A stretch of 64,000 nucleotides of DNA from positions 576,001 through 640,000 of the forward strand of contig CAVVLJ010000016.1 of assembly GCA_963749075.1 (NCBI GenBank). The letters are read 5' to 3'. The notes beneath the pieces were generated by a model. It made no database searches and had not been told where the DNA came from. It worked only from the letters and a program-made list of their open reading frames with translations. This document shows positions 1 to 64,000 of this stretch, piece after piece. This DNA is from an uncultured Pseudomonadota bacterium. GTDB taxonomy: Bacteria; Pseudomonadota; Alphaproteobacteria; JACZXZ01. Numbering within the stretch: position 1 is the stretch's first letter; every line of letters starts with the position of its first letter. Made by a program: the position numbers and the translations under genes.

Positions 1-568
1 GATGATCGAGGGGGTCGAGCGGCGATTCCGTGGTCGCGATCACCTCGATGTTGAAGCGCTCGTAGAGCGCGCGCGGGCGGCATTCGGGCCGTGCCAGGCG
101 CTCCGCGACCGCGTCGTAGACCGCATCGGCGGTCTCGCCCGAGAGCGCCACCTCGACGTCGAGCACCTCCGCGAGGGCGTGCTCGAACCACAGCCGCGAG
201 GGGGTGGCGCGGAAGAGATGATAGTTCTCGGCGAAGAGCCGCCAGATCTTGCGCGGGTCCGCCTCGACGACGCTGCCGTCTTGCGCCGGCACGCCGAGGC
301 GCTCGAGTGCGATGCCCTGGCTGTGCAGCATGCGGAAGATATAATGGTCCGGCACGATGAAGAGCGTCGCCGGATCGGGGAACGGCTCGTTCTCGGCGAA
401 CCAGCGCGGATCGGTATGCCCATGCGGGCTCACGATCGGCAGGTCCTTGACCTCGCCGTAAAGCCGCCGTGCTATGGCGCGCACCGCGGGCTCGGGCGGA
501 AAGAGCCGGTCCGGATGAAGCTGCAAGCCTGCCGCCGCAGCTGCGGCGCAACCCGATCGTGCCGTCAC
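1..568 (-). CDS. uxaC: Glucuronate (uronate) isomerase, runs off the left edge
   Basis: Not in the ORF track. Manual translation from GTG at 568 (GGAGGAGG RBS) gives ...LPIVSPHGHTDPRWFAENEPFPDPATLFIVPDHYIFRMLHSQG...RPRALYERFNIEVIATTESPLD, typical of UxaC. Confidence 0.9.
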   Translation of the reverse strand, partial: MTARSGCAAAAAAGLQLHPDRLFPPEPAVRAIARRLYGEVKDLPIVSPHGHTDPRWFAENEPFPDPATLFIVPDHYIFRMLHSQGIALERLGVPAQDGSVVEADPRKIWRLFAENYHLFRATPSRLWFEHALAEVLDVEVALSGETADAVYDAVAERLARPECRPRALYERFNIEVIATTESPLDPLDH

Positions 569-694
569 GCCTCCTCCCAAACGCTTCTTGTTGATTGGTC
601 AAGTGGTAAGGCCAGTACCTATCAGCAGATGCTGCGGCTGTCAAATGACGGCGGCATGGCCAAGGAGCCCCATCGCCGTGAGCCGGAGGGCATC

Positions 695-769
695 TGCGCA
701 ATTTGTGGGCAGATTCCCGGCCTTTGCCCAAATCGAAAGCTCGCGGATCTGGTGCCGGAAAATTAAGCA
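695..769 (+). promoter_or_regulatory. Putative NtrC-type enhancer boxes (TGC-N11-GCA)
   Basis: TGCGCAATTTGTGGGCA (695-711) and TGCCGGAAAATTAAGCA (753-769), plus a weaker site at 725-741, upstream of a sigma54 promoter for urea uptake genes. Confidence 0.6.
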
Positions 770-838
770 GCTTCCGATTGTTTCGGATTCTTGAACGTCG
801 GGAAAGATTTAGCGGCACGGCACGAGGCAAGCCGCGCT

Positions 839-853
839 TGGCACGAGCTTTGC
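839..853 (+). promoter_or_regulatory. Sigma54 -24/-12 promoter of urtA
   Basis: TGGCAC-GAGCT-TTGC is an exact match to TGGCAC-N5-TTGC. Confidence 0.85.
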
Positions 854-899
854 GGTTCATGCTGCGATGCGCAAAACACCAATTGCCAAGGAGGCGTTC

Positions 900-2210
900 A
901 TGCCCAGGCTTACCAGGGGACTATTGGCGCTGACGGCGGCGGGCACGCTTGCCGCCGGGGCGCTCTGCGGAGGTGCGGCCCGCGCCGCCGACGACACCAT
1001 AAAGATCGGCGTGCTGCATTCTTTGTCCGGCACCATGGCGATCAGCGAGTCGACGCTCAAGGACACCGTGCTCATGATGGTCGACAACCTCAACAAGTCG
1101 GGCGGCCTGCTCGGCAAGAAGGTCGAGGCCGTGGTGGTCGATCCCGCGTCGAACTGGCCGCTCTTCGCCGAGAAGGCGCGCGAGCTCCTGCAGAAGGACA
1201 AGGTCGCGGTCGTCTTCGGCTGCTGGACCTCGGTCTCGCGCAAGTCGGTGCTGCCGGTGTTCGAGGAGCTCAACGGCCTGCTCTTCTATCCCGTGCAGTA
1301 CGAGGGCGAGGAGAGCTCGAACAACGTGTTCTACACCGGCGCGGCGCCGAACCAGCAGGCGATTCCCGCGGTCGAGTACCTCATGAGCAAGGAAGGGGGT
1401 GACGTGAAGCGCTGGGTGCTCGAGGGCACCGACTACGTCTATCCGCGCACCACCAACAAGATTCTCGAGGCCTTCCTCAAGGCCAAGGGTGTCGCACCCG
1501 CGGACATCAAGATCAACTACACGCCGTTCGGCTATTCCGACTGGCAGACCGAGGTCGCGGCGATCAAGCAGTTCGCCTCCGCCGGCAAGAAGACCGCCGT
1601 GGTCTCGACCATCAACGGCGACGCCAACGTGCCCTTCTACAAGGAGCTCGCCAACGAGGGCATCAAGGCAAGCGACATCCCCGTCGTCGCCTTCTCGGTC
1701 GGCGAGGAGGAGCTCGCCGGCATCGACACCAGGAACCTGGTGGGCCACCTCGCGGCGTGGAACTACTTCGAATCGGTGAAGAACCCGGTGAACGAGGCCT
1801 TCATCAAGGAGTGGCATGCCTACATCAAGAACGACAAGCGGGTCACCAACGATCCGATGGAGGCGACCTACATCGGCTTCAAGATGTGGACCCACGCCGT
1901 CCGCCAGGCCGGCACCACCGACGTGGATGCGGTGCGCCAGGCCATGTACGGCCAGAAGGTGCAGGCGCCAAGCGGCTTCGTCGCGGTGATGAACACCAAT
2001 CATCACCTCTCCAAGCCGGTGATGATCGGAGAGATCCAGGCCAACGGCCAGTTCGACGTCGTCTGGCAGACCAAGAAGGTGATCAAGGCCGATGCCTGGA
2101 GCCCCTATCTGGCGGAGGACAAGGGCAAGATCGCCGACTGGACCTATCCGTGGGTCTGCGGCAACTGCACGTCGCCCAAGTACAAGGACGGGGTCGTCAC
2201 CACCAACTGA
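900..2210 (+). CDS. urtA: Urea ABC transporter substrate-binding protein
   Basis: Signal peptide; IKIGVLHSLSGTMAISE, FGCWTSVSRKSVLP and YPVQYEG motifs; AAGGAGG RBS before ATG 900. Confidence 0.95.
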   Translation: MPRLTRGLLALTAAGTLAAGALCGGAARAADDTIKIGVLHSLSGTMAISESTLKDTVLMMVDNLNKSGGLLGKKVEAVVVDPASNWPLFAEKARELLQKDKVAVVFGCWTSVSRKSVLPVFEELNGLLFYPVQYEGEESSNNVFYTGAAPNQQAIPAVEYLMSKEGGDVKRWVLEGTDYVYPRTTNKILEAFLKAKGVAPADIKINYTPFGYSDWQTEVAAIKQFASAGKKTAVVSTINGDANVPFYKELANEGIKASDIPVVAFSVGEEELAGIDTRNLVGHLAAWNYFESVKNPVNEAFIKEWHAYIKNDKRVTNDPMEATYIGFKMWTHAVRQAGTTDVDAVRQAMYGQKVQAPSGFVAVMNTNHHLSKPVMIGEIQANGQFDVVWQTKKVIKADAWSPYLAEDKGKIADWTYPWVCGNCTSPKYKDGVVTTN

Positions 2211-2375
2211 GGACCCTTGCCGACGCGCGGGCCCGTCCCGGTGGGGGGCGGGCGGGTCCATCCGGATGCAGGCTCTCGGAAGCGCGCTTCCCCCCACCAA
2301 TTTCGCACGGCCTCGCTTGAGGGCGACGAGAGAGATCAGGTCCGCAATTGCCTTCGTGTCCGGCGTGAGAGATCA

Positions 2376-4064
2376 GTGATCCGCCATCGTCCCTCCCGGT
2401 CCCGCCCCGCGCGCAGGCTGCGCCGCCCGGCGCTCGCGTTCCTCGTCCTCGTCCTTGTCGCGGGATTTTTCGCGGCGCTGGCGCCGCCGCCGGCGGCGGC
2501 GGCGGCGGCGGCGGCCGACGAGTTGGCCGGCCTCGTGGCCAAGCTCGGCTCCGACGACTTCTCGGACAAGGAGCAGGCGGTGGCGGCGCTGGGCGCGCTC
2601 GGCGATCCGCGCGCGGTCGCAGCGCTCCAGGCGCTCTCGCAAGGGTTGCTCGCGGTGGTCGAGGCCGACAAGCGCGTCGTCATCGCCGAACCCGAGGGCG
2701 ACCGCTTCAAGCTCAGCGATGCGGCGAGCGGTGCCGCGTTGGGCACGGCGTCGAGCGACGCGATCGATCGCGTGCTCGTCAACAACCGACTGCGCGGCCT
2801 CATCGATGCGGCACTCTCCGGGCTGCAGATTTTCAGCAGCGACCCGCAGAAGCGCCTCGCGGCCGCGCACGACGCCGGCAAGACGGCGACGCCGAAAATG
2901 GCGGCCATGCTCGAGAAGGCGCTCGCCGCCGAGACGGCGCCCGAGGTCAAGGCGGCGCTGGCGGCGAGCCTCAACCAGGTCATGATCCAGACCGGCACGC
3001 CCGCCGAGCGCATGGCGGCCATCGCGAAGATCGCGGACTCGCTCGATCCCGACGTGCGCAGCACGCTGCTCGAGATCGCCAATGCTCCCGGCACGTCGCC
3101 CGAGGTGAAGGCCGCCGCCACCAAGGCCGCCGCGGCGATCGAGCGCAAGCTCAAGTTCGTCGAGCTCGGCGGCAACCTGGTGCAGGGGATCAGCCTCGGT
3201 TCCGTCCTGCTGCTCGCCGCCATCGGGCTCGCCATCACCTTCGGCCTCATGGGCGTCATCAACATGGCCCATGGCGAGATGATCATGCTCGGTGCCTACA
3301 GCGCCTATGTGGTGCAGCAGGCCTTCCGCGCCTACCTGCCGCCTTCCGTCTTCGATTACTATCTCCTCGTCTCCGTGCCCGTCGCCTTCCTCGCCGCGGG
3401 TGCCGTCGGCGTGGCGCTCGAGCGCGGCGTCATCCGCTTCCTCTACGGCCGGCCGCTCGAGACCATGCTGGCGACCTGGGGCATCAGCCTCGTCCTGCAG
3501 CAGCTCGTGCGCTCGATCTTCGGCGCGCCCAACAAGGCGGTGTCGAACCCCTCCTGGATGACCGGCGGCTTCGAGCTCATCGGCGGCCTCACGGTGACCT
3601 GGAACCGCATCTACATCGTGATCTTCTGCTTCCTCATCCTGGCTCTTCTCTCGCTCATGCTGGGGCGCACCTCATACGGCCTCAACGTCCGCGCGGTGAC
3701 GCAGAACCGCGACATGGCCTCGGTCATGGGCATCCCCGTAGGCCGCGTCGACGCGCTCACCTTCGGCCTCGGCTCGGGCATCGCGGGCATGGCGGGCGTG
3801 GCGCTGAGCCAGATCGGCAACGTGAGCCCGAACCTCGGCTCCCTCTATATCGTCGACAGCTTCCTCGTCGTCGTGTTCGGCGGGGTGGGCAGCCTGATGG
3901 GCACCCTCGTCGGCGCCATGGGCCTCGGCATCGCCAACAAGTTCCTCGAGCCCTTCGCCGGCGCCATCCTCGGCAAGGTCATCATCCTCGTCGCCATCAT
4001 CCTCTTCATCCAAAAGCGGCCGCGCGGGCTCTTCGCGCTCAAGGGCCGCGCCGCGGAGAGCTGA
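2376..4064 (+). CDS. urtB: Urea ABC transporter permease with N-terminal HEAT-like periplasmic extension
   Basis: GLAITFGLMGVINMAHGEMIMLGAY and RPLETMLATWG motifs; start (GTG 2376) is uncertain. Confidence 0.9.
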   Translation: MIRHRPSRSRPARRLRRPALAFLVLVLVAGFFAALAPPPAAAAAAAADELAGLVAKLGSDDFSDKEQAVAALGALGDPRAVAALQALSQGLLAVVEADKRVVIAEPEGDRFKLSDAASGAALGTASSDAIDRVLVNNRLRGLIDAALSGLQIFSSDPQKRLAAAHDAGKTATPKMAAMLEKALAAETAPEVKAALAASLNQVMIQTGTPAERMAAIAKIADSLDPDVRSTLLEIANAPGTSPEVKAAATKAAAAIERKLKFVELGGNLVQGISLGSVLLLAAIGLAITFGLMGVINMAHGEMIMLGAYSAYVVQQAFRAYLPPSVFDYYLLVSVPVAFLAAGAVGVALERGVIRFLYGRPLETMLATWGISLVLQQLVRSIFGAPNKAVSNPSWMTGGFELIGGLTVTWNRIYIVIFCFLILALLSLMLGRTSYGLNVRAVTQNRDMASVMGIPVGRVDALTFGLGSGIAGMAGVALSQIGNVSPNLGSLYIVDSFLVVVFGGVGSLMGTLVGAMGLGIANKFLEPFAGAILGKVIILVAIILFIQKRPRGLFALKGRAAES

Positions 4065-4067
4065 GCC

Positions 4068-5210
4068 GTGGGCTACGCCTCGACCCGCTTCGTCTCGCTG
4101 CTCGACCGCCGCGGCTGGGCCGCCTTCCTCGGCCTCGGCTTCGTGCTCATCGTGATCATCCCGCTGCTCAATTCTTCGGTGCCCGCCGGCTCAGCGTTCC
4201 ACGTGGGCGACTACCTCGTCCCGCTCTTCGGCAAGTATCTCTGCTACGCCATCCTGGCCCTCGCCATGGACCTGGTGTGGGGCTACGCGGGCATCCTGAG
4301 CCTCGGCCACGGCGCCTTCTTCGCGCTCGGCGGCTATGCCTTCGGCATGTACCTGATGCGCTCGATCGGCACGCGCGGCGTCTACGCCAACCCGCTCCTG
4401 CCGGACTTCATGGTGTTCCTCAATTGGAAGGAGCTGCCCTGGTACTGGTACGGCTTCGACCATTTCTGGTTCGCGGTGGCCATGACCTTCGTGGTGCCGG
4501 GCCTCTTGGCACTCGCGCTCGGCTGGTTCGCCTTCCGTTCGCGCGTCACCGGCGTCTACCTCTCGATCATCACCCAGGCCATGACGTTTGCGCTTCAGCT
4601 CGCCTTCTTCCGCAACGACATGGGCTTCGGCGGCAACAACGGCCTCACCGACTTCAAGACGCTGCTCGGCTACGACGTGCACGAGCCCGCGACGCGCATC
4701 GGGCTCTACCTCGCGTCGGCCATTGCGCTCGGCATCACTTTCCTCCTCTCCCGCTTCATCGTGACCTCGAAGCTGGGCCGCGTGCTGCTCGCCATCCGCG
4801 ACGCCGAGCCGCGCGTGCGCTTCCTCGGCTACTCGGTGACCAACGCCAAGCTCTTCGTCTTCACCGTCTCGGCGATGATCTCCGGCCTCGCGGGTGCGCT
4901 CTACGTGCCGCAGGTCGGCATCATCAACCCCAGCGAGTTCGCGCCCGCGGGCTCGATCGAGATCGCCATCTGGGTCGCGGTCGGAGGCCGCGGCACGCTC
5001 GCGGGTGCCGCCCTCGGTGCCGTGGTGGTCAACCTCGCCAAGACCTATTTCACCGACGCGGCGCCCGAGATATGGCTTTTCTTCCTGGGTGCCCTTTTCA
5101 TCGTGGTGACGCTGTTCTTCCCGCGCGGCATCGCCGGCCTCGCCCGGCAGTGGCGCAGCTGGTGGGACGGGCGGCGCGTGCTCCTCGCCGCGCGCGGCGG
5201 CGATGACTGA
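4068..5210 (+). CDS. urtC: Urea ABC transporter permease
   Basis: DLVWGYAGILSLGHGAFFALGGY and GFGGNNGLTDF motifs; operon position. Confidence 0.93.
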   Translation: MGYASTRFVSLLDRRGWAAFLGLGFVLIVIIPLLNSSVPAGSAFHVGDYLVPLFGKYLCYAILALAMDLVWGYAGILSLGHGAFFALGGYAFGMYLMRSIGTRGVYANPLLPDFMVFLNWKELPWYWYGFDHFWFAVAMTFVVPGLLALALGWFAFRSRVTGVYLSIITQAMTFALQLAFFRNDMGFGGNNGLTDFKTLLGYDVHEPATRIGLYLASAIALGITFLLSRFIVTSKLGRVLLAIRDAEPRVRFLGYSVTNAKLFVFTVSAMISGLAGALYVPQVGIINPSEFAPAGSIEIAIWVAVGGRGTLAGAALGAVVVNLAKTYFTDAAPEIWLFFLGALFIVVTLFFPRGIAGLARQWRSWWDGRRVLLAARGGDD

Positions 5211-6015
5211 GGCGCTCGTTCTCATGCCATCCGAGGCCAGCGGAAGCGTTGCCCGTACGCTCGCCCCCAAGCCGGCGGCGGATACCCATCTCTATCTCGA
5301 CGGCGTCACCGTGAGCTTCGACGGCTTCAAGGCGCTCAACGAGCTCTCCCTCGTCATCAACAAGGGCGAGCTCAGGACCATCATCGGCCCCAACGGCGCC
5401 GGCAAGACGACCATGATGGACGTGGTCACCGGCAAGACGCGCCCCGACAAGGGCGAGGTGTTCTTCGGCGGAAACGTCGACTTGACCAAGCTCGACGAGA
5501 GCGCCATCGCCAATCTCGGCATCGGGCGCAAGTTCCAGAAGCCGACGGTGTTCGAGAACCTGACGGTGTTCGAGAACCTCGAGTTGGCGCTCAGGACCTC
5601 GCGCGGCGTCTGGCGCACGCTCGCCTACCGCATGACCGGCGGCCACCGCCGGCGCATCGAGGAGGCGCTCGTCACCATCGGCCTCACGGAACGGGTGGGG
5701 GCCATCGCCGGCACGCTCAGCCATGGCCAGAAGCAGTGGCTCGAGATCGGCATGCTGCTGATCCAGGACGCCCAGCTCCTGCTGCTCGACGAGCCCGTGG
5801 CGGGCATGACCGATCACGAGACCGAGACCACGGCCGAGCTCCTGCTCTCGATCGCGGGCGCCCGCACCATCGTGGTCGTCGAGCACGACATGGAGTTCGT
5901 GCGCCGCCTCGGCGCCCGCATCACCGTGCTGCACGAGGGCTCGGTGCTTGCCGAGGGCGCCGTCGAGCACGTGCAGAACGATCCCCGCGTCATCGAAGTC
6001 TATCTGGGGCGCTGA
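5203..6015 (+). CDS. urtD: Urea ABC transporter ATP-binding protein
   Basis: Walker A GPNGAGKT, GRKFQKP, LSHGQKQWLEIGM, LLLDEP. Confidence 0.93.
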   Translation: MTEALVLMPSEASGSVARTLAPKPAADTHLYLDGVTVSFDGFKALNELSLVINKGELRTIIGPNGAGKTTMMDVVTGKTRPDKGEVFFGGNVDLTKLDESAIANLGIGRKFQKPTVFENLTVFENLELALRTSRGVWRTLAYRMTGGHRRRIEEALVTIGLTERVGAIAGTLSHGQKQWLEIGMLLIQDAQLLLLDEPVAGMTDHETETTAELLLSIAGARTIVVVEHDMEFVRRLGARITVLHEGSVLAEGAVEHVQNDPRVIEVYLGR

Positions 6016-6018
6016 GCC

Positions 6019-6714
6019 ATGCTGTCCGTCGCCGGCGTCAACCTCTATTACGGTGCGAGCCACGCGCTGCGCGACGTGAGCATCGAGGCCGAGACGGGCA
6101 AGATCACCTGCCTTCTCGGCCGCAACGGCGTCGGCAAGACGAGCCTCTTGCGCGCCATCTTCGGCCTCAACGGAATCGCGAGCGGCACCATCAAATGGGA
6201 CGGGCGCGACCTCGGCCGGCTCAGACCTTACGAGCGCGCGCGGCTCGGCATGGCCCTCGTCCCCCAGGGCCGCGAGATCTTCCCGCGCCTCACCGTGCTC
6301 GAGAATCTGCGCACCGGCTTCGCGGCAATTCCGACGGCACTCCGCCGCATCCCCGATGAGATCTTCGAGCTCTTCCCCGTGCTCAAGGACATGAGCGCGC
6401 GGCGCGGCGGCGATCTCTCCGGCGGCCAGCAGCAGCAGCTCGCCATCGGCCGCGCCCTCGTCATGCGCCCGCGCCTGCTCATCCTCGACGAGCCGACCGA
6501 GGGCATCCAGCCCTCCATCATCAAGGACATCGAGCGCGTCATCCGCAGGCTCGGCGAGCGCGGCGACATGGCGATCCTCCTCGTCGAGCAGTATTTCGAG
6601 TTCGCCCGCCAGCTCGCGGACCGCTTTGCCGTCATGCAGCGCGGCGAGGTCGTGCTCGCCGGCAACGCCGGGGATATGGTGGAAGCCGAGGTCCGGCGCT
6701 TTCTTACCGTGTAG
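6019..6714 (+). CDS. urtE: Urea ABC transporter ATP-binding protein
   Basis: GRNGVGKT, LSGGQQQQLAIGRAL, LDEPTEGIQP. Confidence 0.93.
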   Translation: MLSVAGVNLYYGASHALRDVSIEAETGKITCLLGRNGVGKTSLLRAIFGLNGIASGTIKWDGRDLGRLRPYERARLGMALVPQGREIFPRLTVLENLRTGFAAIPTALRRIPDEIFELFPVLKDMSARRGGDLSGGQQQQLAIGRALVMRPRLLILDEPTEGIQPSIIKDIERVIRRLGERGDMAILLVEQYFEFARQLADRFAVMQRGEVVLAGNAGDMVEAEVRRFLTV

Positions 6715-6739
6715 TGCCCGCCATCGTTGAAGCGCGCGT

Positions 6740-6839
6740 CACCCCCTCCCTACCCTCCCCCTCAAGGGGGGAGGGGAAATGTCGGAGCTGCCGCCGAGAG
6801 CTCCCTCCCCCCTTGAGGGGAGGGTTGGGGTGGGGGGTG
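6740..6839. repeat. REP/RIME-like palindromic intergenic element
   Basis: CACCCCCTCCCTACCCTCCCCCTCAAGGGGGGAGGG...CCCTCCCCCCTTGAGGGGAGGGTTGGGGTGGGGGGTG forms a long inverted repeat; related copies occur elsewhere in the window. Confidence 0.75.
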
Positions 6840-6905
6840 TGCCGATTCCAAGCAGCTTGAGCGAATGGACCCGTGTGGTGTCGCGCGCGCCCGCCAATCG
6901 CCCTT

Positions 6906-6934
6906 TGGACAGCCGCGGCCGGAGGCGGCATACT
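6906..6934 (+). promoter_or_regulatory. Putative sigma70 promoter of ureD (leaderless transcript)
   Basis: TGGACA-17 bp-CATACT; the predicted +1 falls on the GTG at 6941. Confidence 0.45.
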
Positions 6935-6940
6935 GCGGCC

Positions 6941-7816
6941 GTGCGCGACCAGGTTCAACTCGTCCCGGTAGCGGCGCCGACCGAGCGCCGGCTCGAGCGC
7001 TGCAATGGTGCCGCGGAGCTCAGCTTCGCAGCCATGGCTGCGGGGGCGAAATCCTATGTCCGGCATCTCTATCAGCGCACCCCGTGCCGCGCGCTCTTCC
7101 CGCGCGGCGAGAAGGACGATCTCCTGACGGCCGTGCTGCTCACGACATCGGGCGGCCTTACCGGCGGCGACGAAGTATCGCTCGCGGTCGAGGCGCTGGC
7201 CGCTGCCCGCGCCACGGTCACCACCCAGGCCGCCGAGAAGATCTACCGCGCCCTCGAGGGCGAGGTGCGCATCGATGTCAGGCTTGCGGCCGGCGCCAGC
7301 ACCTGGCTCGAATGGCTGCCGCAGGAGACGATCCTCTTCGACGGCGCCCGGCTCGCCCGCCGCATCGAGCTCACGGTGGCGCCGGGCGGCCGCCTGCTCG
7401 CCGGCGAGATGCTCGTCTTCGGCCGCACGGCGCGCGGCGAGCGCTTCCGGCGCGGCCGGCTCCACGACGGCTGGCGCGTGCGCTACGGCGCGCGGCTCGC
7501 CTGGGCCGACGGGCTGCACCTTGGCGGCAATGTAGCCGAGCTCATCGACCATCCAGCCGGCTTCGACGGCGCGGTGGCGGCGGCCACCTTGGTCTATGCC
7601 GGTGACGACGCCGGGTCCTGGCTCGAGGCGGCGCGCGACGCCCTTGCTGAGGCCGGCACCCGCGCCGCGGCGACGGTGGTGAACGGCGTGCTGCTGGCAA
7701 GGATCATCGGCCGCGACGCCCAGACGGTGCGCGAGGATTTCCGCCACCTCGCGGTCTCGCTGCGCGCTGCGATCGCAGGCCTGCCGGCACGCATGCCGAG
7801 CGTGTGGGCGAGCTAG
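6941..7816 (+). CDS. ureD: Urease accessory protein UreD
   Basis: [20 protein letters not shown] and WLPQETILF motifs; the ORF-track start 6779 lies in a repeat, so GTG 6941 is preferred. Confidence 0.9.
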
Positions 7817-7841
7817 GCAAGAAACCTCGGGGGAGGGGACG

Positions 7842-8144
7842 GTGAATCTCACGCCACGGGAAAAGGACAAGCTCTTGATCGCGATGGCGGCGGTCATCGC
7901 ACGGCGGCGCCTTGAGCGCGGCGTCAAGCTCAATTATCCGGAGGCGGTGGCGCTCATCACCGACTTCGTCGTCGAGGGTGCGCGCGACGGGCGCGGCGTC
8001 GCCGAGCTGATGCGCGACGGCGCCGGGGTGGTCGCGCGCGGCCAGGTCATGGAGGGGGTGCCCGAGATGCTGCACGAGGTGCAGGTCGAGGCGACCTTCC
8101 CCGACGGCACCAAGCTCGTGACCGTGCACAACCCGATCCGCTGA
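7842..8144 (+). CDS. ureA: Urease gamma subunit
   Basis: [12 protein letters not shown]...[18 protein letters not shown]. Confidence 0.98.
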
Positions 8145-8155
8145 GGGAGGCCGCG

Positions 8156-8461
8156 ATGATTCCGGGAGAGTTGATCGCACGCGCGGGCGAGCTCGTGCTC
8201 AACGAGGGCCGCGAGACGCTCGCGCTCGAGGTGGCCAATACCGGCGACCGTCCGATCCAGGTCGGCAGCCACTATCATTTCTACGAGACGAACGCGGCGC
8301 TCGCCTTTCCGCGCGAAGCCGCGCGCGGCATGCGCCTCGATATTCCGGCCGGCACCGCGGTGCGCTTCGAGCCCGGGCAGACGCGCAAGGTGACGCTGGT
8401 GCCTTACGCGGGGGCGCGCACCGTCTACGGCTTTACCGGCAAAGTGAACGCCAAGCTCTGA
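8156..8461 (+). CDS. ureB: Urease beta subunit
   Basis: MIPGE...[15 protein letters not shown]...[14 protein letters not shown]. Confidence 0.98.
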
Positions 8462-8471
8462 GGGGGGCTCC

Positions 8472-10177
<1,706 letters not shown>

Positions 10178-10184
<7 letters not shown>

Positions 10185-10228
10185 TGGAGCCGCCCTTCTG
10201 ATGGAGCCGCCCTTCTAATGGAAACCGT
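10178..10228 (+). repeat. 17-bp tandem repeat (two exact copies plus one diverged) across the ureC/ureE junction
   Basis: CTTCTGATGGAGCCGCC at 10178-10194 and 10195-10211, then CTTCTAATGGAAACCGT. Confidence 0.9.
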
Positions 10229-10679
10229 CAGCGAAATCCTGCCGGCGGGGCACTGGCCGGCGCTCGAGGAGCGCGACCGCGTGACGCTCACCTATGAGGC
10301 GCGCCATCGCCGCCGGCTGCGCATGCGCGGCGACGGCGGTCACGAGTTCCTCCTCGACCTGCCGCAGACGGTGCTGATGCGCGAGGGCGACGGGCTCAAG
10401 CTCGCGGGCGGCGGCTACGTGCGCGTGCGCGCGGCCGACGAGCCGCTCCTCGAGGTCACCGCCGCCTCGCCCGCCGAGCTGGCGCGGCTCGCCTGGCACC
10501 TCGGCAACCGTCATCTGCCGGCGGAGATCACGGCCGTGCGCGTCCTCATCTACCGCGACCACGTCATCGCCGACATGCTGAGCCGCCTCGGCGCCACGGT
10601 GCGCGAGATCACGGAGCCGTTCAATCCGGAGACCGGTGCCTATGGCGGAGACGGCCATCATCATCATGAGCATGCATAG
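10218..10679 (+). CDS. ureE: Urease accessory protein UreE
   Basis: LAWHLGNRHLP, PFNPETGAY, His-rich tail. Confidence 0.96.
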   Translation: METVSEILPAGHWPALEERDRVTLTYEARHRRRLRMRGDGGHEFLLDLPQTVLMREGDGLKLAGGGYVRVRAADEPLLEVTAASPAELARLAWHLGNRHLPAEITAVRVLIYRDHVIADMLSRLGATVREITEPFNPETGAYGGDGHHHHEHA

Positions 10680-10690
10680 CGTTGCCCAGT

Positions 10691-10740
10691 CCCTCACCCG
10701 GCCGTTTCGCGGCCACCCTCTCCCGCAAGCGGGAGAGGGA
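10691..10740. repeat. REP-like palindromic element
   Basis: CCCTCACCCGGCCG...CGGCCACCCTCTCCCGCAAGCGGGAGAGGG. Confidence 0.75.
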
Positions 10741-10754
10741 GAAGGCGGACCGCC

Positions 10755-11438
10755 ATGACCTCCCTCGACCAGGCCGCCCTCTATCGCCTGATGGCGTGGC
10801 TGTCGCCCGCCTATCCGACCGGCGCCTTCAGCTATAGCCACGGCATCGAATATGCGGTCGAGGCGGGGATGGTGACGGACCGCGCGAGCCTCGTCCGCTG
10901 GGTCGGCCATATCCTCGCCCAAGGTGCTGGCCGCGTCGACGCGCTCCTCTTCCGTGCCGCTTACGAGGCGGCGGACGATGCGGCGGCACTCGACGAGACC
11001 GCAGCCCTCGCGGCGGCCTTCCGCGGCAGCGCCGAGACGGCGCTCGAGAGCGCGCAGCAGGGTGCCGCCTTCCTCGCCACCACGCGGCGAGGCTGGCCGG
11101 ATGCGCGCCTCGATGGCTTTGCCGAGCGTTGCGGCGCTGCCGGCGTTGCGCTGCCGGTCGCCGTGGCGCTCGCCTGCGCCGGGCGCATCCCGCTCCGCTT
11201 GGCGCTCGCCGCCTATCTCCAGGCCATGGGCGCCAACCTCGTCTCGGCCGGCGTGCGGCTCATCCCGCTCGGCCAGAGCGACGGGCAGCAGGCGGTGGCG
11301 GCGCTCGAGCCCGTGGTGGCTGCCGCGGCCGCGGCGGCGCTCTCGGCACCGCCCGGCGAGATCGGCTCGGCGGCGGCGCTGGTCGATTGGACCTCCATGC
11401 GCCACGAAACCCAGTACACGAGGCTCTTCAGATCATGA
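10755..11438 (+). CDS. ureF: Urease accessory protein UreF
   Basis: [40 protein letters not shown]. Confidence 0.96.
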
Positions 11439-12100
11439 CCGGCCAAGGTATGATCGGCTCGCCCCACGGACCCTTGCGCGTCGGCGTCGGCGGCCCGGTC
11501 GGCTCGGGCAAGACCGCCCTCGTCGACCGCCTGTGCAAGCACATGCGCGAGCGCTATCGCATCGCCGTCGTCACCAACGACATCTACACCAAGGAGGACG
11601 CGCAGTTCCTCACCAACTCGGGCGCCCTCGAGCCCGCGCGCATCCTGGGCGTGGAGACCGGCGGCTGCCCCCACACGGCGATCCGCGAGGACGCCTCGAT
11701 CAACCTCGCGGCGGTGGCCGAGATGCGCGCTCGCTTCCCCGGCCTCGATCTCGTCTTCATCGAATCGGGCGGCGACAACCTCGCCGCCACCTTCAGCCCC
11801 GAGCTCGCCGACTTGACGCTCTACGTCATCGACGTGGCGGCCGGCGACAAGATCCCGCGGAAGGGCGGCCCCGGCATCACGCGCTCGGACCTCCTCGTCA
11901 TCAACAAGATCGACTTGGCCCCCCTCGTCGGCGCCAGCCTCGAGGTGATGGAGCGCGACGCCAAGAGGATGCGCGGCAGCCGGCCCTTCATCTTCACCAA
12001 CCTCAAGGCCGGCCAGGGCGTCGCCGAGATCGCGGGTTTCATCATCGCGAAAGGCGGGCTTGCCGAGACGGGGGCGCCAGGTGAAGCGCTCAGGGCCTGA
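11435..12100 (+). CDS. ureG: Urease accessory GTPase UreG
   Basis: [26 protein letters not shown]; ATGA overlap with ureF. Confidence 0.97.
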
Positions 12101-12179
12101 GCGGCTCGAGAGTATGATTTGCACGCCGGTTGGCATCGAGTACCTTCTTACGGGGAAGATATGTCCCGCTGCTGTAAGG

Positions 12180-12494
12180 ATGAAGGAGATGGTGCGTTCG
12201 CTGTTCCCGGATGCGGCTGCCCTGGCTTCCGTTTGCCGGCACCACCGGATTCGGCGGCTGTCGTTGTTCGGCTCGACCCTGACGGGCTCCGACCGGCCCG
12301 ATAGCGACGTGGACTTGCTGGTGGAATTCGAACCTGACGCCAGACCAAGCCTCCTCACCATGGCCAGTATCGAGATCGACCTGTCTCCCTTGTTGGGCGG
12401 ACGAAAGGTCGATTTGCGTACCGCACAGGATTTGAGCCGGTATTTCCGGGAACAAGTCGTCCAGACGGCAGAGCTGCAGTATGAAGCCCGATGA
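12180..12494 (+). CDS. Minimal nucleotidyltransferase (MNT/MntA-type antitoxin)
   Basis: [22 protein letters not shown] (GS-X10-DXD) and GRKVDL motifs; start is 12180 or 12189. Confidence 0.85.
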
Positions 12495-12819
12495 CCGGGT
12501 CCGCCTCCGCCACATTGTCGATGCCTTGAGTTCCGCGATCCGTTTCACCGAGGGGCGGCACCGCGCGGATCTGGACAAGGACGAAATGCTGACATTCGCC
12601 CTGCTTCACGCTCTCCAGATCGCGGGAGAGGCCGCCAATAAGGTCAGCATTGAGACCCGAGACCGACACTCGCAGATTCCATGGGCGGTCGTCATCGCTA
12701 TGCGCCATCGTCTGGTTCATGCCTATTTCGACGTCAACCATGACATCCTATGGACGACGGCCACCGAGGCTGCTCCAGAACTCCTGGCTCAAGTCAAAGC
12801 GCTTCTCGATTTGGACTGA
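12481..12819 (+). CDS. HEPN/DUF86 ribonuclease toxin (HepT-type)
   Basis: IPW...MRHRLVHAY (R-X4-H-X-Y); overlaps the MNT gene. Confidence 0.85.
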
Positions 12820-12897
12820 ACCATGGCGCTCCAAGCCTCCTTGCCGAGCGGCCGAAGCTGCGTCATCCTCCCCGCCTGAGCCTCGAGAGGGGGTGGC

Positions 12898-14187
12898 ATG
12901 ACCACGAACGAGGAGTTGCTCGAGCGCCGCAAGAATGCGGTGCCGCGCGGCGTCGCGACCGCGACCGGGGTCTTCGCCGCGCGCGCCGAGAACGCCGAGG
13001 TGTGGGACGTAGAGGGCAAGCGCTACATCGATTTCGCGGGCGGCATCGCGGTGCTCAATACCGGCCACCGCCATCCCAAGGTCATGGAGGCGGTGCGCCG
13101 GCAGATGGAGCGCTACACCCACCCCTGCTTCCAGGTGACGCCCTACGAGCCCTATGTGGCACTCGCGGAGAAGCTCAACCGGCTGGTGCCGACCGCGGGG
13201 CCGAACAAGACGATCTTCCTCACGACCGGCGCCGAGGCGGTCGAGAACGCCGTCAAGATCGCGCGCGCCGCCACCAGGCGGCCGGCCATCGTCTCCTTCG
13301 TGGGCGCCTTCCACGGCCGCACCATGATGACCATGGCGTTGACCGGCAAGGTCGATCCCTACAAGAAGGGCTTCGGTCCGTTCCCCGGCGAGGTCTATCA
13401 CGTGCCCTATCCCAACCGCTTCCACGGCGTCGAGCCCGAGGAGGCGCTCCATGCGCTCGAGTTCCTCTTCAAGGCGGACGTGGAGCCAGCGCGCGTGGCC
13501 GCCATCCTCATCGAGCCGGTGCAGGGCGAGGGCGGCTTCTACATCGCCCCCTTCGAGTTCCTCAAGGCACTGCGCAAGTTATGCGACGAGCACGGCATCC
13601 TCCTCATCGCCGACGAGATCCAGTGCGGCTTCGGCCGCACCGGCAAGATGTTCGCGATAGAGCACGCCGGCGTTAAGCCCGATCTCGTCGTCATGGCGAA
13701 GAGCTTGGCGGGCGGCCTGCCGCTCTCGGCCGTCACGGGGCGCGCCGAGCTCATGGACGCGGTCGATCCGGGCGGGCTCGGCGGTACTTACGCGGGCAAT
13801 CCGGTCGCCTGCGCCGCCGGCCTCGCCGTGCTCGAGGTCTTCGAGGAGGAGAAGCTCCTCGAGCGCAGCACCGCCATCGGCGAGCGCGTCGCACGGCGCA
13901 TGAGCGAGCTCGCCGTCAGCAACCGCTTTCCCTGCATCGGCGAGGTGAGGGGCCTCGGCGGCATGGTCGCCATCGAGCTCGTCGAGGACCGCACCACGAA
14001 GAAGCCCGCGACGGCGTTGACCAAGCGCTGGGCCGAGCGCAGCTTGGCCAACGGCCTCATCCTCCTCACCTGCGGAATCTACGGCAACGTGGCCCGCATC
14101 CTGGTGCCGCTCACCGCGAGCGACGCCATCGTCGAGGAAGGCTTGGGCCTCCTCGAGCGCTCCCTCGAAGAAGCGATGGCGGCGTAG
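12898..14187 (+). CDS. gabT: 4-aminobutyrate--2-oxoglutarate aminotransferase
   Basis: DFAGGIAVLNTGH, TGAEAVENAVKIAR, EPVQGEGGF, MAKSLAGG, GGTYAGNP. Confidence 0.9.
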   Translation: MTTNEELLERRKNAVPRGVATATGVFAARAENAEVWDVEGKRYIDFAGGIAVLNTGHRHPKVMEAVRRQMERYTHPCFQVTPYEPYVALAEKLNRLVPTAGPNKTIFLTTGAEAVENAVKIARAATRRPAIVSFVGAFHGRTMMTMALTGKVDPYKKGFGPFPGEVYHVPYPNRFHGVEPEEALHALEFLFKADVEPARVAAILIEPVQGEGGFYIAPFEFLKALRKLCDEHGILLIADEIQCGFGRTGKMFAIEHAGVKPDLVVMAKSLAGGLPLSAVTGRAELMDAVDPGGLGGTYAGNPVACAAGLAVLEVFEEEKLLERSTAIGERVARRMSELAVSNRFPCIGEVRGLGGMVAIELVEDRTTKKPATALTKRWAERSLANGLILLTCGIYGNVARILVPLTASDAIVEEGLGLLERSLEEAMAA

Positions 14188-14190
14188 CTA

Positions 14191-14262
14191 TCCCTCACCC
14201 TCCCATCGCTACGCGATGGGCCCCTCCCTCTCCCGCTTGCGGGAGAGGGTTGGGGTGAGGGA
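14191..14262. repeat. REP-like palindromic element between convergent genes
   Basis: TCCCTCACCCTCCCATCGCTACGCGATGGGCCCCTCCCTCTCCCGCTTGCGGGAGAGGGTTGGGGTGAGGGA. Confidence 0.8.
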
Positions 14263-14275
14263 CAGCACCGTGCCC

Positions 14276-15442
14276 TCAATAAGACTTCGGCAGCCCGAGC
14301 TCGTGCTCGGCGAGGTAGTTGAGGATCATGTGCAGGCTCACCGGGGCGATGCGCGTGATCCAGGCTTCGCGCAGGTAGCGCTCGACGTGATACTCCTCGG
14401 CGTAACCCATGCCGCCCAAGGTGAGCACCGCCGTGCCGCAGGCCTCGACGGCGGCCTCGGCGGCGAGGTATTTGGCGGCGTTCGCCTCGCTGCCGCAGTC
14501 CTTGCCCAGGTCGTAGAGCGAGGCCGCCTTGAGCGTCATGAGGTTGGCCGCCTCGAGCGCCGCCCACGACTTGGCGAGCGGGTGCTGGATGCCCTGGTTC
14601 TTGCCGATCGGCCGGCCGAAGACGACGCGCTCGCGGGCGTAAGCCGCGGCCTTGCGCAAGGCCGCGCGCCCGATGCCGACCGCCTCGGCGGCAACAAGGA
14701 TACGCTCCGGGTTGATGCCGTGGAGGATGGCGCGGAAGCCGCCGCCTTCCTCGCCGATGAGGTCGTCCGCCGGCACCGCCATCTCGTCGAAGAAGACCAT
14801 GTTCGAATCGACGGCGTGGCGTCCCATCTTGCGGATGAGGCGGACCTCGGCGTGCTCGCGGTCGAGGTCCGTGTAGAAGAGCGAGAGGCCGTCGGTCTTG
14901 CGCTTGACCCTGTCGAGCGGGGTGGTGCGCGCGAGCAGCAGCACCTTGCTCGCAACTTGCGCGGTCGAGGTCCAGATCTTGGTGCCGCTCACCACGTATT
15001 GGTTGCCGCGCCGCTCGGCCTTGGTCTTGAGCTCTGTGGTGTTGAGGCCGGCGTCGGGCTCGGTGACGGCGAAGCAGGCCTGGTCCTCGCCGCGGATGAG
15101 CGGCGGCAGCATGCGGCGCTGCTGCGCCTCCGTGCCGAAGACGACGACGGGATGGAGGCCGAAGATGTTCATGTGGATGGCCGAGCAGCCGCTGAGTGCG
15201 GCCCCCGATTCGGCGACCGCCTGCATCATGATCGCCGCCTCGCTGATGCCGAGGCCGGCGCCGCCGTAGACTTCGGGCATGGCGATGCCGAGCCAGCCGC
15301 CTTCCGCGACCGTCTTGTGGAACTCGCGCGGGAAGCGGGCCTCGCGCTCGCACGCGAGCCAATAATCGTCGCCGAAGCCGGCGCAGAGCTTGAGGATGGC
15401 CTCGCGGATCTGCTCCTGCTGGGGGCTCGGCAAGAAATCCAC
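14276..15442 (-). CDS. Acyl-CoA dehydrogenase family protein
   Basis: FAVTEPDAG, GTKIWTS, RVVFGRPIG, GGMGYAEEY. Confidence 0.92.
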   Translation of the reverse strand: MDFLPSPQQEQIREAILKLCAGFGDDYWLACEREARFPREFHKTVAEGGWLGIAMPEVYGGAGLGISEAAIMMQAVAESGAALSGCSAIHMNIFGLHPVVVFGTEAQQRRMLPPLIRGEDQACFAVTEPDAGLNTTELKTKAERRGNQYVVSGTKIWTSTAQVASKVLLLARTTPLDRVKRKTDGLSLFYTDLDREHAEVRLIRKMGRHAVDSNMVFFDEMAVPADDLIGEEGGGFRAILHGINPERILVAAEAVGIGRAALRKAAAYARERVVFGRPIGKNQGIQHPLAKSWAALEAANLMTLKAASLYDLGKDCGSEANAAKYLAAEAAVEACGTAVLTLGGMGYAEEYHVERYLREAWITRIAPVSLHMILNYLAEHELGLPKSY

Positions 15443-15466
15443 GGAGCAGCGCTCCCTCTCGCGGGG

Positions 15467-16534
15467 TCAGGCGTGAGAGACGCGGCGTACGACGGTGAAG
15501 CCCTTCCACGCCTCGGCGAAGGCATCGACCGCGCGGTCCACCTCGGCCGCTCCGATATGGCGGTGAGTGACGAGGCGGAGACGGGTGGGCCGCGCCGGTG
15601 CCACGCGCACGCCGCGCTCCGCGAGCGCCGCCGTCCACTCGAGGGCATTGTGCCGGCTCGCCGCAAGCTCGATGTTCACGATGTTGCTCTCGACCGCCGC
15701 CGGGGAGGCGAGGCTCGCATCGATGGCGTGGAGACCGCGGGCGAGGCGCTTGGCACTCGCGTGGTCGTCGGCCAGGCGCTCGATCATCTCCTCGAGCGCC
15801 ACGATGCCGGCGGCGGCGGCAAAGCCCGACTGGCGCATGTTGCCGCCCACCATGCGGCGGAAGGCCCGTGCGCGCTCGATGAAGGCGGCCGGGCCGCAGA
15901 GCAGCGAGCCGACCGGCGCCGAGAGCCCCTTGGAGATGCAGAAGCACACGGAATCGCCGTGCGCCGCGATGCGCTCGGCAGCGACCCCGAGCGCCACCGC
16001 GGCGTTGAAGAGGCGGGCGCCGTCGATGTGCACGGGCACGCCCGCGCCATGGGCGAGGCGGGCTACCTCGGCCATGTAGGCGAGCGGCAGCACGGCGCCG
16101 CCGGCCGCGTTGTGCGTGGTCTCGAGCGTCACGAGTGCGGTCGCGAGGCGGTTGCGCGAGAGACCGGGGGAGAGCGCCTCGGCGAGCGCCTCGAGCTCCA
16201 TGACGCCGCGCTCGGCGGGGATGGCGCGGTGGAAGAGCCCGGCGAGCCCGGCGATGCCGCCCATCTCCGAGCGCGCGATGTGGCACTCCGCGTCGAACAG
16301 CACCTCGCCGCCGCGCCCGCCATGGGCGAGGAGGGCCACGAGGTTGGCCATGGTGCCGCTCGGCACGAAGATGGCGGCCTCCTTCCCCGTGCGCCTGGCC
16401 GCGAGCGCCTCGAGGGCACCCACGGTCGGGTCGCCGTCGCGCGCGTCGTCGCCGAGCTCGGCTGCGGCCATGCGCGCGCGCATCCGCTCGGTCGGCAGCG
16501 TCACCGTATCGCTTCTGAGGTCGATCGCCGTCAT
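15467..16534 (-). CDS. ltaE: Low-specificity L-threonine aldolase family protein
   Basis: IDLRSDTVT, PSGTMAN, HIDGARLFNA, CISKGLSAPVGS. Confidence 0.85.
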   Translation of the reverse strand: MTAIDLRSDTVTLPTERMRARMAAAELGDDARDGDPTVGALEALAARRTGKEAAIFVPSGTMANLVALLAHGGRGGEVLFDAECHIARSEMGGIAGLAGLFHRAIPAERGVMELEALAEALSPGLSRNRLATALVTLETTHNAAGGAVLPLAYMAEVARLAHGAGVPVHIDGARLFNAAVALGVAAERIAAHGDSVCFCISKGLSAPVGSLLCGPAAFIERARAFRRMVGGNMRQSGFAAAAGIVALEEMIERLADDHASAKRLARGLHAIDASLASPAAVESNIVNIELAASRHNALEWTAALAERGVRVAPARPTRLRLVTHRHIGAAEVDRAVDAFAEAWKGFTVVRRVSHA

Positions 16535-16712
16535 GGCCAGCACTCCATCGCGTTGAGAGATCAAGGACCGCGCACTCTACCCTGCCGGCGCGCGCCAAAG
16601 AATAAGCATGGAAGCGGCCGCCGCTGCAACGTCCAGGGGCTTGATCGCAGAGGCTCCGGCGGGCGATGCTGCGCCTCATACGGCTCGAACGACGCCAGAG
16701 GAGGAAACGGCC

Positions 16713-17144
16713 ATGGCAAGCGATCTCTTCAAGAAGGGGCTGCGGGTGCGGCGCGCGGTCCTCGGACGCGCCTACGTGAACAAGAGCCTGGCGTCGGCGA
16801 CGCCCTTCACCATGCCGTTCCAGGAGCTCACCACCGAATATTGCTGGGGCAAGGTGTGGTCGCGGCCGGGCCTCCCGCGCAAGACCCGCAGCTTCCTCAA
16901 CCTCGCCATGCTGTGCGCGCTCAACCGTCCGCACGAGCTCAAGCTCCATGTGCGGGGCGCCCTCACCAACGGCATCACGCCGGGCGAGATCCAGGAAGTG
17001 ATGCTGCAGGTCGCCATCTATTGCGGCATTCCCGCCTCGCTCGACGGCTTCCGCGTGGCGCGCGAGGTGCTGGAGGAGGCCGGCAGCGCCGCACCCAAGG
17101 GCCGCAAGCGCGCGAAGGCCACGCGCAGAGGAGCCAAGCGATGA
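16713..17144 (+). CDS. Carboxymuconolactone decarboxylase family protein
   Basis: EYCWGKVWSRPGL, ELKLHVRGAL, AIYCGIPA; GAGGAGG RBS. Confidence 0.88.
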   Translation: MASDLFKKGLRVRRAVLGRAYVNKSLASATPFTMPFQELTTEYCWGKVWSRPGLPRKTRSFLNLAMLCALNRPHELKLHVRGALTNGITPGEIQEVMLQVAIYCGIPASLDGFRVAREVLEEAGSAAPKGRKRAKATRRGAKR

Positions 17145-18100
17145 CCATGCGCGCCGCCATCCTCGACGACTACCAGGACGCAGCGCTTGCCGCCGCCGAC
17201 TGGACGAGCCTCGGCCCTGCCGTGGCGACGACGGCCTTCCGCGACACGCTCGCCGACATCGACAAGGTGGCGGCGCGTCTGGCCGAATTCGAGATCGTCG
17301 TCGCCATGCGGGAGCGCACGCCCTTCCCGCAAGCGCTCCTCGAGCGCCTGCCCAAGCTCAAGCTCCTCGTCACCACGGGGAAGCGCAACGCCGCCATCGA
17401 CATGAAGGCGGCCGCGGCTCGGGGTGTGGTGGTGTGCGGCACCGACATGCTGGGCTATCCCACGGCCGAGCTCGCCTGGGGCCTCATCCTGGCGCTCGCG
17501 CGCCACATTCCGCGCGAGGAGCGCAGCATGCGCGCGGGCGGCTGGCAGACGACGCTCGGCGTAGGCCTGCAAGGGAAGACGCTCGGCCTCCTGGGCCTGG
17601 GCAACCTCGGCAGCCAGGTGGCGCGCATCGGCATCGCCTTCGGCATGACGGCGATCGGCTGGAGCCAGAACCTCACTGCCGAGCGCGCCGCCTCGGTGGG
17701 TGCGCAACTCGTGAGCAAGGAGGAGCTCTTCCGCCGCGCCGACGTGCTCAGCGTCCACCTGGTGCTGAGCGGGCGCACGCGCGGCCTGGTGGGCGCCGCG
17801 GATTTGGCGCTCATGAAGCCCTCGGCCATGCTCGTCAACAGCTCGCGCGGGCCGATCGTCGACGGTTCGGCGCTCATCGCGGCCCTCGAAGGCCGTCGCA
17901 TCGCGGGTGCCGCACTCGACGTCTACGACACCGAGCCGCTCCCCGCCGACCACCCGCTGAGGCGCCTCGACAACGTCGTGCTGACGCCGCATCTCGGCTA
18001 CGTGACGGCCGAGAACTACCGCCTGGCTTATGCCTGCGCGGTCGAGGACATCCGCGCCTACCTCGACGGCAAGCCGGTGCGCGTGCTGAACGCGGGGTGA
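17141..18100 (+). CDS. D-2-hydroxyacid dehydrogenase family protein
   Basis: AILDDYQ, MRERT, GLGNLG, NSSRGPIVD, TPHLGY; this is the C-terminal part of the spurious 14216..18100 ORF. Confidence 0.92.
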   Translation: MTMRAAILDDYQDAALAAADWTSLGPAVATTAFRDTLADIDKVAARLAEFEIVVAMRERTPFPQALLERLPKLKLLVTTGKRNAAIDMKAAAARGVVVCGTDMLGYPTAELAWGLILALARHIPREERSMRAGGWQTTLGVGLQGKTLGLLGLGNLGSQVARIGIAFGMTAIGWSQNLTAERAASVGAQLVSKEELFRRADVLSVHLVLSGRTRGLVGAADLALMKPSAMLVNSSRGPIVDGSALIAALEGRRIAGAALDVYDTEPLPADHPLRRLDNVVLTPHLGYVTAENYRLAYACAVEDIRAYLDGKPVRVLNAG

Positions 18101-18130
18101 GCCTCAGGGTCGAGGAACCCTGGGTATCCC

Positions 18131-19312
18131 TCACCCCCGCAGCGCCTGTGCCGCGGCCGCGATGCCGGCGCCGTGCTGGAAGCGGTGGCCGAGCTCGGCG
18201 AGCACGTCCTCGAGATGGATGAGGTCGGTCAGGATGTCGCCCTCGAAGATGTGCCCCATGGTGCCGATGCGGATCACCTTGCCGGCGAGCTTGTTGCGCG
18301 CACCGGCGATCACGGTGCGGTGCTTCTCGTGGAGCCGGCGCACGATGGCGCTCGCCTGGATGCCCTCTGGCACGGCGAAGACCGAGACGGTCGGCGAGAG
18401 AGCGCCGCTCCGCGCATAAGAGGGGAGGCCGATCGCGGCGGCACCTGCCCTGAGCGCCGAGGCGAGGCGGCGGTGGCGCGCGAGCACCTGCTCGAGCCCC
18501 TCCTCATGGATCATGCGGAGCGCCTCGGCCACGCCCTGGATGAGGGCGACGGGCGAGGTATAGGGCGTCGCACCCTGCTCGATCTCCTCGCCATAGCGGC
18601 GGAAATCGAAGTAGAAGCGCGGCGAGCGGTCGTCGCGGCGCACCACCTCCCAGGCCTTGGCGCTCACGCTCGCGACGCCCACACCGGGCGGGCACATGAG
18701 AGCCTTTTGCGAGGCTGAGACGACGATGTCGGCGCCCCAGGCGTCCTGGCGCATCTCGAGGCCGGCAAGCCCGCTCACGGAATCGACGAGGAGGAGCGTC
18801 GGGCGATCGCGCATGACGGCGCCGAGCGCGGCGAGATCGGCAACGACGCCGGTCGAGCTCTCGTTGTGCACCAGCACGACGGCGCGGTAGTCGGCATCCT
18901 TCGCCCGGGCCTCGACGGCCGCCGCATCGACCGCCTCGCCCCAAGGCACCTCGAGCGTCTCGACCACGGCGCCGAGCGCCTTGCCGATGGCGGCGAAGCG
19001 CTCGCCGAACTGGCCGTTGACCACCACGAGCAGGCGCTCGCCCGGCGCCAGCACGTTGGCGAGGCAGGCCTCCATCATGCCGGTGCCGCTGGCGGCGAAG
19101 AAGAGGACGCGGTTCCGCGTGCCGAGCACCGGGCGTAGCAGGGATTCGGCTTCGCGGAGGATGTCGCGGAACTCGGGTCCCCGGTGGGCCAACATGGGCC
19201 GCGCGGTCGCCTGGCGCACGCGCTCGGGTACCGTGGTCGGGCCGGGCAGGCGCAGCCGGTAGGGCTCGGGCGCCAAGTTGGCGGTCGTCGGGGTTGCGGC
19301 CGGGTCGTTCAT
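18131..19312 (-). CDS. Class V PLP aminotransferase (alanine/serine--glyoxylate aminotransferase-like)
   Basis: LPGPT, SGTGMME, HNESSTG, DSVS, SASQKALMCPPG. Confidence 0.9.
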   Translation of the reverse strand: MNDPAATPTTANLAPEPYRLRLPGPTTVPERVRQATARPMLAHRGPEFRDILREAESLLRPVLGTRNRVLFFAASGTGMMEACLANVLAPGERLLVVVNGQFGERFAAIGKALGAVVETLEVPWGEAVDAAAVEARAKDADYRAVVLVHNESSTGVVADLAALGAVMRDRPTLLLVDSVSGLAGLEMRQDAWGADIVVSASQKALMCPPGVGVASVSAKAWEVVRRDDRSPRFYFDFRRYGEEIEQGATPYTSPVALIQGVAEALRMIHEEGLEQVLARHRRLASALRAGAAAIGLPSYARSGALSPTVSVFAVPEGIQASAIVRRLHEKHRTVIAGARNKLAGKVIRIGTMGHIFEGDILTDLIHLEDVLAELGHRFQHGAGIAAAAQALRG

Positions 19313-19481
19313 GGGGAAGCGCTCGTTGCCATGATAGGGCGGCGCCGGGCGTCCCCCTTGACGGCCGCTATCTATGCGCCGGCCGTGGAAAGCGTCAATA
19401 CAGCCGCCATTTCAACCTTCCGGGCAGCAGCGGCTTGTTGTAGGGTGCAAGCGGGGAAGCGACGGGGAGCGAGGAGGGCGC

Positions 19482-21248
19482 ATGGGCGGGAGTGGAGAGG
19501 GCTTGGTCGGGCTGGGCCGTGCGGGGAGCCATCGCCACGTGCTGCTCGGCAGCCGGCACATGGTGTCGTCCGCCCATTTCGCTGCTGCCCATGCCGGCTT
19601 CCTCGTGCTCGAGGCCGGCGGCAATGCCATCGACGCCGGCGTCGCGGCCGGCTTCATGCTCGGCGTGGCGCAAAGTGACATCGTGAACGTGGCGGGCGTG
19701 GCGCCGATCATGCTCTATCTCGCAGCCAGCCGCGAGGTGCTGACCATCGACGGCCTCGGCGTCTGGCCGCGCGCCGCCTCGCTCGAGCATTTCGAGCGCG
19801 AGCATGGCGGGGTGATCCCCGAGGGCCTCTTACGCACCGTGACGCCGGCCGCCCCCGCCGCTTGGCTCGCCGCCCTCGAGCGCTACGGCACCATGAGCTT
19901 CGGCGAGGTGGCATCGGCCGCTATCCGCCTGGCGCGCGAAGGCTTTCCCATGCATCCGCCCATGGCGGACTACATCGCGCGCAACGTGCCGCGCTACAGG
20001 CAGTGGGCGCAGAACGCCGCCATCTACCTGCCGAACGGCCGGCCCCCCGAGGCGGGCGAGATCTTCGTGCAGAGCGACCTCGCGGCGAGCCTGCAGTACA
20101 TGGCCGATGAGGAGCAGGCGGCCAGGAAGCGCGGCCGCGCGGCCGGGATCCGGGCGGCGCGCGACGCCTTCTACCGCGGCGACATCGCCAAGCGCATCGC
20201 GAATTATCACCGCCAGCACGGCGGCTGGCTGAGCGAGGAGGACCTGGCGGATTATCGCGTGCGCTTCGAGGCCCCCGTGCAATGCCGCTATGGCGAGGTC
20301 GAGCTCTATACCTGCGGGCCGTGGTGCCAGGGGCCGGTGCTCGCCGAGATCCTGCGCATCATCGACGGCATCGACTTGGGGGCACTCGGCCACAATTCGC
20401 CGGCCTACGTGCATCTCCTGACCGAGGCGATCAAGCTCGCCTTCGCCGACCGCGAGGCCTATTTCGGCGACCCGCGGTTCGTCGACGTGCCGCTCGAGAC
20501 GCTGCTCTCGGACCGCTATGCCGCGGCAAGGCGCGCCGAGATCGACCCCAAGCGCGCCGCACCCGCCATGCCGCCCGCCGGCCGTGCCCGGGCGGATCAG
20601 GAAGCGCCGCGCATGGCGCTCGCCGCGACGGCCGAGGCGGGTGGTGCGGTTCCGCGCACCGCGCACGACACCTCCTACGTCGCCGTCGTCGACCGCCACG
20701 GCAACGTCTTCTCGGCGACGCCGAGCGACACCTCGAGCGACAGCGAGGTCATCCCGGGAACCGGCCTCGTGCCCTCCTCGCGCGGCTGCCAGTCGCGCAC
20801 CGACCGTGGCCACCCGAGCGTGCTGGCCCCCGGCAAGCGGCCGCGCTTGACGCCCAACCCGGCCATCGCCTTCTTCGGCGGCCGTGCCGCCATGCCCTTC
20901 GGCACGCCCGGCGGCGACGTGCAGAGCCAGGCCATGCTCCAGGTGCTGCTCAACGTGGCGGTGTTCGGCATGGACCTGCAGGCGGCGGTCGAGGCGCCGC
21001 GCTTCGCGAGCTACAGCTTCCCCAATTCCTTCGCACCCCACGACTACCATCCGGGGCGGCTCACCCTCGAGGCGCGCATCCCCGAGGCGACGCGCAACGC
21101 GCTCGCAGCGCTCGGCCACCGAATCGAGCCGTGGCCCGAATGGTCGTGGAATGCGGGTGCGGTCTGCGCCGTGGCGCGGGACAACGAGAGCGGCGTGCTC
21201 GCGGCGGGTGCCGATCCGCGGCGCTCGTCCTACGCCGTCGGCTGGTAG
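19482..21248 (+). CDS. ggt: Gamma-glutamyltransferase family protein (no evident signal peptide)
   Basis: GGNAIDAGVAA, catalytic Thr in HDTSYVAVVD, PGKRPR, GTPGGD, GADPRR. Confidence 0.85.
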   Translation: MGGSGEGLVGLGRAGSHRHVLLGSRHMVSSAHFAAAHAGFLVLEAGGNAIDAGVAAGFMLGVAQSDIVNVAGVAPIMLYLAASREVLTIDGLGVWPRAASLEHFEREHGGVIPEGLLRTVTPAAPAAWLAALERYGTMSFGEVASAAIRLAREGFPMHPPMADYIARNVPRYRQWAQNAAIYLPNGRPPEAGEIFVQSDLAASLQYMADEEQAARKRGRAAGIRAARDAFYRGDIAKRIANYHRQHGGWLSEEDLADYRVRFEAPVQCRYGEVELYTCGPWCQGPVLAEILRIIDGIDLGALGHNSPAYVHLLTEAIKLAFADREAYFGDPRFVDVPLETLLSDRYAAARRAEIDPKRAAPAMPPAGRARADQEAPRMALAATAEAGGAVPRTAHDTSYVAVVDRHGNVFSATPSDTSSDSEVIPGTGLVPSSRGCQSRTDRGHPSVLAPGKRPRLTPNPAIAFFGGRAAMPFGTPGGDVQSQAMLQVLLNVAVFGMDLQAAVEAPRFASYSFPNSFAPHDYHPGRLTLEARIPEATRNALAALGHRIEPWPEWSWNAGAVCAVARDNESGVLAAGADPRRSSYAVGW

Positions 21249-21291
21249 GCCGGGCGGCGGCTTGATGGCAAGGCAATAGGTGGAGGGCACG

Positions 21292-22353
21292 ATGCGTCGT
21301 CGCGATTTTCTCAGGACGAGTGCGGCAGCACTCAGCATCCCCGCCGGGCTCGGCCTGGCGCAGAGCGCTTTCGCCGCCGATCCGCCCAACGAGCTCAAGG
21401 TGCTGACCTGGGGCAGCGCCTGGGGCAACGCGCTCAAGGAAGGTGCGGACGCCGATTTCACCCAGGAGACCGGCATGCAGGTCGACCTGGACACCGGCAC
21501 CATCGCCGTCAACCGCATCGCCAAGCTCAAGAGCAGCTTAGCCAGCCAGACCTACGACATCGTCCAGCTCTATGACGCGCTGTGGCCGTTCGCCATTGCC
21601 AATGGCCTGCTCGAGCGCATCGACGCCAAATCGCCGAGCTTCAAGAACCTCAAGGACATCTATCCGCGCTTCGTCCATCCCTATTGGGTGGCGACGATCT
21701 TCTCGGCCATCGGCATCGCCTTCAACGTCAACCAGGTGAAGACGCCGCCGACCGCCTTCAAGGATCTGTGGCGGCCGGAGTTCAGGGGCCGCATCGTGCT
21801 GCCGGACATCACGGACCCCATCGGCTTCGATCTCGTGCCCATCGGCGCGCTCGCCTCGGGCAAGCCTGCCAGCGACTTCGACGCCGGCTTCGAGATGCTC
21901 AAGCGCATGGCGGCGCAGCAGCCGATCTGGGCCAAGGACGGGCTCGCCTCGACCACGGCCTTTCGCGAGGGACGCGCCGTCATCGGCGTCATCTACGCTT
22001 CGGAAGCGCCCACGCTGCACGCCATGAACGTGCCGGTCAAATGGGTGTTCCCCGCCGAGGGCGCCATCTCCGCCTCGTGGGGGACCGGCATCGTCAAGGG
22101 AACGAAGAACAAGGTGCCGGCCGAGCGCTATCTCGACCTCGCCTTGGCGGCCAAGAACGAGGCGCCCTTCAGCAGGGCCTTCAACTATGCCGGCACCAAC
22201 GACAAGGCGCTCGGCCAGTTGACACCCGAGCAGCAGGCGCGCGTGCGCTTCACCGACGATGAGCTCAAGCGCCTGGTCGAGCTCGACCACGCCTACATTG
22301 CCAAGAATCGCCCGCAATTGACCGATCGCTGGAAGCACACGCTCGGCGGCTGA
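21292..22353 (+). CDS. Tat-exported ABC substrate-binding protein (PotD/PotF-like)
   Basis: MRRRDFL Tat signal; TWGSAW, GIAFN, DLWRPEFRGRI, FPAEGA. Confidence 0.8.
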   Translation: MRRRDFLRTSAAALSIPAGLGLAQSAFAADPPNELKVLTWGSAWGNALKEGADADFTQETGMQVDLDTGTIAVNRIAKLKSSLASQTYDIVQLYDALWPFAIANGLLERIDAKSPSFKNLKDIYPRFVHPYWVATIFSAIGIAFNVNQVKTPPTAFKDLWRPEFRGRIVLPDITDPIGFDLVPIGALASGKPASDFDAGFEMLKRMAAQQPIWAKDGLASTTAFREGRAVIGVIYASEAPTLHAMNVPVKWVFPAEGAISASWGTGIVKGTKNKVPAERYLDLALAAKNEAPFSRAFNYAGTNDKALGQLTPEQQARVRFTDDELKRLVELDHAYIAKNRPQLTDRWKHTLGG

Positions 22354-22402
22354 GCGGGGAAGCCGGCATACTCCGGCTGCCGCGCCGCGCGGTGGTGCGG
22401 CC

Positions 22403-22449
22403 TATCGGCTTGGTCTATGCGAGCCATAGCAAATATCGATTTGCTTTAT
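22403..22449 (+). promoter_or_regulatory. LysR operator upstream of phnX
   Basis: ATCG-N7-CTAT and ATAG-N7-CGAT (T-N11-A) boxes; 47-bp block conserved with the phnW upstream region. Confidence 0.7.
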
Positions 22450-22516
22450 AGGACGGAGCGGGCCCATATGCCGCCCCGGGCATGAGCCTGTGCCCGGCGC
22501 GCTGAGGGAGAGAGGG

Positions 22517-23347
22517 ATGAACTTCACCTATCGCCGCGCCTATTGCGGGCCGCTCGAGGCCGTGCTCCTGGATTGGGCCGGCACCACCATGGACTTCGGC
22601 TGCGTCGCCCCTGCGGTCGTCTTCGTCGAGGTGTTCAAGCGGCGCGGCGTGCCGATCGACATGGCCGAGGCGCGCGCCCCCATGGGTGCGCACAAGCGCG
22701 TGCACATCCAGCGCATCACCGAGCTCGATTCGGTGCGGGAGCGCTGGCAGAAGGCGCACGGACGCCTGCCAAGCGAGGCCGATGTGAACGCCATGTTCGA
22801 GGACTTCGTGCCCCTCCAGCTCAAGTGTCTCTCGGACTATTCCGAGCTCATCCCCGGCGCGCTCGAGGCGGTGGCGGCCTTGCGCAAGCGCGGCATCAAG
22901 ATCGGCTCGACGACCGGCTACACGACCGAGATGATGAGGATCAACCTCAGGGATGCGGCTCGCCAGGGCTACAAGCCGGACGTGACCGTGTGCGCGAGCG
23001 ACGTGCCGGCCGGGCGGCCCCTTCCCTACATGTGCCTCAAAAACGTGATCGACCTCGGCGTCTCGACGGTCGAGGCCTGCGTCAAGATCGACGACACGAT
23101 CCCCGGCGTGGAGGAGGGTCTCAACGCCGGCATGTGGACGATCGGGCTCGCGGTCTCGGGGAACGAGGTGGGGCTCGGCCTCAAGGAATGGCGCAAGCTG
23201 CCCAAGCCTGCGAAGGAGGAGAAGCGCGCCCGCGCCTACCGCCGCATGGCGCAGGCGGGCAGCCACTACACCGTCGACAGCATCGCCGACATCATGCCCT
23301 CGATCGACGACATCCAGGCGCGCATCCGCCGCGGCGAGCGGCCTTGA
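22517..23347 (+). CDS. phnX: Phosphonoacetaldehyde hydrolase (phosphonatase)
   Basis: LDWAGTTMDFG (HAD Asp), PMGAHKRVHI (Schiff-base Lys), KIDDT, SGNEVG. Confidence 0.95.
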   Translation: MNFTYRRAYCGPLEAVLLDWAGTTMDFGCVAPAVVFVEVFKRRGVPIDMAEARAPMGAHKRVHIQRITELDSVRERWQKAHGRLPSEADVNAMFEDFVPLQLKCLSDYSELIPGALEAVAALRKRGIKIGSTTGYTTEMMRINLRDAARQGYKPDVTVCASDVPAGRPLPYMCLKNVIDLGVSTVEACVKIDDTIPGVEEGLNAGMWTIGLAVSGNEVGLGLKEWRKLPKPAKEEKRARAYRRMAQAGSHYTVDSIADIMPSIDDIQARIRRGERP

Positions 23348-23357
23348 GGGCAGCACC

Positions 23358-24233
23358 TCAGGCGGCCGGCTTCCGCGCCAGGAGCTCGAAGAAGGCCTTC
23401 ACCACGCGCACCTCGAGGCGGTCCTTAAGGCAGGCCGCGAACTCGGTGCTCTCGATCGCCGCGTCGCGGAAGGCGACGGGTCGGAGCCGCGCGTCGTGGC
23501 CGAACTCGCTCGCGAACACCACGCCTAAGCCGAGCCCCGCTGCGACCGCCTCGCGCACCGCCTCCCGGCTGCCGATCTCGAGCGTGTCGCCGAGGCGGAT
23601 GCCGGCCTCGGCCAGCGCCTCCTCGAAGCGCGCCCGCGTGCTCGAGCCGGGCTCGCGCAGGACGAGGCGCTGCCCCGCGAGCTCGCCGAGCCGCACCGCC
23701 TTGCGCCCGGCCCAGGGATGGCGGCGCTCGACCACCAGCATGAGCCGGTCGCGGCGGAAGGGCACGGCGTGGAGACGCCCGTCGTCGGCGAGATCCGCGA
23801 GCACCGCCACGTCGCTCTTGCGCTCCAAGAGGCCGGCAAGCACCTCCTGCGAATTGCCGAAGGCGAGTGCTAGCCTGATGCCGGGAAAGCGCTCGGCGAA
23901 GGCACGCAGGAGCGGGATGATGTGATAGGGGGCGTCGGCGGCAACGCGGATGAGGCCGCGCAAGAGGCCGCGTGCCGAGAGCAGCAGCTCCTCGGCCTCG
24001 GTCTCCACGCCGAACTGCCGGCGGGTGATCTCGTGGAGCGCCTTGCCGAGCTCGGTGATCTCGACGCCTCGCCCGACGCGCTCGAAGAGCCGCACGCCGT
24101 AAGCCGCCTCGAGCTCCTTGACCTGCGCCGAGAGGGTCGGCTGCGTGAGGTGGAGTGCCGCCGCCGCGCGCGTGAAGCTGCCCTCGCTGGCGACCGCGTG
24201 GAAGGCGCGCAGCTGGGCGTGGCTTATCGACAT
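23358..24233 (-). CDS. LysR-family regulator of the phosphonate genes
   Basis: N-terminal HTH (SFTRAAAALHLTQPTLS), REPGSSTR; divergent from phnW. Confidence 0.9.
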   Translation of the reverse strand: MSISHAQLRAFHAVASEGSFTRAAAALHLTQPTLSAQVKELEAAYGVRLFERVGRGVEITELGKALHEITRRQFGVETEAEELLLSARGLLRGLIRVAADAPYHIIPLLRAFAERFPGIRLALAFGNSQEVLAGLLERKSDVAVLADLADDGRLHAVPFRRDRLMLVVERRHPWAGRKAVRLGELAGQRLVLREPGSSTRARFEEALAEAGIRLGDTLEIGSREAVREAVAAGLGLGVVFASEFGHDARLRPVAFRDAAIESTEFAACLKDRLEVRVVKAFFELLARKPAA

Positions 24234-24271
24234 GGTCTATCCGTCACATAGTTTTTATCGATTTGCTTTAT
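24225..24271 (+). promoter_or_regulatory. LysR operator between the LysR gene and phnW
   Basis: TATCGACATGGTCTATCCGTCACATAGTTTTTATCGATTTGCTTTAT, same architecture as 22403-22449; overlaps the LysR start codon. Confidence 0.7.
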
Positions 24272-24343
24272 GCTAGCGGCGCGGCGCATAAGGGACAAGG
24301 GGTGCGGTGGGGTGCTCCGAGAGCGGGCGCCGAAAGGGACTCG

Positions 24344-25537
24344 ATGATGACCGACCGCGACAGGACTGCGACGGTGCCGGCGCGCGCGCACTCGCCGACG
24401 GGCGATCCCTGGCTGCTCACGCCCGGGCCGCTCACCACCTCGCCCGCGGTCAAGGAAGCGATGCTGCACGACTTGGGCTCGCGCGACGGCAAATTCATCG
24501 CGCTCAACCGCCGGGTGCGCGAGCGCCTGCTGGCGGTCGTGAGCGGCGCCGCCACGCACGTCTGCGTGCCCCTCCAGGGCAGCGGCACCTTCGTGGTCGA
24601 GGCCATGATCGGCACTTTCGTGCCCATGGACGGCAAGCTCCTCATCCTGGTGAACGGCGCCTACGGCAAGCGCATGGCGCGCATCTGCGGCTACTACGGC
24701 ATGGCCCATGAGGTGATCGAGGTGCGGGAGGACCGCGCGGTCGATCCCGCGGCGCTCGAGCGCCGCCTCGCCGCCGAGCCGGATCTGACCCACGTCGCGG
24801 TGGTGCATACCGAGACCACCTCGGGCGTGCTCAATCCGCTTCAAGAGGTGGCGGAGGTCACGGCGCGGCACGGCCGCCGGTTGCTCGTCGATGCCATGAG
24901 CTCGTTCGGCGCACTCCCCATCGATGCGCGGAGGACGCCGTTCGATGCGCTCGTCGCCTCGAGCAACAAATGCCTCGAGGGCGTGCCCGGGCTCGGCTTC
25001 TGCATCGCCCGGCGCGAGGCACTCGAGGCGGCCGAAGGTACCGCGCCCTCGCTGAGCCTCGACCTCCACGATCAATGGACGGCAATGGAGGCGAACGGCC
25101 AGTGGCGCTTCACGCCTCCCGTCCACGTCATCCTGGCGCTCGACAAGGCGCTCGACGAGTTCGAGGCGGAGGGCGGCACCGCTGGACGCGGCGGGCGCTA
25201 CCGCGAGAACTGCCGCATCCTCCTCGAGGGCCTCAAGGCACTCGGCTTCGAGACGCTCCTCGAGGAGCGCATCCAGGCGCCCAACATCGTCACGGTCCGC
25301 ATGCCGGCCGATGCCAATTTCGTCTTCGGCGCCTTCTACGCGCGGCTTGCCGAGGCGGGTTACGTGATCTATCCCGGCAAGCTCACGGTGGCCGAGAGCT
25401 TCCGCATCGGCTGCATCGGCCGCCTCGGGCCAGCCGAGATGAATGGCGCGCTCGACGCCATCCGCAGGACCCTCGGCGAGATGGGCGTGGCGAGCTGCGC
25501 CGCGAGCCCCGCGGGTACCGCACGCAAGCGGGCCTAG
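24344..25537 (+). CDS. phnW: 2-aminoethylphosphonate--pyruvate transaminase
   Basis: LLTPGPLTTS, LQGSGT, NGAYG, DAMSSFG, SSNKCLEGVPG, QWRFTPP, IYPGKL. Confidence 0.95.
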   Translation: MMTDRDRTATVPARAHSPTGDPWLLTPGPLTTSPAVKEAMLHDLGSRDGKFIALNRRVRERLLAVVSGAATHVCVPLQGSGTFVVEAMIGTFVPMDGKLLILVNGAYGKRMARICGYYGMAHEVIEVREDRAVDPAALERRLAAEPDLTHVAVVHTETTSGVLNPLQEVAEVTARHGRRLLVDAMSSFGALPIDARRTPFDALVASSNKCLEGVPGLGFCIARREALEAAEGTAPSLSLDLHDQWTAMEANGQWRFTPPVHVILALDKALDEFEAEGGTAGRGGRYRENCRILLEGLKALGFETLLEERIQAPNIVTVRMPADANFVFGAFYARLAEAGYVIYPGKLTVAESFRIGCIGRLGPAEMNGALDAIRRTLGEMGVASCAASPAGTARKRA

Positions 25538-25556
25538 GCCAGGGGAAATCATCAGT

Positions 25557-26960
25557 ATGGCAAGGATCGAGCGCGCCGAGCGCCGCCCGCCCAAGCCCTC
25601 CGAGGGCGACGTCAACCTCTCGCCGCGGCGCCGGCGCTGGGCCGCGCGCAACATCGACGCCGCGACCCGCGCGCTGCTCGAGGCCGACGAGCGCAATTTC
25701 CTCCGCCAGGCGGTCTCCACACCCTGCCTCGACGCCGTGCGCAAGGCGGAGGGCATCTGGATCGAGGACCTGGCGGGCCGGCGCTACATGGACTTCCACG
25801 GCAACAACGTGCATCACATCGGCTACGGCCATCCCCGCCTCAAGGCGGCGATCGCGCGCCAGATGGACGAGCTGCCCTTCGCCCCGCGGCGCTTCACCTG
25901 CGCCCCCGCGGTCGAGCTCGCGGAGAAGCTCGCGGCGTTGGCACCGGGCGGCCTCACGAAGGCGCTCTTCGCACCCGGCGGCTCAGAGGCCGTCGAGATC
26001 GCCATCAAGATCGCGCGCGCCGCCACGGGCCGCTACAAGACCCTCTCGTTCTGGGACTCCTTCCACGGCGCCGGCTTCGCAGCTGCCAGCGTCGGCGGCG
26101 AGGAGCTCTTCCGCGCAAGTGCCATCGGCCCCCTCATGCCGGGCGCCGAGCACGTGCCGCCCTATAGCTGCTACCGCAATCCCTTCGGTCCCGGCCACAC
26201 GAGCAAGGCCCTCCACAACGAGAGCTGCCGCACCGTCTTCCTCAACATGGTGCGCTATGCGCTCGAGAAGGAGGGCGACATCGCGGCGGTGATCGCCGAG
26301 CCCATCCGCGCCGTGCCCTATCTGCCGCCGCCGGGCTTCTGGCAGGGCGTGCGCGAGGCCTGCGACCGCCACGGCACGCTCCTCATCTTCGACGAGATCC
26401 CGACGGGGCTCGGCAAGACCGGCCGCTTCTTCGCTTGCGAGCATGACGGTGTGGCGCCCGACATCCTGGTGCTCGGCAAGGCGCTCGGCGGCGGCATCCT
26501 GCCGCTCGCGGCCGTCCTGGCACGGCCCGAGCTCGACGTGGGCGAGCGCTACGCCTTCGGCCATTACACCCACGAGAAGAACCCGGTGCTCGCCCGCGCA
26601 GCGCTCGAGACCATCGCCATCATCGAGGAGGAGGGCCTGGTCGAGAACGCGGCGCGCGTGGGGGCACTCGCCCTCGAGCGCATGGCGGCGATGATGGACC
26701 GCCATCCCCTCATCGGCGACGTGCGCGGCCGCGGCCTCCTTCTCGGCATCGAGCTCGTCGAGGACCGCGACAGCAAGGCGCCGGCGAGCGACGCGGCCGA
26801 GGCGGTGCTCTACGCCTCGCTCGAGCGCGGCCTGAGCTTCAAGACCACGATGGGGAACGTGCTGACCCTCACCCCGCCGCTCACCATCAGCGCCGCCGAG
26901 ATGGAGAAGGCGCTCGACATCGTCGAGGCGGCGATCGCGGAGGTGGAGGGGGCGCGCTGA
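25557..26960 (+). CDS. pbfA: (R)-1-hydroxy-2-aminoethylphosphonate ammonia-lyase (class III aminotransferase fold)
   Basis: SEGDVN N-terminus, DFHGNNVH, SFWDSFHGA, GHYTHEKNP; directly follows phnW. Confidence 0.8.
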   Translation: MARIERAERRPPKPSEGDVNLSPRRRRWAARNIDAATRALLEADERNFLRQAVSTPCLDAVRKAEGIWIEDLAGRRYMDFHGNNVHHIGYGHPRLKAAIARQMDELPFAPRRFTCAPAVELAEKLAALAPGGLTKALFAPGGSEAVEIAIKIARAATGRYKTLSFWDSFHGAGFAAASVGGEELFRASAIGPLMPGAEHVPPYSCYRNPFGPGHTSKALHNESCRTVFLNMVRYALEKEGDIAAVIAEPIRAVPYLPPPGFWQGVREACDRHGTLLIFDEIPTGLGKTGRFFACEHDGVAPDILVLGKALGGGILPLAAVLARPELDVGERYAFGHYTHEKNPVLARAALETIAIIEEEGLVENAARVGALALERMAAMMDRHPLIGDVRGRGLLLGIELVEDRDSKAPASDAAEAVLYASLERGLSFKTTMGNVLTLTPPLTISAAEMEKALDIVEAAIAEVEGAR

Positions 26961-27116
26961 GGCCAGTGTACGAGGGCGCATATTCACGCCTTGGGCTTGT
27001 TGAGCCGGCCTGCTCAAGGTCCGTTTGACGCCTGACAGCGGCCGGACAGCGAATATCGAGGAAGGTCCAGGTAGTGCCATCGCGCCCGGCCGAAATATCA
27101 GCCGACTTGGAATGCG

Positions 27117-27749
27117 TCACGGGCGGCTTGCTAAGGCCTTCAGCATTGCGGCGCGACCGTCGAGCCACTCGAGTAGATCATCATAGGTCAAGATAGACAA
27201 CTTGGCGCCGCCAACAATTGTGTTTTTGGACCGCCAGTCGAGCCGATGGCGATTGTAGACGGACACCTCGCTACTCCGGCCCACGATAACAAGACCCATT
27301 GACGTGACATGCCTAGCCCCAAAATCGCGTTCCATGACATCGGTACCCGTCTCCCTGTCGATCCGAAACAGCCAGTCGACGACCTGCGAAACACCATGCT
27401 CAACACGTGTCCCCCAGTGAGCGTTTTTGCGCCCCTCCTCTGGCCGAAATAGGCTTGTCGCAGACGCGTCTTCAAATTCGACGAAGAGGAAGGCAGCATC
27501 TTGCAGGTTTCCGGCTATGAGATCGCACACAAAGTCGCCCCAGAGAGGGACCTCCACTTTGACGTGAGTTCCAGTGCTGACCCTATCGACGAGGGTTCCA
27601 AGATACGCGCAAAGTTGCAGATGGGCCTCGAAGAAAGGCAGGAAATGCTTGCGTTCACCGCGAGGATTAGAATTCAGGAATGCACGAAATTCCTCGATTT
27701 CCTTGATCAGAGCTGATGCATCCGGATCAATTTCGGCTACGAGCGGCAT
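27117..27749 (-). CDS. Shedu-type (DUF4263) PD-(D/E)xK nuclease domain protein, no N-terminal sensor
   Basis: 210 aa with GDFVCDL...VEFE, QVVDW, VIVGR and C-terminal ILTYDDLL motifs; lower GC; ATG overlaps the upstream TGA. Confidence 0.75.
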   Translation of the reverse strand: MPLVAEIDPDASALIKEIEEFRAFLNSNPRGERKHFLPFFEAHLQLCAYLGTLVDRVSTGTHVKVEVPLWGDFVCDLIAGNLQDAAFLFVEFEDASATSLFRPEEGRKNAHWGTRVEHGVSQVVDWLFRIDRETGTDVMERDFGARHVTSMGLVIVGRSSEVSVYNRHRLDWRSKNTIVGGAKLSILTYDDLLEWLDGRAAMLKALASRP

Positions 27750-28027
27750 CAGCTGGCAGCGCGCTTTTGCCAATATTGCTCTAGTTGATCAGGCCGGGCT
27801 ACGGCAACAACTATGATCTGATTGCCCGCGATCCGCACCAAGGCGCGGAGACGAGAGGTAATTCCTAATTCCCAAAGCTCCTCGCTCCTGGGAATCCGCC
27901 TGAGATTGGTCCGCATTCCGTGGAAATCCTGCGCAAGCTTCCGCAGCATCTCGTCGGTTCGACTTTCATCCGACTCTGGCAGCGTGGACAGCTGCGCCCT
28001 AATCGCACTATTGATCACAAGTTCCAT
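27749..28027 (-). CDS. Small RelE/ParE-fold-like protein (92 aa)
   Basis: GAGGAAGGAG RBS; strand-helix-helix followed by LWELGITSRLRALVRIAGNQIIVVAV, resembling the RelE beta meander. Confidence 0.55.
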   Translation of the reverse strand: MELVINSAIRAQLSTLPESDESRTDEMLRKLAQDFHGMRTNLRRIPRSEELWELGITSRLRALVRIAGNQIIVVAVARPDQLEQYWQKRAAS

Positions 28028-28454
28028 AGTCTCTCCTTCCTCGCGTTGAGCATGGGCAGAGATGTCAGTTTGCAACCTTCTCAAATGACCTATTCATTTA
28101 TGATACCACGAATTAAATCAACTGCCCCTTGAGCCTTGTTCCGGGGAAGCTATCCTACGGCAACGGAGGGGCAACCACAAAACGCCCCAATGACGTCCTC
28201 GTGCTAACGCCATGGGCGTAGATCAGATCGCGGGCTTCTCCTGATCGAGCGCATCGCATCCAAGACAAGCTCTACTCTGGGCCAATCGCTTCGGTTCCGC
28301 CATGTCGGCGACATGTCCGGTGAGCAAAAAATCCCGCAAACGCCGGTTTGCCATTGAGGGCACCGCGACGGGCCCGAACAAGGTTAGAGGGAACTGTCTT
28401 GCCGTCATTAAGCCAGTGTCGATGGGACTTCGGCGGCGTTTATGAATTCGCGCC

Positions 28455-29994
28455 CTAACCACCCTCCTCGCCGGCGTAGTCCGTGCGCTCGAGGTTGCCG
28501 AAGCGGGTGAGGGCGCCTTCGAACTGCAGGTACACCTTGCCGATCGGCCCGTGGCGCTGCTTGGCGATCGCGACCTCGGCGGTGTTGTGGATTTTCTCGC
28601 CGTGCGCCTGCCAGCGCGCCATGCGGTCGTTGAACTTCTCGTCGCTCTCCTCCTGGCGCTGCTTGGGCTCGGCGCGCTCGTGGTAGTACTCCTCGCGGAA
28701 GATGAACATCACCACGTCCGCGTCCTGCTCGATCGAGCCCGAACTCGCGCAAGTCGGCGAGCTGCGGCCGGCGGTCCTCGCGCTGCTCGACGGCGCGGCT
28801 CAATTGCGAGAGCGCCAGCACCGGCAGATCGAGCTCCTTGGCGAGCGCCTTCAGGCCGCGGGTGATCTCCGAGACCTCCTGCACGCGGTTGTCGCTGCGC
28901 GTCACGCCGCCCGTGTGAAGGAGCTGCAGGTAGTCGACGACGACGAGGCCGAGGCCGTGCTGGCGCTTGAGCCGGCGCGCCCGCGTGCGCAGCTGCGGCA
29001 CGGTCAAGGCCGGCGAGTCGTCGATGAAGAGATGCAGGTGCTGGAGGCGCTGCACCGCCTCGATGAAGCGCGGGAAGTCCTCGCGGCTGACTTCGCCCTG
29101 GCGGATGCGGTCGGAGGGGATCTCGGTCTGCTCGGCGAGGATGCGGTTGGCGAGCTGCTCGGCCGACATCTCGAGCGAGAAAAAGGCGACCTTGGCGCCC
29201 TCGGCGGGCACCATCTTGCCTTCCTCGTCGGCCTCCTCGCGGTAGGCGGCGGCGGCGTTGAAGGCGATGTTGGTGGCGAGCGCCGTCTTCCCCATCGAGG
29301 GCCGGCCCGCGAGGATGACGAGGTCGGAAGCGTGGAGGCCGCCCAGCTTGCGGTCGAGATCCATGAGCCCGGTGGTGACGCCGGTGACGTGGCTCGAGCG
29401 CTTGAACGCGGCCTCGGCGCTGGCGATGGCCTCGGTCATGGCCTCGGCGAGCGGCACGAAGCCGCCCTCGAGTTCGCCCGTCGTGGCGAGCTCGTAGAGG
29501 TTGCGCTCGGCCTCCTCGATCTGCTGCGCCGCGTCCTCCGCGACCGTCATCTCGAAGGCGCGGTTGACGACCTCGGTGCCGAGCTCGATGAGGGCGCGGC
29601 GCAAGTGGAGATCGTGGATGGTGCGGCCGTACTCGCCGGCGTTGATGATGCTGATGGCGCTGGCCTCGAGGCGCGCCAGGTACTTCGATCCGCCCACCTC
29701 GTCGAGCGCGCGGTCCTGCTCGAAGAAGGCCTTGAGCGTGATCGAGTTGGCCAGCTGACCGCGCTCGATGAGGCGGGCGCAGGAGGCGAAGATGCGGCCG
29801 TGCCGCGGGTCGACGAAATGCTCGGGCCGGAGATATTCCGACACCTTCTCGTAGGCTCGGTTGTTGGAGAGCACGGCGCCGAGCAGCGCCATCTCCGCCT
29901 CGGTGTTGTTGGGCGGAGTGCGCAAACCCACCGCCCCCTCGATGCCGACGATGAGCGGCGTGAGGCTGGAACTCTCTTTGGACAGGGTGGCCAT
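28455..29994 (-). CDS. dnaB: Replicative DNA helicase; apparent +1 frameshift at about 28742
   Basis: [26 protein letters not shown]; removing one base restores [16 protein letters not shown] and joins the 28455..28715 C-terminal frame (AKQRHGP). Confidence 0.95.
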
Positions 29995-30189
29995 GATCGG
30001 GCCACCTTAGCGCGCGTCCCCCGCGGGCGCCATAGCATCTCCGTCATCGAAATAGGAGGAACACGGGGATAAAGCGTCAACGAACGCCATCGACTCGATC
30101 GGCTCTGCGATGCCGGCTACGCCGCGTGTCGGACGGTCGCGAGCGCGACTCGGCCGTTCGAGGCGACTCGGACGCGCGGGCGGCCGGTC

Positions 30190-31431
30190 TCAGGCGCGCG
30201 AGAAGGGGGAGAGGTTTCCCTCGGTCGCGCGCTCGCGCTCCCAATCGAGCATGTAGTCGCGCGTGAGCGGCACCGCGTCCTGGCGCTTGGTGAGCTGCAT
30301 CTGGAAGACCATCTGGCGCATGTAGCGGAACGCCACCTCGCAGCCGGTCAGGTAGAACTCCCACATGCGGCAGAAGCGCTCGTCGTAGAGCTTGAGTATC
30401 TCGCCGCGGTTGGCCATGAAGCGCCGGCGCCACTCGCTGATGGTCTTGGCATAGTGCAGGCGCAGGATCTCGATGTCGGCGACCCACAGGCCCACGCGCT
30501 CGACCGCCGCCAGCACCTCGGAGAGCGCCGGCGTATAGCCGCCGGGAAAGATGTACTTGCGAACCCAAGGGTTGGTGCCGCCGGGCGGCTCCATGCGCCC
30601 GATCGAGTGGAGGAGGCAGACCCCGTCGTCGGCGAGAAGCTCCTTCACCTTGGCGAAGAACTCGCGGTAATAGAGCGGCCCGACGTGCTCGAACATGCCG
30701 ACCGAGACGATGCGGTCGTAGCGGCCCTGCTCCTCGCGATAGTCGCGCAGCGCGAAGCGGACGCGCCCGTCGAGCCCGGCGGCGGAAGCGCGGCGGCGCG
30801 AGGTCGCGAGCTGTTCCTCGGAGAGGGTGAGGCCCGTGACCTCGACCGCGTCCGCGAGCTCGGCGAGGTAGAGCGCCAGGCCGCCCCAGCCGCTGCCGAT
30901 GTCGAGCACCTTCATGTGCGGTCCGATGCGCAGCTTGGAGGCGATGTGGCCCTTCTTGTTGTCTTGCGCGACCTCGAGGCTCTCGTTGCCGGAAGTGAAG
31001 TAGGCGCAGGAATATTGCCGGTCCTTGTCGAGGAAGAGGTCGTAGAGCCGGCCCGAGAGGTCGTAGTGATGGGCCACGTTGCGCTTCGCCTTGCCGAGGT
31101 CGTTCAAGGTGCGCAAGGGACGCAGCCAGCGCTGCACCGTCTCGAAGTGCAGCTGCACCGGGTGGGCCTCCTCGCGCTCCATGTTGCTCAGCATGAGCGC
31201 GAGGAAATCCTCCAGGCCGCCCTCCTCGATGGTGAGCGTGCCGTCCATGAAGGCCTCGCCGAGATAGAGGCTCGGGTGGAAGAAGAGCTTGTAGTGGAGC
31301 TTGGGATCGTGAAGGCGGATGGTGGAGGTGTGGCCGCCCCCCTCACCGAACGTGTGCGTGCGGCCGCGCGCGTCGACGACCTTGAGGCGGCCGACCCGGA
31401 TGACACGCTCCAGGAGGTGGCGCAGCAGCAT
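30190..31431 (-). CDS. cfa: Cyclopropane-fatty-acyl-phospholipid synthase
   Basis: NVAHHYDL, YSCAYF, LDIGSGWGG, SVGMFEHVG, YIFPGG. Confidence 0.92.
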   Translation of the reverse strand: MLLRHLLERVIRVGRLKVVDARGRTHTFGEGGGHTSTIRLHDPKLHYKLFFHPSLYLGEAFMDGTLTIEEGGLEDFLALMLSNMEREEAHPVQLHFETVQRWLRPLRTLNDLGKAKRNVAHHYDLSGRLYDLFLDKDRQYSCAYFTSGNESLEVAQDNKKGHIASKLRIGPHMKVLDIGSGWGGLALYLAELADAVEVTGLTLSEEQLATSRRRASAAGLDGRVRFALRDYREEQGRYDRIVSVGMFEHVGPLYYREFFAKVKELLADDGVCLLHSIGRMEPPGGTNPWVRKYIFPGGYTPALSEVLAAVERVGLWVADIEILRLHYAKTISEWRRRFMANRGEILKLYDERFCRMWEFYLTGCEVAFRYMRQMVFQMQLTKRQDAVPLTRDYMLDWERERATEGNLSPFSRA

Positions 31432-31567
31432 GGCCCTCTTCCATGCCTCTCATGTGTCCGCCCTCGCGAACAGGCTCTTCGGGCCTCCCCCGGGCGGACC
31501 TAGCCAGCGTATATTGCAGACTCCGCGGCCTTCTGTACAGCGCGCCGAGAGGCGGCAGAGCAGTACC

Positions 31568-32143
31568 TCAGGAGGCCGCAGGCTCGGCGCCTGCAGGCTC
31601 CTCGGCCGCGGCCGGGGCCTGGGCGGCCGGCTCCTCTGCCTCCGGCTCGACGGGACCGATTATGGCACCGCCGCGCTCGACCTGGAGCCGCGCCTCCTCG
31701 GCCGAGCGTGCCACGTTCACCGTCACCGTGACGACCACCTCCGGATGGAGCGCCACGCGCACCGGATGGAGGCCGAGCATCTTGATCGGGTGGTCGAGCT
31801 GCACCATGCGCCGCTCGACCATATGCCCGGCGGCGGCGAGTGCCTCGGCGATATCGCGCGCCGAGGCCGAGCCGAAGAGCTGGCCCGTCTCGCTCGCCTG
31901 GCGCACCAGGGTGACGACGAGGCCGTCGAGGCCGCCGGACATGCCCGCGGCCTCCTTGAGCTTCTCCTCGTTGAGGGCCTCGAGCTCACCTCGCCGCGTC
32001 TCGAAATAGTCCCGGTTCGCCTTGGTCGCGCGCAACGCCTTCTTCTCCGGCAGGAGGTAGTTGCGCGCGTAGCCCGCCTTGACCTTGACCACGTCGCCGA
32101 TCTTTCCCAGCTTCTCGATGCGCTCGAGGAGAATCACGTCCAT
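31568..32143 (-). CDS. rplI: 50S ribosomal protein L9
   Basis: [36 protein letters not shown]. Confidence 0.98.
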
Positions 32144-32154
32144 GGCACTCGCTC

Positions 32155-33114
32155 CTAACTTCCCTGCGGCGGCCCGCCGCGACGCGTGAGGCGTTGCCTC
32201 AAGCCGGCGGCCTGGTCAATGAATCCGAGCACCGCGATGCCCATGATCGCGAGCCACGACAAGACGACGATGGCGAGCACGAGCGCCACGTAGAAAAGCG
32301 TCAGGAGATGCCGGGACGCCCCGCCGCGGCGCGCCAGCGCATGCAGGCAGGCAACGCCGCCGAAGAAATACGGCGTCGCCAGGATAAAGCAGAGATTGCG
32401 CCCGGCGAAGCCGATGCTGCCGGGGACGAGGAGGCCGGCCGCGGCCGAGAGCGCCACCGCGGCACCGAGCCAGGCGGGCAGGACCAGCGAAGCGAGCTCG
32501 GGGGCGGGGCGAAAGTTCCAGCGGAAGCGCTCCAGGAGACTCTGCGCGAGCGAGGCATTGCCGGCCGTGACGAGAAGCCAGGTGCTGGCCGCAAGGCCCG
32601 GCATGATGTCGACGAATGCGTTGATCAGGCGCTCCGCCTCGGGCGAGAGCTGGACGCCGACATCCCGGAAGAGGGCAGCCACGGCGCGCTCGAGCTCGCT
32701 CTCGAGCCCGCCCGCGAAGGCCGTGAAATAGAGCATCGCCGCGAGCAGTACAGCACCGGCGTAAAGGCTCAGCCAGACGAGGAGCCGGCCGATCGGATAC
32801 CACTCGACCTGCCCGTCCCCATGGCTGCGGTGCAAGGTTCCCTGGCGCGCGAGGAAGAAGGCCGGCACCGCCTCGGTGACCGCGTAATTGCCCGCCGCCC
32901 AGGGACCTGCCGCGAGACCTACCGCCAGCGTGCCGATGCCCCCCGCAAGCGCCGCCCCGGTCCAACCCTGCTGGCGGCTCAGGCCGACGAGGAGGAGCGG
33001 CAGCGGCACGAGCAGCACGAAGGCCAGCACGCCGGGCAGTGCTGCCAGGGTCGCAATGTAGAGCAGCGCGCTCGAGGCGCCGCCCGCCGCGGCAAGGAGT
33101 GCGAGTGCCGGCAT
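32155..33114 (-). CDS. DUF2232/YybS-family membrane protein
   Basis: Multi-TM protein with EWYPIG motif, in the conserved position between rpsR and rplI. Confidence 0.8.
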
Positions 33115-33138
33115 TCATCCTGTGCCCGTCCGGCACCC

Positions 33139-33384
33139 CTACTGGATCAGGTAGGGGAGAAGGGCGAGGAAGCGCGCGCGCTTGATCGCCTGGGCGAGCT
33201 CGCGCTGCTTCTTCGTGGACACCGCCGTGATGCGGCTGGGCACGATCTTGCCGCGCTCGGAGACGAAGCGCTGCAGCAGCTTCACGTCCTTGTAGTCGAT
33301 CTTCGGCGCGTGCGGTCCCGAGAAGGGACAGCTCTTGCGCCGGCGGAAGAAGGGACGGCGCGGGCCGCCGCCGCCGGGGGTCAT
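33139..33384 (-). CDS. rpsR: 30S ribosomal protein S18
   Basis: [36 protein letters not shown]. Confidence 0.98.
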
Positions 33385-33872
33385 GACGCGCCTCCCTCGG
33401 GCGCCGGCTCAGGCGGCGCGCTTGGCGCCTCGGGGCGCGGCCGCCGTCCGCCGCCGCCGCCGCCGCCGAAGCGCCGGCCGTCGTCGTCGCGGAAGCGCCG
33501 GCCGCCGTCGTCGTCGCGGAAGCGCCCGCCGCCCTCGCGGCCTTCGCGGCCCTTGCTCTGCATGACGGCCGAGGGACCCTCCTCGAGCGCCTCCACGCGC
33601 ACCGTGAGGATGCGGATGATGTCCTCGTTGATGCGCATGTTGCGCTCCATCTCCTTGACCGCGGCCGCCGGCGCGTCGAGGTTGAAGAGCACGTAGTGGC
33701 CCTTGCGATTCTTCTTGATGCGGAAGGCGAGGTTGCGCAGGCCCCAATACTCTTTCTTGGCGACCTTGCCGCCTTGCTCCTGGATGATCTTGGTGAAGTT
33801 GTCCGCCAGGCCGTCGACCTGGGCGGCGGACACGTCCTGGCGCGCGATGAACACGCTCTCGTAATAGGCCAA
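33381..33872 (-). CDS. rpsF: 30S ribosomal protein S6 (TTG start, low-complexity tail)
   Basis: [30 protein letters not shown]. Confidence 0.97.
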
Positions 33873-34059
33873 ATTTTGACTCCTTCTGGCTCATTCGCGG
33901 CCCGGCGCTGGATCGTGCATTCGGCTCGATCAGCCGCCCGGGCCTAGCCGGCGGTGCCGGCAAGGAGCGACGAAGGCGCGCATATTACACAAAAGCGCCG
34001 GTGGCGCAAGCGCCGGTCGTGGCGGGCCGCGCCGGGGAGTCGGTCCCCCACCGCGCGTC

Positions 34060-35056
34060 TCAGGCGCGGCTGGCCAGTCCGTAGAGGAAGCTCAGCACCA
34101 GCGAAGCGCCGGCGCGGCCGGTCATGTCGTCGCGGTCGAAGGGCGGCGAGATCTCCACCACGTCCAGTCCCACGACCTTGGGATGTGCGGCAATGCTGCG
34201 CAGCGCCTCCTGCACATCGCGCAGATCGAGGCCGAAGGGATTGGGTGCCGCCGTGCCCGGCGCCTGGGCCTGGTCGATGCAGTCGATGTCGACCGAGACG
34301 TAGATCGCCTCGCTGCCGTCGCCGGCGATCGCCAGCCCGCTTGCCACGGCCTCCCGCATGCCGCCCTCGCGCAAGCCCCGCCCGGGGATGACGGTGACGC
34401 CCTTGGCGCGGGCATAGCCGGCAAGCTTGGGCGAGTTGCTGAATTCCGCCATGCCGATCTGCACCAGGTTGCGCCCTTGCACGGCAGCGGGCAGCAGCTC
34501 CAGCGCCTTGCGGAACGGCACGCCGCTCGAACTCGGCACCAAGATGCGCTGCGCGCAGATCGTGATGGGCATCGAAATGGATGATGCCGAGCCGCTTGCC
34601 CTCGCCCAGTGCGCGCACCACGCCCCTGAGGCAGGGATAGGCGATGGAATGGTCGCCGCCGATCGACAGCGGGACGATGCCGCGCGCCACCAGTGCTGCG
34701 ATGACGGCGCTCACCCGGTCGAACGTGCCCTGCATGTCGGTGACGTTGACCAGCACGTCGCCGATATCGGCGGCGCGGAAGGCGTCCATGTCGCGCCCGT
34801 CGCTGCTGCTGAACGTCGTGTACCACATCATGGCGCGGCGAACCGCATCCGGCCCGCCGCGCGAGCCGCTGCGAACGACCGAGGCGCCGTCGAAGGGAAT
34901 TCCCAGGAGCGCCGCCTTGAGCCCCTCGAGCGCGCCGTTCCATTCGAGCCAGCCGCCGGCACGCCGCTCGTCGGCGTCGCCCTTCATGGTGTTCACCACG
35001 GTTCCGGGCGCCACCAGGCCCAAGCGCTCCAGCTCCGAGACTGCCGCGGCATCCAT
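34060..35056 (-). CDS. Ureohydrolase (agmatinase/formimidoylglutamase-like); apparent +1 frameshift at about 34530
   Basis: GGDHS and DAHHD in the first frame, SVDID and EISPPFD in the second; removing one base restores GAESSGVPFRK. Confidence 0.85.
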
Positions 35057-35237
35057 GCTGCGTTCCCTCCGCTGCCACTCCTTTGCCGCCTGACGACGCG
35101 GCGGCAGACCGGCGGCGCGACTGCGCTTGACTTCGGAAGAGATCGCAGCAAGCATCGGGTGTCAACAGAAGTTTCCCATAAGGAACCTGCGGGCCGGCGC
35201 ATGGCGGGCGGCCCCGGGAGCATGAGGGAGAGGCGAG

Positions 35238-36662
35238 ATGGCTTGGAAGACGCCAGCCGCCGCGTGCGCCGTGACGGGCGGCATCGCCCAGCCGCCGGCC
35301 GCGGCGTTGGCGCATTTCTATGCCGGACTGCGGGCCGGGGATCTGCCGGAGGTCACGGTACATGCCGTGCGCCGCCATCTGCTCGACACGCTGGGCGCCG
35401 CACTCGCAGGTGCGGCGCAGCCCGAGCCGCGCGCGGTGCTGGGAGCGGGCGAGGCGCTCTACGGCGGGCACGGTGCGGCACCCGTCTGGGGCACCGCGCG
35501 CCGCGTGCCGCCGGGGCTCGCCGCACTGGTGAACGGCACCGCCGCCCATGCGCTGGAACTGGACGATGCCAGCGGCTGCGACCATTCCGGTGCCGTGGTG
35601 GTGCCCGCCGTGCTGGCGGGGCTCACGGCTGCGCCGGGCGCCGGAGCGGGCGATCTCATCGCGGCCATCGTCGCCGGCTACGATCTCGGCCGCCGCGTCT
35701 TGGAGGCGGCGGGCGGCTATGACGCGCACAACGGCGCCGGCTGGCATTCCACCGGGACCTGCGGCGTGTTCGGCGCCGCCATCGCCGTGGCGCGGCTGTG
35801 GCGCCTGCCGGCCGATGTCGCGACAGAGGCGCTCGGCATCGCCGGCTCGTTCGCCTCGGGCAACTGGTCCTTCCTCTCGGACGGAGCGATGACCAAGCGG
35901 CTGCATCCGGGCCATGCCGCTCAGGCCGGGCTGATGGCAGCGGCACTTGCGCGGCAGGGCATGAGTGGCCCCGCCCATGTCTTCGATGCGCCCTGGGGCG
36001 GTTTCCTCGCGGCCTATGCGCGGGAGGCGGCCGAGCCCGAGGCTCTGACGCTGGATCTGGGCGGCTCCTGGCGCATCCAGCGCTCCTCGGTCAAGCCTTA
36101 CGCCTCCTGCCGCGGCACCCATGCGGCGATCGAGGCGGCGCTGGCGCTGCGCCAGGAGATGCCCGCCTCGGCGGTGGCGCGCATCGAGGTCGGCGTGCAT
36201 CCCACCGTCGCGAAGATGTGCGGCGGGACATCGGTGGCCTCGCTGGTCGATGCGCAGATGAGCCTCCCCTATGCCGTCGCCGTCGCCTGGTTGCATGGCG
36301 ATGCCGGCCTGCCGAGCTTCGCCGATGGGGTGCGCTGCAGCCCGGAGGTCGCGGAATGGCTGCCGCGCGTCCGCGTGGTGCACGACCCGGCCGTGGACAG
36401 CATCGTCGCCGCGCGGCTGACCGCGACGCCGCAGAAAGGCGCGCCGCGGACGCTGCGCATCGACGTGCCCGCCGGCTCCTGGAACCGCCCGCTGCCGGAT
36501 GCGGCACTGGTGGCGAAGTATCGCGGGCTCGCGGCGCCGGCGCTGGGTCCGGTGCGGGCGGCGGCGGTGGAAGCGCTGGTGCTCGCCCTCGGCCGGGGCT
36601 CGGAGGCTGCGGCGCTTCCGGATCTTCTCTCCATCGGCGAAACGCGAGGACAAGCGGCATGA
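35238..36662 (+). CDS. MmgE/PrpD family protein
   Basis: NGTAAHALELDD, HSG, WHSTG, KRLHPG, KPYASCRGTH. Confidence 0.9.
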   Translation: MAWKTPAAACAVTGGIAQPPAAALAHFYAGLRAGDLPEVTVHAVRRHLLDTLGAALAGAAQPEPRAVLGAGEALYGGHGAAPVWGTARRVPPGLAALVNGTAAHALELDDASGCDHSGAVVVPAVLAGLTAAPGAGAGDLIAAIVAGYDLGRRVLEAAGGYDAHNGAGWHSTGTCGVFGAAIAVARLWRLPADVATEALGIAGSFASGNWSFLSDGAMTKRLHPGHAAQAGLMAAALARQGMSGPAHVFDAPWGGFLAAYAREAAEPEALTLDLGGSWRIQRSSVKPYASCRGTHAAIEAALALRQEMPASAVARIEVGVHPTVAKMCGGTSVASLVDAQMSLPYAVAVAWLHGDAGLPSFADGVRCSPEVAEWLPRVRVVHDPAVDSIVAARLTATPQKGAPRTLRIDVPAGSWNRPLPDAALVAKYRGLAAPALGPVRAAAVEALVLALGRGSEAAALPDLLSIGETRGQAA

Positions 36663-38161
36663 GCCTCCGGCCCGACTACCGCGGCTTCCGCGCCGCCGGT
36701 GCCCGCCTCACGGAGGAGCCGCTGGCGCATCTGGACTTCCACCGCTCCGGCCTGCTCGGCGAATCGATCCACGGCATCCACGCCTTCGACAAGGCGCATT
36801 GCGTCATGCTGACCGAGACCGGCATCGTGGAGCGCGAGACCGGCAAGGCCATGCTCGCCGCCTTCCGCGCCATGGAGGCGGAGGGCATGGAGCAGGCCCG
36901 CACCGAGGCCGACGGCGGCATGCATTCGGGCGAGCATTACCTGATCCGCAAGCTGGGCGAGGCGGTCGGCGGCCGGCTGCACCTCGGCCGCAGCTCGGGC
37001 GACCTCATCGAGGTGGCGCGCCGCCTTACCTTCAAGCGCCACGTGCACCGCATCCTCGCGGCACTGCTGGCCTTGCGCGGCACGCTCCTGGCGCTCGCCG
37101 AGGAGCATCTCGACACCGTGATGCCCGGCTATACCCATGGCCAGCACGCCCAGCCCACCACCTTTGCCCATTGGGTGACGATGTTCGAGCTCGGCTTCGC
37201 CCGCGACGGCGCGCGGCTGCTCTCCTTCCACGACAGGCTGAACCGCTCCCCGGCCGGGGCGGCGATCATGACCGGCAGTGACTTCCCGCTCGACCGCGCG
37301 CGCACCGCATCGCTGCTCGGCTTCGAAGATCCGCTGCCGCACGCCATGGACGCCATCCTGAGCCATGACCTGGAGATGGAATACGCCGGCGTGCTGGCGG
37401 TGCTGGCGCAGACGCTTGCGCGGATCGCCGACGATCTCTTCCTGTGGTCCACCACCGAATTCGCGATGGTGGAGCTGCCCGACCGCTACTGCGGCACCAG
37501 CAGCATCATGCCGCAGAAAAAGAACCCGGACGGGCTCGAGGACATGAAGGGCCTCGCCGCCCAGTCGCTCGGCGTCCTGGTCACCGTCTTCGCGGCGGAA
37601 AAGGGGCCGACGGGCTTCCCCATCATGGAGCGGCGCAACAGCCAGTCGGTGCTGTGGGATCTCGGCCGCGGCCTGGCGGTACGGCTGGAGACCATGGCGC
37701 CGCTGTTGCGCGAGCTTCAGGTGCGCAAGGCGCGGATGCTTGAACTGGCCGGCGCCAACTGGGCGCAGTCGACCGATCTGGCAGCCGCCCTGGTGCGTGC
37801 GGCGGGCATGGACTGGCGCAGCGCGCATCAGCTCGTCGGCGTCTTCGTGCGCGAATGCCTGGCCGGCGGCATAGCACCCATGGCGGCGCGGCCGGCGCAT
37901 CTCGACCGCGCGGCGCGGGGCATGGGCGTGGCGGCGCCGGGCCTCGGCGATGCGGCGTTCGACACGGCGATGGACCCGGCCGGCTTCGTGCGCCGCCGCA
38001 CGCTGTTGGGCGGCCCGGCGCCGCAGGCGGTCACGCGCGAGATCGCCTCGGCGCGCGCCATCCTGGCCGCCGACGCCGATTGCCTCGCCACCAAGGAGAA
38101 ACAGGCGGCGGACGCCTCGGTCCGCCTCGAGGACGCCGTCACGGCTATACTGGAGGGCTAG
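36659..38161 (+). CDS. Argininosuccinate-lyase-like C-N lyase (fumarase/aspartase superfamily)
   Basis: LHLGRSSGD, GYTHGQHAQP, signature GTSSIMPQKKNP; ATGA overlap with the PrpD-like gene. Confidence 0.88.
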   Translation: MSLRPDYRGFRAAGARLTEEPLAHLDFHRSGLLGESIHGIHAFDKAHCVMLTETGIVERETGKAMLAAFRAMEAEGMEQARTEADGGMHSGEHYLIRKLGEAVGGRLHLGRSSGDLIEVARRLTFKRHVHRILAALLALRGTLLALAEEHLDTVMPGYTHGQHAQPTTFAHWVTMFELGFARDGARLLSFHDRLNRSPAGAAIMTGSDFPLDRARTASLLGFEDPLPHAMDAILSHDLEMEYAGVLAVLAQTLARIADDLFLWSTTEFAMVELPDRYCGTSSIMPQKKNPDGLEDMKGLAAQSLGVLVTVFAAEKGPTGFPIMERRNSQSVLWDLGRGLAVRLETMAPLLRELQVRKARMLELAGANWAQSTDLAAALVRAAGMDWRSAHQLVGVFVRECLAGGIAPMAARPAHLDRAARGMGVAAPGLGDAAFDTAMDPAGFVRRRTLLGGPAPQAVTREIASARAILAADADCLATKEKQAADASVRLEDAVTAILEG

Positions 38162-38163
38162 TC

Positions 38164-38814
38164 ATGGCGAACCAGGCGAAGGCGGGGAAGGTCCGCGCAG
38201 TGGCCGGCAAGGAAGGGGCCCGCCACGGCGCCGTGGCGGAGCAGCGCAACGTCACCTACCCGGTGCGCGACGAGAAGGTGCGGGTCGGTGCCAAGCTGCG
38301 CGCGCTGCGACAGTCCCGCGGCTTGTCGATCGAGCAGGTCGCCCAGGCCGTCGGCGTGAACAAATCCTTCATCAGCAAGCTGGAGCACGATGCCGTCGCA
38401 CCCTCGATCGCGACGCTGCTGCGCTATTGCGACGCGGTCGGCATCCGGCCGGGCACGCTGTTCGACCCGCCGCCCACCAAGCTGGTGCGCAAGGGCGAGG
38501 GCCGGCCGATCGATCTCGGCGGCCAGCGCATGCGGGAATTCCTGGTCTCGGGCGAGGGGCAGGACGACCTCATGGTGCTGCTCTCGGAGATCGAGGCCGG
38601 CGGCGGCTCGGGCGACGAGCCGTACACGCTGCGCTCCGCCGCCGACTTGGTGCATGTGCTGGAAGGGCTGCTGGAGATGGTGGTGGATGGCGTCTCCTAC
38701 GTCCTCGGAGCGGGCGACACGCTGACTTTTCCGCCCACCCTGCCGCACAGCTGGCGCAATCCGTCGCGCAGCGCGCGGACGCGCGCCATCTGGGTCATCG
38801 TGCCGCCGCCATGA
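38164..38814 (+). CDS. XRE-HTH plus cupin transcriptional regulator
   Basis: LRALRQSRGLSIEQVA...KSFISKLE; C-terminal cupin ending PHSWRN. Confidence 0.9.
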   Translation: MANQAKAGKVRAVAGKEGARHGAVAEQRNVTYPVRDEKVRVGAKLRALRQSRGLSIEQVAQAVGVNKSFISKLEHDAVAPSIATLLRYCDAVGIRPGTLFDPPPTKLVRKGEGRPIDLGGQRMREFLVSGEGQDDLMVLLSEIEAGGGSGDEPYTLRSAADLVHVLEGLLEMVVDGVSYVLGAGDTLTFPPTLPHSWRNPSRSARTRAIWVIVPPP

Positions 38815-38948
38815 CCGCCAGCGCCGCGCCGCCGCTCACCCTGCTGCGCGCCGGCGCCGTCTTCGCGCCGCGCACGCCTGCCCAAGGCCGCCTAGCAGGC
38901 CGCGGTCCAATTCTGCCCGCTATGCCGCGGCGGCGCCCGATGCTATGA
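38811..38948 (+). pseudogene. Possible truncated 5' fragment of an amidohydrolase (IadA-like)
   Basis: ATGA-coupled to the regulator; LTLLRAGAVFAP resembles an amidohydrolase first strand, then the sequence degenerates. Confidence 0.3.
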
Positions 38949-39010
38949 CTGGCTCTGCCGCTCAAGCGCCGAGATCGCCTCGTCAGGGCATGCCGCTTCG
39001 GGGAAAAGCC

Positions 39011-39574
39011 ATGATCAGACTCGTCCTCGCGTTCATCTGCGCCGCGCTTCTCTTCGGCTCGGCCGAGGCCCAGGACATCGCGGGCCAGGCCAAGGAGGCC
39101 GAGGCGCTTGCCGGCCAGGGCAAGTTCGCCGAGGCGATCGAGGCACTCGACGTTGCCGTCGGTGCGCTGTGGGACAAGGCGCCGCTCACGGTGCGCCGTG
39201 CCCTGTGGGTCGCCGATGAGCCCCAAGGCTTCGGAGCCTACACGCCGCGCCTCAACAACCACTATGCGGCGGGCGCCAAGATGATCGTCTATTCCGAGCC
39301 GATCGGCTTCGGCTGGCGCAAGGCCGGCGATTTCTGGAAGACGGACATCGCCGTCGACATGGCGGTCAAGACGCCGGACGGCAAGGAGCTCTTCCGCAAG
39401 GACGGCTTCTCCAAGTTCGAGGTCACCAGCCGCGCGCGCAATCGGGAGTTCTACGCCCGGCTTACCTACACGCTGTCAGGTATTCCGGCCGGCGAGTACG
39501 TGATCGATACCACGATGCACGATGCCGTGAGCGGCAAGAGCGGCACCTTTTCCCTGCCCTTCGTGGTGGAATAG
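39011..39574 (+). CDS. Secreted hypothetical protein (beta-sandwich-like)
   Basis: Signal peptide ending AEA-Q; host-like codon usage. Confidence 0.75.
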   Translation: MIRLVLAFICAALLFGSAEAQDIAGQAKEAEALAGQGKFAEAIEALDVAVGALWDKAPLTVRRALWVADEPQGFGAYTPRLNNHYAAGAKMIVYSEPIGFGWRKAGDFWKTDIAVDMAVKTPDGKELFRKDGFSKFEVTSRARNREFYARLTYTLSGIPAGEYVIDTTMHDAVSGKSGTFSLPFVVE

Positions 39575-39620
39575 GCGGCGGCGCGCGCCGGCGGACTGCC
39601 AGGGGCGAGGGGAGCACGGG

Positions 39621-40592
39621 ATGAGCGTCATCCTGGGGAGCGGCGACTTCACCTATCGCGTGGTGGAGCAATGGGCGAGGCTGCCCGAGGGCTGGCGCTT
39701 CGGCGACGTGGCGGGCGTCGGCGTCGACCGCCGCGACCGCGTCTACGTTTTCAACCGCGGCCCCCATCCGATGGCGGTGTTCGACCGCGAGGGGAACTTC
39801 CTCGGCTCGTGGGGCGAGGGTCTCTTCCGCCACGCCCACGGGGTCCATATGGGCCCGGACGATACGATCTATCTGACCGACGACGGCGACCACACGGTGC
39901 GCAAATGCACGCTCGAGGGGAAGGTGCTGCTCGCGATCGGCATCCCCGGGCGGCCGGCACCCTATGCGAGCGGCCAGCCCTTCAACCGTTGCACCCATAC
40001 GGCACTCTCGCCCCAGCTCGAGATCTACGTCTCGGACGGTTACGGCAATGCCCGCGTCCATAAATACGCGCCCGACGGCAAGCGGCTCCTCTCCTGGGGC
40101 GAGTCCGGCGCCGATCCCGGCCAGTTCAACCTCCCGCACAACATCTGCTGCGACGCGGACGGCTGGGTCTATGTGGCGGACCGCGAGAACCACCGGATAC
40201 AGGTCTTCGACGGCCAGGGCCGCTACGAGACCCAGTGGAACAACATGCACCGGCCGAGCGGGCTCTATATGATGCCGGGTAAGTGCCCGATCTGCTTCGT
40301 GGGCGAGATCGGACCCTACCTCGAGTTCAACCGCGCCATGCCCAACCTCGGCCCGCGCATCAGCATCCTCTCCCACGAGGGGAAGCTCCTCTCGCGGCTG
40401 CAAGGCACGCCGCCCGCGGGCACGGCGCCCGGGCAATTCCTCTCGCCCCACGGGATTGCCGTCGATTCCCGGGGCGATCTCTACGTGGGCGAGGTCGCGG
40501 TGACCGCTTGGCCCCAGATCTTTCCCGACACGCCCATGCCCGACCCGTTGCGCAGCCTGCAGAAATTCACCAGGATAGCGCCCGCCCATTGA
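39621..40592 (+). CDS. NHL-repeat beta-propeller (peptidyl-alpha-hydroxyglycine amidating lyase-like)
   Basis: YVSDGYGNARVHK, GQFNLPH, YVADRENHRIQVF, PHGIAVD. Confidence 0.85.
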   Translation: MSVILGSGDFTYRVVEQWARLPEGWRFGDVAGVGVDRRDRVYVFNRGPHPMAVFDREGNFLGSWGEGLFRHAHGVHMGPDDTIYLTDDGDHTVRKCTLEGKVLLAIGIPGRPAPYASGQPFNRCTHTALSPQLEIYVSDGYGNARVHKYAPDGKRLLSWGESGADPGQFNLPHNICCDADGWVYVADRENHRIQVFDGQGRYETQWNNMHRPSGLYMMPGKCPICFVGEIGPYLEFNRAMPNLGPRISILSHEGKLLSRLQGTPPAGTAPGQFLSPHGIAVDSRGDLYVGEVAVTAWPQIFPDTPMPDPLRSLQKFTRIAPAH

Positions 40593-40641
40593 GCCGTGCC
40601 GTCCGCGCGGCCCTTCCGCTCCCGCCAGAGGATGCCCAGCC

Positions 40642-41373
40642 ATGATCGAGCAGGATGTCGTCGTCACCACCAAGCACGGCAACATGCCGAGCTTCGCCGT
40701 CTCTCCGGAGGGTCCGGGGGATTATCCGCCGATCATCCTCTATATGGACGCGCCCGGCATTCGCGAGGAGCTGCGCAATCTCGCGCGGCGCTACGCCAAG
40801 GCTGGGTATTTCTGCATCCTGCCGGACATGTATTATCGCCTCGGCACGGTCCGCTTCGACATCCCGCGGCGCGACGACCCGATGTCGGGGGTGATCCGCG
40901 CGGCCATGAACCACCTCTCGAACGCGCGCGTCGTCGACGATACCGCGGGACTGCTCGGCTTCCTCGATGCGCAGGAGCGCGTGCGGCCGGGTGCCGTCGG
41001 CTGCGTCGGCTACTGCATGAGCGGCTGCTACATCACGACCGTGGCAGCGTGTTTCCCCCATCGCATCGCGGCCGCGGCGTCGCTCTACGGCGTCAACATC
41101 GTGACCGACAAGGAGGACTCGCCCCATCTCATCGTGGGCGACATCAAGGGCGAGCTCTACTACAGCTTCGCCGAGACCGACCCCTCGGTGCCGGACAACG
41201 TCATTCCCACGCTCAAGGCGGCACTCGACAAGGCAAAGACGAAATACGCGCTTGAGATCATGCCCGGCACCCACCACGGCTTCTGCTTTCCCGAGCGCCA
41301 GGCCTACCACGCGCTCGCCGCGGAAGCGGCCTGGAGCAAGATTGCCGCCCTCTGGCAGCGCGCGCTCGGATAG
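40642..41373 (+). CDS. Dienelactone hydrolase family protein
   Basis: GYCMSG nucleophile elbow, MDAPGIR, HHGF. Confidence 0.9.
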   Translation: MIEQDVVVTTKHGNMPSFAVSPEGPGDYPPIILYMDAPGIREELRNLARRYAKAGYFCILPDMYYRLGTVRFDIPRRDDPMSGVIRAAMNHLSNARVVDDTAGLLGFLDAQERVRPGAVGCVGYCMSGCYITTVAACFPHRIAAAASLYGVNIVTDKEDSPHLIVGDIKGELYYSFAETDPSVPDNVIPTLKAALDKAKTKYALEIMPGTHHGFCFPERQAYHALAAEAAWSKIAALWQRALG

Positions 41374-41380
41374 AAGCACC

Positions 41381-42394
41381 GTGCCGCGAGAGAAATTCAC
41401 CATCGGCGTGGCGACGCCGTCCGGCATGGGGCCGGCCTATGCCTATCTGACGCCGGCCTTAGCACTCGGCTACGATCGGGAGGAGGGGCTCGAGTTCGCC
41501 TTCTTCCAGGGCGGCGAGCCGGGTGCCACGGCCGAGAGCCTAGCTGCCGGCGCCTGCGACATCGCCTGCCTCAACACAATCGTGGGCTTCCTCGGGCGCG
41601 AGCAAGGCCTGCCCATGCTGGCGGTCGGCAGCAAGGCGCGGCGCGCGCACCGCTATTTCGCGGTGCTGCCGCAGAGCCCGGCGGCCGCCCTCCCCGATCT
41701 CGCCGGCAAGCGCATCGCCTGCGATTTTGAGCACCTTCATCCGCTAGCCGAGGCCGCGCTCGCGGAGGAGGGCGTGGCAAGCGGCGGCTTCCAATGGGTG
41801 CCCTGGCGCGGCTCGGGCATGGAAGCGCACGGCATGGTCGAGCCGCTCCGCCGCGGCGAGGTCGACGCGCTCTTCCTCATGGACTGGAACGACGGCGACT
41901 TCCGGGCGGAGGGTCTACCGCTCCGCCATCTCCGCTCGCGGCTCCTCGAGCGCATCCGCGTCTCCTCCTGCTACTGGACCACGGAAACCAACTTCGCCGC
42001 TCATGGCGAGCGCCTCGCACGCGGCTTGAGGGCGATCCAGAAGAGCCTGGTCTACTCCTTCGCCAACCCCGAGGCAGCGCTCAAGGCCATGTGGCAGACC
42101 CATCCGGAGACGCGGCCGCCTCCCGCTTCCCACGCGGCCGTGCTGCGCCGCGATCTCGCCGTGCTCGAGGCCTGCCTCGAGCCGATGCGCATCGACCCGG
42201 GCGATTCCGATCCGCGCTGGTGTGCGATCCCGGCCGAGGAGATGGCGGCCTGGCAGGCGTTCCTCGTCCGCTCGGGTGCCATCGGTCCCGGATTCGAGCT
42301 CGCGCGCTGCTATACGACGGCGCTCGTGAGTACGATCAACGATTTCGACGCGGCGCCCATTCTGCGGGCGGCCGCCGGCAGCCCTTTATCCTGA
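41381..42394 (+). CDS. NMT1/SsuA-like substrate-binding-fold protein lacking a signal peptide
   Basis: LGYDREEGLE, DLAGKRI, LRRGEVDA, ANPEAA. Confidence 0.7.
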   Translation: MPREKFTIGVATPSGMGPAYAYLTPALALGYDREEGLEFAFFQGGEPGATAESLAAGACDIACLNTIVGFLGREQGLPMLAVGSKARRAHRYFAVLPQSPAAALPDLAGKRIACDFEHLHPLAEAALAEEGVASGGFQWVPWRGSGMEAHGMVEPLRRGEVDALFLMDWNDGDFRAEGLPLRHLRSRLLERIRVSSCYWTTETNFAAHGERLARGLRAIQKSLVYSFANPEAALKAMWQTHPETRPPPASHAAVLRRDLAVLEACLEPMRIDPGDSDPRWCAIPAEEMAAWQAFLVRSGAIGPGFELARCYTTALVSTINDFDAAPILRAAAGSPLS

Positions 42395-42409
42395 GGTCAA
42401 AAAGCGCCC

Positions 42410-43423
42410 ATGACCGACCATGCGATCTTTCAGCTCGGCGACATCCGGCTGCAATCCGGCGAGACGCTCGAGCGCGCGTTCCTCGCCTACAAGACCTACG
42501 GCACGCTCGACGCCAGGCGCTCGAACGCGATCCTCTATGCGACGCCCTTCGGCGCCCAGCATAGCGACACCGAGTGGATGATCGGCACCGGCATGGCGCT
42601 CGACCCCGAGCGCTATTTCATCGTGACGCCGAACATGTTCGGCAACGGGCTCTCGAGCTCGCCGAGCAATGCTCAGGCGCCTTACGACAAGGGCCGCTTC
42701 CCCAAGCTCACGCTCTACGACAACGTGGTGCAGCAGCAGCGACTGCTCGCCGAGGCGCTCGGCATCGAGCGCCTCCGCCTCGTGCTCGGCTTCTCCATGG
42801 GCGCGCAGCAGGCCTTCCATTGGGCTGCCGTCTTCCCCGAGCGGGTCGCGCGCCTGGCCGCCATCTGCGGCTCGGCCAGGACCGCGCGGCACAACTTCGT
42901 TTTTCTCGAGAGCGTCAAGGCAGCACTCACCGCCGATGGCGCGTGGCGGGACGGCTGGTTCCCCGAGCCTCCCGTGCGCGGCCTCCGTGCTGCCGCCCGC
43001 GCCTTCGCCGCCTGGGCGCTCTCGCAGGCCTTCTACCGCGAGAAGGTCTACGAGCGGCTCGGCTTCGCCACCATCGAGGAGTTCCTCGAGAAGGCATTTG
43101 ACGCCAACATGCTAAAGCGCGACGCCAACAACGTGATGGCGATGCTGTGGAGCTGGCAACAGGCCGACATCAGCGCCAACGCGCTCTACGGCGGCGATCT
43201 CGACAAGGCGCTCGGCGCCATCCGCGCCAAGGCTTTCGTGATGCCGAGCGAGACCGACTGCTACTTTCCCGTCGAGGACAGCCGCCTCGAGACGGCCCGC
43301 ATGCCCAATGCCGAGCTCCGCCCCATCCCCTCCATCTGGGGCCACCGCGCCGGCAATCCGCTGCAGAGCCCCGAGGACGCCCGCTTCCTCAACGACGCTT
43401 TGCGCGAGCTCCTTGCGTCCTAG
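42410..43423 (+). CDS. Homoserine acetyltransferase-like alpha/beta hydrolase
   Basis: [30 protein letters not shown]. Confidence 0.85.
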
Positions 43424-43473
43424 CGCCGCCGCGGCCATCATGGCCGCATAAGCCTTTAGGGAAGGGAAAAACC

Positions 43474-44262
43474 ATGACACGGAACGGGACGGTCGCGGCG
43501 ATTGCGCTGGGCGTACTGCTGGCGGCGGCGGCCGCGACGGCGGCGCGGGCCCAGGACGATCTCCTCAAGACGATCAAGGACCGCGGCGTGATGCGCGTCT
43601 GCGACGTGGATTACCGCCCATGGAACATCAAGAATCCCGCCACCAACGAATGGGAGGGCATCAACGTCGACCTCGTGCAGATCATCGCGAGCCAGCTCAA
43701 GGTGAAGCTCGAGCATGTGGATGCCACTTGGGCGACGGTCATCCCCAGCATCCAGACGAAGAAGTGCGACTTCTCCGCCTCCGGCCTCTACGTCTCGCCG
43801 GCGCGCGCCGAGCTCGTGACCTTCACCCAGCCCATCGCCCATGACGGCATCAGTATCTTCGTGCCCAAGGACTCGACGGCCAAGACCCCGGCCGACGTGG
43901 ATCAGGCCGGCAAGACCATCGTGGCGCGCTCGGGCAGCTTCGAGGAGAGCTTCGCCAGGCAGTTCTTCAAGCATGCGACGGTCAAGGCGCTCACCGCCGA
44001 CGGCACGGGCGTCGTCCTCCTCGAGGTCGCCGCCGGGCGCGCCGACGCGGCGATCGGCGGCTACTACGGCAACATGGATTTTCTCAAGGCCAACGCGAAC
44101 GTGAAGGTGCGGCTGCTCTCGGACGAGCTCCTGACCCGCACGCCCATCGCCTTCGCCGTGCCGGCGAAGGAGTATTTCTTCCGCGACTACCTCGACGAGG
44201 TGCTGCTGACCCTCGAGGAGAACAACAAGATCAAGGAGATACTCGCCAAGTGGACGTACTAG
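43474..44262 (+). CDS. Polar amino-acid ABC substrate-binding protein
   Basis: Signal peptide; IKDRGVMRV, WEGINVDL, RAELVTFT. Confidence 0.88.
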   Translation: MTRNGTVAAIALGVLLAAAAATAARAQDDLLKTIKDRGVMRVCDVDYRPWNIKNPATNEWEGINVDLVQIIASQLKVKLEHVDATWATVIPSIQTKKCDFSASGLYVSPARAELVTFTQPIAHDGISIFVPKDSTAKTPADVDQAGKTIVARSGSFEESFARQFFKHATVKALTADGTGVVLLEVAAGRADAAIGGYYGNMDFLKANANVKVRLLSDELLTRTPIAFAVPAKEYFFRDYLDEVLLTLEENNKIKEILAKWTY

Positions 44263-44301
44263 CGCGGGGGCGTGCGCAGCGCTAGAGAGGGAGCCGCGCG
44301 C

Positions 44302-45096
44302 ATGAGCGTCGCCGCTGGGAGGACGCGCACGGCGCGACCGGCCGGCTCCTTTCTTCTCTCCTCGGTTCTGCCGGCGGCGCTGATGCTCGCCCTCTTGGGC
44401 TGGCTCGCGAGCGGGGTGAACTGGTCGTTCGTCGAGAGCCTCGATTTCTCGGTGATCTACACCTACCGAGTGGCACTCCTCGAGGGCCTGCTCAACACGG
44501 TTCTCATCACCACGTTCTCGCTCCTCATCGGCCTCGCCCTCGGCTTTCTCTTCGCCTGCCTCCTCCATGCGCCCGCGCCGCCGCTGCGCTGGCTCATCCT
44601 CGCCTATATCGAGGTGCTGCGCGATACGCCGCTCGTGGTGGCGCTCTTCTGGATCCATTTTGCGCTTCCCGTGGTGACCGGGATCAGCACCACGGCGTTC
44701 GAGAGCGGCTTCATCGCCATGGCGCTGCAATCGAGCGCCTATCTCGCCGACGTGGCGCGCGCCGGCATCCAGGCGGTGCCGCGCGGCCAATGGGACGCGG
44801 CCGACGCGCTCGGGCTGCAGCGCCGCTGGAAATGGCTCGCCGTCGTGCTGCCCCAGGCGCTCAAGATCGTCGTCCCGCCGCTCGCCAACATAGCGCTCGG
44901 CTATTTCAAGGCGAGCTCGGTCCTGGCCCTCCTTGCGGTAGGCGAGCTCATGACGGTGGCGGCGCGGGTCAGCACCTACTCCTTCAAGCCGATCGAGACC
45001 TTGACCACGGTTGGGTTCGTCTATCTCTGCCTCGGCTATTTCCTAAGCTCGCTCACCTACCGGCTCGAGCGGGTCTTCAACAGGAGTCGGAGCTGA
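44302..45096 (+). CDS. Polar amino-acid ABC permease
   Basis: YIEVLRDTPL, RAGIQAVPRGQWDAADALG. Confidence 0.9.
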   Translation: MSVAAGRTRTARPAGSFLLSSVLPAALMLALLGWLASGVNWSFVESLDFSVIYTYRVALLEGLLNTVLITTFSLLIGLALGFLFACLLHAPAPPLRWLILAYIEVLRDTPLVVALFWIHFALPVVTGISTTAFESGFIAMALQSSAYLADVARAGIQAVPRGQWDAADALGLQRRWKWLAVVLPQALKIVVPPLANIALGYFKASSVLALLAVGELMTVAARVSTYSFKPIETLTTVGFVYLCLGYFLSSLTYRLERVFNRSRS

Positions 45097-45097
45097 G

Positions 45098-45760
45098 ATG
45101 ACGTTCGATATTTCCATCGTCTGGCAGAGCCTGCCGGCGCTTGCCGCCGGCGCCTGGCTGACGGCGGCGCTCGTCGTGGTGTCGCTCGCCATCGGCATCG
45201 CCATTGGCCTCCTCGTCTGCGCCGGCACGCTCGGCGGGCAGGGCATGGTGCGCCGGCTCGCCGTCGGCTACGTCGGCCTTTTCCGCGGCCTCCCGGAGAC
45301 GCTCATCATCTTCTGGCTCTATTACTGCGGCCCGCTCATCCTCGACGTCAAGCTCAGCGCCTTCGCGACCGGCACCGCGGCGCTCGCTATCCCCTCCGGC
45401 GCCTATTTGGCCGAGGTCTTCCGCGCCGGCATCCAGGCGGTGCCTAAGGGACACGTCGAGGCGGCGCGCGCGCTCGGGCTCTCCCGCTTCTGGGTCATGT
45501 GGAGCGTGATAGCACCCCAGGCGCTGCGCATGATGATCCCGGCCTTCCTCGGCGTCGTCACCATCCTCATCAAGAATTCCGCGCTCGTCTCGGCGATCGG
45601 CGTCGAGGAGCTGTTCTACCGGGCGACCGTGCTGGCCGGCCGCAACTTCCACCATTTCGAGCTCTTGACCGCCGCCGCCATCGTCTATTTCGCCCTCATC
45701 CTGCCGTTCAGCCTCGCAGTACAGCGCCAGGAGCGGCGCCTCCTCGCCAAGGTCCGCTGA
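45098..45760 (+). CDS. Polar amino-acid ABC permease
   Basis: FRGLP, AEVFRAGIQAVPKGHVEAARALG, KNSAL. Confidence 0.9.
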   Translation: MTFDISIVWQSLPALAAGAWLTAALVVVSLAIGIAIGLLVCAGTLGGQGMVRRLAVGYVGLFRGLPETLIIFWLYYCGPLILDVKLSAFATGTAALAIPSGAYLAEVFRAGIQAVPKGHVEAARALGLSRFWVMWSVIAPQALRMMIPAFLGVVTILIKNSALVSAIGVEELFYRATVLAGRNFHHFELLTAAAIVYFALILPFSLAVQRQERRLLAKVR

Positions 45761-45842
45761 CGGCGGACGCGGCGTCCGGCTGTCGCCCGCTTGCCGCAGC
45801 CGCTAGAGTCATGCGCTGGCTCGCAGGACGGGGAGGCTCGGC

Positions 45843-46604
45843 ATGCGCGACGCGGCACCATTGAGCGGGCAGGTCGCCATCGTCACCGGCGCGGCCCAGG
45901 GCATCGGGCGCGGCATAGCGCTCGTGCTGGCGGAGGCCGGTGCGCGCGTCGTCATCGGCGATCTGCAGCAGGCCGGCGGCACGCTCGGCGATATCGCCGC
46001 CGCCGGCGGCGAGGCCGCAGCCATGGCGATGGACGTGAGCCGGCCGGCAGAGGCCGAGGCGCTCGTGGCGCTGGCGCTCCAGCACTACGGCCGCCTCGAC
46101 GTGCTCGTCAATAATGCCGGCATCGACGCGCCCAGCGGCAACGCCTGGGATCTGCCCGATGCGGAGTGGCAGAGGACCATCGACGTCAATCTAAGCGGCG
46201 TCTTCTACTGCTCGCGGGCGGCTCTCGCGCCCATGCTCGGGGCCGGGCGAGGCTCGATCGTCAACCTCAGCTCCCAGGTGGCGCGCGTCGGCCGTGCCGG
46301 CATGTCGCCCGCCTATAACGCCTCCAAGGCGGGCGTCATCGGGCTCACCGTCGCCTTCTCGGCCCAGGTGGCGGAGCGCGGCGTGCGCGTCAATGCCATC
46401 CTACCGGGACTCGTCGAATCGCGCGACTTCGGCTGGTCGCCGGAGCTGCGCTCGGCGCGGGCTGCCGAGTATCCGCTCGGCCTCGGCACGCCGCGCGACG
46501 TGGGCGAGGCGGTGCTCTATCTCGCAAGCCCGGCCGCGCGCTGGGTCTCGGGCTCGCTTCTTCACGTCGCGGGCGGCTACCAGCGCCCGGCGGCATGGCT
46601 CTGA
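45843..46604 (+). CDS. SDR-family oxidoreductase
   Basis: TGAAQGIG, NNAG, YNASK. Confidence 0.92.
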   Translation: MRDAAPLSGQVAIVTGAAQGIGRGIALVLAEAGARVVIGDLQQAGGTLGDIAAAGGEAAAMAMDVSRPAEAEALVALALQHYGRLDVLVNNAGIDAPSGNAWDLPDAEWQRTIDVNLSGVFYCSRAALAPMLGAGRGSIVNLSSQVARVGRAGMSPAYNASKAGVIGLTVAFSAQVAERGVRVNAILPGLVESRDFGWSPELRSARAAEYPLGLGTPRDVGEAVLYLASPAARWVSGSLLHVAGGYQRPAAWL

Positions 46605-46616
46605 GACGCGCCGCCG

Positions 46617-47345
46617 TCAGGGCGCCAGGCACTCCGCCGTGAGCGCGACGAGGTCGAAGGATTCGAACAGCTCGTTGTCGAGCGGGCCCGTACGCCAGTC
46701 GCGCAAAGGGCGGTGGCCGCTCGCGATGAGGAAGCGGTGCTCCTTTCCGGCGACTGCCCAGAGCTCGTCGTAATTGACCCACATCTGGCCGCCCGCGGGG
46801 CTCTGCACGATGGACTGCTTGCCTGGCCGCCCGAGGAGACGCTCGAACTCGGCGACGGCAATACCCTTGCCCGCCCTGGCGGCATCCTTCTTGAGGATGG
46901 TCGCGTCCAGGACCGCGAACGGTACTGAGGGTAGCTCGCCGCGGCAGAGATCGCAGCCGCAGGAAATTGTCTCCTGCCAAGCACCGCTCACCTTTTCGTC
47001 GGCATCATAGTCGATGTGGTAGGACCGCTCGTTCGCCGCCGAAAGGCGGTAGATATCGATGCGTCCGGTCTGGCCGGAGCCGGGATAATAGATGGCGGCC
47101 GAGTAGCCGGGCTCGCCGAGAAGTGCGATCATCTCGCTGCGCGCCTTGCCGCGAACCTCCGTCGCAGCCGCGAACTGATGTAGGAGCGCCTCGCGCGACC
47201 AGCTCCGCCCCCCTGTCTGCGGCGTCTGGCGCCAGACTTCGGGCGAGAATTGCGGAGGCGCTTCGTCCCCCCGCCCATCGGCCGAGAGGAGGAGCACCGC
47301 AAGTGGCAGTATGAGAAGCCAGCGACCGGATGCTGCGCGCGTCAT
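46617..47345 (-). CDS. Secreted hypothetical protein with two BamE/SmpA-like segments
   Basis: Signal peptide; GKARSEMIALLGEP and GIAVAEFERLLGRP separated by CGCDLC. Confidence 0.6.
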   Translation of the reverse strand: MTRAASGRWLLILPLAVLLLSADGRGDEAPPQFSPEVWRQTPQTGGRSWSREALLHQFAAATEVRGKARSEMIALLGEPGYSAAIYYPGSGQTGRIDIYRLSAANERSYHIDYDADEKVSGAWQETISCGCDLCRGELPSVPFAVLDATILKKDAARAGKGIAVAEFERLLGRPGKQSIVQSPAGGQMWVNYDELWAVAGKEHRFLIASGHRPLRDWRTGPLDNELFESFDLVALTAECLAP

Positions 47346-47547
47346 GAGTCCGCTCTCCGCCGGTGGTGGAGCAACTGGCGTCGGGTAAGGCCCGCCGGAG
47401 GACGATCATAGCCAACTCCGTCCTCTCACCGAAGCGTGACCTGCAAAGTACCCGAGCTTGCCGCGTTGACGCTCCGATGGACGCGTCCTAGTGTCGCGAG
47501 ATCGGGACGAGCTCGATAGCTCCTGGCAGGGGGCCGGAGGGGCGGGC

Positions 47548-48342
47548 ATGCAAACGACGTACGAGACGATCCTCGCGGAGATGGTGGGACCGGGCCTGCT
47601 GCTCGTGACGCTCAACCGGCCCGAGGTCGGCAACGCCAAGAACACCCAGATGGGACGCGAGCTCCTCGCCCTCTGGAGCGGCCTCATCGCGGAGCCGGGC
47701 GAGGTGCGCGCCGTGGTCCTCTCGGGTGCCGGCAGGCGCATCTTCTGCGCCGGCGGCGACCTCAAGGAGCGCAACGGCATGACCCAGGCGCAATGGCAGG
47801 CGCAGCACGAGATCTTCGAGCGCTGCTATTGGGCGCTCCTCGACTGCCCGGCGCCGGTCATCGCTGCGGTCAACGGCCACGCCTTCGGCGGCGGCATGGA
47901 GATGGTGCTGGCCTGCGATTTCGCTTATGCCGTGCGTACCGCGCGCTTCGCCTTGCCCGAGGTCACGCTCGGCATCATGCCGGGTGCCGGCGGCACGCAG
48001 CTCATGCCGCGCGCGGCGGGCGAGCGCCGCGCCAAGGAGATCATCCTCACCGGAAAGCCCTTCAGCGCGGCTGAGGCCTACGAATGGGGCATCGTCAACC
48101 GCCTCTGCGAGCCGGAGGCGCTCATGAAGGAGGCGCTCGAGACCGCGGCGGCGATCGCCGCCAACGCGCCGCTCTCGGTGCGCCAGGCCAAGAAGTCGAT
48201 GCACGTCGGCCTGCAGCTCGACCTCAAGAACGCCTTCCTCTTCGAGATCGAGGCCTACAACCGCCTGGTGCCCACCGAGGACCGTCTCGAGGGCGTGCGC
48301 GCCTTCAACGAGAAGCGCAAGCCCGACTTCAAGGGACGGTAG
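47548..48342 (+). CDS. Enoyl-CoA hydratase/isomerase family protein
   Basis: FCAGGDL, AFGGGME, LPEVTLGIMPGAGG, FNEKRKPDF. Confidence 0.92.
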   Translation: MQTTYETILAEMVGPGLLLVTLNRPEVGNAKNTQMGRELLALWSGLIAEPGEVRAVVLSGAGRRIFCAGGDLKERNGMTQAQWQAQHEIFERCYWALLDCPAPVIAAVNGHAFGGGMEMVLACDFAYAVRTARFALPEVTLGIMPGAGGTQLMPRAAGERRAKEIILTGKPFSAAEAYEWGIVNRLCEPEALMKEALETAAAIAANAPLSVRQAKKSMHVGLQLDLKNAFLFEIEAYNRLVPTEDRLEGVRAFNEKRKPDFKGR

Positions 48343-48459
48343 GTATTGCTTGCGGCGGGGCGTGTCGTATATATTAAAAGTAGAGATTCCCAGATGGCGA
48401 CATGGGTCGAAGCCGTTCCTGCGGGCTCGACCAATGAATATCGATGAGAGGAGTGTGGC

Positions 48460-48774
48460 ATGACGGTTCCGGACGCCATGGGCAAAACGACTGAAGGCGG
48501 CCCGTCCTTCGCCGAAAAGTCGCAGGCCGTACTGCAGGCGCTCAACGCCCCGAAATATGATTGGCGGACTGTTCGCGGCATCTCCTTAGAGACGGGCCTC
48601 GACGCTGCCGAAGTCATTGACATCTTGGCGCAGCTATCCGAGGACGATCAGGTCGTGAAATCGAACGTCCCCTCAAAGGAGGGGGTGGATTTATATACCG
48701 CGCGCCAAAGATTCCGCGAGAAAGGAAAATTCGGCGAGAAGTTGCTGGGCGCAATCAGAAATCGAGCGGTGTAG
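48460..48774 (+). CDS. Hypothetical winged-helix-like protein (104 aa)
   Basis: GAGGAG RBS; WRTVRGISLETGLDAAEVIDILAQL helix-turn-helix followed by a beta wing; lower GC. Confidence 0.6.
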   Translation: MTVPDAMGKTTEGGPSFAEKSQAVLQALNAPKYDWRTVRGISLETGLDAAEVIDILAQLSEDDQVVKSNVPSKEGVDLYTARQRFREKGKFGEKLLGAIRNRAV

Positions 48775-48789
48775 TGCACCAACGGTGGG

Positions 48790-49122
48790 GTGAGACGCGT
48801 GCTCGAGGCAATACGGCCCTATATCAGCCAAGCTGTGATTTTGGCATTCCTCGGCGGCATTGCCCTTGATGCGCTGAATATCTGCGAGCTTCAGAATGTG
48901 CCGAAAGAGAGGCGGCCGAACTTCAAGGACGTCCTGTACTGGCTTCCATATATATTCTGGCCGATTTTAGGCGGATTTCTCGGTTACCTGTTCGATGATG
49001 ACAGGGCGCCGCTTAGCAAGATCGTCGCCTTTCAAATCGGATTGTCGGCGCCGTTGATCCTGCGCGCGCTCGCAAACGCTGTTCCTTCCGGAGTCCGCAA
49101 CGAGCTTCCGCCCGGCGCGTAA
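48790..49122 (+). CDS. Hypothetical three-TM membrane protein (110 aa)
   Basis: Three hydrophobic segments (VILAFLGGIAL; YWLPYIFWPILGGFLGYLF; IVAFQIGLSAPLIL); lower GC. Confidence 0.6.
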   Translation: MRRVLEAIRPYISQAVILAFLGGIALDALNICELQNVPKERRPNFKDVLYWLPYIFWPILGGFLGYLFDDDRAPLSKIVAFQIGLSAPLILRALANAVPSGVRNELPPGA

Positions 49123-49139
49123 CGGCCATCGCGGCAGCG

Positions 49140-50348
49140 TCAGACAAAAGTCGCGTCCGCCTCGAGGCCGAGGAGGTGCTTGCCCACCGTCTCGAAGTGG
49201 GAGCGGCGGCCCTGGAGCTGCTGCGCCACGGTGTGGATGTCGCGGAAGCGGCGCTCGAAGGCGTTGCTCTCGAAGATCGCGGTGGCGCCGGCGGCGTGGT
49301 AGGCGGCGTCCGCCACGCGCACCGCCTCCTGGATGGCGTGGGTCGCGGCGAGACGGATCGCCATGCGCTGCTCGAGGGTGACGAGGTTGGCGGGCTCGAC
49401 GGCGCGCCAGATCTCGTCGAGCGTGCCGAGGAGATACATGCGGGCGCCGCGCAGCCGCGCCTCCGCCTCCGCGATCTCGCTCTGCACCACGGCGCTCAAG
49501 CGCAGCTTGCTCTTGTAGCCGCGCGGCGTCTTCTCGGCCGTCAGCGCCACGAAGGCGTCGAGCAGGCTGCGCGCGAGCCCGAGGGCGACGCAGGCGAAGC
49601 CGCAGGCGAAGATGCTGTTGCTCGGCACGGCGTACAAGGCGCCCTGGTAGCGCCGCTCGGACTGCTCGTCGCGCGCCACGCTGTAGGCCGCCGGCACGAA
49701 GAGGTCGGTGAGCCTGTAGGCGTCGCTCGCCGTGCCGCGCAAGCCGATGACGCGCCAGATGTCGCTCATCGGCGCCTCCGCCGCGGGGAACAGCATGGTG
49801 CGTCCTGCTGCCGTGCCGTTGGCCGCGCGCCGCTCGCTGCCGTTGGCCTCGAAGATCGGGCAATAGGCGCCGAGCCAGGTGGCGTGCCGCCCGCCGCTGG
49901 CAAAGGCGAAGGAGCCGCTCACCTTGTAGCCGCCCTCGACGGCGACGGCCCGCGCGCCGGGCCCGGGCCCCCAGGCGAGCACCGCCTTGCGGTCGCGCGC
50001 GAAGATGTCGCGCGCGGCCTCCGGCGGGAGGAAGGCGGCGACCATGGCGCAGACGCCGTTCTGGCAGAGGCACCAGGCGGTGCTCGCGTCGTGCTTGGCG
50101 ACCGCCTCGATCACGCCCACGAAGGCGGGCGGCGCCAACTCCGCACCTCCGAACGGCCGCGGCAGGAGCAGGCGGAACAGGCCCGACTCGTAGAAGGCGG
50201 CGAGCAGCGCCTCGGGGAGCCTGCGCTGGCGCTCGATCTCATCGGCCGAGGCGGCGACAAGCGGCAGCAGCGCCTCGACCTTAGCGGCGATATCCGCCAC
50301 CGCGTGGCGGGGCGCCGCACCCTCGGCCTTGAGCGCCTCAACCGTCAT
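49140..50348 (-). CDS. Acyl-CoA-dehydrogenase-fold flavin monooxygenase (HsaA-like)
   Basis: DASTAW, FASG, WRVIGLRGTAS, ERRFRDIH; start ATG 50348. Confidence 0.85.
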   Translation of the reverse strand: MTVEALKAEGAAPRHAVADIAAKVEALLPLVAASADEIERQRRLPEALLAAFYESGLFRLLLPRPFGGAELAPPAFVGVIEAVAKHDASTAWCLCQNGVCAMVAAFLPPEAARDIFARDRKAVLAWGPGPGARAVAVEGGYKVSGSFAFASGGRHATWLGAYCPIFEANGSERRAANGTAAGRTMLFPAAEAPMSDIWRVIGLRGTASDAYRLTDLFVPAAYSVARDEQSERRYQGALYAVPSNSIFACGFACVALGLARSLLDAFVALTAEKTPRGYKSKLRLSAVVQSEIAEAEARLRGARMYLLGTLDEIWRAVEPANLVTLEQRMAIRLAATHAIQEAVRVADAAYHAAGATAIFESNAFERRFRDIHTVAQQLQGRRSHFETVGKHLLGLEADATFV

Positions 50349-50349
50349 C

Positions 50350-51228
50350 TTATCCGCCGTGCGCCATCGACCACGCCCAGGCGTCATGCCCGGGCGCGTA
50401 GTTGCGGTTGCTCTGCGCCGGATTGCGGTTGACGAGCGGCCGGCCGTAGAGCGGATGGCGCATGCTGCGCACTTCGTGCTCGAGGGTATGGAGCGGCTTG
50501 CCGTTCTCCGGGTCGACGATGTCCTGGAAGCGGTATTCGTGCTCGTCGGTCTCGATGGTGATGAGGCCCCTCTCGAGGAGGCGGCGGTAGGGGCCCGAGA
50601 AGTCGGCGAGATAGATCTGGATATGGTGGCCGTCATAGGCCGCGAGCGCGCCGCCGCTCTCGCGGAAGATGAGCTCCTGGCGGTAGCCGACGGCAACGCG
50701 CGCGTGGCGGCCGTGCTCGTCCTCGCCGACGCTCGCCGGCGCCTTGATGATCTGGCGGTAGAAGCGCGCGATGCCGTCGGCGGCACCCGGCGCCACGTCG
50801 AGCTCGACATAGGGCATGCCGAGCGAAATACGGCCGAAGCGCTCCTCGGGCTCGTGGCAGCGGATGACATTGCCCCAGGGCGAGGTCACCTCGACGAAGG
50901 AATTGTGCTCCTTGACGGCGAAGCGGGTGCCCTTGAAATGCTTGCGCACGGCCGAGAGGCGGGCGAGCAGCGCCTCGCGCTCCGGCAGCACGAGGCCGGT
51001 GCGCCCGCGCAGCACCTGGGGCCTGCCGGTCGGCAGGTGGAACTGGCTGCGGCCGACGTTGATCCACATGTTGTCGATGCTGGTCATGATGTAGGGATCG
51101 CGCGTCAGCCCCATGCCGCTCACGTAGAAGAGCGTCGCGATCTGCTGGTCGGGGATGCGCACGTTGAGGTGCTCGAGCCCGACGATATTGCCGAAGTCCT
51201 CCGCCTTGCGGTCGAAACGCTGCTCCAT
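50350..51228 (-). CDS. Conserved hypothetical VOC/glyoxalase-like protein
   Basis: EHLNV, QFHLP, HHIQIY, LEHEVRS; GGAGG RBS. Confidence 0.7.
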   Translation of the reverse strand: MEQRFDRKAEDFGNIVGLEHLNVRIPDQQIATLFYVSGMGLTRDPYIMTSIDNMWINVGRSQFHLPTGRPQVLRGRTGLVLPEREALLARLSAVRKHFKGTRFAVKEHNSFVEVTSPWGNVIRCHEPEERFGRISLGMPYVELDVAPGAADGIARFYRQIIKAPASVGEDEHGRHARVAVGYRQELIFRESGGALAAYDGHHIQIYLADFSGPYRRLLERGLITIETDEHEYRFQDIVDPENGKPLHTLEHEVRSMRHPLYGRPLVNRNPAQSNRNYAPGHDAWAWSMAHGG

Positions 51229-51374
51229 CGGGACCTCCAACCTCGTGCCCGGACGCGCCGGCGCTTCGCGGCTGTCAACGCGCTCTTGCCGGGCTCAATA
51301 GTAGGAGCCCAATCGGCGACTGTCCATCGCCCGCCCGGGGCTCAAGTTATGGGATCGCCGCCGTTGCGCCGAGC

Positions 51375-52571
51375 TCAAAGCCTTCGCGGGATGTGGCGGG
51401 TCAAGAGCGCGAGGCCGAGCATCATGACGCCGCCGGCTACGAACACCGAGGACAGGCTGAAGAGCGAAAGCAGCACCGAGAAGACCGCGGGTGGTGCGAG
51501 CTGCGCCACGTCGCGGTAGCTTACGAACACGGTGGTCATCTCGGCACGCTCGTAAGCGTGCACGGCGCGCAGGAAGAGCGTATTGCCGGCCCCGTCGAGG
51601 ATCTCGGCAGCCAGCGCCGCGAGCACCAGCATGGCGGCGCCGATTGGCGGCAGGACGACGAGAAGGGCGGCGATGAGCGTGAAGAGGCCGGTCAGCGCAT
51701 AGCCGGCGAAGAGCAGCCGGCGCAGGCCGTAGCGCCGGCCGAGCCAGCCCCAGAGCGGCACGCTCCACATGCAGGCGGCACCGAGCGACACCATGGCGCC
51801 GCCCGTCTCGGCGCCGAGATGGGAGGTCACCGCGAAGATCGGCGCATAGACGAAGAACATGCTCCACCAGCCGGCGCGCCCGGCGGCGAGCACCCAGGCG
51901 AGGCTCAGGCGCGGCTGGGCGAAGAAGCGCCGCAGGTAGCGCACGGGGTTGGGCGGCGGGCGGTGCATTGCTTGCAGAACCGTGTTCTCGCCGAACCGGA
52001 TCGCCCAAAAGAGCGCTAGCAGGAGGAGCGCCGCCACGCCGGCGATGGCGTAGGGCGCCGCCGCGGCGGCCTTCTGCTGCAGGTAGACGCCGAACCATGG
52101 GCCGAGCGTCCAGGGTGCCGCGGAGGCGAAGATGCGCGTCGGCTCGAAGCGCCCGAGCTCCTGGCGCGGGATGTGATCGAGCACGTAGAGGCTGAGCGTC
52201 ACCTCGGCGCAGGCATAGGCGAACGTCATGAGCGTAAGCCCGAGGATCAGGCCGCTCAGCGTCTCGAGTGCGAGGAGGGCGGCGGCGGCCGCCATGAGGA
52301 GGGTGCCGATGGTGAACACGAAGCGGCGGCGGAGCACGCGGGTGAGCCAGGGGATGCCCAATCGCCCGACGAGCGCTGCGAGGCCTACGGCGAAATAGAG
52401 CAGGCTCACCGCCCAGGCGCTGCCGAGCAGCCGCAGCGCCGCGAGCGGCACCACCGTGAGCAAGATGGTTTGCGCCACGGCAAGGAGGACGAAGAGGCTG
52501 GCGAAGAGGACGACCTTCCGGCGTGCCAGTGTCGCGAGCCAGGGCACGGCGTGTGCGCTGCGAAGAGTCAT
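51375..52571 (-). CDS. MFS transporter
   Basis: About 12 hydrophobic segments; GWLGRRYGLRR loop. Confidence 0.88.
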   Translation of the reverse strand: MTLRSAHAVPWLATLARRKVVLFASLFVLLAVAQTILLTVVPLAALRLLGSAWAVSLLYFAVGLAALVGRLGIPWLTRVLRRRFVFTIGTLLMAAAAALLALETLSGLILGLTLMTFAYACAEVTLSLYVLDHIPRQELGRFEPTRIFASAAPWTLGPWFGVYLQQKAAAAAPYAIAGVAALLLLALFWAIRFGENTVLQAMHRPPPNPVRYLRRFFAQPRLSLAWVLAAGRAGWWSMFFVYAPIFAVTSHLGAETGGAMVSLGAACMWSVPLWGWLGRRYGLRRLLFAGYALTGLFTLIAALLVVLPPIGAAMLVLAALAAEILDGAGNTLFLRAVHAYERAEMTTVFVSYRDVAQLAPPAVFSVLLSLFSLSSVFVAGGVMMLGLALLTRHIPRRL

Positions 52572-52662
52572 GAAGCGGCGATCCACCCGCTTGTGTTTGC
52601 CCAGCGGTTATGGTTGTTTTCCCGGTATTGAGCTAGCACTGCTCGCAAGGGAGTATGTCGAC

Positions 52663-52959
52663 ATGGCGACCAGCAAGACACAAGCGACCGTGACGCTCAA
52701 GCACATCTCGGCAGCCCTCGCCGACTCGCACGGCATGGCGAAGAAGCAGACCGAGAGTGTGCTCACGGACATGGTGGGGCTCCTGGTCAAGCATCTCAAG
52801 AAGGGGGACCGCATCCGCATCGCCGGGCTCGGCATCCTCCAGGTGAGAAAGCGCGCCGCGCGCATGGGCCGCAATCCCGCGACTGGCGAGGCGATCAAGA
52901 TCAAGGCCAGCAAGAAGGTCGCCTTCCGCGCCGCCAAGGACCTCAAGGAAGCCGTCTGA
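52663..52959 (+). CDS. HU-family DNA-binding protein
   Basis: GLGILQVRKRAARMGRNPATGEAIKIKASKKVAF; AAGGGAG RBS. Confidence 0.93.
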   Translation: MATSKTQATVTLKHISAALADSHGMAKKQTESVLTDMVGLLVKHLKKGDRIRIAGLGILQVRKRAARMGRNPATGEAIKIKASKKVAFRAAKDLKEAV

Positions 52960-53043
52960 CGCCGTTCGCCTTGCCTCCCCGAACCGGCCGGGCAAGCCGG
53001 TATGGGGATTTTGTTGCGCTGCTTTTTATTGCCATACCATATA

Positions 53044-53081
53044 CTTCCCCTTCCCGGCTGAGGGGGAGGATTAGGGAGGGG
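53044..53081. repeat. Degenerate REP-like element
   Basis: CTTCCCCTTCCCGGCTGAGGGGGAGGATTAGGGAGGGG resembles half of the 6740 element. Confidence 0.4.
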
Positions 53082-53105
53082 CAGCGCAGCAAGCGGGGCC
53101 GGGTC

Positions 53106-53945
53106 TTAAAGCGTCGACTCGACGATGCGGCGCAGCTCGGGCGTCACCTCCGGGAGTATGCCGAACCACGCCTGAAAGGCGGGGCGCGCCTGGTGCAGCA
53201 GCATGCCCAGGCCGTCGACGGTCGGGTTGCCGCGCCGCCGCGCCGCGGCAAGGAGCGGCGTCTCGAGCGGAATGTAGACGATGTCCGAGACGACTGCCGC
53301 GCGCGGCAGTGCGGCGAGCGAGAGCTCGAGCGGCGGCTCGCCCGCCATGCCCTGGCTCGTTGTATTGACGAGCAGGGCCACGTCCGCGAGGGCCGCCTCG
53401 CGCCCCTGCCAGGGCAATGCCGCGACCGGCGGGCCGTAGTCGTGCGCGAGCGCCTCGGCGCGCGCATCGCTGCGGTTCAAGACGCGGATCTCCCTGGCGC
53501 CGCGGTCTGCCAGGCTGGCGACCACCGCGCGGGCGCCGCCGCCGGCGCCCAGCACGGCGATCGGACCCGCGTCGGCGCGCCAGTCGGGCTTGGCCTCGCG
53601 CAGGCTCTCGATGTAGCCGAAGGCGTCGGTATTGGAGGCGGCAAGCGTGCCGTCCGCGCCGACCACGATGGTGTTGACGGCGCCGATGCGGCGCGCCAAC
53701 TCATCGACCCGGTCGGCGAGCCGCAAGGCGGCTTCCTTGTGGGGGATGGTCACGTTGCAGCCGGCGAAACCGAGCGCCGCGAGGCCCTTGAACGCCGCCG
53801 CGAGATTCTCGGGTCTAACCGCGAGCGGCACGTAGCTTCCCGCGATGGCGTGCCGCTCGAGCCAATAGCCGTGCACCATGGGCGAGCGCGAGTGGTACAC
53901 CGGCCAGCCCATGATGCCGGCCAATCCGAAGGTCTTTGCCGTCAC
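53106..53945 (-). CDS. aroE: Shikimate dehydrogenase
   Basis: HSRSP, NVTIPHK, GAVNT, NTD, GAGGG, DGLGMLLHQA. Confidence 0.93.
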   Translation of the reverse strand: MTAKTFGLAGIMGWPVYHSRSPMVHGYWLERHAIAGSYVPLAVRPENLAAAFKGLAALGFAGCNVTIPHKEAALRLADRVDELARRIGAVNTIVVGADGTLAASNTDAFGYIESLREAKPDWRADAGPIAVLGAGGGARAVVASLADRGAREIRVLNRSDARAEALAHDYGPPVAALPWQGREAALADVALLVNTTSQGMAGEPPLELSLAALPRAAVVSDIVYIPLETPLLAAARRRGNPTVDGLGMLLHQARPAFQAWFGILPEVTPELRRIVESTL

Positions 53946-54134
53946 GGAGTTGAGCGCCCCTGTCGCCCGCGCAAACGATCGCCGCTGCCGCCTCAGTCGA
54001 ACGCGGCGCCAAGCGCCCGCGGTTGGCGGACTGTAGCACGGAAGGCAGGCAGCGGCGACACGGGGAGCGCCGCCCGGCCGATGGACTCAGGCCGCCGCAG
54101 CCGCTAAATTCGCACTTTCGGTGGGGAGCTCGGG

Positions 54135-54704
54135 ATGGCGCTCGATCCGCAGCGGCTCAGGGAGATGCAAAGACCGGCCGGCTTGCCCTTTCGCATCGGC
54201 AAGATCGGCCACATCGTCCTCAACGTCGCCGATCTCGAGCGCTCGGTGCGCTTCTACACCCAAGTGCTCGGCCTCAGCGTCTCCGACGTTTATCCCGAGG
54301 AGATGGTGCCGGGCGGCATGGTCTTCATGCGCTGCAATGCCGACCACCACGGCTTGGCGCTGGTCGGCTCGCTGAAGGGCGCCTCGGCGAACGTCGAGCT
54401 CAACCACTTCGCCTTCGAGGTCGCCACCCTCGACGAGGTGCTGCGCGCGCGCGACCATCTCAAGAAGCTCGGCGTGCCGATCGACTTCGAGGGACGACGC
54501 CGCGCCGGCGTGCAGATCGCCGTCGAGTTCCGCGACCCCGACAACCATCGCGTCGAGATCTATTGGGGCATCGACCAGGTCGGCAGCGGCGGGCGGGTGC
54601 GGCCGCCCGGCGAATGGAAGTGGGCGCACAGCATCAAGGAGGCGCTCGCCGACCCGGTGCGCGGACAGGACACCACCCTTCACGACGGCACGCCACGCGA
54701 GTAG
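54135..54704 (+). CDS. VOC-family protein (glyoxalase/extradiol dioxygenase-like)
   Basis: IGHIVLNV, DHHGLAL, LNHFAF, FRDPDNHRVEI. Confidence 0.88.
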   Translation: MALDPQRLREMQRPAGLPFRIGKIGHIVLNVADLERSVRFYTQVLGLSVSDVYPEEMVPGGMVFMRCNADHHGLALVGSLKGASANVELNHFAFEVATLDEVLRARDHLKKLGVPIDFEGRRRAGVQIAVEFRDPDNHRVEIYWGIDQVGSGGRVRPPGEWKWAHSIKEALADPVRGQDTTLHDGTPRE

Positions 54705-54756
54705 TGCCGCCCGCCGCATACCAGATTCACAGCACGATAAGTGGGAGGATGCTGCC

Positions 54757-55392
54757 ATGATGAAGCTCTACTTCTCGCCCGGCGCCTGCTCGATGGCGTC
54801 GCACATAGCCCTCGAGGAGACCGGCGCCCCTTACGAGGAGCAGGCCGTGGCACTCGCGAAGGGCGAGCAGATGACCGAGGCCTATCTCAAGATCAACCCG
54901 CGGGGCAAGGTGCCGGCGCTCGCCGTCGACGGCGCCGTGCTCACCGAGAACGTCGCCATCCTGACTTACCTCGGCATGGGGTTCCCCTCGGCGAAGCTGC
55001 TGCCGCGGGACGCCTTCGAGGAGGTGCGCTGCATCTCGACCATGGCCTGGCTCTCGAACACGGTCCACCCGTCCTTCACCCACATCTTCCGGCCCGAGCG
55101 CTTCGCGGCCGACGCCGCCACCCACGCCGCCATCAAGGAGACCGGCCGCAAGGCGTTCTGGGCCAACCTCGAGGAGATCGACGGGCTGCTCAAGGGCAAG
55201 GAGTGGATGATGGGCGGGCACTATAGCGTCGTCGACCCCTACGCGCTCGTCTTCTACGGCTGGGGTAAGCGCATCGAGCTGCCGGTCAAGGAGCTCGCCA
55301 ACTACACGGCCTGGAAGGACCGCATGCTGCAGCGCCCCGCCGTCCGCCGCGTGCTCGAGCGCGAAGAGAGCGTGCTCCTCAAGGCGGCGTGA
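54757..55392 (+). CDS. Glutathione S-transferase (beta class)
   Basis: LYFSPGACSMASHI, INPRGKVPAL, LTENVAI. Confidence 0.93.
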   Translation: MMKLYFSPGACSMASHIALEETGAPYEEQAVALAKGEQMTEAYLKINPRGKVPALAVDGAVLTENVAILTYLGMGFPSAKLLPRDAFEEVRCISTMAWLSNTVHPSFTHIFRPERFAADAATHAAIKETGRKAFWANLEEIDGLLKGKEWMMGGHYSVVDPYALVFYGWGKRIELPVKELANYTAWKDRMLQRPAVRRVLEREESVLLKAA

Positions 55393-55425
55393 GGGGCGGA
55401 CGCGGATCCAGCAGGCCGAGGCAAG

Positions 55426-55517
55426 CCCCTCTCCCGCTCGCGGGAGAGGGAAGGGGCCCGTCCCGAAGGGATGGGAAGGGTGAGGGAATGCCGGATGTCG
55501 GCGCCATCCCTCACCCT
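55426..55517. repeat. REP-like palindromic element
   Basis: CCCCTCTCCCGCTCGCGGGAGAGGGAAGGGGCCCGTCCC...GGGAAGGGTGAGGGA; close reverse-complement relative of 14191-14262. Confidence 0.8.
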
Positions 55518-55569
55518 CCTACGAGTTGGTTTCCTCCAATCGGCGGCTGCCGGCGCAGCCGCTCTTATT

Positions 55570-56445
55570 TCAATTGCGGCGCCGAGGCGCCCGCTCTGCG
55601 ACGCCGCAGCCTTCGACCACCCGCTCCAGCCAGGCGATCACCGCGGCGATGCGCGCCTGCGGCCTGAGCTCGCGATGCACCAGAAGCCAGATCTCGCGGG
55701 AGAGCACGGGCGCGGCGCCGCTCAGGCGCTTGAGCTGCCGCTCGCGCTCGGCCGCGAAGCAGGGGAGCAGCGATTTGCCGAGGCCGGCGCGCAAGGCCTC
55801 GAGGATCGCTTCCGCGTCATTGACCATGAGCCGGGAGCTGCCGCCCTCCTCGCCGGCCGCCGCGGCGATCCAACGCGCCTGCGGCAGGTCGGCCTGCCCT
55901 TCCTCGTACGTGATCCAAGGGAGGCTCTCCGCGCCCGCCCGGCGCGGGCCATAGACGGCGTAGTCGAGCCGGCCGATGCGCCGCGCCAGCGCCGTGCCGG
56001 CCGTGGGCCGCGCCAGACGCAAGGCCACGTCGGCCTCCCGCCGCGTCAGGCTGAGATTGCGCGGCTCGGCGATGAGCTCGATCTCGAGGCGAGGATGTGC
56101 TGAGTAAAGCTCGGGGAGGGCGGGGATCAGCAAGCGGTTCGCCAGCACCGGCACCGCCGTCAGCCGCACGGCTCCGGCGGGCACGGCGTCGCTATCCGAG
56201 ACGCCGCCCTCGAGCGCCTCGACCGCCTGCTCCATGTCCGCCGCGCGGGAGATCGCCGCCTTTCCCGCCGCGGTCGGAAGAAGGGCTCCCTCCTTGCGGT
56301 CGAAGAGGCGCGCGCCGAGTGCCGCCTCCGCCGCCGCAAGCCGGCGCGCGGCGGTGGTCTGGTTGACGCGGAGCCGCCGCGCGGCACCCGCAAGCGTTCC
56401 CGCGCGCGCGATCGCCAGGACGTAGCGCAGATCGTTCCAGTTCAT
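55570..56445 (-). CDS. LysR-family regulator
   Basis: MNWNDLRYVLAIAR HTH, LTRREADVALR. Confidence 0.9.
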   Translation of the reverse strand: MNWNDLRYVLAIARAGTLAGAARRLRVNQTTAARRLAAAEAALGARLFDRKEGALLPTAAGKAAISRAADMEQAVEALEGGVSDSDAVPAGAVRLTAVPVLANRLLIPALPELYSAHPRLEIELIAEPRNLSLTRREADVALRLARPTAGTALARRIGRLDYAVYGPRRAGAESLPWITYEEGQADLPQARWIAAAAGEEGGSSRLMVNDAEAILEALRAGLGKSLLPCFAAERERQLKRLSGAAPVLSREIWLLVHRELRPQARIAAVIAWLERVVEGCGVAERAPRRRN

Positions 56446-56548
56446 GGCCCTGCAATTTTGCAGAATCGAGCGGCGATATCGATTGTTTATTTGCAGGTCT
56501 GCCCATGCTACCTGCAAGCCAGCGGCGAACCCCGCGGGAGGCCAGGAA

Positions 56549-56845
56549 ATGCTCTACGCCGTCCTCTTCACCGACAACGACGAGCATGGCGGTGTCCGCC
56601 AACGGCTGATGCCGGCTCATCTCGAGTTCCTCGCGCAAAACCGCGATCGCATCCGCGCCGCAGGTCCGCTGCGCGACACGGCGGATGGCGCCGCGGCGGG
56701 CGGGCTCTGGCTGGTCGAAGCGGAGAGCGCCGAGGCCGTCGCCGCGCTAACCCGCCTCGATCCCTTCTGGACGACCGGGCTCCGCCGCTCGGTGCGCGTC
56801 CTCGAGTGGTCTCAAGTCTTCGCGGACGGCCACGCCACGACGTGA
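56549..56845 (+). CDS. YciI-family protein
   Basis: AHLEFL, AGPL, GGLWLVEA, DPFW. Confidence 0.88.
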   Translation: MLYAVLFTDNDEHGGVRQRLMPAHLEFLAQNRDRIRAAGPLRDTADGAAAGGLWLVEAESAEAVAALTRLDPFWTTGLRRSVRVLEWSQVFADGHATT

Positions 56846-56944
56846 GTCGCTCGTTCGGATTCGGCATGTGCTGCAGCCGTCGGCAGTCTTTTGGCCGGGC
56901 GACAATGCGCGCGCCGAGCGGCGCTCGAGCGTGGATGGGGCCGA

Positions 56945-57145
56945 TCAGATTTTGGCGGCGAATTTCGGACGCCGCCCCTGAGCGCGAGCGGACGTGGCGA
57001 TCGCCTCGAGGAGGGCGCGCTTCTCGGGCGTGCGCCGGCCACCCGGGTTCGGGGCCACGACGACCGGTCCGCTCCAGCCGAGCGCGGCCTTGCGGCGCTC
57101 AAGGCGCTTCACCTGCTCCTCAAGAGTGATCGCGCGCGACGTCAT
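56945..57145 (-). CDS. Small basic hypothetical protein (66 aa), partner of the upstream nucleotidyltransferase
   Basis: GAGGG RBS inside the upstream gene, 26-bp overlap; NPGGRRTPEKRALLEAI. Confidence 0.55.
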   Translation of the reverse strand: MTSRAITLEEQVKRLERRKAALGWSGPVVVAPNPGGRRTPEKRALLEAIATSARAQGRRPKFAAKI

Positions 57146-57701
57146 GGGCGTAGTCCCTCAGGAAGACGAGGCCGTAATCGCCGGCCGTTTCGTTCCGGAT
57201 TCCGCGGTCAAGATAGGCTTCGTCGATCTCGTTCGCAAGGAGATAGAGCTTGACGGCCTGATCCAGCATAGCGGGAACGCCGCCGGGGCTGGAATTGAAT
57301 TGCCCCATGCGGTCGGCGATCAGGTTCTCGACGGGCGGCAGTCGGAGCTGATGGCCGTGCACGTCCACCAGGATCAGTCGGCTGCGGTCGGAGCGGCCGT
57401 CGTATAGTTGTCCGCTCACGATCTCCACGCCAATGTCGAAGTCGGGATGATAGAGGCCGCGCAGGAGATGGCCCACGCAATTCTCCCGGCGGAAGCCCAG
57501 CGCGAGAAGCGCCGCCGTGAAGGCGGCCACCGCCTCGGTGACGAAATCGAAGTCGCCAGAGGTCACCGCGCCGCTCGTGAAGAACTCTACCGCGCCGCCG
57601 CCGACCAGGATGGGCCGCGGATGGCCGGCCTTTGCCACCGCATCTGAGGCCGCGGCGCCCAGGGCCAGAGCATGCTCGAACTCCGGGCGGAAGGCACCCA
57701 C
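57120..57701 (-). CDS. Pol-beta-like nucleotidyltransferase (AbiEii/MenT-like)
   Basis: ILVGGGAV...TSGDFDFV motif, later IGVEIV and ENLIADR; start uncertain. Confidence 0.7.
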   Translation of the reverse strand: MGAFRPEFEHALALGAAASDAVAKAGHPRPILVGGGAVEFFTSGAVTSGDFDFVTEAVAAFTAALLALGFRRENCVGHLLRGLYHPDFDIGVEIVSGQLYDGRSDRSRLILVDVHGHQLRLPPVENLIADRMGQFNSSPGGVPAMLDQAVKLYLLANEIDEAYLDRGIRNETAGDYGLVFLRDYAHDVARDHS

Positions 57702-57712
57702 CTTCCGTCTGC

Positions 57713-58120
57713 CTAACCCGCCGACGGCCAATAGAAGGAATGGGAGACGGCAGCTCCGGGGCGGATGTCGACCGCTTCCGTGAGCGTCTTGCCGCCGTAC
57801 TCGACCACCACGTCGTATTTGCCGGGGCTGAGCTGGGCCAGGAAATAGGGTCCGTCGGCGACCGCCTCGAGAAGCGTCTTGCCGCTGCGGTCGATGAGCT
57901 TCACCTTGACGCCGCCCAGGTACTCGCCGGTGTCGCGGGCGACGAAGAGGAGGCGCAAGGAGTAGCTCTGCTCGATGGCGAGGATGGTGTTGCGCTCCTC
58001 CTGGCCGATGCCGCCGCTCACGTAAGCGATGCCGTTCTCCGTGTGGGTCTGCAGCTGCTGCGCGTGGGCGGCGAATGCGAGGATGCTCAGGGTCAATGCC
58101 AGTGCTGCGATCTTGCTCAT
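57713..58120 (-). CDS. Secreted carboxypeptidase-regulatory-like domain protein
   Basis: Signal peptide AHA-Q; YVSGGIG, GPYFLAQLSPGKY; GGGAGA RBS. Confidence 0.8.
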   Translation of the reverse strand: MSKIAALALTLSILAFAAHAQQLQTHTENGIAYVSGGIGQEERNTILAIEQSYSLRLLFVARDTGEYLGGVKVKLIDRSGKTLLEAVADGPYFLAQLSPGKYDVVVEYGGKTLTEAVDIRPGAAVSHSFYWPSAG

Positions 58121-58151
58121 CTCTCCCGTCTCCGGTTGGTGACGGCGCCGG

Positions 58152-61736
<3,585 letters not shown>

Positions 61737-61939
61737 GAGCTACGCCCGCGAGCTGCTGATTAAAGTCATTCTGATATTAGATGTAGCGAGCCGGAGCGCC
61801 CATGGCCAGTGTTGCGAATGGGACTTGCAAAACTGCAACCCCGCCTCGGGGGGATGGCGTCCGGCCGCTCTCGGCCTCGGCTCTCGCGATTGCCGCTCAG
61901 CCATTCCTTGCATCTTGCGCCGCGTATACTATTGCAAAC

Positions 61940-62851
61940 ATGAAACCCCTGAGGCCGCAGCTCCTGGAGTGGAACGACGTTCGGCTGCTCCTGGCGGTCG
62001 CGAACCAGGGCACTTACGCGGCGGCGGCGCGTCACGCCGGCGTCAGTCTCGCCACCGTCGGCCGGCGGATTCGCCTCTTGGAAAGGTCGCTCGGCACCAA
62101 GCTGGTGGAGCGGCGGCCGGATGGGCACCGGCTTACCGCGCAGGCCCAGGCGCTGCTGCCGGCCGCCAGCAGAATGGCGGCAGCCGCCGGGGACCTCTAT
62201 GCAAGCATTGGCGCCGGGAGTGCGAACGTTCGCATCGTCGCCCGCGAGTGGGAGGCCCTCTTCCTCATCAGGCATCTCGCCGAGCTCAAATCGAGCTTGC
62301 CCGGCATCGATATCGAGATCGGCTCCAACCATTGGCCGGACCTCGCGAGACGGGAGGCAGATCTCGTCTTGACCGAGCATTCTCCGGCCTCTGGAAGCGT
62401 CATTGCCCGCAAGCTGGGGGCCATGTCCTTCGCCGCCTATGCGGGCAGCACCTACGCTTCGGGCGAGCGGCGCGCGTTCAGCGAGGAGCGCTACGCGGCT
62501 TGCGCCTGGGTCGGCTTCACGCCGGCCCACAGCTATTTTGCCGCGGAGCAGTGGCTCGCCCGCCACCGGCCGGATGGCGTGCCGCCGACGCACCGCTTCG
62601 ACAATGCCTTCATGGTGCTCGAGGCCGTGCGCCACGGCAGCGGCCTGGGGCTCCTGCCGGTGTGGTTGGGCGAGAGCGATGCCTCGCTCGTGCGGGTGTC
62701 CCCCGTCTTGCGCGACCTCGTCCATACGACGAATTACTTGATGAACGCCGATCTGCGCGACGAGCCTCGCGTCCGCGCCGTAGCCGACGCCGTCCACGCT
62801 CTCTTTCGGCGCGAGCGGAGCCGTCTCGCGGGGGAGGCCGTCCGCCCGTGA
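61940..62851 (+). CDS. LysR-family regulator
   Basis: LEWNDVRLLLAV HTH, DLARREADL. Confidence 0.85.
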   Translation: MKPLRPQLLEWNDVRLLLAVANQGTYAAAARHAGVSLATVGRRIRLLERSLGTKLVERRPDGHRLTAQAQALLPAASRMAAAAGDLYASIGAGSANVRIVAREWEALFLIRHLAELKSSLPGIDIEIGSNHWPDLARREADLVLTEHSPASGSVIARKLGAMSFAAYAGSTYASGERRAFSEERYAACAWVGFTPAHSYFAAEQWLARHRPDGVPPTHRFDNAFMVLEAVRHGSGLGLLPVWLGESDASLVRVSPVLRDLVHTTNYLMNADLRDEPRVRAVADAVHALFRRERSRLAGEAVRP

Positions 62852-62894
62852 CGGGCGTCCCCGCCGGCCTTGATGCCATCGTTCGCCCGATCGG

Positions 62895-63734
62895 CTAAAT
62901 CATCGGCAAGCTGCGCTTGCGTCCGCGCGGGAAGGCGCTGTCGAGCTCGGCCAGGTCGGCCGCGTCGAGGACGAGGTCGCCGGCCGCCGCATTCTCCGCG
63001 GCGTGCTCGGCCCGCGCCGCCTTGGGGATGGTGAAGACAGCACTCTCGCGGGCGAGGAAGGCGAGTGCCACTTGCCGCGGCGTGGCGCCGTGCTTGGCCG
63101 CGATCGCCTGGAGCGCGCGGCCGCCCGCCGAGCCCGCGCGCGGGAAATTGCCGGAGCCGAACGGGCTATAGGCAACGACGGCCAAGCTGTGGCCAGCGCA
63201 CCAGGGCAGCACCGCATGCTCGATGGCGCGCTCCGCGAGGTGGTAGAGCACCTGGTTGCAGGCGATGCGGCCGGGACCGGCAATGGCGAGCGCCTCTTCC
63301 AGCCCGTCGACGTTGAAGTTGGAGAGGCCCCAGGAGAGAATCTTGCCGCTCTCCTTGAGCGCCTCGAAGGCGGCGATGGTGTCCTTGAGCGGATGGCGGC
63401 CCGGCCAATGGAGGAGATAGCAGTCGAGGCGGTCGGTCTTGAGCCGCTCGAGCGAGCGCTCGCAGGCCTCGAGCGTGCCCTTGCGCGAGGCATTGCTCGG
63501 CCACACCTTGGAGACGAGGAAGAGCCCGTCGCGGCGGCCGGAGATGGCCTCGCCCACGATCTCCTCGACGCGGCCCGAGCCGTACATCTCAGCGGTGTCG
63601 ATGTGGCTCATGCCGAGCTCGATGCCGCGGCGGAGCGCCGTCGCCGCAGCCCGGCTGTCGCGCTCCATGTTCCAGGTGCCCTGGCCGACGACGGCCACCT
63701 TGCGGCCGGTCGGGCCGAATGTGCGGCTTGCCAT
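62895..63734 (-). CDS. Aldo/keto reductase
   Basis: GQGTW, IDTAEMYG, LVSKV, YLLHW, GLSNF, AYSPF; AAGGAGG RBS. Confidence 0.92.
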   Translation of the reverse strand: MASRTFGPTGRKVAVVGQGTWNMERDSRAAATALRRGIELGMSHIDTAEMYGSGRVEEIVGEAISGRRDGLFLVSKVWPSNASRKGTLEACERSLERLKTDRLDCYLLHWPGRHPLKDTIAAFEALKESGKILSWGLSNFNVDGLEEALAIAGPGRIACNQVLYHLAERAIEHAVLPWCAGHSLAVVAYSPFGSGNFPRAGSAGGRALQAIAAKHGATPRQVALAFLARESAVFTIPKAARAEHAAENAAAGDLVLDAADLAELDSAFPRGRKRSLPMI

Positions 63735-63872
63735 GGGGAGCGCCTCCTTTTCCTCTGAGCCGCCCTGCAAGCGACTGCCGGGCGCCGTTTTCTTCGGCGA
63801 TACTCCGCCCCATTCTCGGGAGAAGAGCGGGCCGGCGTCAACCGCGGCACCCCCGCCATGGCGGCCTTGCTG

Positions 63873-64000
63873 TGGACCGTTCGTTTCATTCCGTCTAGAC
63901 TCGGCCCGAGGGGCGCCTCCCGATCGCAAGGCCGTGCCGAGGCTCGTGACCGGGGCCACGCGTCGCGCCGGGGATGCGTCCGGCGGCAGACGGGAGACGC
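63873..64000 (+). promoter_or_regulatory. Putative sigma70 promoter followed by a structured 5' leader of a gene beyond the window
   Basis: TGGACC-17 bp-TAGACT (63873-63901); GCGCCTCCC (63913-63921) can pair with GGGAGACGC (63992-64000). Confidence 0.4.

Follow-up and report, generated by a model that had tools for sequence, protein, structure and literature searches.

The locus described here lies within the window, as we call the whole 64-kb stretch of DNA that was analysed, and consists of two small genes on the minus strand. Gene A (27749..28027, minus strand, including its stop codon at 27751-27749), delimited as an ORF and translated, encodes a 92-aa protein with a predicted fold of the RelE/ParE superfamily. 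Gene B (27117..27749, minus strand), delimited as an ORF and identified by profiles, encodes a 210-aa miniature SduA that comprises the PD-(D/E)xK nuclease domain only, in an ExE variant. The two are joined by a TGATG stop/start overlap (27747..27751, minus strand), in which the TGA of gene A (27751-27749) and the ATG of gene B (27749-27747) have one base in common, a layout that, as read from the sequence, is one of translational coupling. Immediately 5' of the gene A start codon stands GAGGAAGGAGAGACT, with AAGGAG at 28038-28033, 5 nt from the ATG; the Shine-Dalgarno-like element GGAAGGAG occupies 28033..28040 on the minus strand. An earlier note on this DNA had described a 92-aa ORF with a strong ribosome-binding site overlapping the next start, preceded by an AT-rich region, and both descriptions hold. 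The region in question is a non-coding leader (28028..28335, minus strand) with a GC content of approximately 0.53 and short implausible ORFs only, which presumably holds the cassette's own promoter; a scan restricted to sigma-70-type promoters returned 0 sites, other promoter types being outside it. A repeat scan found one 9-nt palindrome in the leader (28067-28078), no operator-like palindrome beyond this 9-mer, and no direct repeats on the flanks that would make convincing scars of integration. A terminator-like hairpin with a T-run, detected by a pattern scan 3' of dnaB (28336..28351, minus strand), separates dnaB from the cassette, and the spacer 28028-28454 contains arginine-rich frames of 30-79 aa only, none of them antitoxin-like.

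Across positions ~27050-28400, which cover the cassette and its leader of ~300 nt, the GC content is 0.53-0.57, compared with 0.68-0.73 on either side. In the window the cassette is placed between dnaB and genes of phosphonate catabolism: profiles identified PhnW, PbfA (NF049939, E 1.6e-201) and a phn-type LysR regulator on one side and DnaB on the other, in agreement with the earlier description of a lower-GC two-gene insert between dnaB and pbfA. When 20 relatives, five of them from the same genus, were searched, matches were obtained for 26300-26956 and 28463-29298 only, and the low-GC stretch that carries the cassette and extends from the pbfA stop to the dnaB stop (26961..28462, without strand) was found in none of them, which on this comparison makes it strain-specific. 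Synteny with five relatives ends at 28463-28473, the pbfA and dnaB parts lying on different contigs there. Public contigs from two runs, which may not be independent of the assembly, span 27843-28568, 26966-27603 and 26866-27016; as they bridge both junctions, the junctions are not peculiar to this assembly. The cassette is present in a single copy in the genome, and among 150 further genomes from the class, Pfam family PF14082 was detected in five.

The product of gene B was matched by Pfam SduA_C (PF14082) with 67.8 bits (cut-off 27), and since the match spans residues 34-193 of 210, the protein has no extra N-terminal domain. The PADLOC SduA model PDLC00379, which itself has 211 positions, matched with E 4.9e-45 over model positions 10-201. 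The AlphaFold2 (AF2) model, based on an alignment of 36 relatives, reached a pLDDT of 94.3 and a pTM of 0.91, and its best Foldseek matches in the PDB were 8ti9, 8ps5, 8ps4 and 8ti8, all with probability 1.00. The highest TMt (0.71) belonged to 8ti9, the nuclease-domain octamer of Bacillus cereus Shedu, the others being E. coli SduA (8ps5, 8ps4) and the full-length B. cereus Shedu (8ti8). From the agreement of Pfam, PADLOC and the fold match to solved Shedu structures, gene B is a Shedu nuclease domain without a sensor domain, as had been claimed from the absence of an N-terminal domain. The fused N-terminal sensor domain that marks the type I architecture is missing, and with a length of 210 aa and a domain starting at residue 34, gene B is classed as type II / Type 2. 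Its relatives are 117-234 aa long; a search for fused or longer nuclease forms returned none and no relative above 368 aa, which is weak evidence according to the tool's own note. A PDB sequence search with the gene B family profile returned no more than a weak match of the C-terminal part to 8ps4 (E 0.12), and an RRM match that outscored it was rejected as compositional.

All the DUF4263/Shedu motifs listed in the earlier note were located in gene B and are conserved in its relatives: D76, E91-F-E93, S121-Q122-V-V-D125-W126, VIVGR (154-158) and TYDDL (188-192). The four catalytic motifs that the preprint text of Gu et al. (2023) sets out for the B. cereus enzyme, I (E), II (D), III (E) and IV (Q), are all present in gene B, as E32, D76, E91 and Q122. 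Among the 66 intact relatives from paired loci, D76, E91, Q122, D125 and W126 are each retained in all 66 and E32 in 65. When gene B is aligned by profile with a canonical SduA of 410 aa, encoded in a different genome within the same class, E91 falls on the motif III Glu and Q122 on the motif IV Gln, and E93 on the Lys of the canonical 'EIK', so motif III of gene B reads as ExE, not ExK, in line with the earlier observation. Position 93 is Glu in 66/66 intact relatives, a count that is partly built in, because the relatives were fetched with two peptide patterns, one of which contained EFEDA. Judged from these alignments, the metal-binding centre (E32, D76, E91-x-E93, Q122) appears intact but altered, with Glu in place of the canonical Lys. 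BamHI likewise has an ExE motif, so that catalysis by the ExE centre of gene B stays plausible.

The gene A protein itself gave no match in Pfam, PADLOC or NCBIfam at E ≤1. Its AF2 model (pLDDT 89.0, pTM 0.77) had RelE, HigB, YoeB, YafQ and ParE toxins and the RelE domain of Cami1 as top Foldseek matches, with probability 1.00 and TMq of 0.6-0.77, the RelE, HigB, YoeB and ParE toxins having TM values of 0.67-0.77; the ten matches with E ≤0.001 were chains of RelE, HigB, YafQ and Cami1. On this model, gene A has the RelE/ParE fold, which supports the description of the upstream protein as RelE-like. Its neighbours in the ESM Atlas are labelled RelE/ParE toxins (score 0.95). A word-indexed search retrieved 11 relatives only, with identities of 40-62%, several of which are named RelE in their sources, and weak profile matches to Gp49, ParE_like and ParE_toxin were observed in 9, 6 and 3 members, respectively, of the 12-member clade. 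When 1.84 billion representatives were searched exhaustively with the profile, just 53 proteins were obtained at E ≤0.001; 42 of the 51 that were scanned with Pfam had no family, and the weak tail of the search includes true ParE_like and ParE_toxin proteins. A 688-aa protein, in which a gene-A-like N-terminal stretch is fused to a UvrD helicase, was set aside as only a weak match (E 7.4e-4). A PDB sequence search with the gene A family profile produced nothing useful.

Within the near clade of 12 sequences, R61, R65, R78 and Y85 are invariant. The residues R78 and Y85, located near the C-terminus, resemble the catalytic residues of RelE, and by this analogy the near clade may possess RNase activity. 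Across 79 sequences of the family, no column is invariant: the best-conserved polar columns are R61 (69/79) and the Asp at the residue-75 column (66/79), the C-terminal Arg/Tyr are missing from many members, and the cyanobacterial members stop after the last strand. The family is basic in 52 of the 79 members, with a median pI of 9.15, and some members carry Lys/Arg-rich tails. Because there is no invariant column, gene A resembles a binding subunit more than it does a conserved enzyme, as far as the alignment can indicate.

To describe the pairing of the two genes, we retained 80 of the 92 loci in which an SduA relative is encoded. A gene-A-family ORF lies directly upstream of SduA on the same strand in 76 of these 80; three of the remaining loci end at a contig edge, and in the fourth SduA is broken and no partner is detectable, leaving a partner in 76/77 of the loci that retain upstream DNA. 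After five rounds of iteration over the complete set of 5,442 six-frame ORFs in the locus sources, the gene A profile had matched 85 ORFs, which come from 84 of the 88 sources and all lie directly upstream of SduA and on the same strand; the un-iterated profile already gave 30 matches. In the metagenome loci anchored on gene A, SduA follows directly downstream in 7/7, one of which apparently duplicates a genome-contig locus; SduA is truncated or split over frames in four of these seven. According to their titles, the SduA-anchored records come from Alpha- and Gammaproteobacteria, Planctomycetota, Cyanobacteria, Bacteroidota, Terriglobia and Nitrospirota, and further from a Desulfonema, Binataceae, Fimbriimonadaceae, Thermomicrobiales, Verrucomicrobiaceae and a Pseudobdellovibrionaceae MAG. 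The stop/start distance in the 84 cassettes is -4 in 22, -1 in 16 and 0 in 6, that is, the codons overlap in at least 44 of the 84, the larger distances being partly due to crude start calls. No third gene is conserved in the 84 cassettes, where the largest cluster of flanking ORFs covers four loci, all of close kin. The absence of an antitoxin, remarked on earlier, therefore applies both to the spacer in the window and to these cassettes. No fused form was found among the relatives. The pairwise identities of A and B correlate over 66 loci (Pearson 0.84, a value reached by 0 of 999 label permutations), and gene A diverges approximately twice as fast as gene B, with a median identity of 18% versus 34%. 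The A-B pairing is near-universal and co-inherited.

The same layout was observed in 4/4 annotated plasmid or phage records inspected, and the cassette is found on conjugative plasmids and on a prophage-like element. In pRi1724, the gene A ORF upstream of SduA is missing from the gene table; in an Aliarcobacter plasmid, gene A is annotated as 'hypothetical' and the pair lies near a restriction S subunit; in an Enterobacter phage-like plasmid, gene A is divided between two frames. The depositors' notes in a Vibrio phage record read 'RelE-like' and 'Shedu__SduA', and the pair stands beside a gene noted as 'Gabija__GajB_3'. When the nearest large flanking ORFs were collected (146 selected), the first 74 included only ~6 that look defence- or mobility-related and 30 without a family, the rest being housekeeping. 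Of the two points that the earlier note had put up for checking, the recurrence of the adjacent pair stands (76/77 and 7/7), and the defence-island context, with ~6 of the 74 scanned ORFs, is unsupported.

Co-folding of A and B, which the earlier note had suggested, supports binding. The ipSAE was 0.88 (0.87-0.91 in three runs), compared with 0.02, 0.00 and 0.00 for three controls. Of 80 solved complexes 58 attained this mark, as did 2 of 110 mismatched pairs, a calibration that holds roughly here because the co-fold was run on alignments of our own. At least 92% of contacts were common to the runs, with a partner pLDDT of at least 82. In the predicted complex, the nuclease contributes residues 52-59, 149-153 and 167-175 and its C-terminal helix (185-210), and gene A contributes its N-terminal helix (6-17) and residues 45-53, 61-63 and 74-86, including 6 of its 14 best-conserved columns, among them R61 and the Asp column at 75. 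None of the catalytic residues of gene B belongs to the interface, and since the interface lies off the active site, any inhibition would be allosteric or would act via oligomerisation. Genes A and B are therefore predicted to bind physically through this interface, a confidence that could echo memorised toxin-antitoxin interfaces.

The published work on Shedu provides a frame for these observations. According to the preprints of Gu et al. (2023) and Loeff et al. (2023), the fused N-terminal domains restrain the Shedu nuclease, and the DUF4263 domain without them is toxic in E. coli. In the same preprints, miniature type II / Type 2 enzymes account for 21% of 645 homologues (Loeff et al.) and for 2,286 of 7,687 (Gu et al.), their control being left unexplained; the text of the latter states that Type 2 enzymes 'may be constitutively active'. 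A precedent for control in trans comes from KELShedu, in which a small, separately encoded upstream partner binds the nuclease and can be essential. A near-universal, translationally coupled partner with predicted binding and no invariant residue, next to a nuclease with a frozen catalytic centre, is best fitted by a detachable regulatory subunit. On balance we therefore favour the interpretation of gene A as the regulatory subunit of a two-component Shedu, encoded separately and restraining or triggering the nuclease, and of the cassette as a self-contained, horizontally moving two-gene variant of this system; the same guarded preference applies to this explanation as a whole.

In such a mechanism, the fast-evolving gene A product would be made first and, through the stop/start overlap, in step with the nuclease. 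It would dock on the surface formed by the C-terminal helix (~185-210) and by residues 52-59, 149-153 and 167-175, away from the catalytic residues, and would thereby play in trans the role that fused N-terminal domains have in type I Shedu, holding an otherwise toxic nuclease domain in check. Infection would then perturb gene A, and the nuclease would be freed or redirected. Both the inhibitory or sensing role of gene A and phage defence as the function of the cassette are what we infer here. A broader formulation, which we put forward more tentatively and to which we would not commit ourselves, is that miniature Shedu nucleases have co-opted a RelE/ParE toxin fold as their detachable control subunit, forming a two-component subtype widespread in many phyla, plasmids and phages, in which the fast-evolving, probably labile, toxin-shaped protein acts as antitoxin or sensor and the nuclease as effector.

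Several observations count against the regulatory reading. The charge of the gene A family is basic, as in nucleic-acid-binding toxins, and the near clade retains R78 and Y85. The toxin-first gene order is also found in higBA-type modules and likewise speaks against a regulator. The mostly housekeeping flanks lend little support to a defence role, and a predicted interface off the active site would restrict inhibition to allosteric or oligomerisation-based routes. The first three of these bear on a toxin-antitoxin arrangement of a classical style, in which gene A would be the toxin (an mRNA interferase or a gyrase poison) and SduA would neutralise it via its C-terminal helix, or in which the two would be twin, mutually neutralising effectors. 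The RelE/ParE fold, the toxin labels of the ESM Atlas neighbours and of several relatives, the residues invariant in the near clade (R61, R65, R78, Y85) and the solitary insertion amid housekeeping genes, typical of toxin-antitoxin cassettes, all agree with this arrangement. So does the predicted interface, as antitoxins dock on RelE/ParE toxins at the N-terminal helix, the sheet and the C-terminal helix, the elements of gene A that are used here. We nevertheless consider the arrangement unlikely: an enzymatic toxin is difficult to reconcile with 0 invariant columns over 79 members and the frequent loss of the C-terminal Arg/Tyr, the perfectly conserved catalytic centre of SduA would be needless in a mere antitoxin, and it is gene A that evolves faster of the two.

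Slightly less probable again is a reading in which the nuclease depends on gene A for its activation or targeting, in the way that KELB depends on KELA, with gene A delivering a nucleic acid or the ribosome to its partner instead of restraining it. The KELShedu system sets a precedent, both of its genes being needed and its small protein binding DNA and the nuclease; the basic character of 52/79 gene A members, the Lys/Arg-rich tails of some, and a predicted binding site off the active centre would also suit an activator. KELA, however, is WYL/SH3-like and unrelated to gene A, and isolated DUF4263 domains are, as described in the preprints cited above, already active and toxic in two systems, so that an activator is not obviously needed.

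That the cassette serves only as an addiction module stabilising plasmids or islands, with the nuclease as toxin, a labile RelE-fold protein as antitoxin and no role in phage defence, we regard as improbable. Its two small overlapping genes in single copy, its patchy distribution among relatives, its presence on conjugative plasmids and on a prophage-like element, and its mostly housekeeping flanks are what such a module would show; SduA-family nucleases, in contrast, are validated defence effectors in several hosts according to the literature consulted, and the pair stands beside a GajB-like gene in the Vibrio phage and near a restriction S subunit in the Aliarcobacter plasmid. Addiction and defence roles are not mutually exclusive and can coexist. 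Chance neighbourhood of two unrelated genes is hardly credible in view of the pair's retention in 76/77 testable SduA-anchored and 7/7 gene-A-anchored loci, the correlated A and B distances, and co-fold values far above the controls.

The two-component Shedu interpretation can be placed among known systems. Gene B resembles the type II / Type 2 Shedu of the Loeff et al. and Gu et al. 2023 preprints in being a DUF4263 domain of ~210 aa with short extensions only; it has the fold of the solved Shedu nuclease domains and is recognised by PADLOC PDLC00379. It differs in its motif III, which reads ExE, not ExK, and in the near-invariable upstream gene with a RelE/ParE fold, whereas the preprints treat these enzymes as single genes; the operon section of the Gu et al. 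preprint deals with restriction-modification (RM), BREX, transposon and prophage contexts only. There is an organisational parallel with KELShedu (Zhang et al., Sci Adv 2025, PMC12577705), likewise bicistronic, with a small upstream protein and a DUF4263 nuclease. As presented in that paper, the ~100-aa upstream KELA is a binding partner of the nuclease, and defence requires both genes; a small upstream operon partner that binds the nuclease is also what we find, the binding being predicted by co-folding. KELA, in contrast to the RelE/ParE-fold partner described here, is WYL/SH3-like and binds dsDNA, and KELB has 361 aa with an N-terminal domain that gene B lacks (PMC12577705).

With the RelE, HigB, YoeB, ParE and Gp49 toxins gene A has fold and size in common, and its relatives weakly match the ParE_like, ParE_toxin and Gp49 profiles. 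Unlike these toxins, it is accompanied by no antitoxin gene, its constant neighbour being a nuclease, and it has neither a residue conserved throughout the family nor a Pfam match of its own. The CARF-RelE protein Cami1 (8phj and 8phb, TMq 0.75-0.77) is among the Foldseek matches of gene A. In Cami1, which belongs to type III CRISPR, the RelE fold has been recruited into an immune system, with the RelE domain as the effector fused to a CARF sensor; gene A is, by contrast, free-standing and paired with a DNA nuclease.

Taken together, the interpretation in the earlier note is partly supported: the nuclease without a sensor, the RelE/ParE fold, the ExE motif, the conserved adjacency, the predicted binding and the lack of an antitoxin agree with it, and the small protein may be a regulator or sensor, an antitoxin-like inhibitor or a second effector. 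The premise of the earlier note, that Shedu is a single gene with fused sensors, is outdated, since the miniature type II / Type 2 enzymes and KELShedu have been published in the sources cited above. Its proposal of a new defence module holds for the partner but not for a new kind of system, as the PADLOC SduA model already fits gene B nearly end to end. What is new here is the RelE/ParE-fold partner; the miniature Shedu and another two-component Shedu (KELShedu) were already known. We found no description of a RelE/ParE-fold protein paired with a miniature Shedu in the literature, where a mention in the final version or the supplements of Gu et al. is possible. Vassallo et al., an integron preprint and the Menshen paper use Shedu or RelE-type terms in unrelated contexts.

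The control of miniature Shedu enzymes, which make up roughly a fifth to a third of homologues as those lacking N-terminal domains, is left open in the preprints. For one such clade, which is well defined and extends across phyla, the cassette points to a control subunit with a RelE/ParE fold that is encoded separately. If the broader formulation is true, it would explain how nuclease-only Shedu spare their host, and it would amount to a role reversal for the RelE/ParE fold, whose known repertoire would become wider. Current defence finders call the nuclease 'Shedu' and ignore its gene A partner, and the ExE variant of the active site is flagged here as well. Another miniature SduA was also seen, this one coupled with a DUF4917 gene.

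The adjacency of a RelE-like gene and a Shedu nuclease gene is already annotated in at least one public record, since in the Vibrio phage record PQ189353.1 the depositors' notes label two overlapping genes (L103:2175-3091) as 'RelE-like' and 'Shedu__SduA', and the gene adjoining this pair as 'Gabija__GajB_3'. Our literature search found no paper on the RelE-like/Shedu__SduA adjacency. Relatives of gene A, the 92-aa RelE/ParE-fold gene of the cassette, were also located on two plasmids: an intact one on pRi1724 (L101:2154-2501), where it is missing from the gene table shown, and one lying in two frames on an Enterobacter phage-like plasmid (L102:2173-2468), with the downstream SduA intact. In several metagenome and MAG loci, the SduA frame itself was found split or truncated, either by sequencing error or by real decay (L003, L004, L005, L007, L023, L026, L051, L060, L074 and L075).

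A second miniature SduA, 240 aa long, was found with a putative partner of another kind in a genome of the same class (L096:269-2049). The nuclease matches PF14082 at E 2.7e-22 and has the canonical ExK motif. Upstream of its gene, and overlapping it, lies a DUF4917 gene of 356 aa that matches AbiH weakly; a relative of gene A was absent for this nuclease. Separately encoded partners of differing kinds may be a general feature of miniature Shedu nucleases. The exhaustive search with the gene A profile also returned P0147, a protein of 688 aa, in which residues 15-89 match the profile weakly (E 7.4e-4) and the remainder is a UvrD-type SF1 helicase. P0147 may represent this RelE-like module fused to another DNA enzyme.

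Window positions 26957-28462 were compared with the same-genus genomes searched. Because pbfA and dnaB lie on separate contigs in those genomes, the location of the cassette is a synteny break, and not a conserved spacer between genes into which it was simply inserted.

Beside the cassette, the minus-strand dnaB coding sequence is divided between two frames, with the break at window positions 28741-28742. One frame encodes the protein up to residue ~416 and the other its final 86 aa (ORF 28715..28455); both parts match DnaB models. Compared with all five aligned relatives, the dnaB of the window carries one additional base, and base 28742 is missing from two contigs of the public sequencing run X1. 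The frame break probably reflects an error in the assembly or variation between strains rather than a dead helicase.
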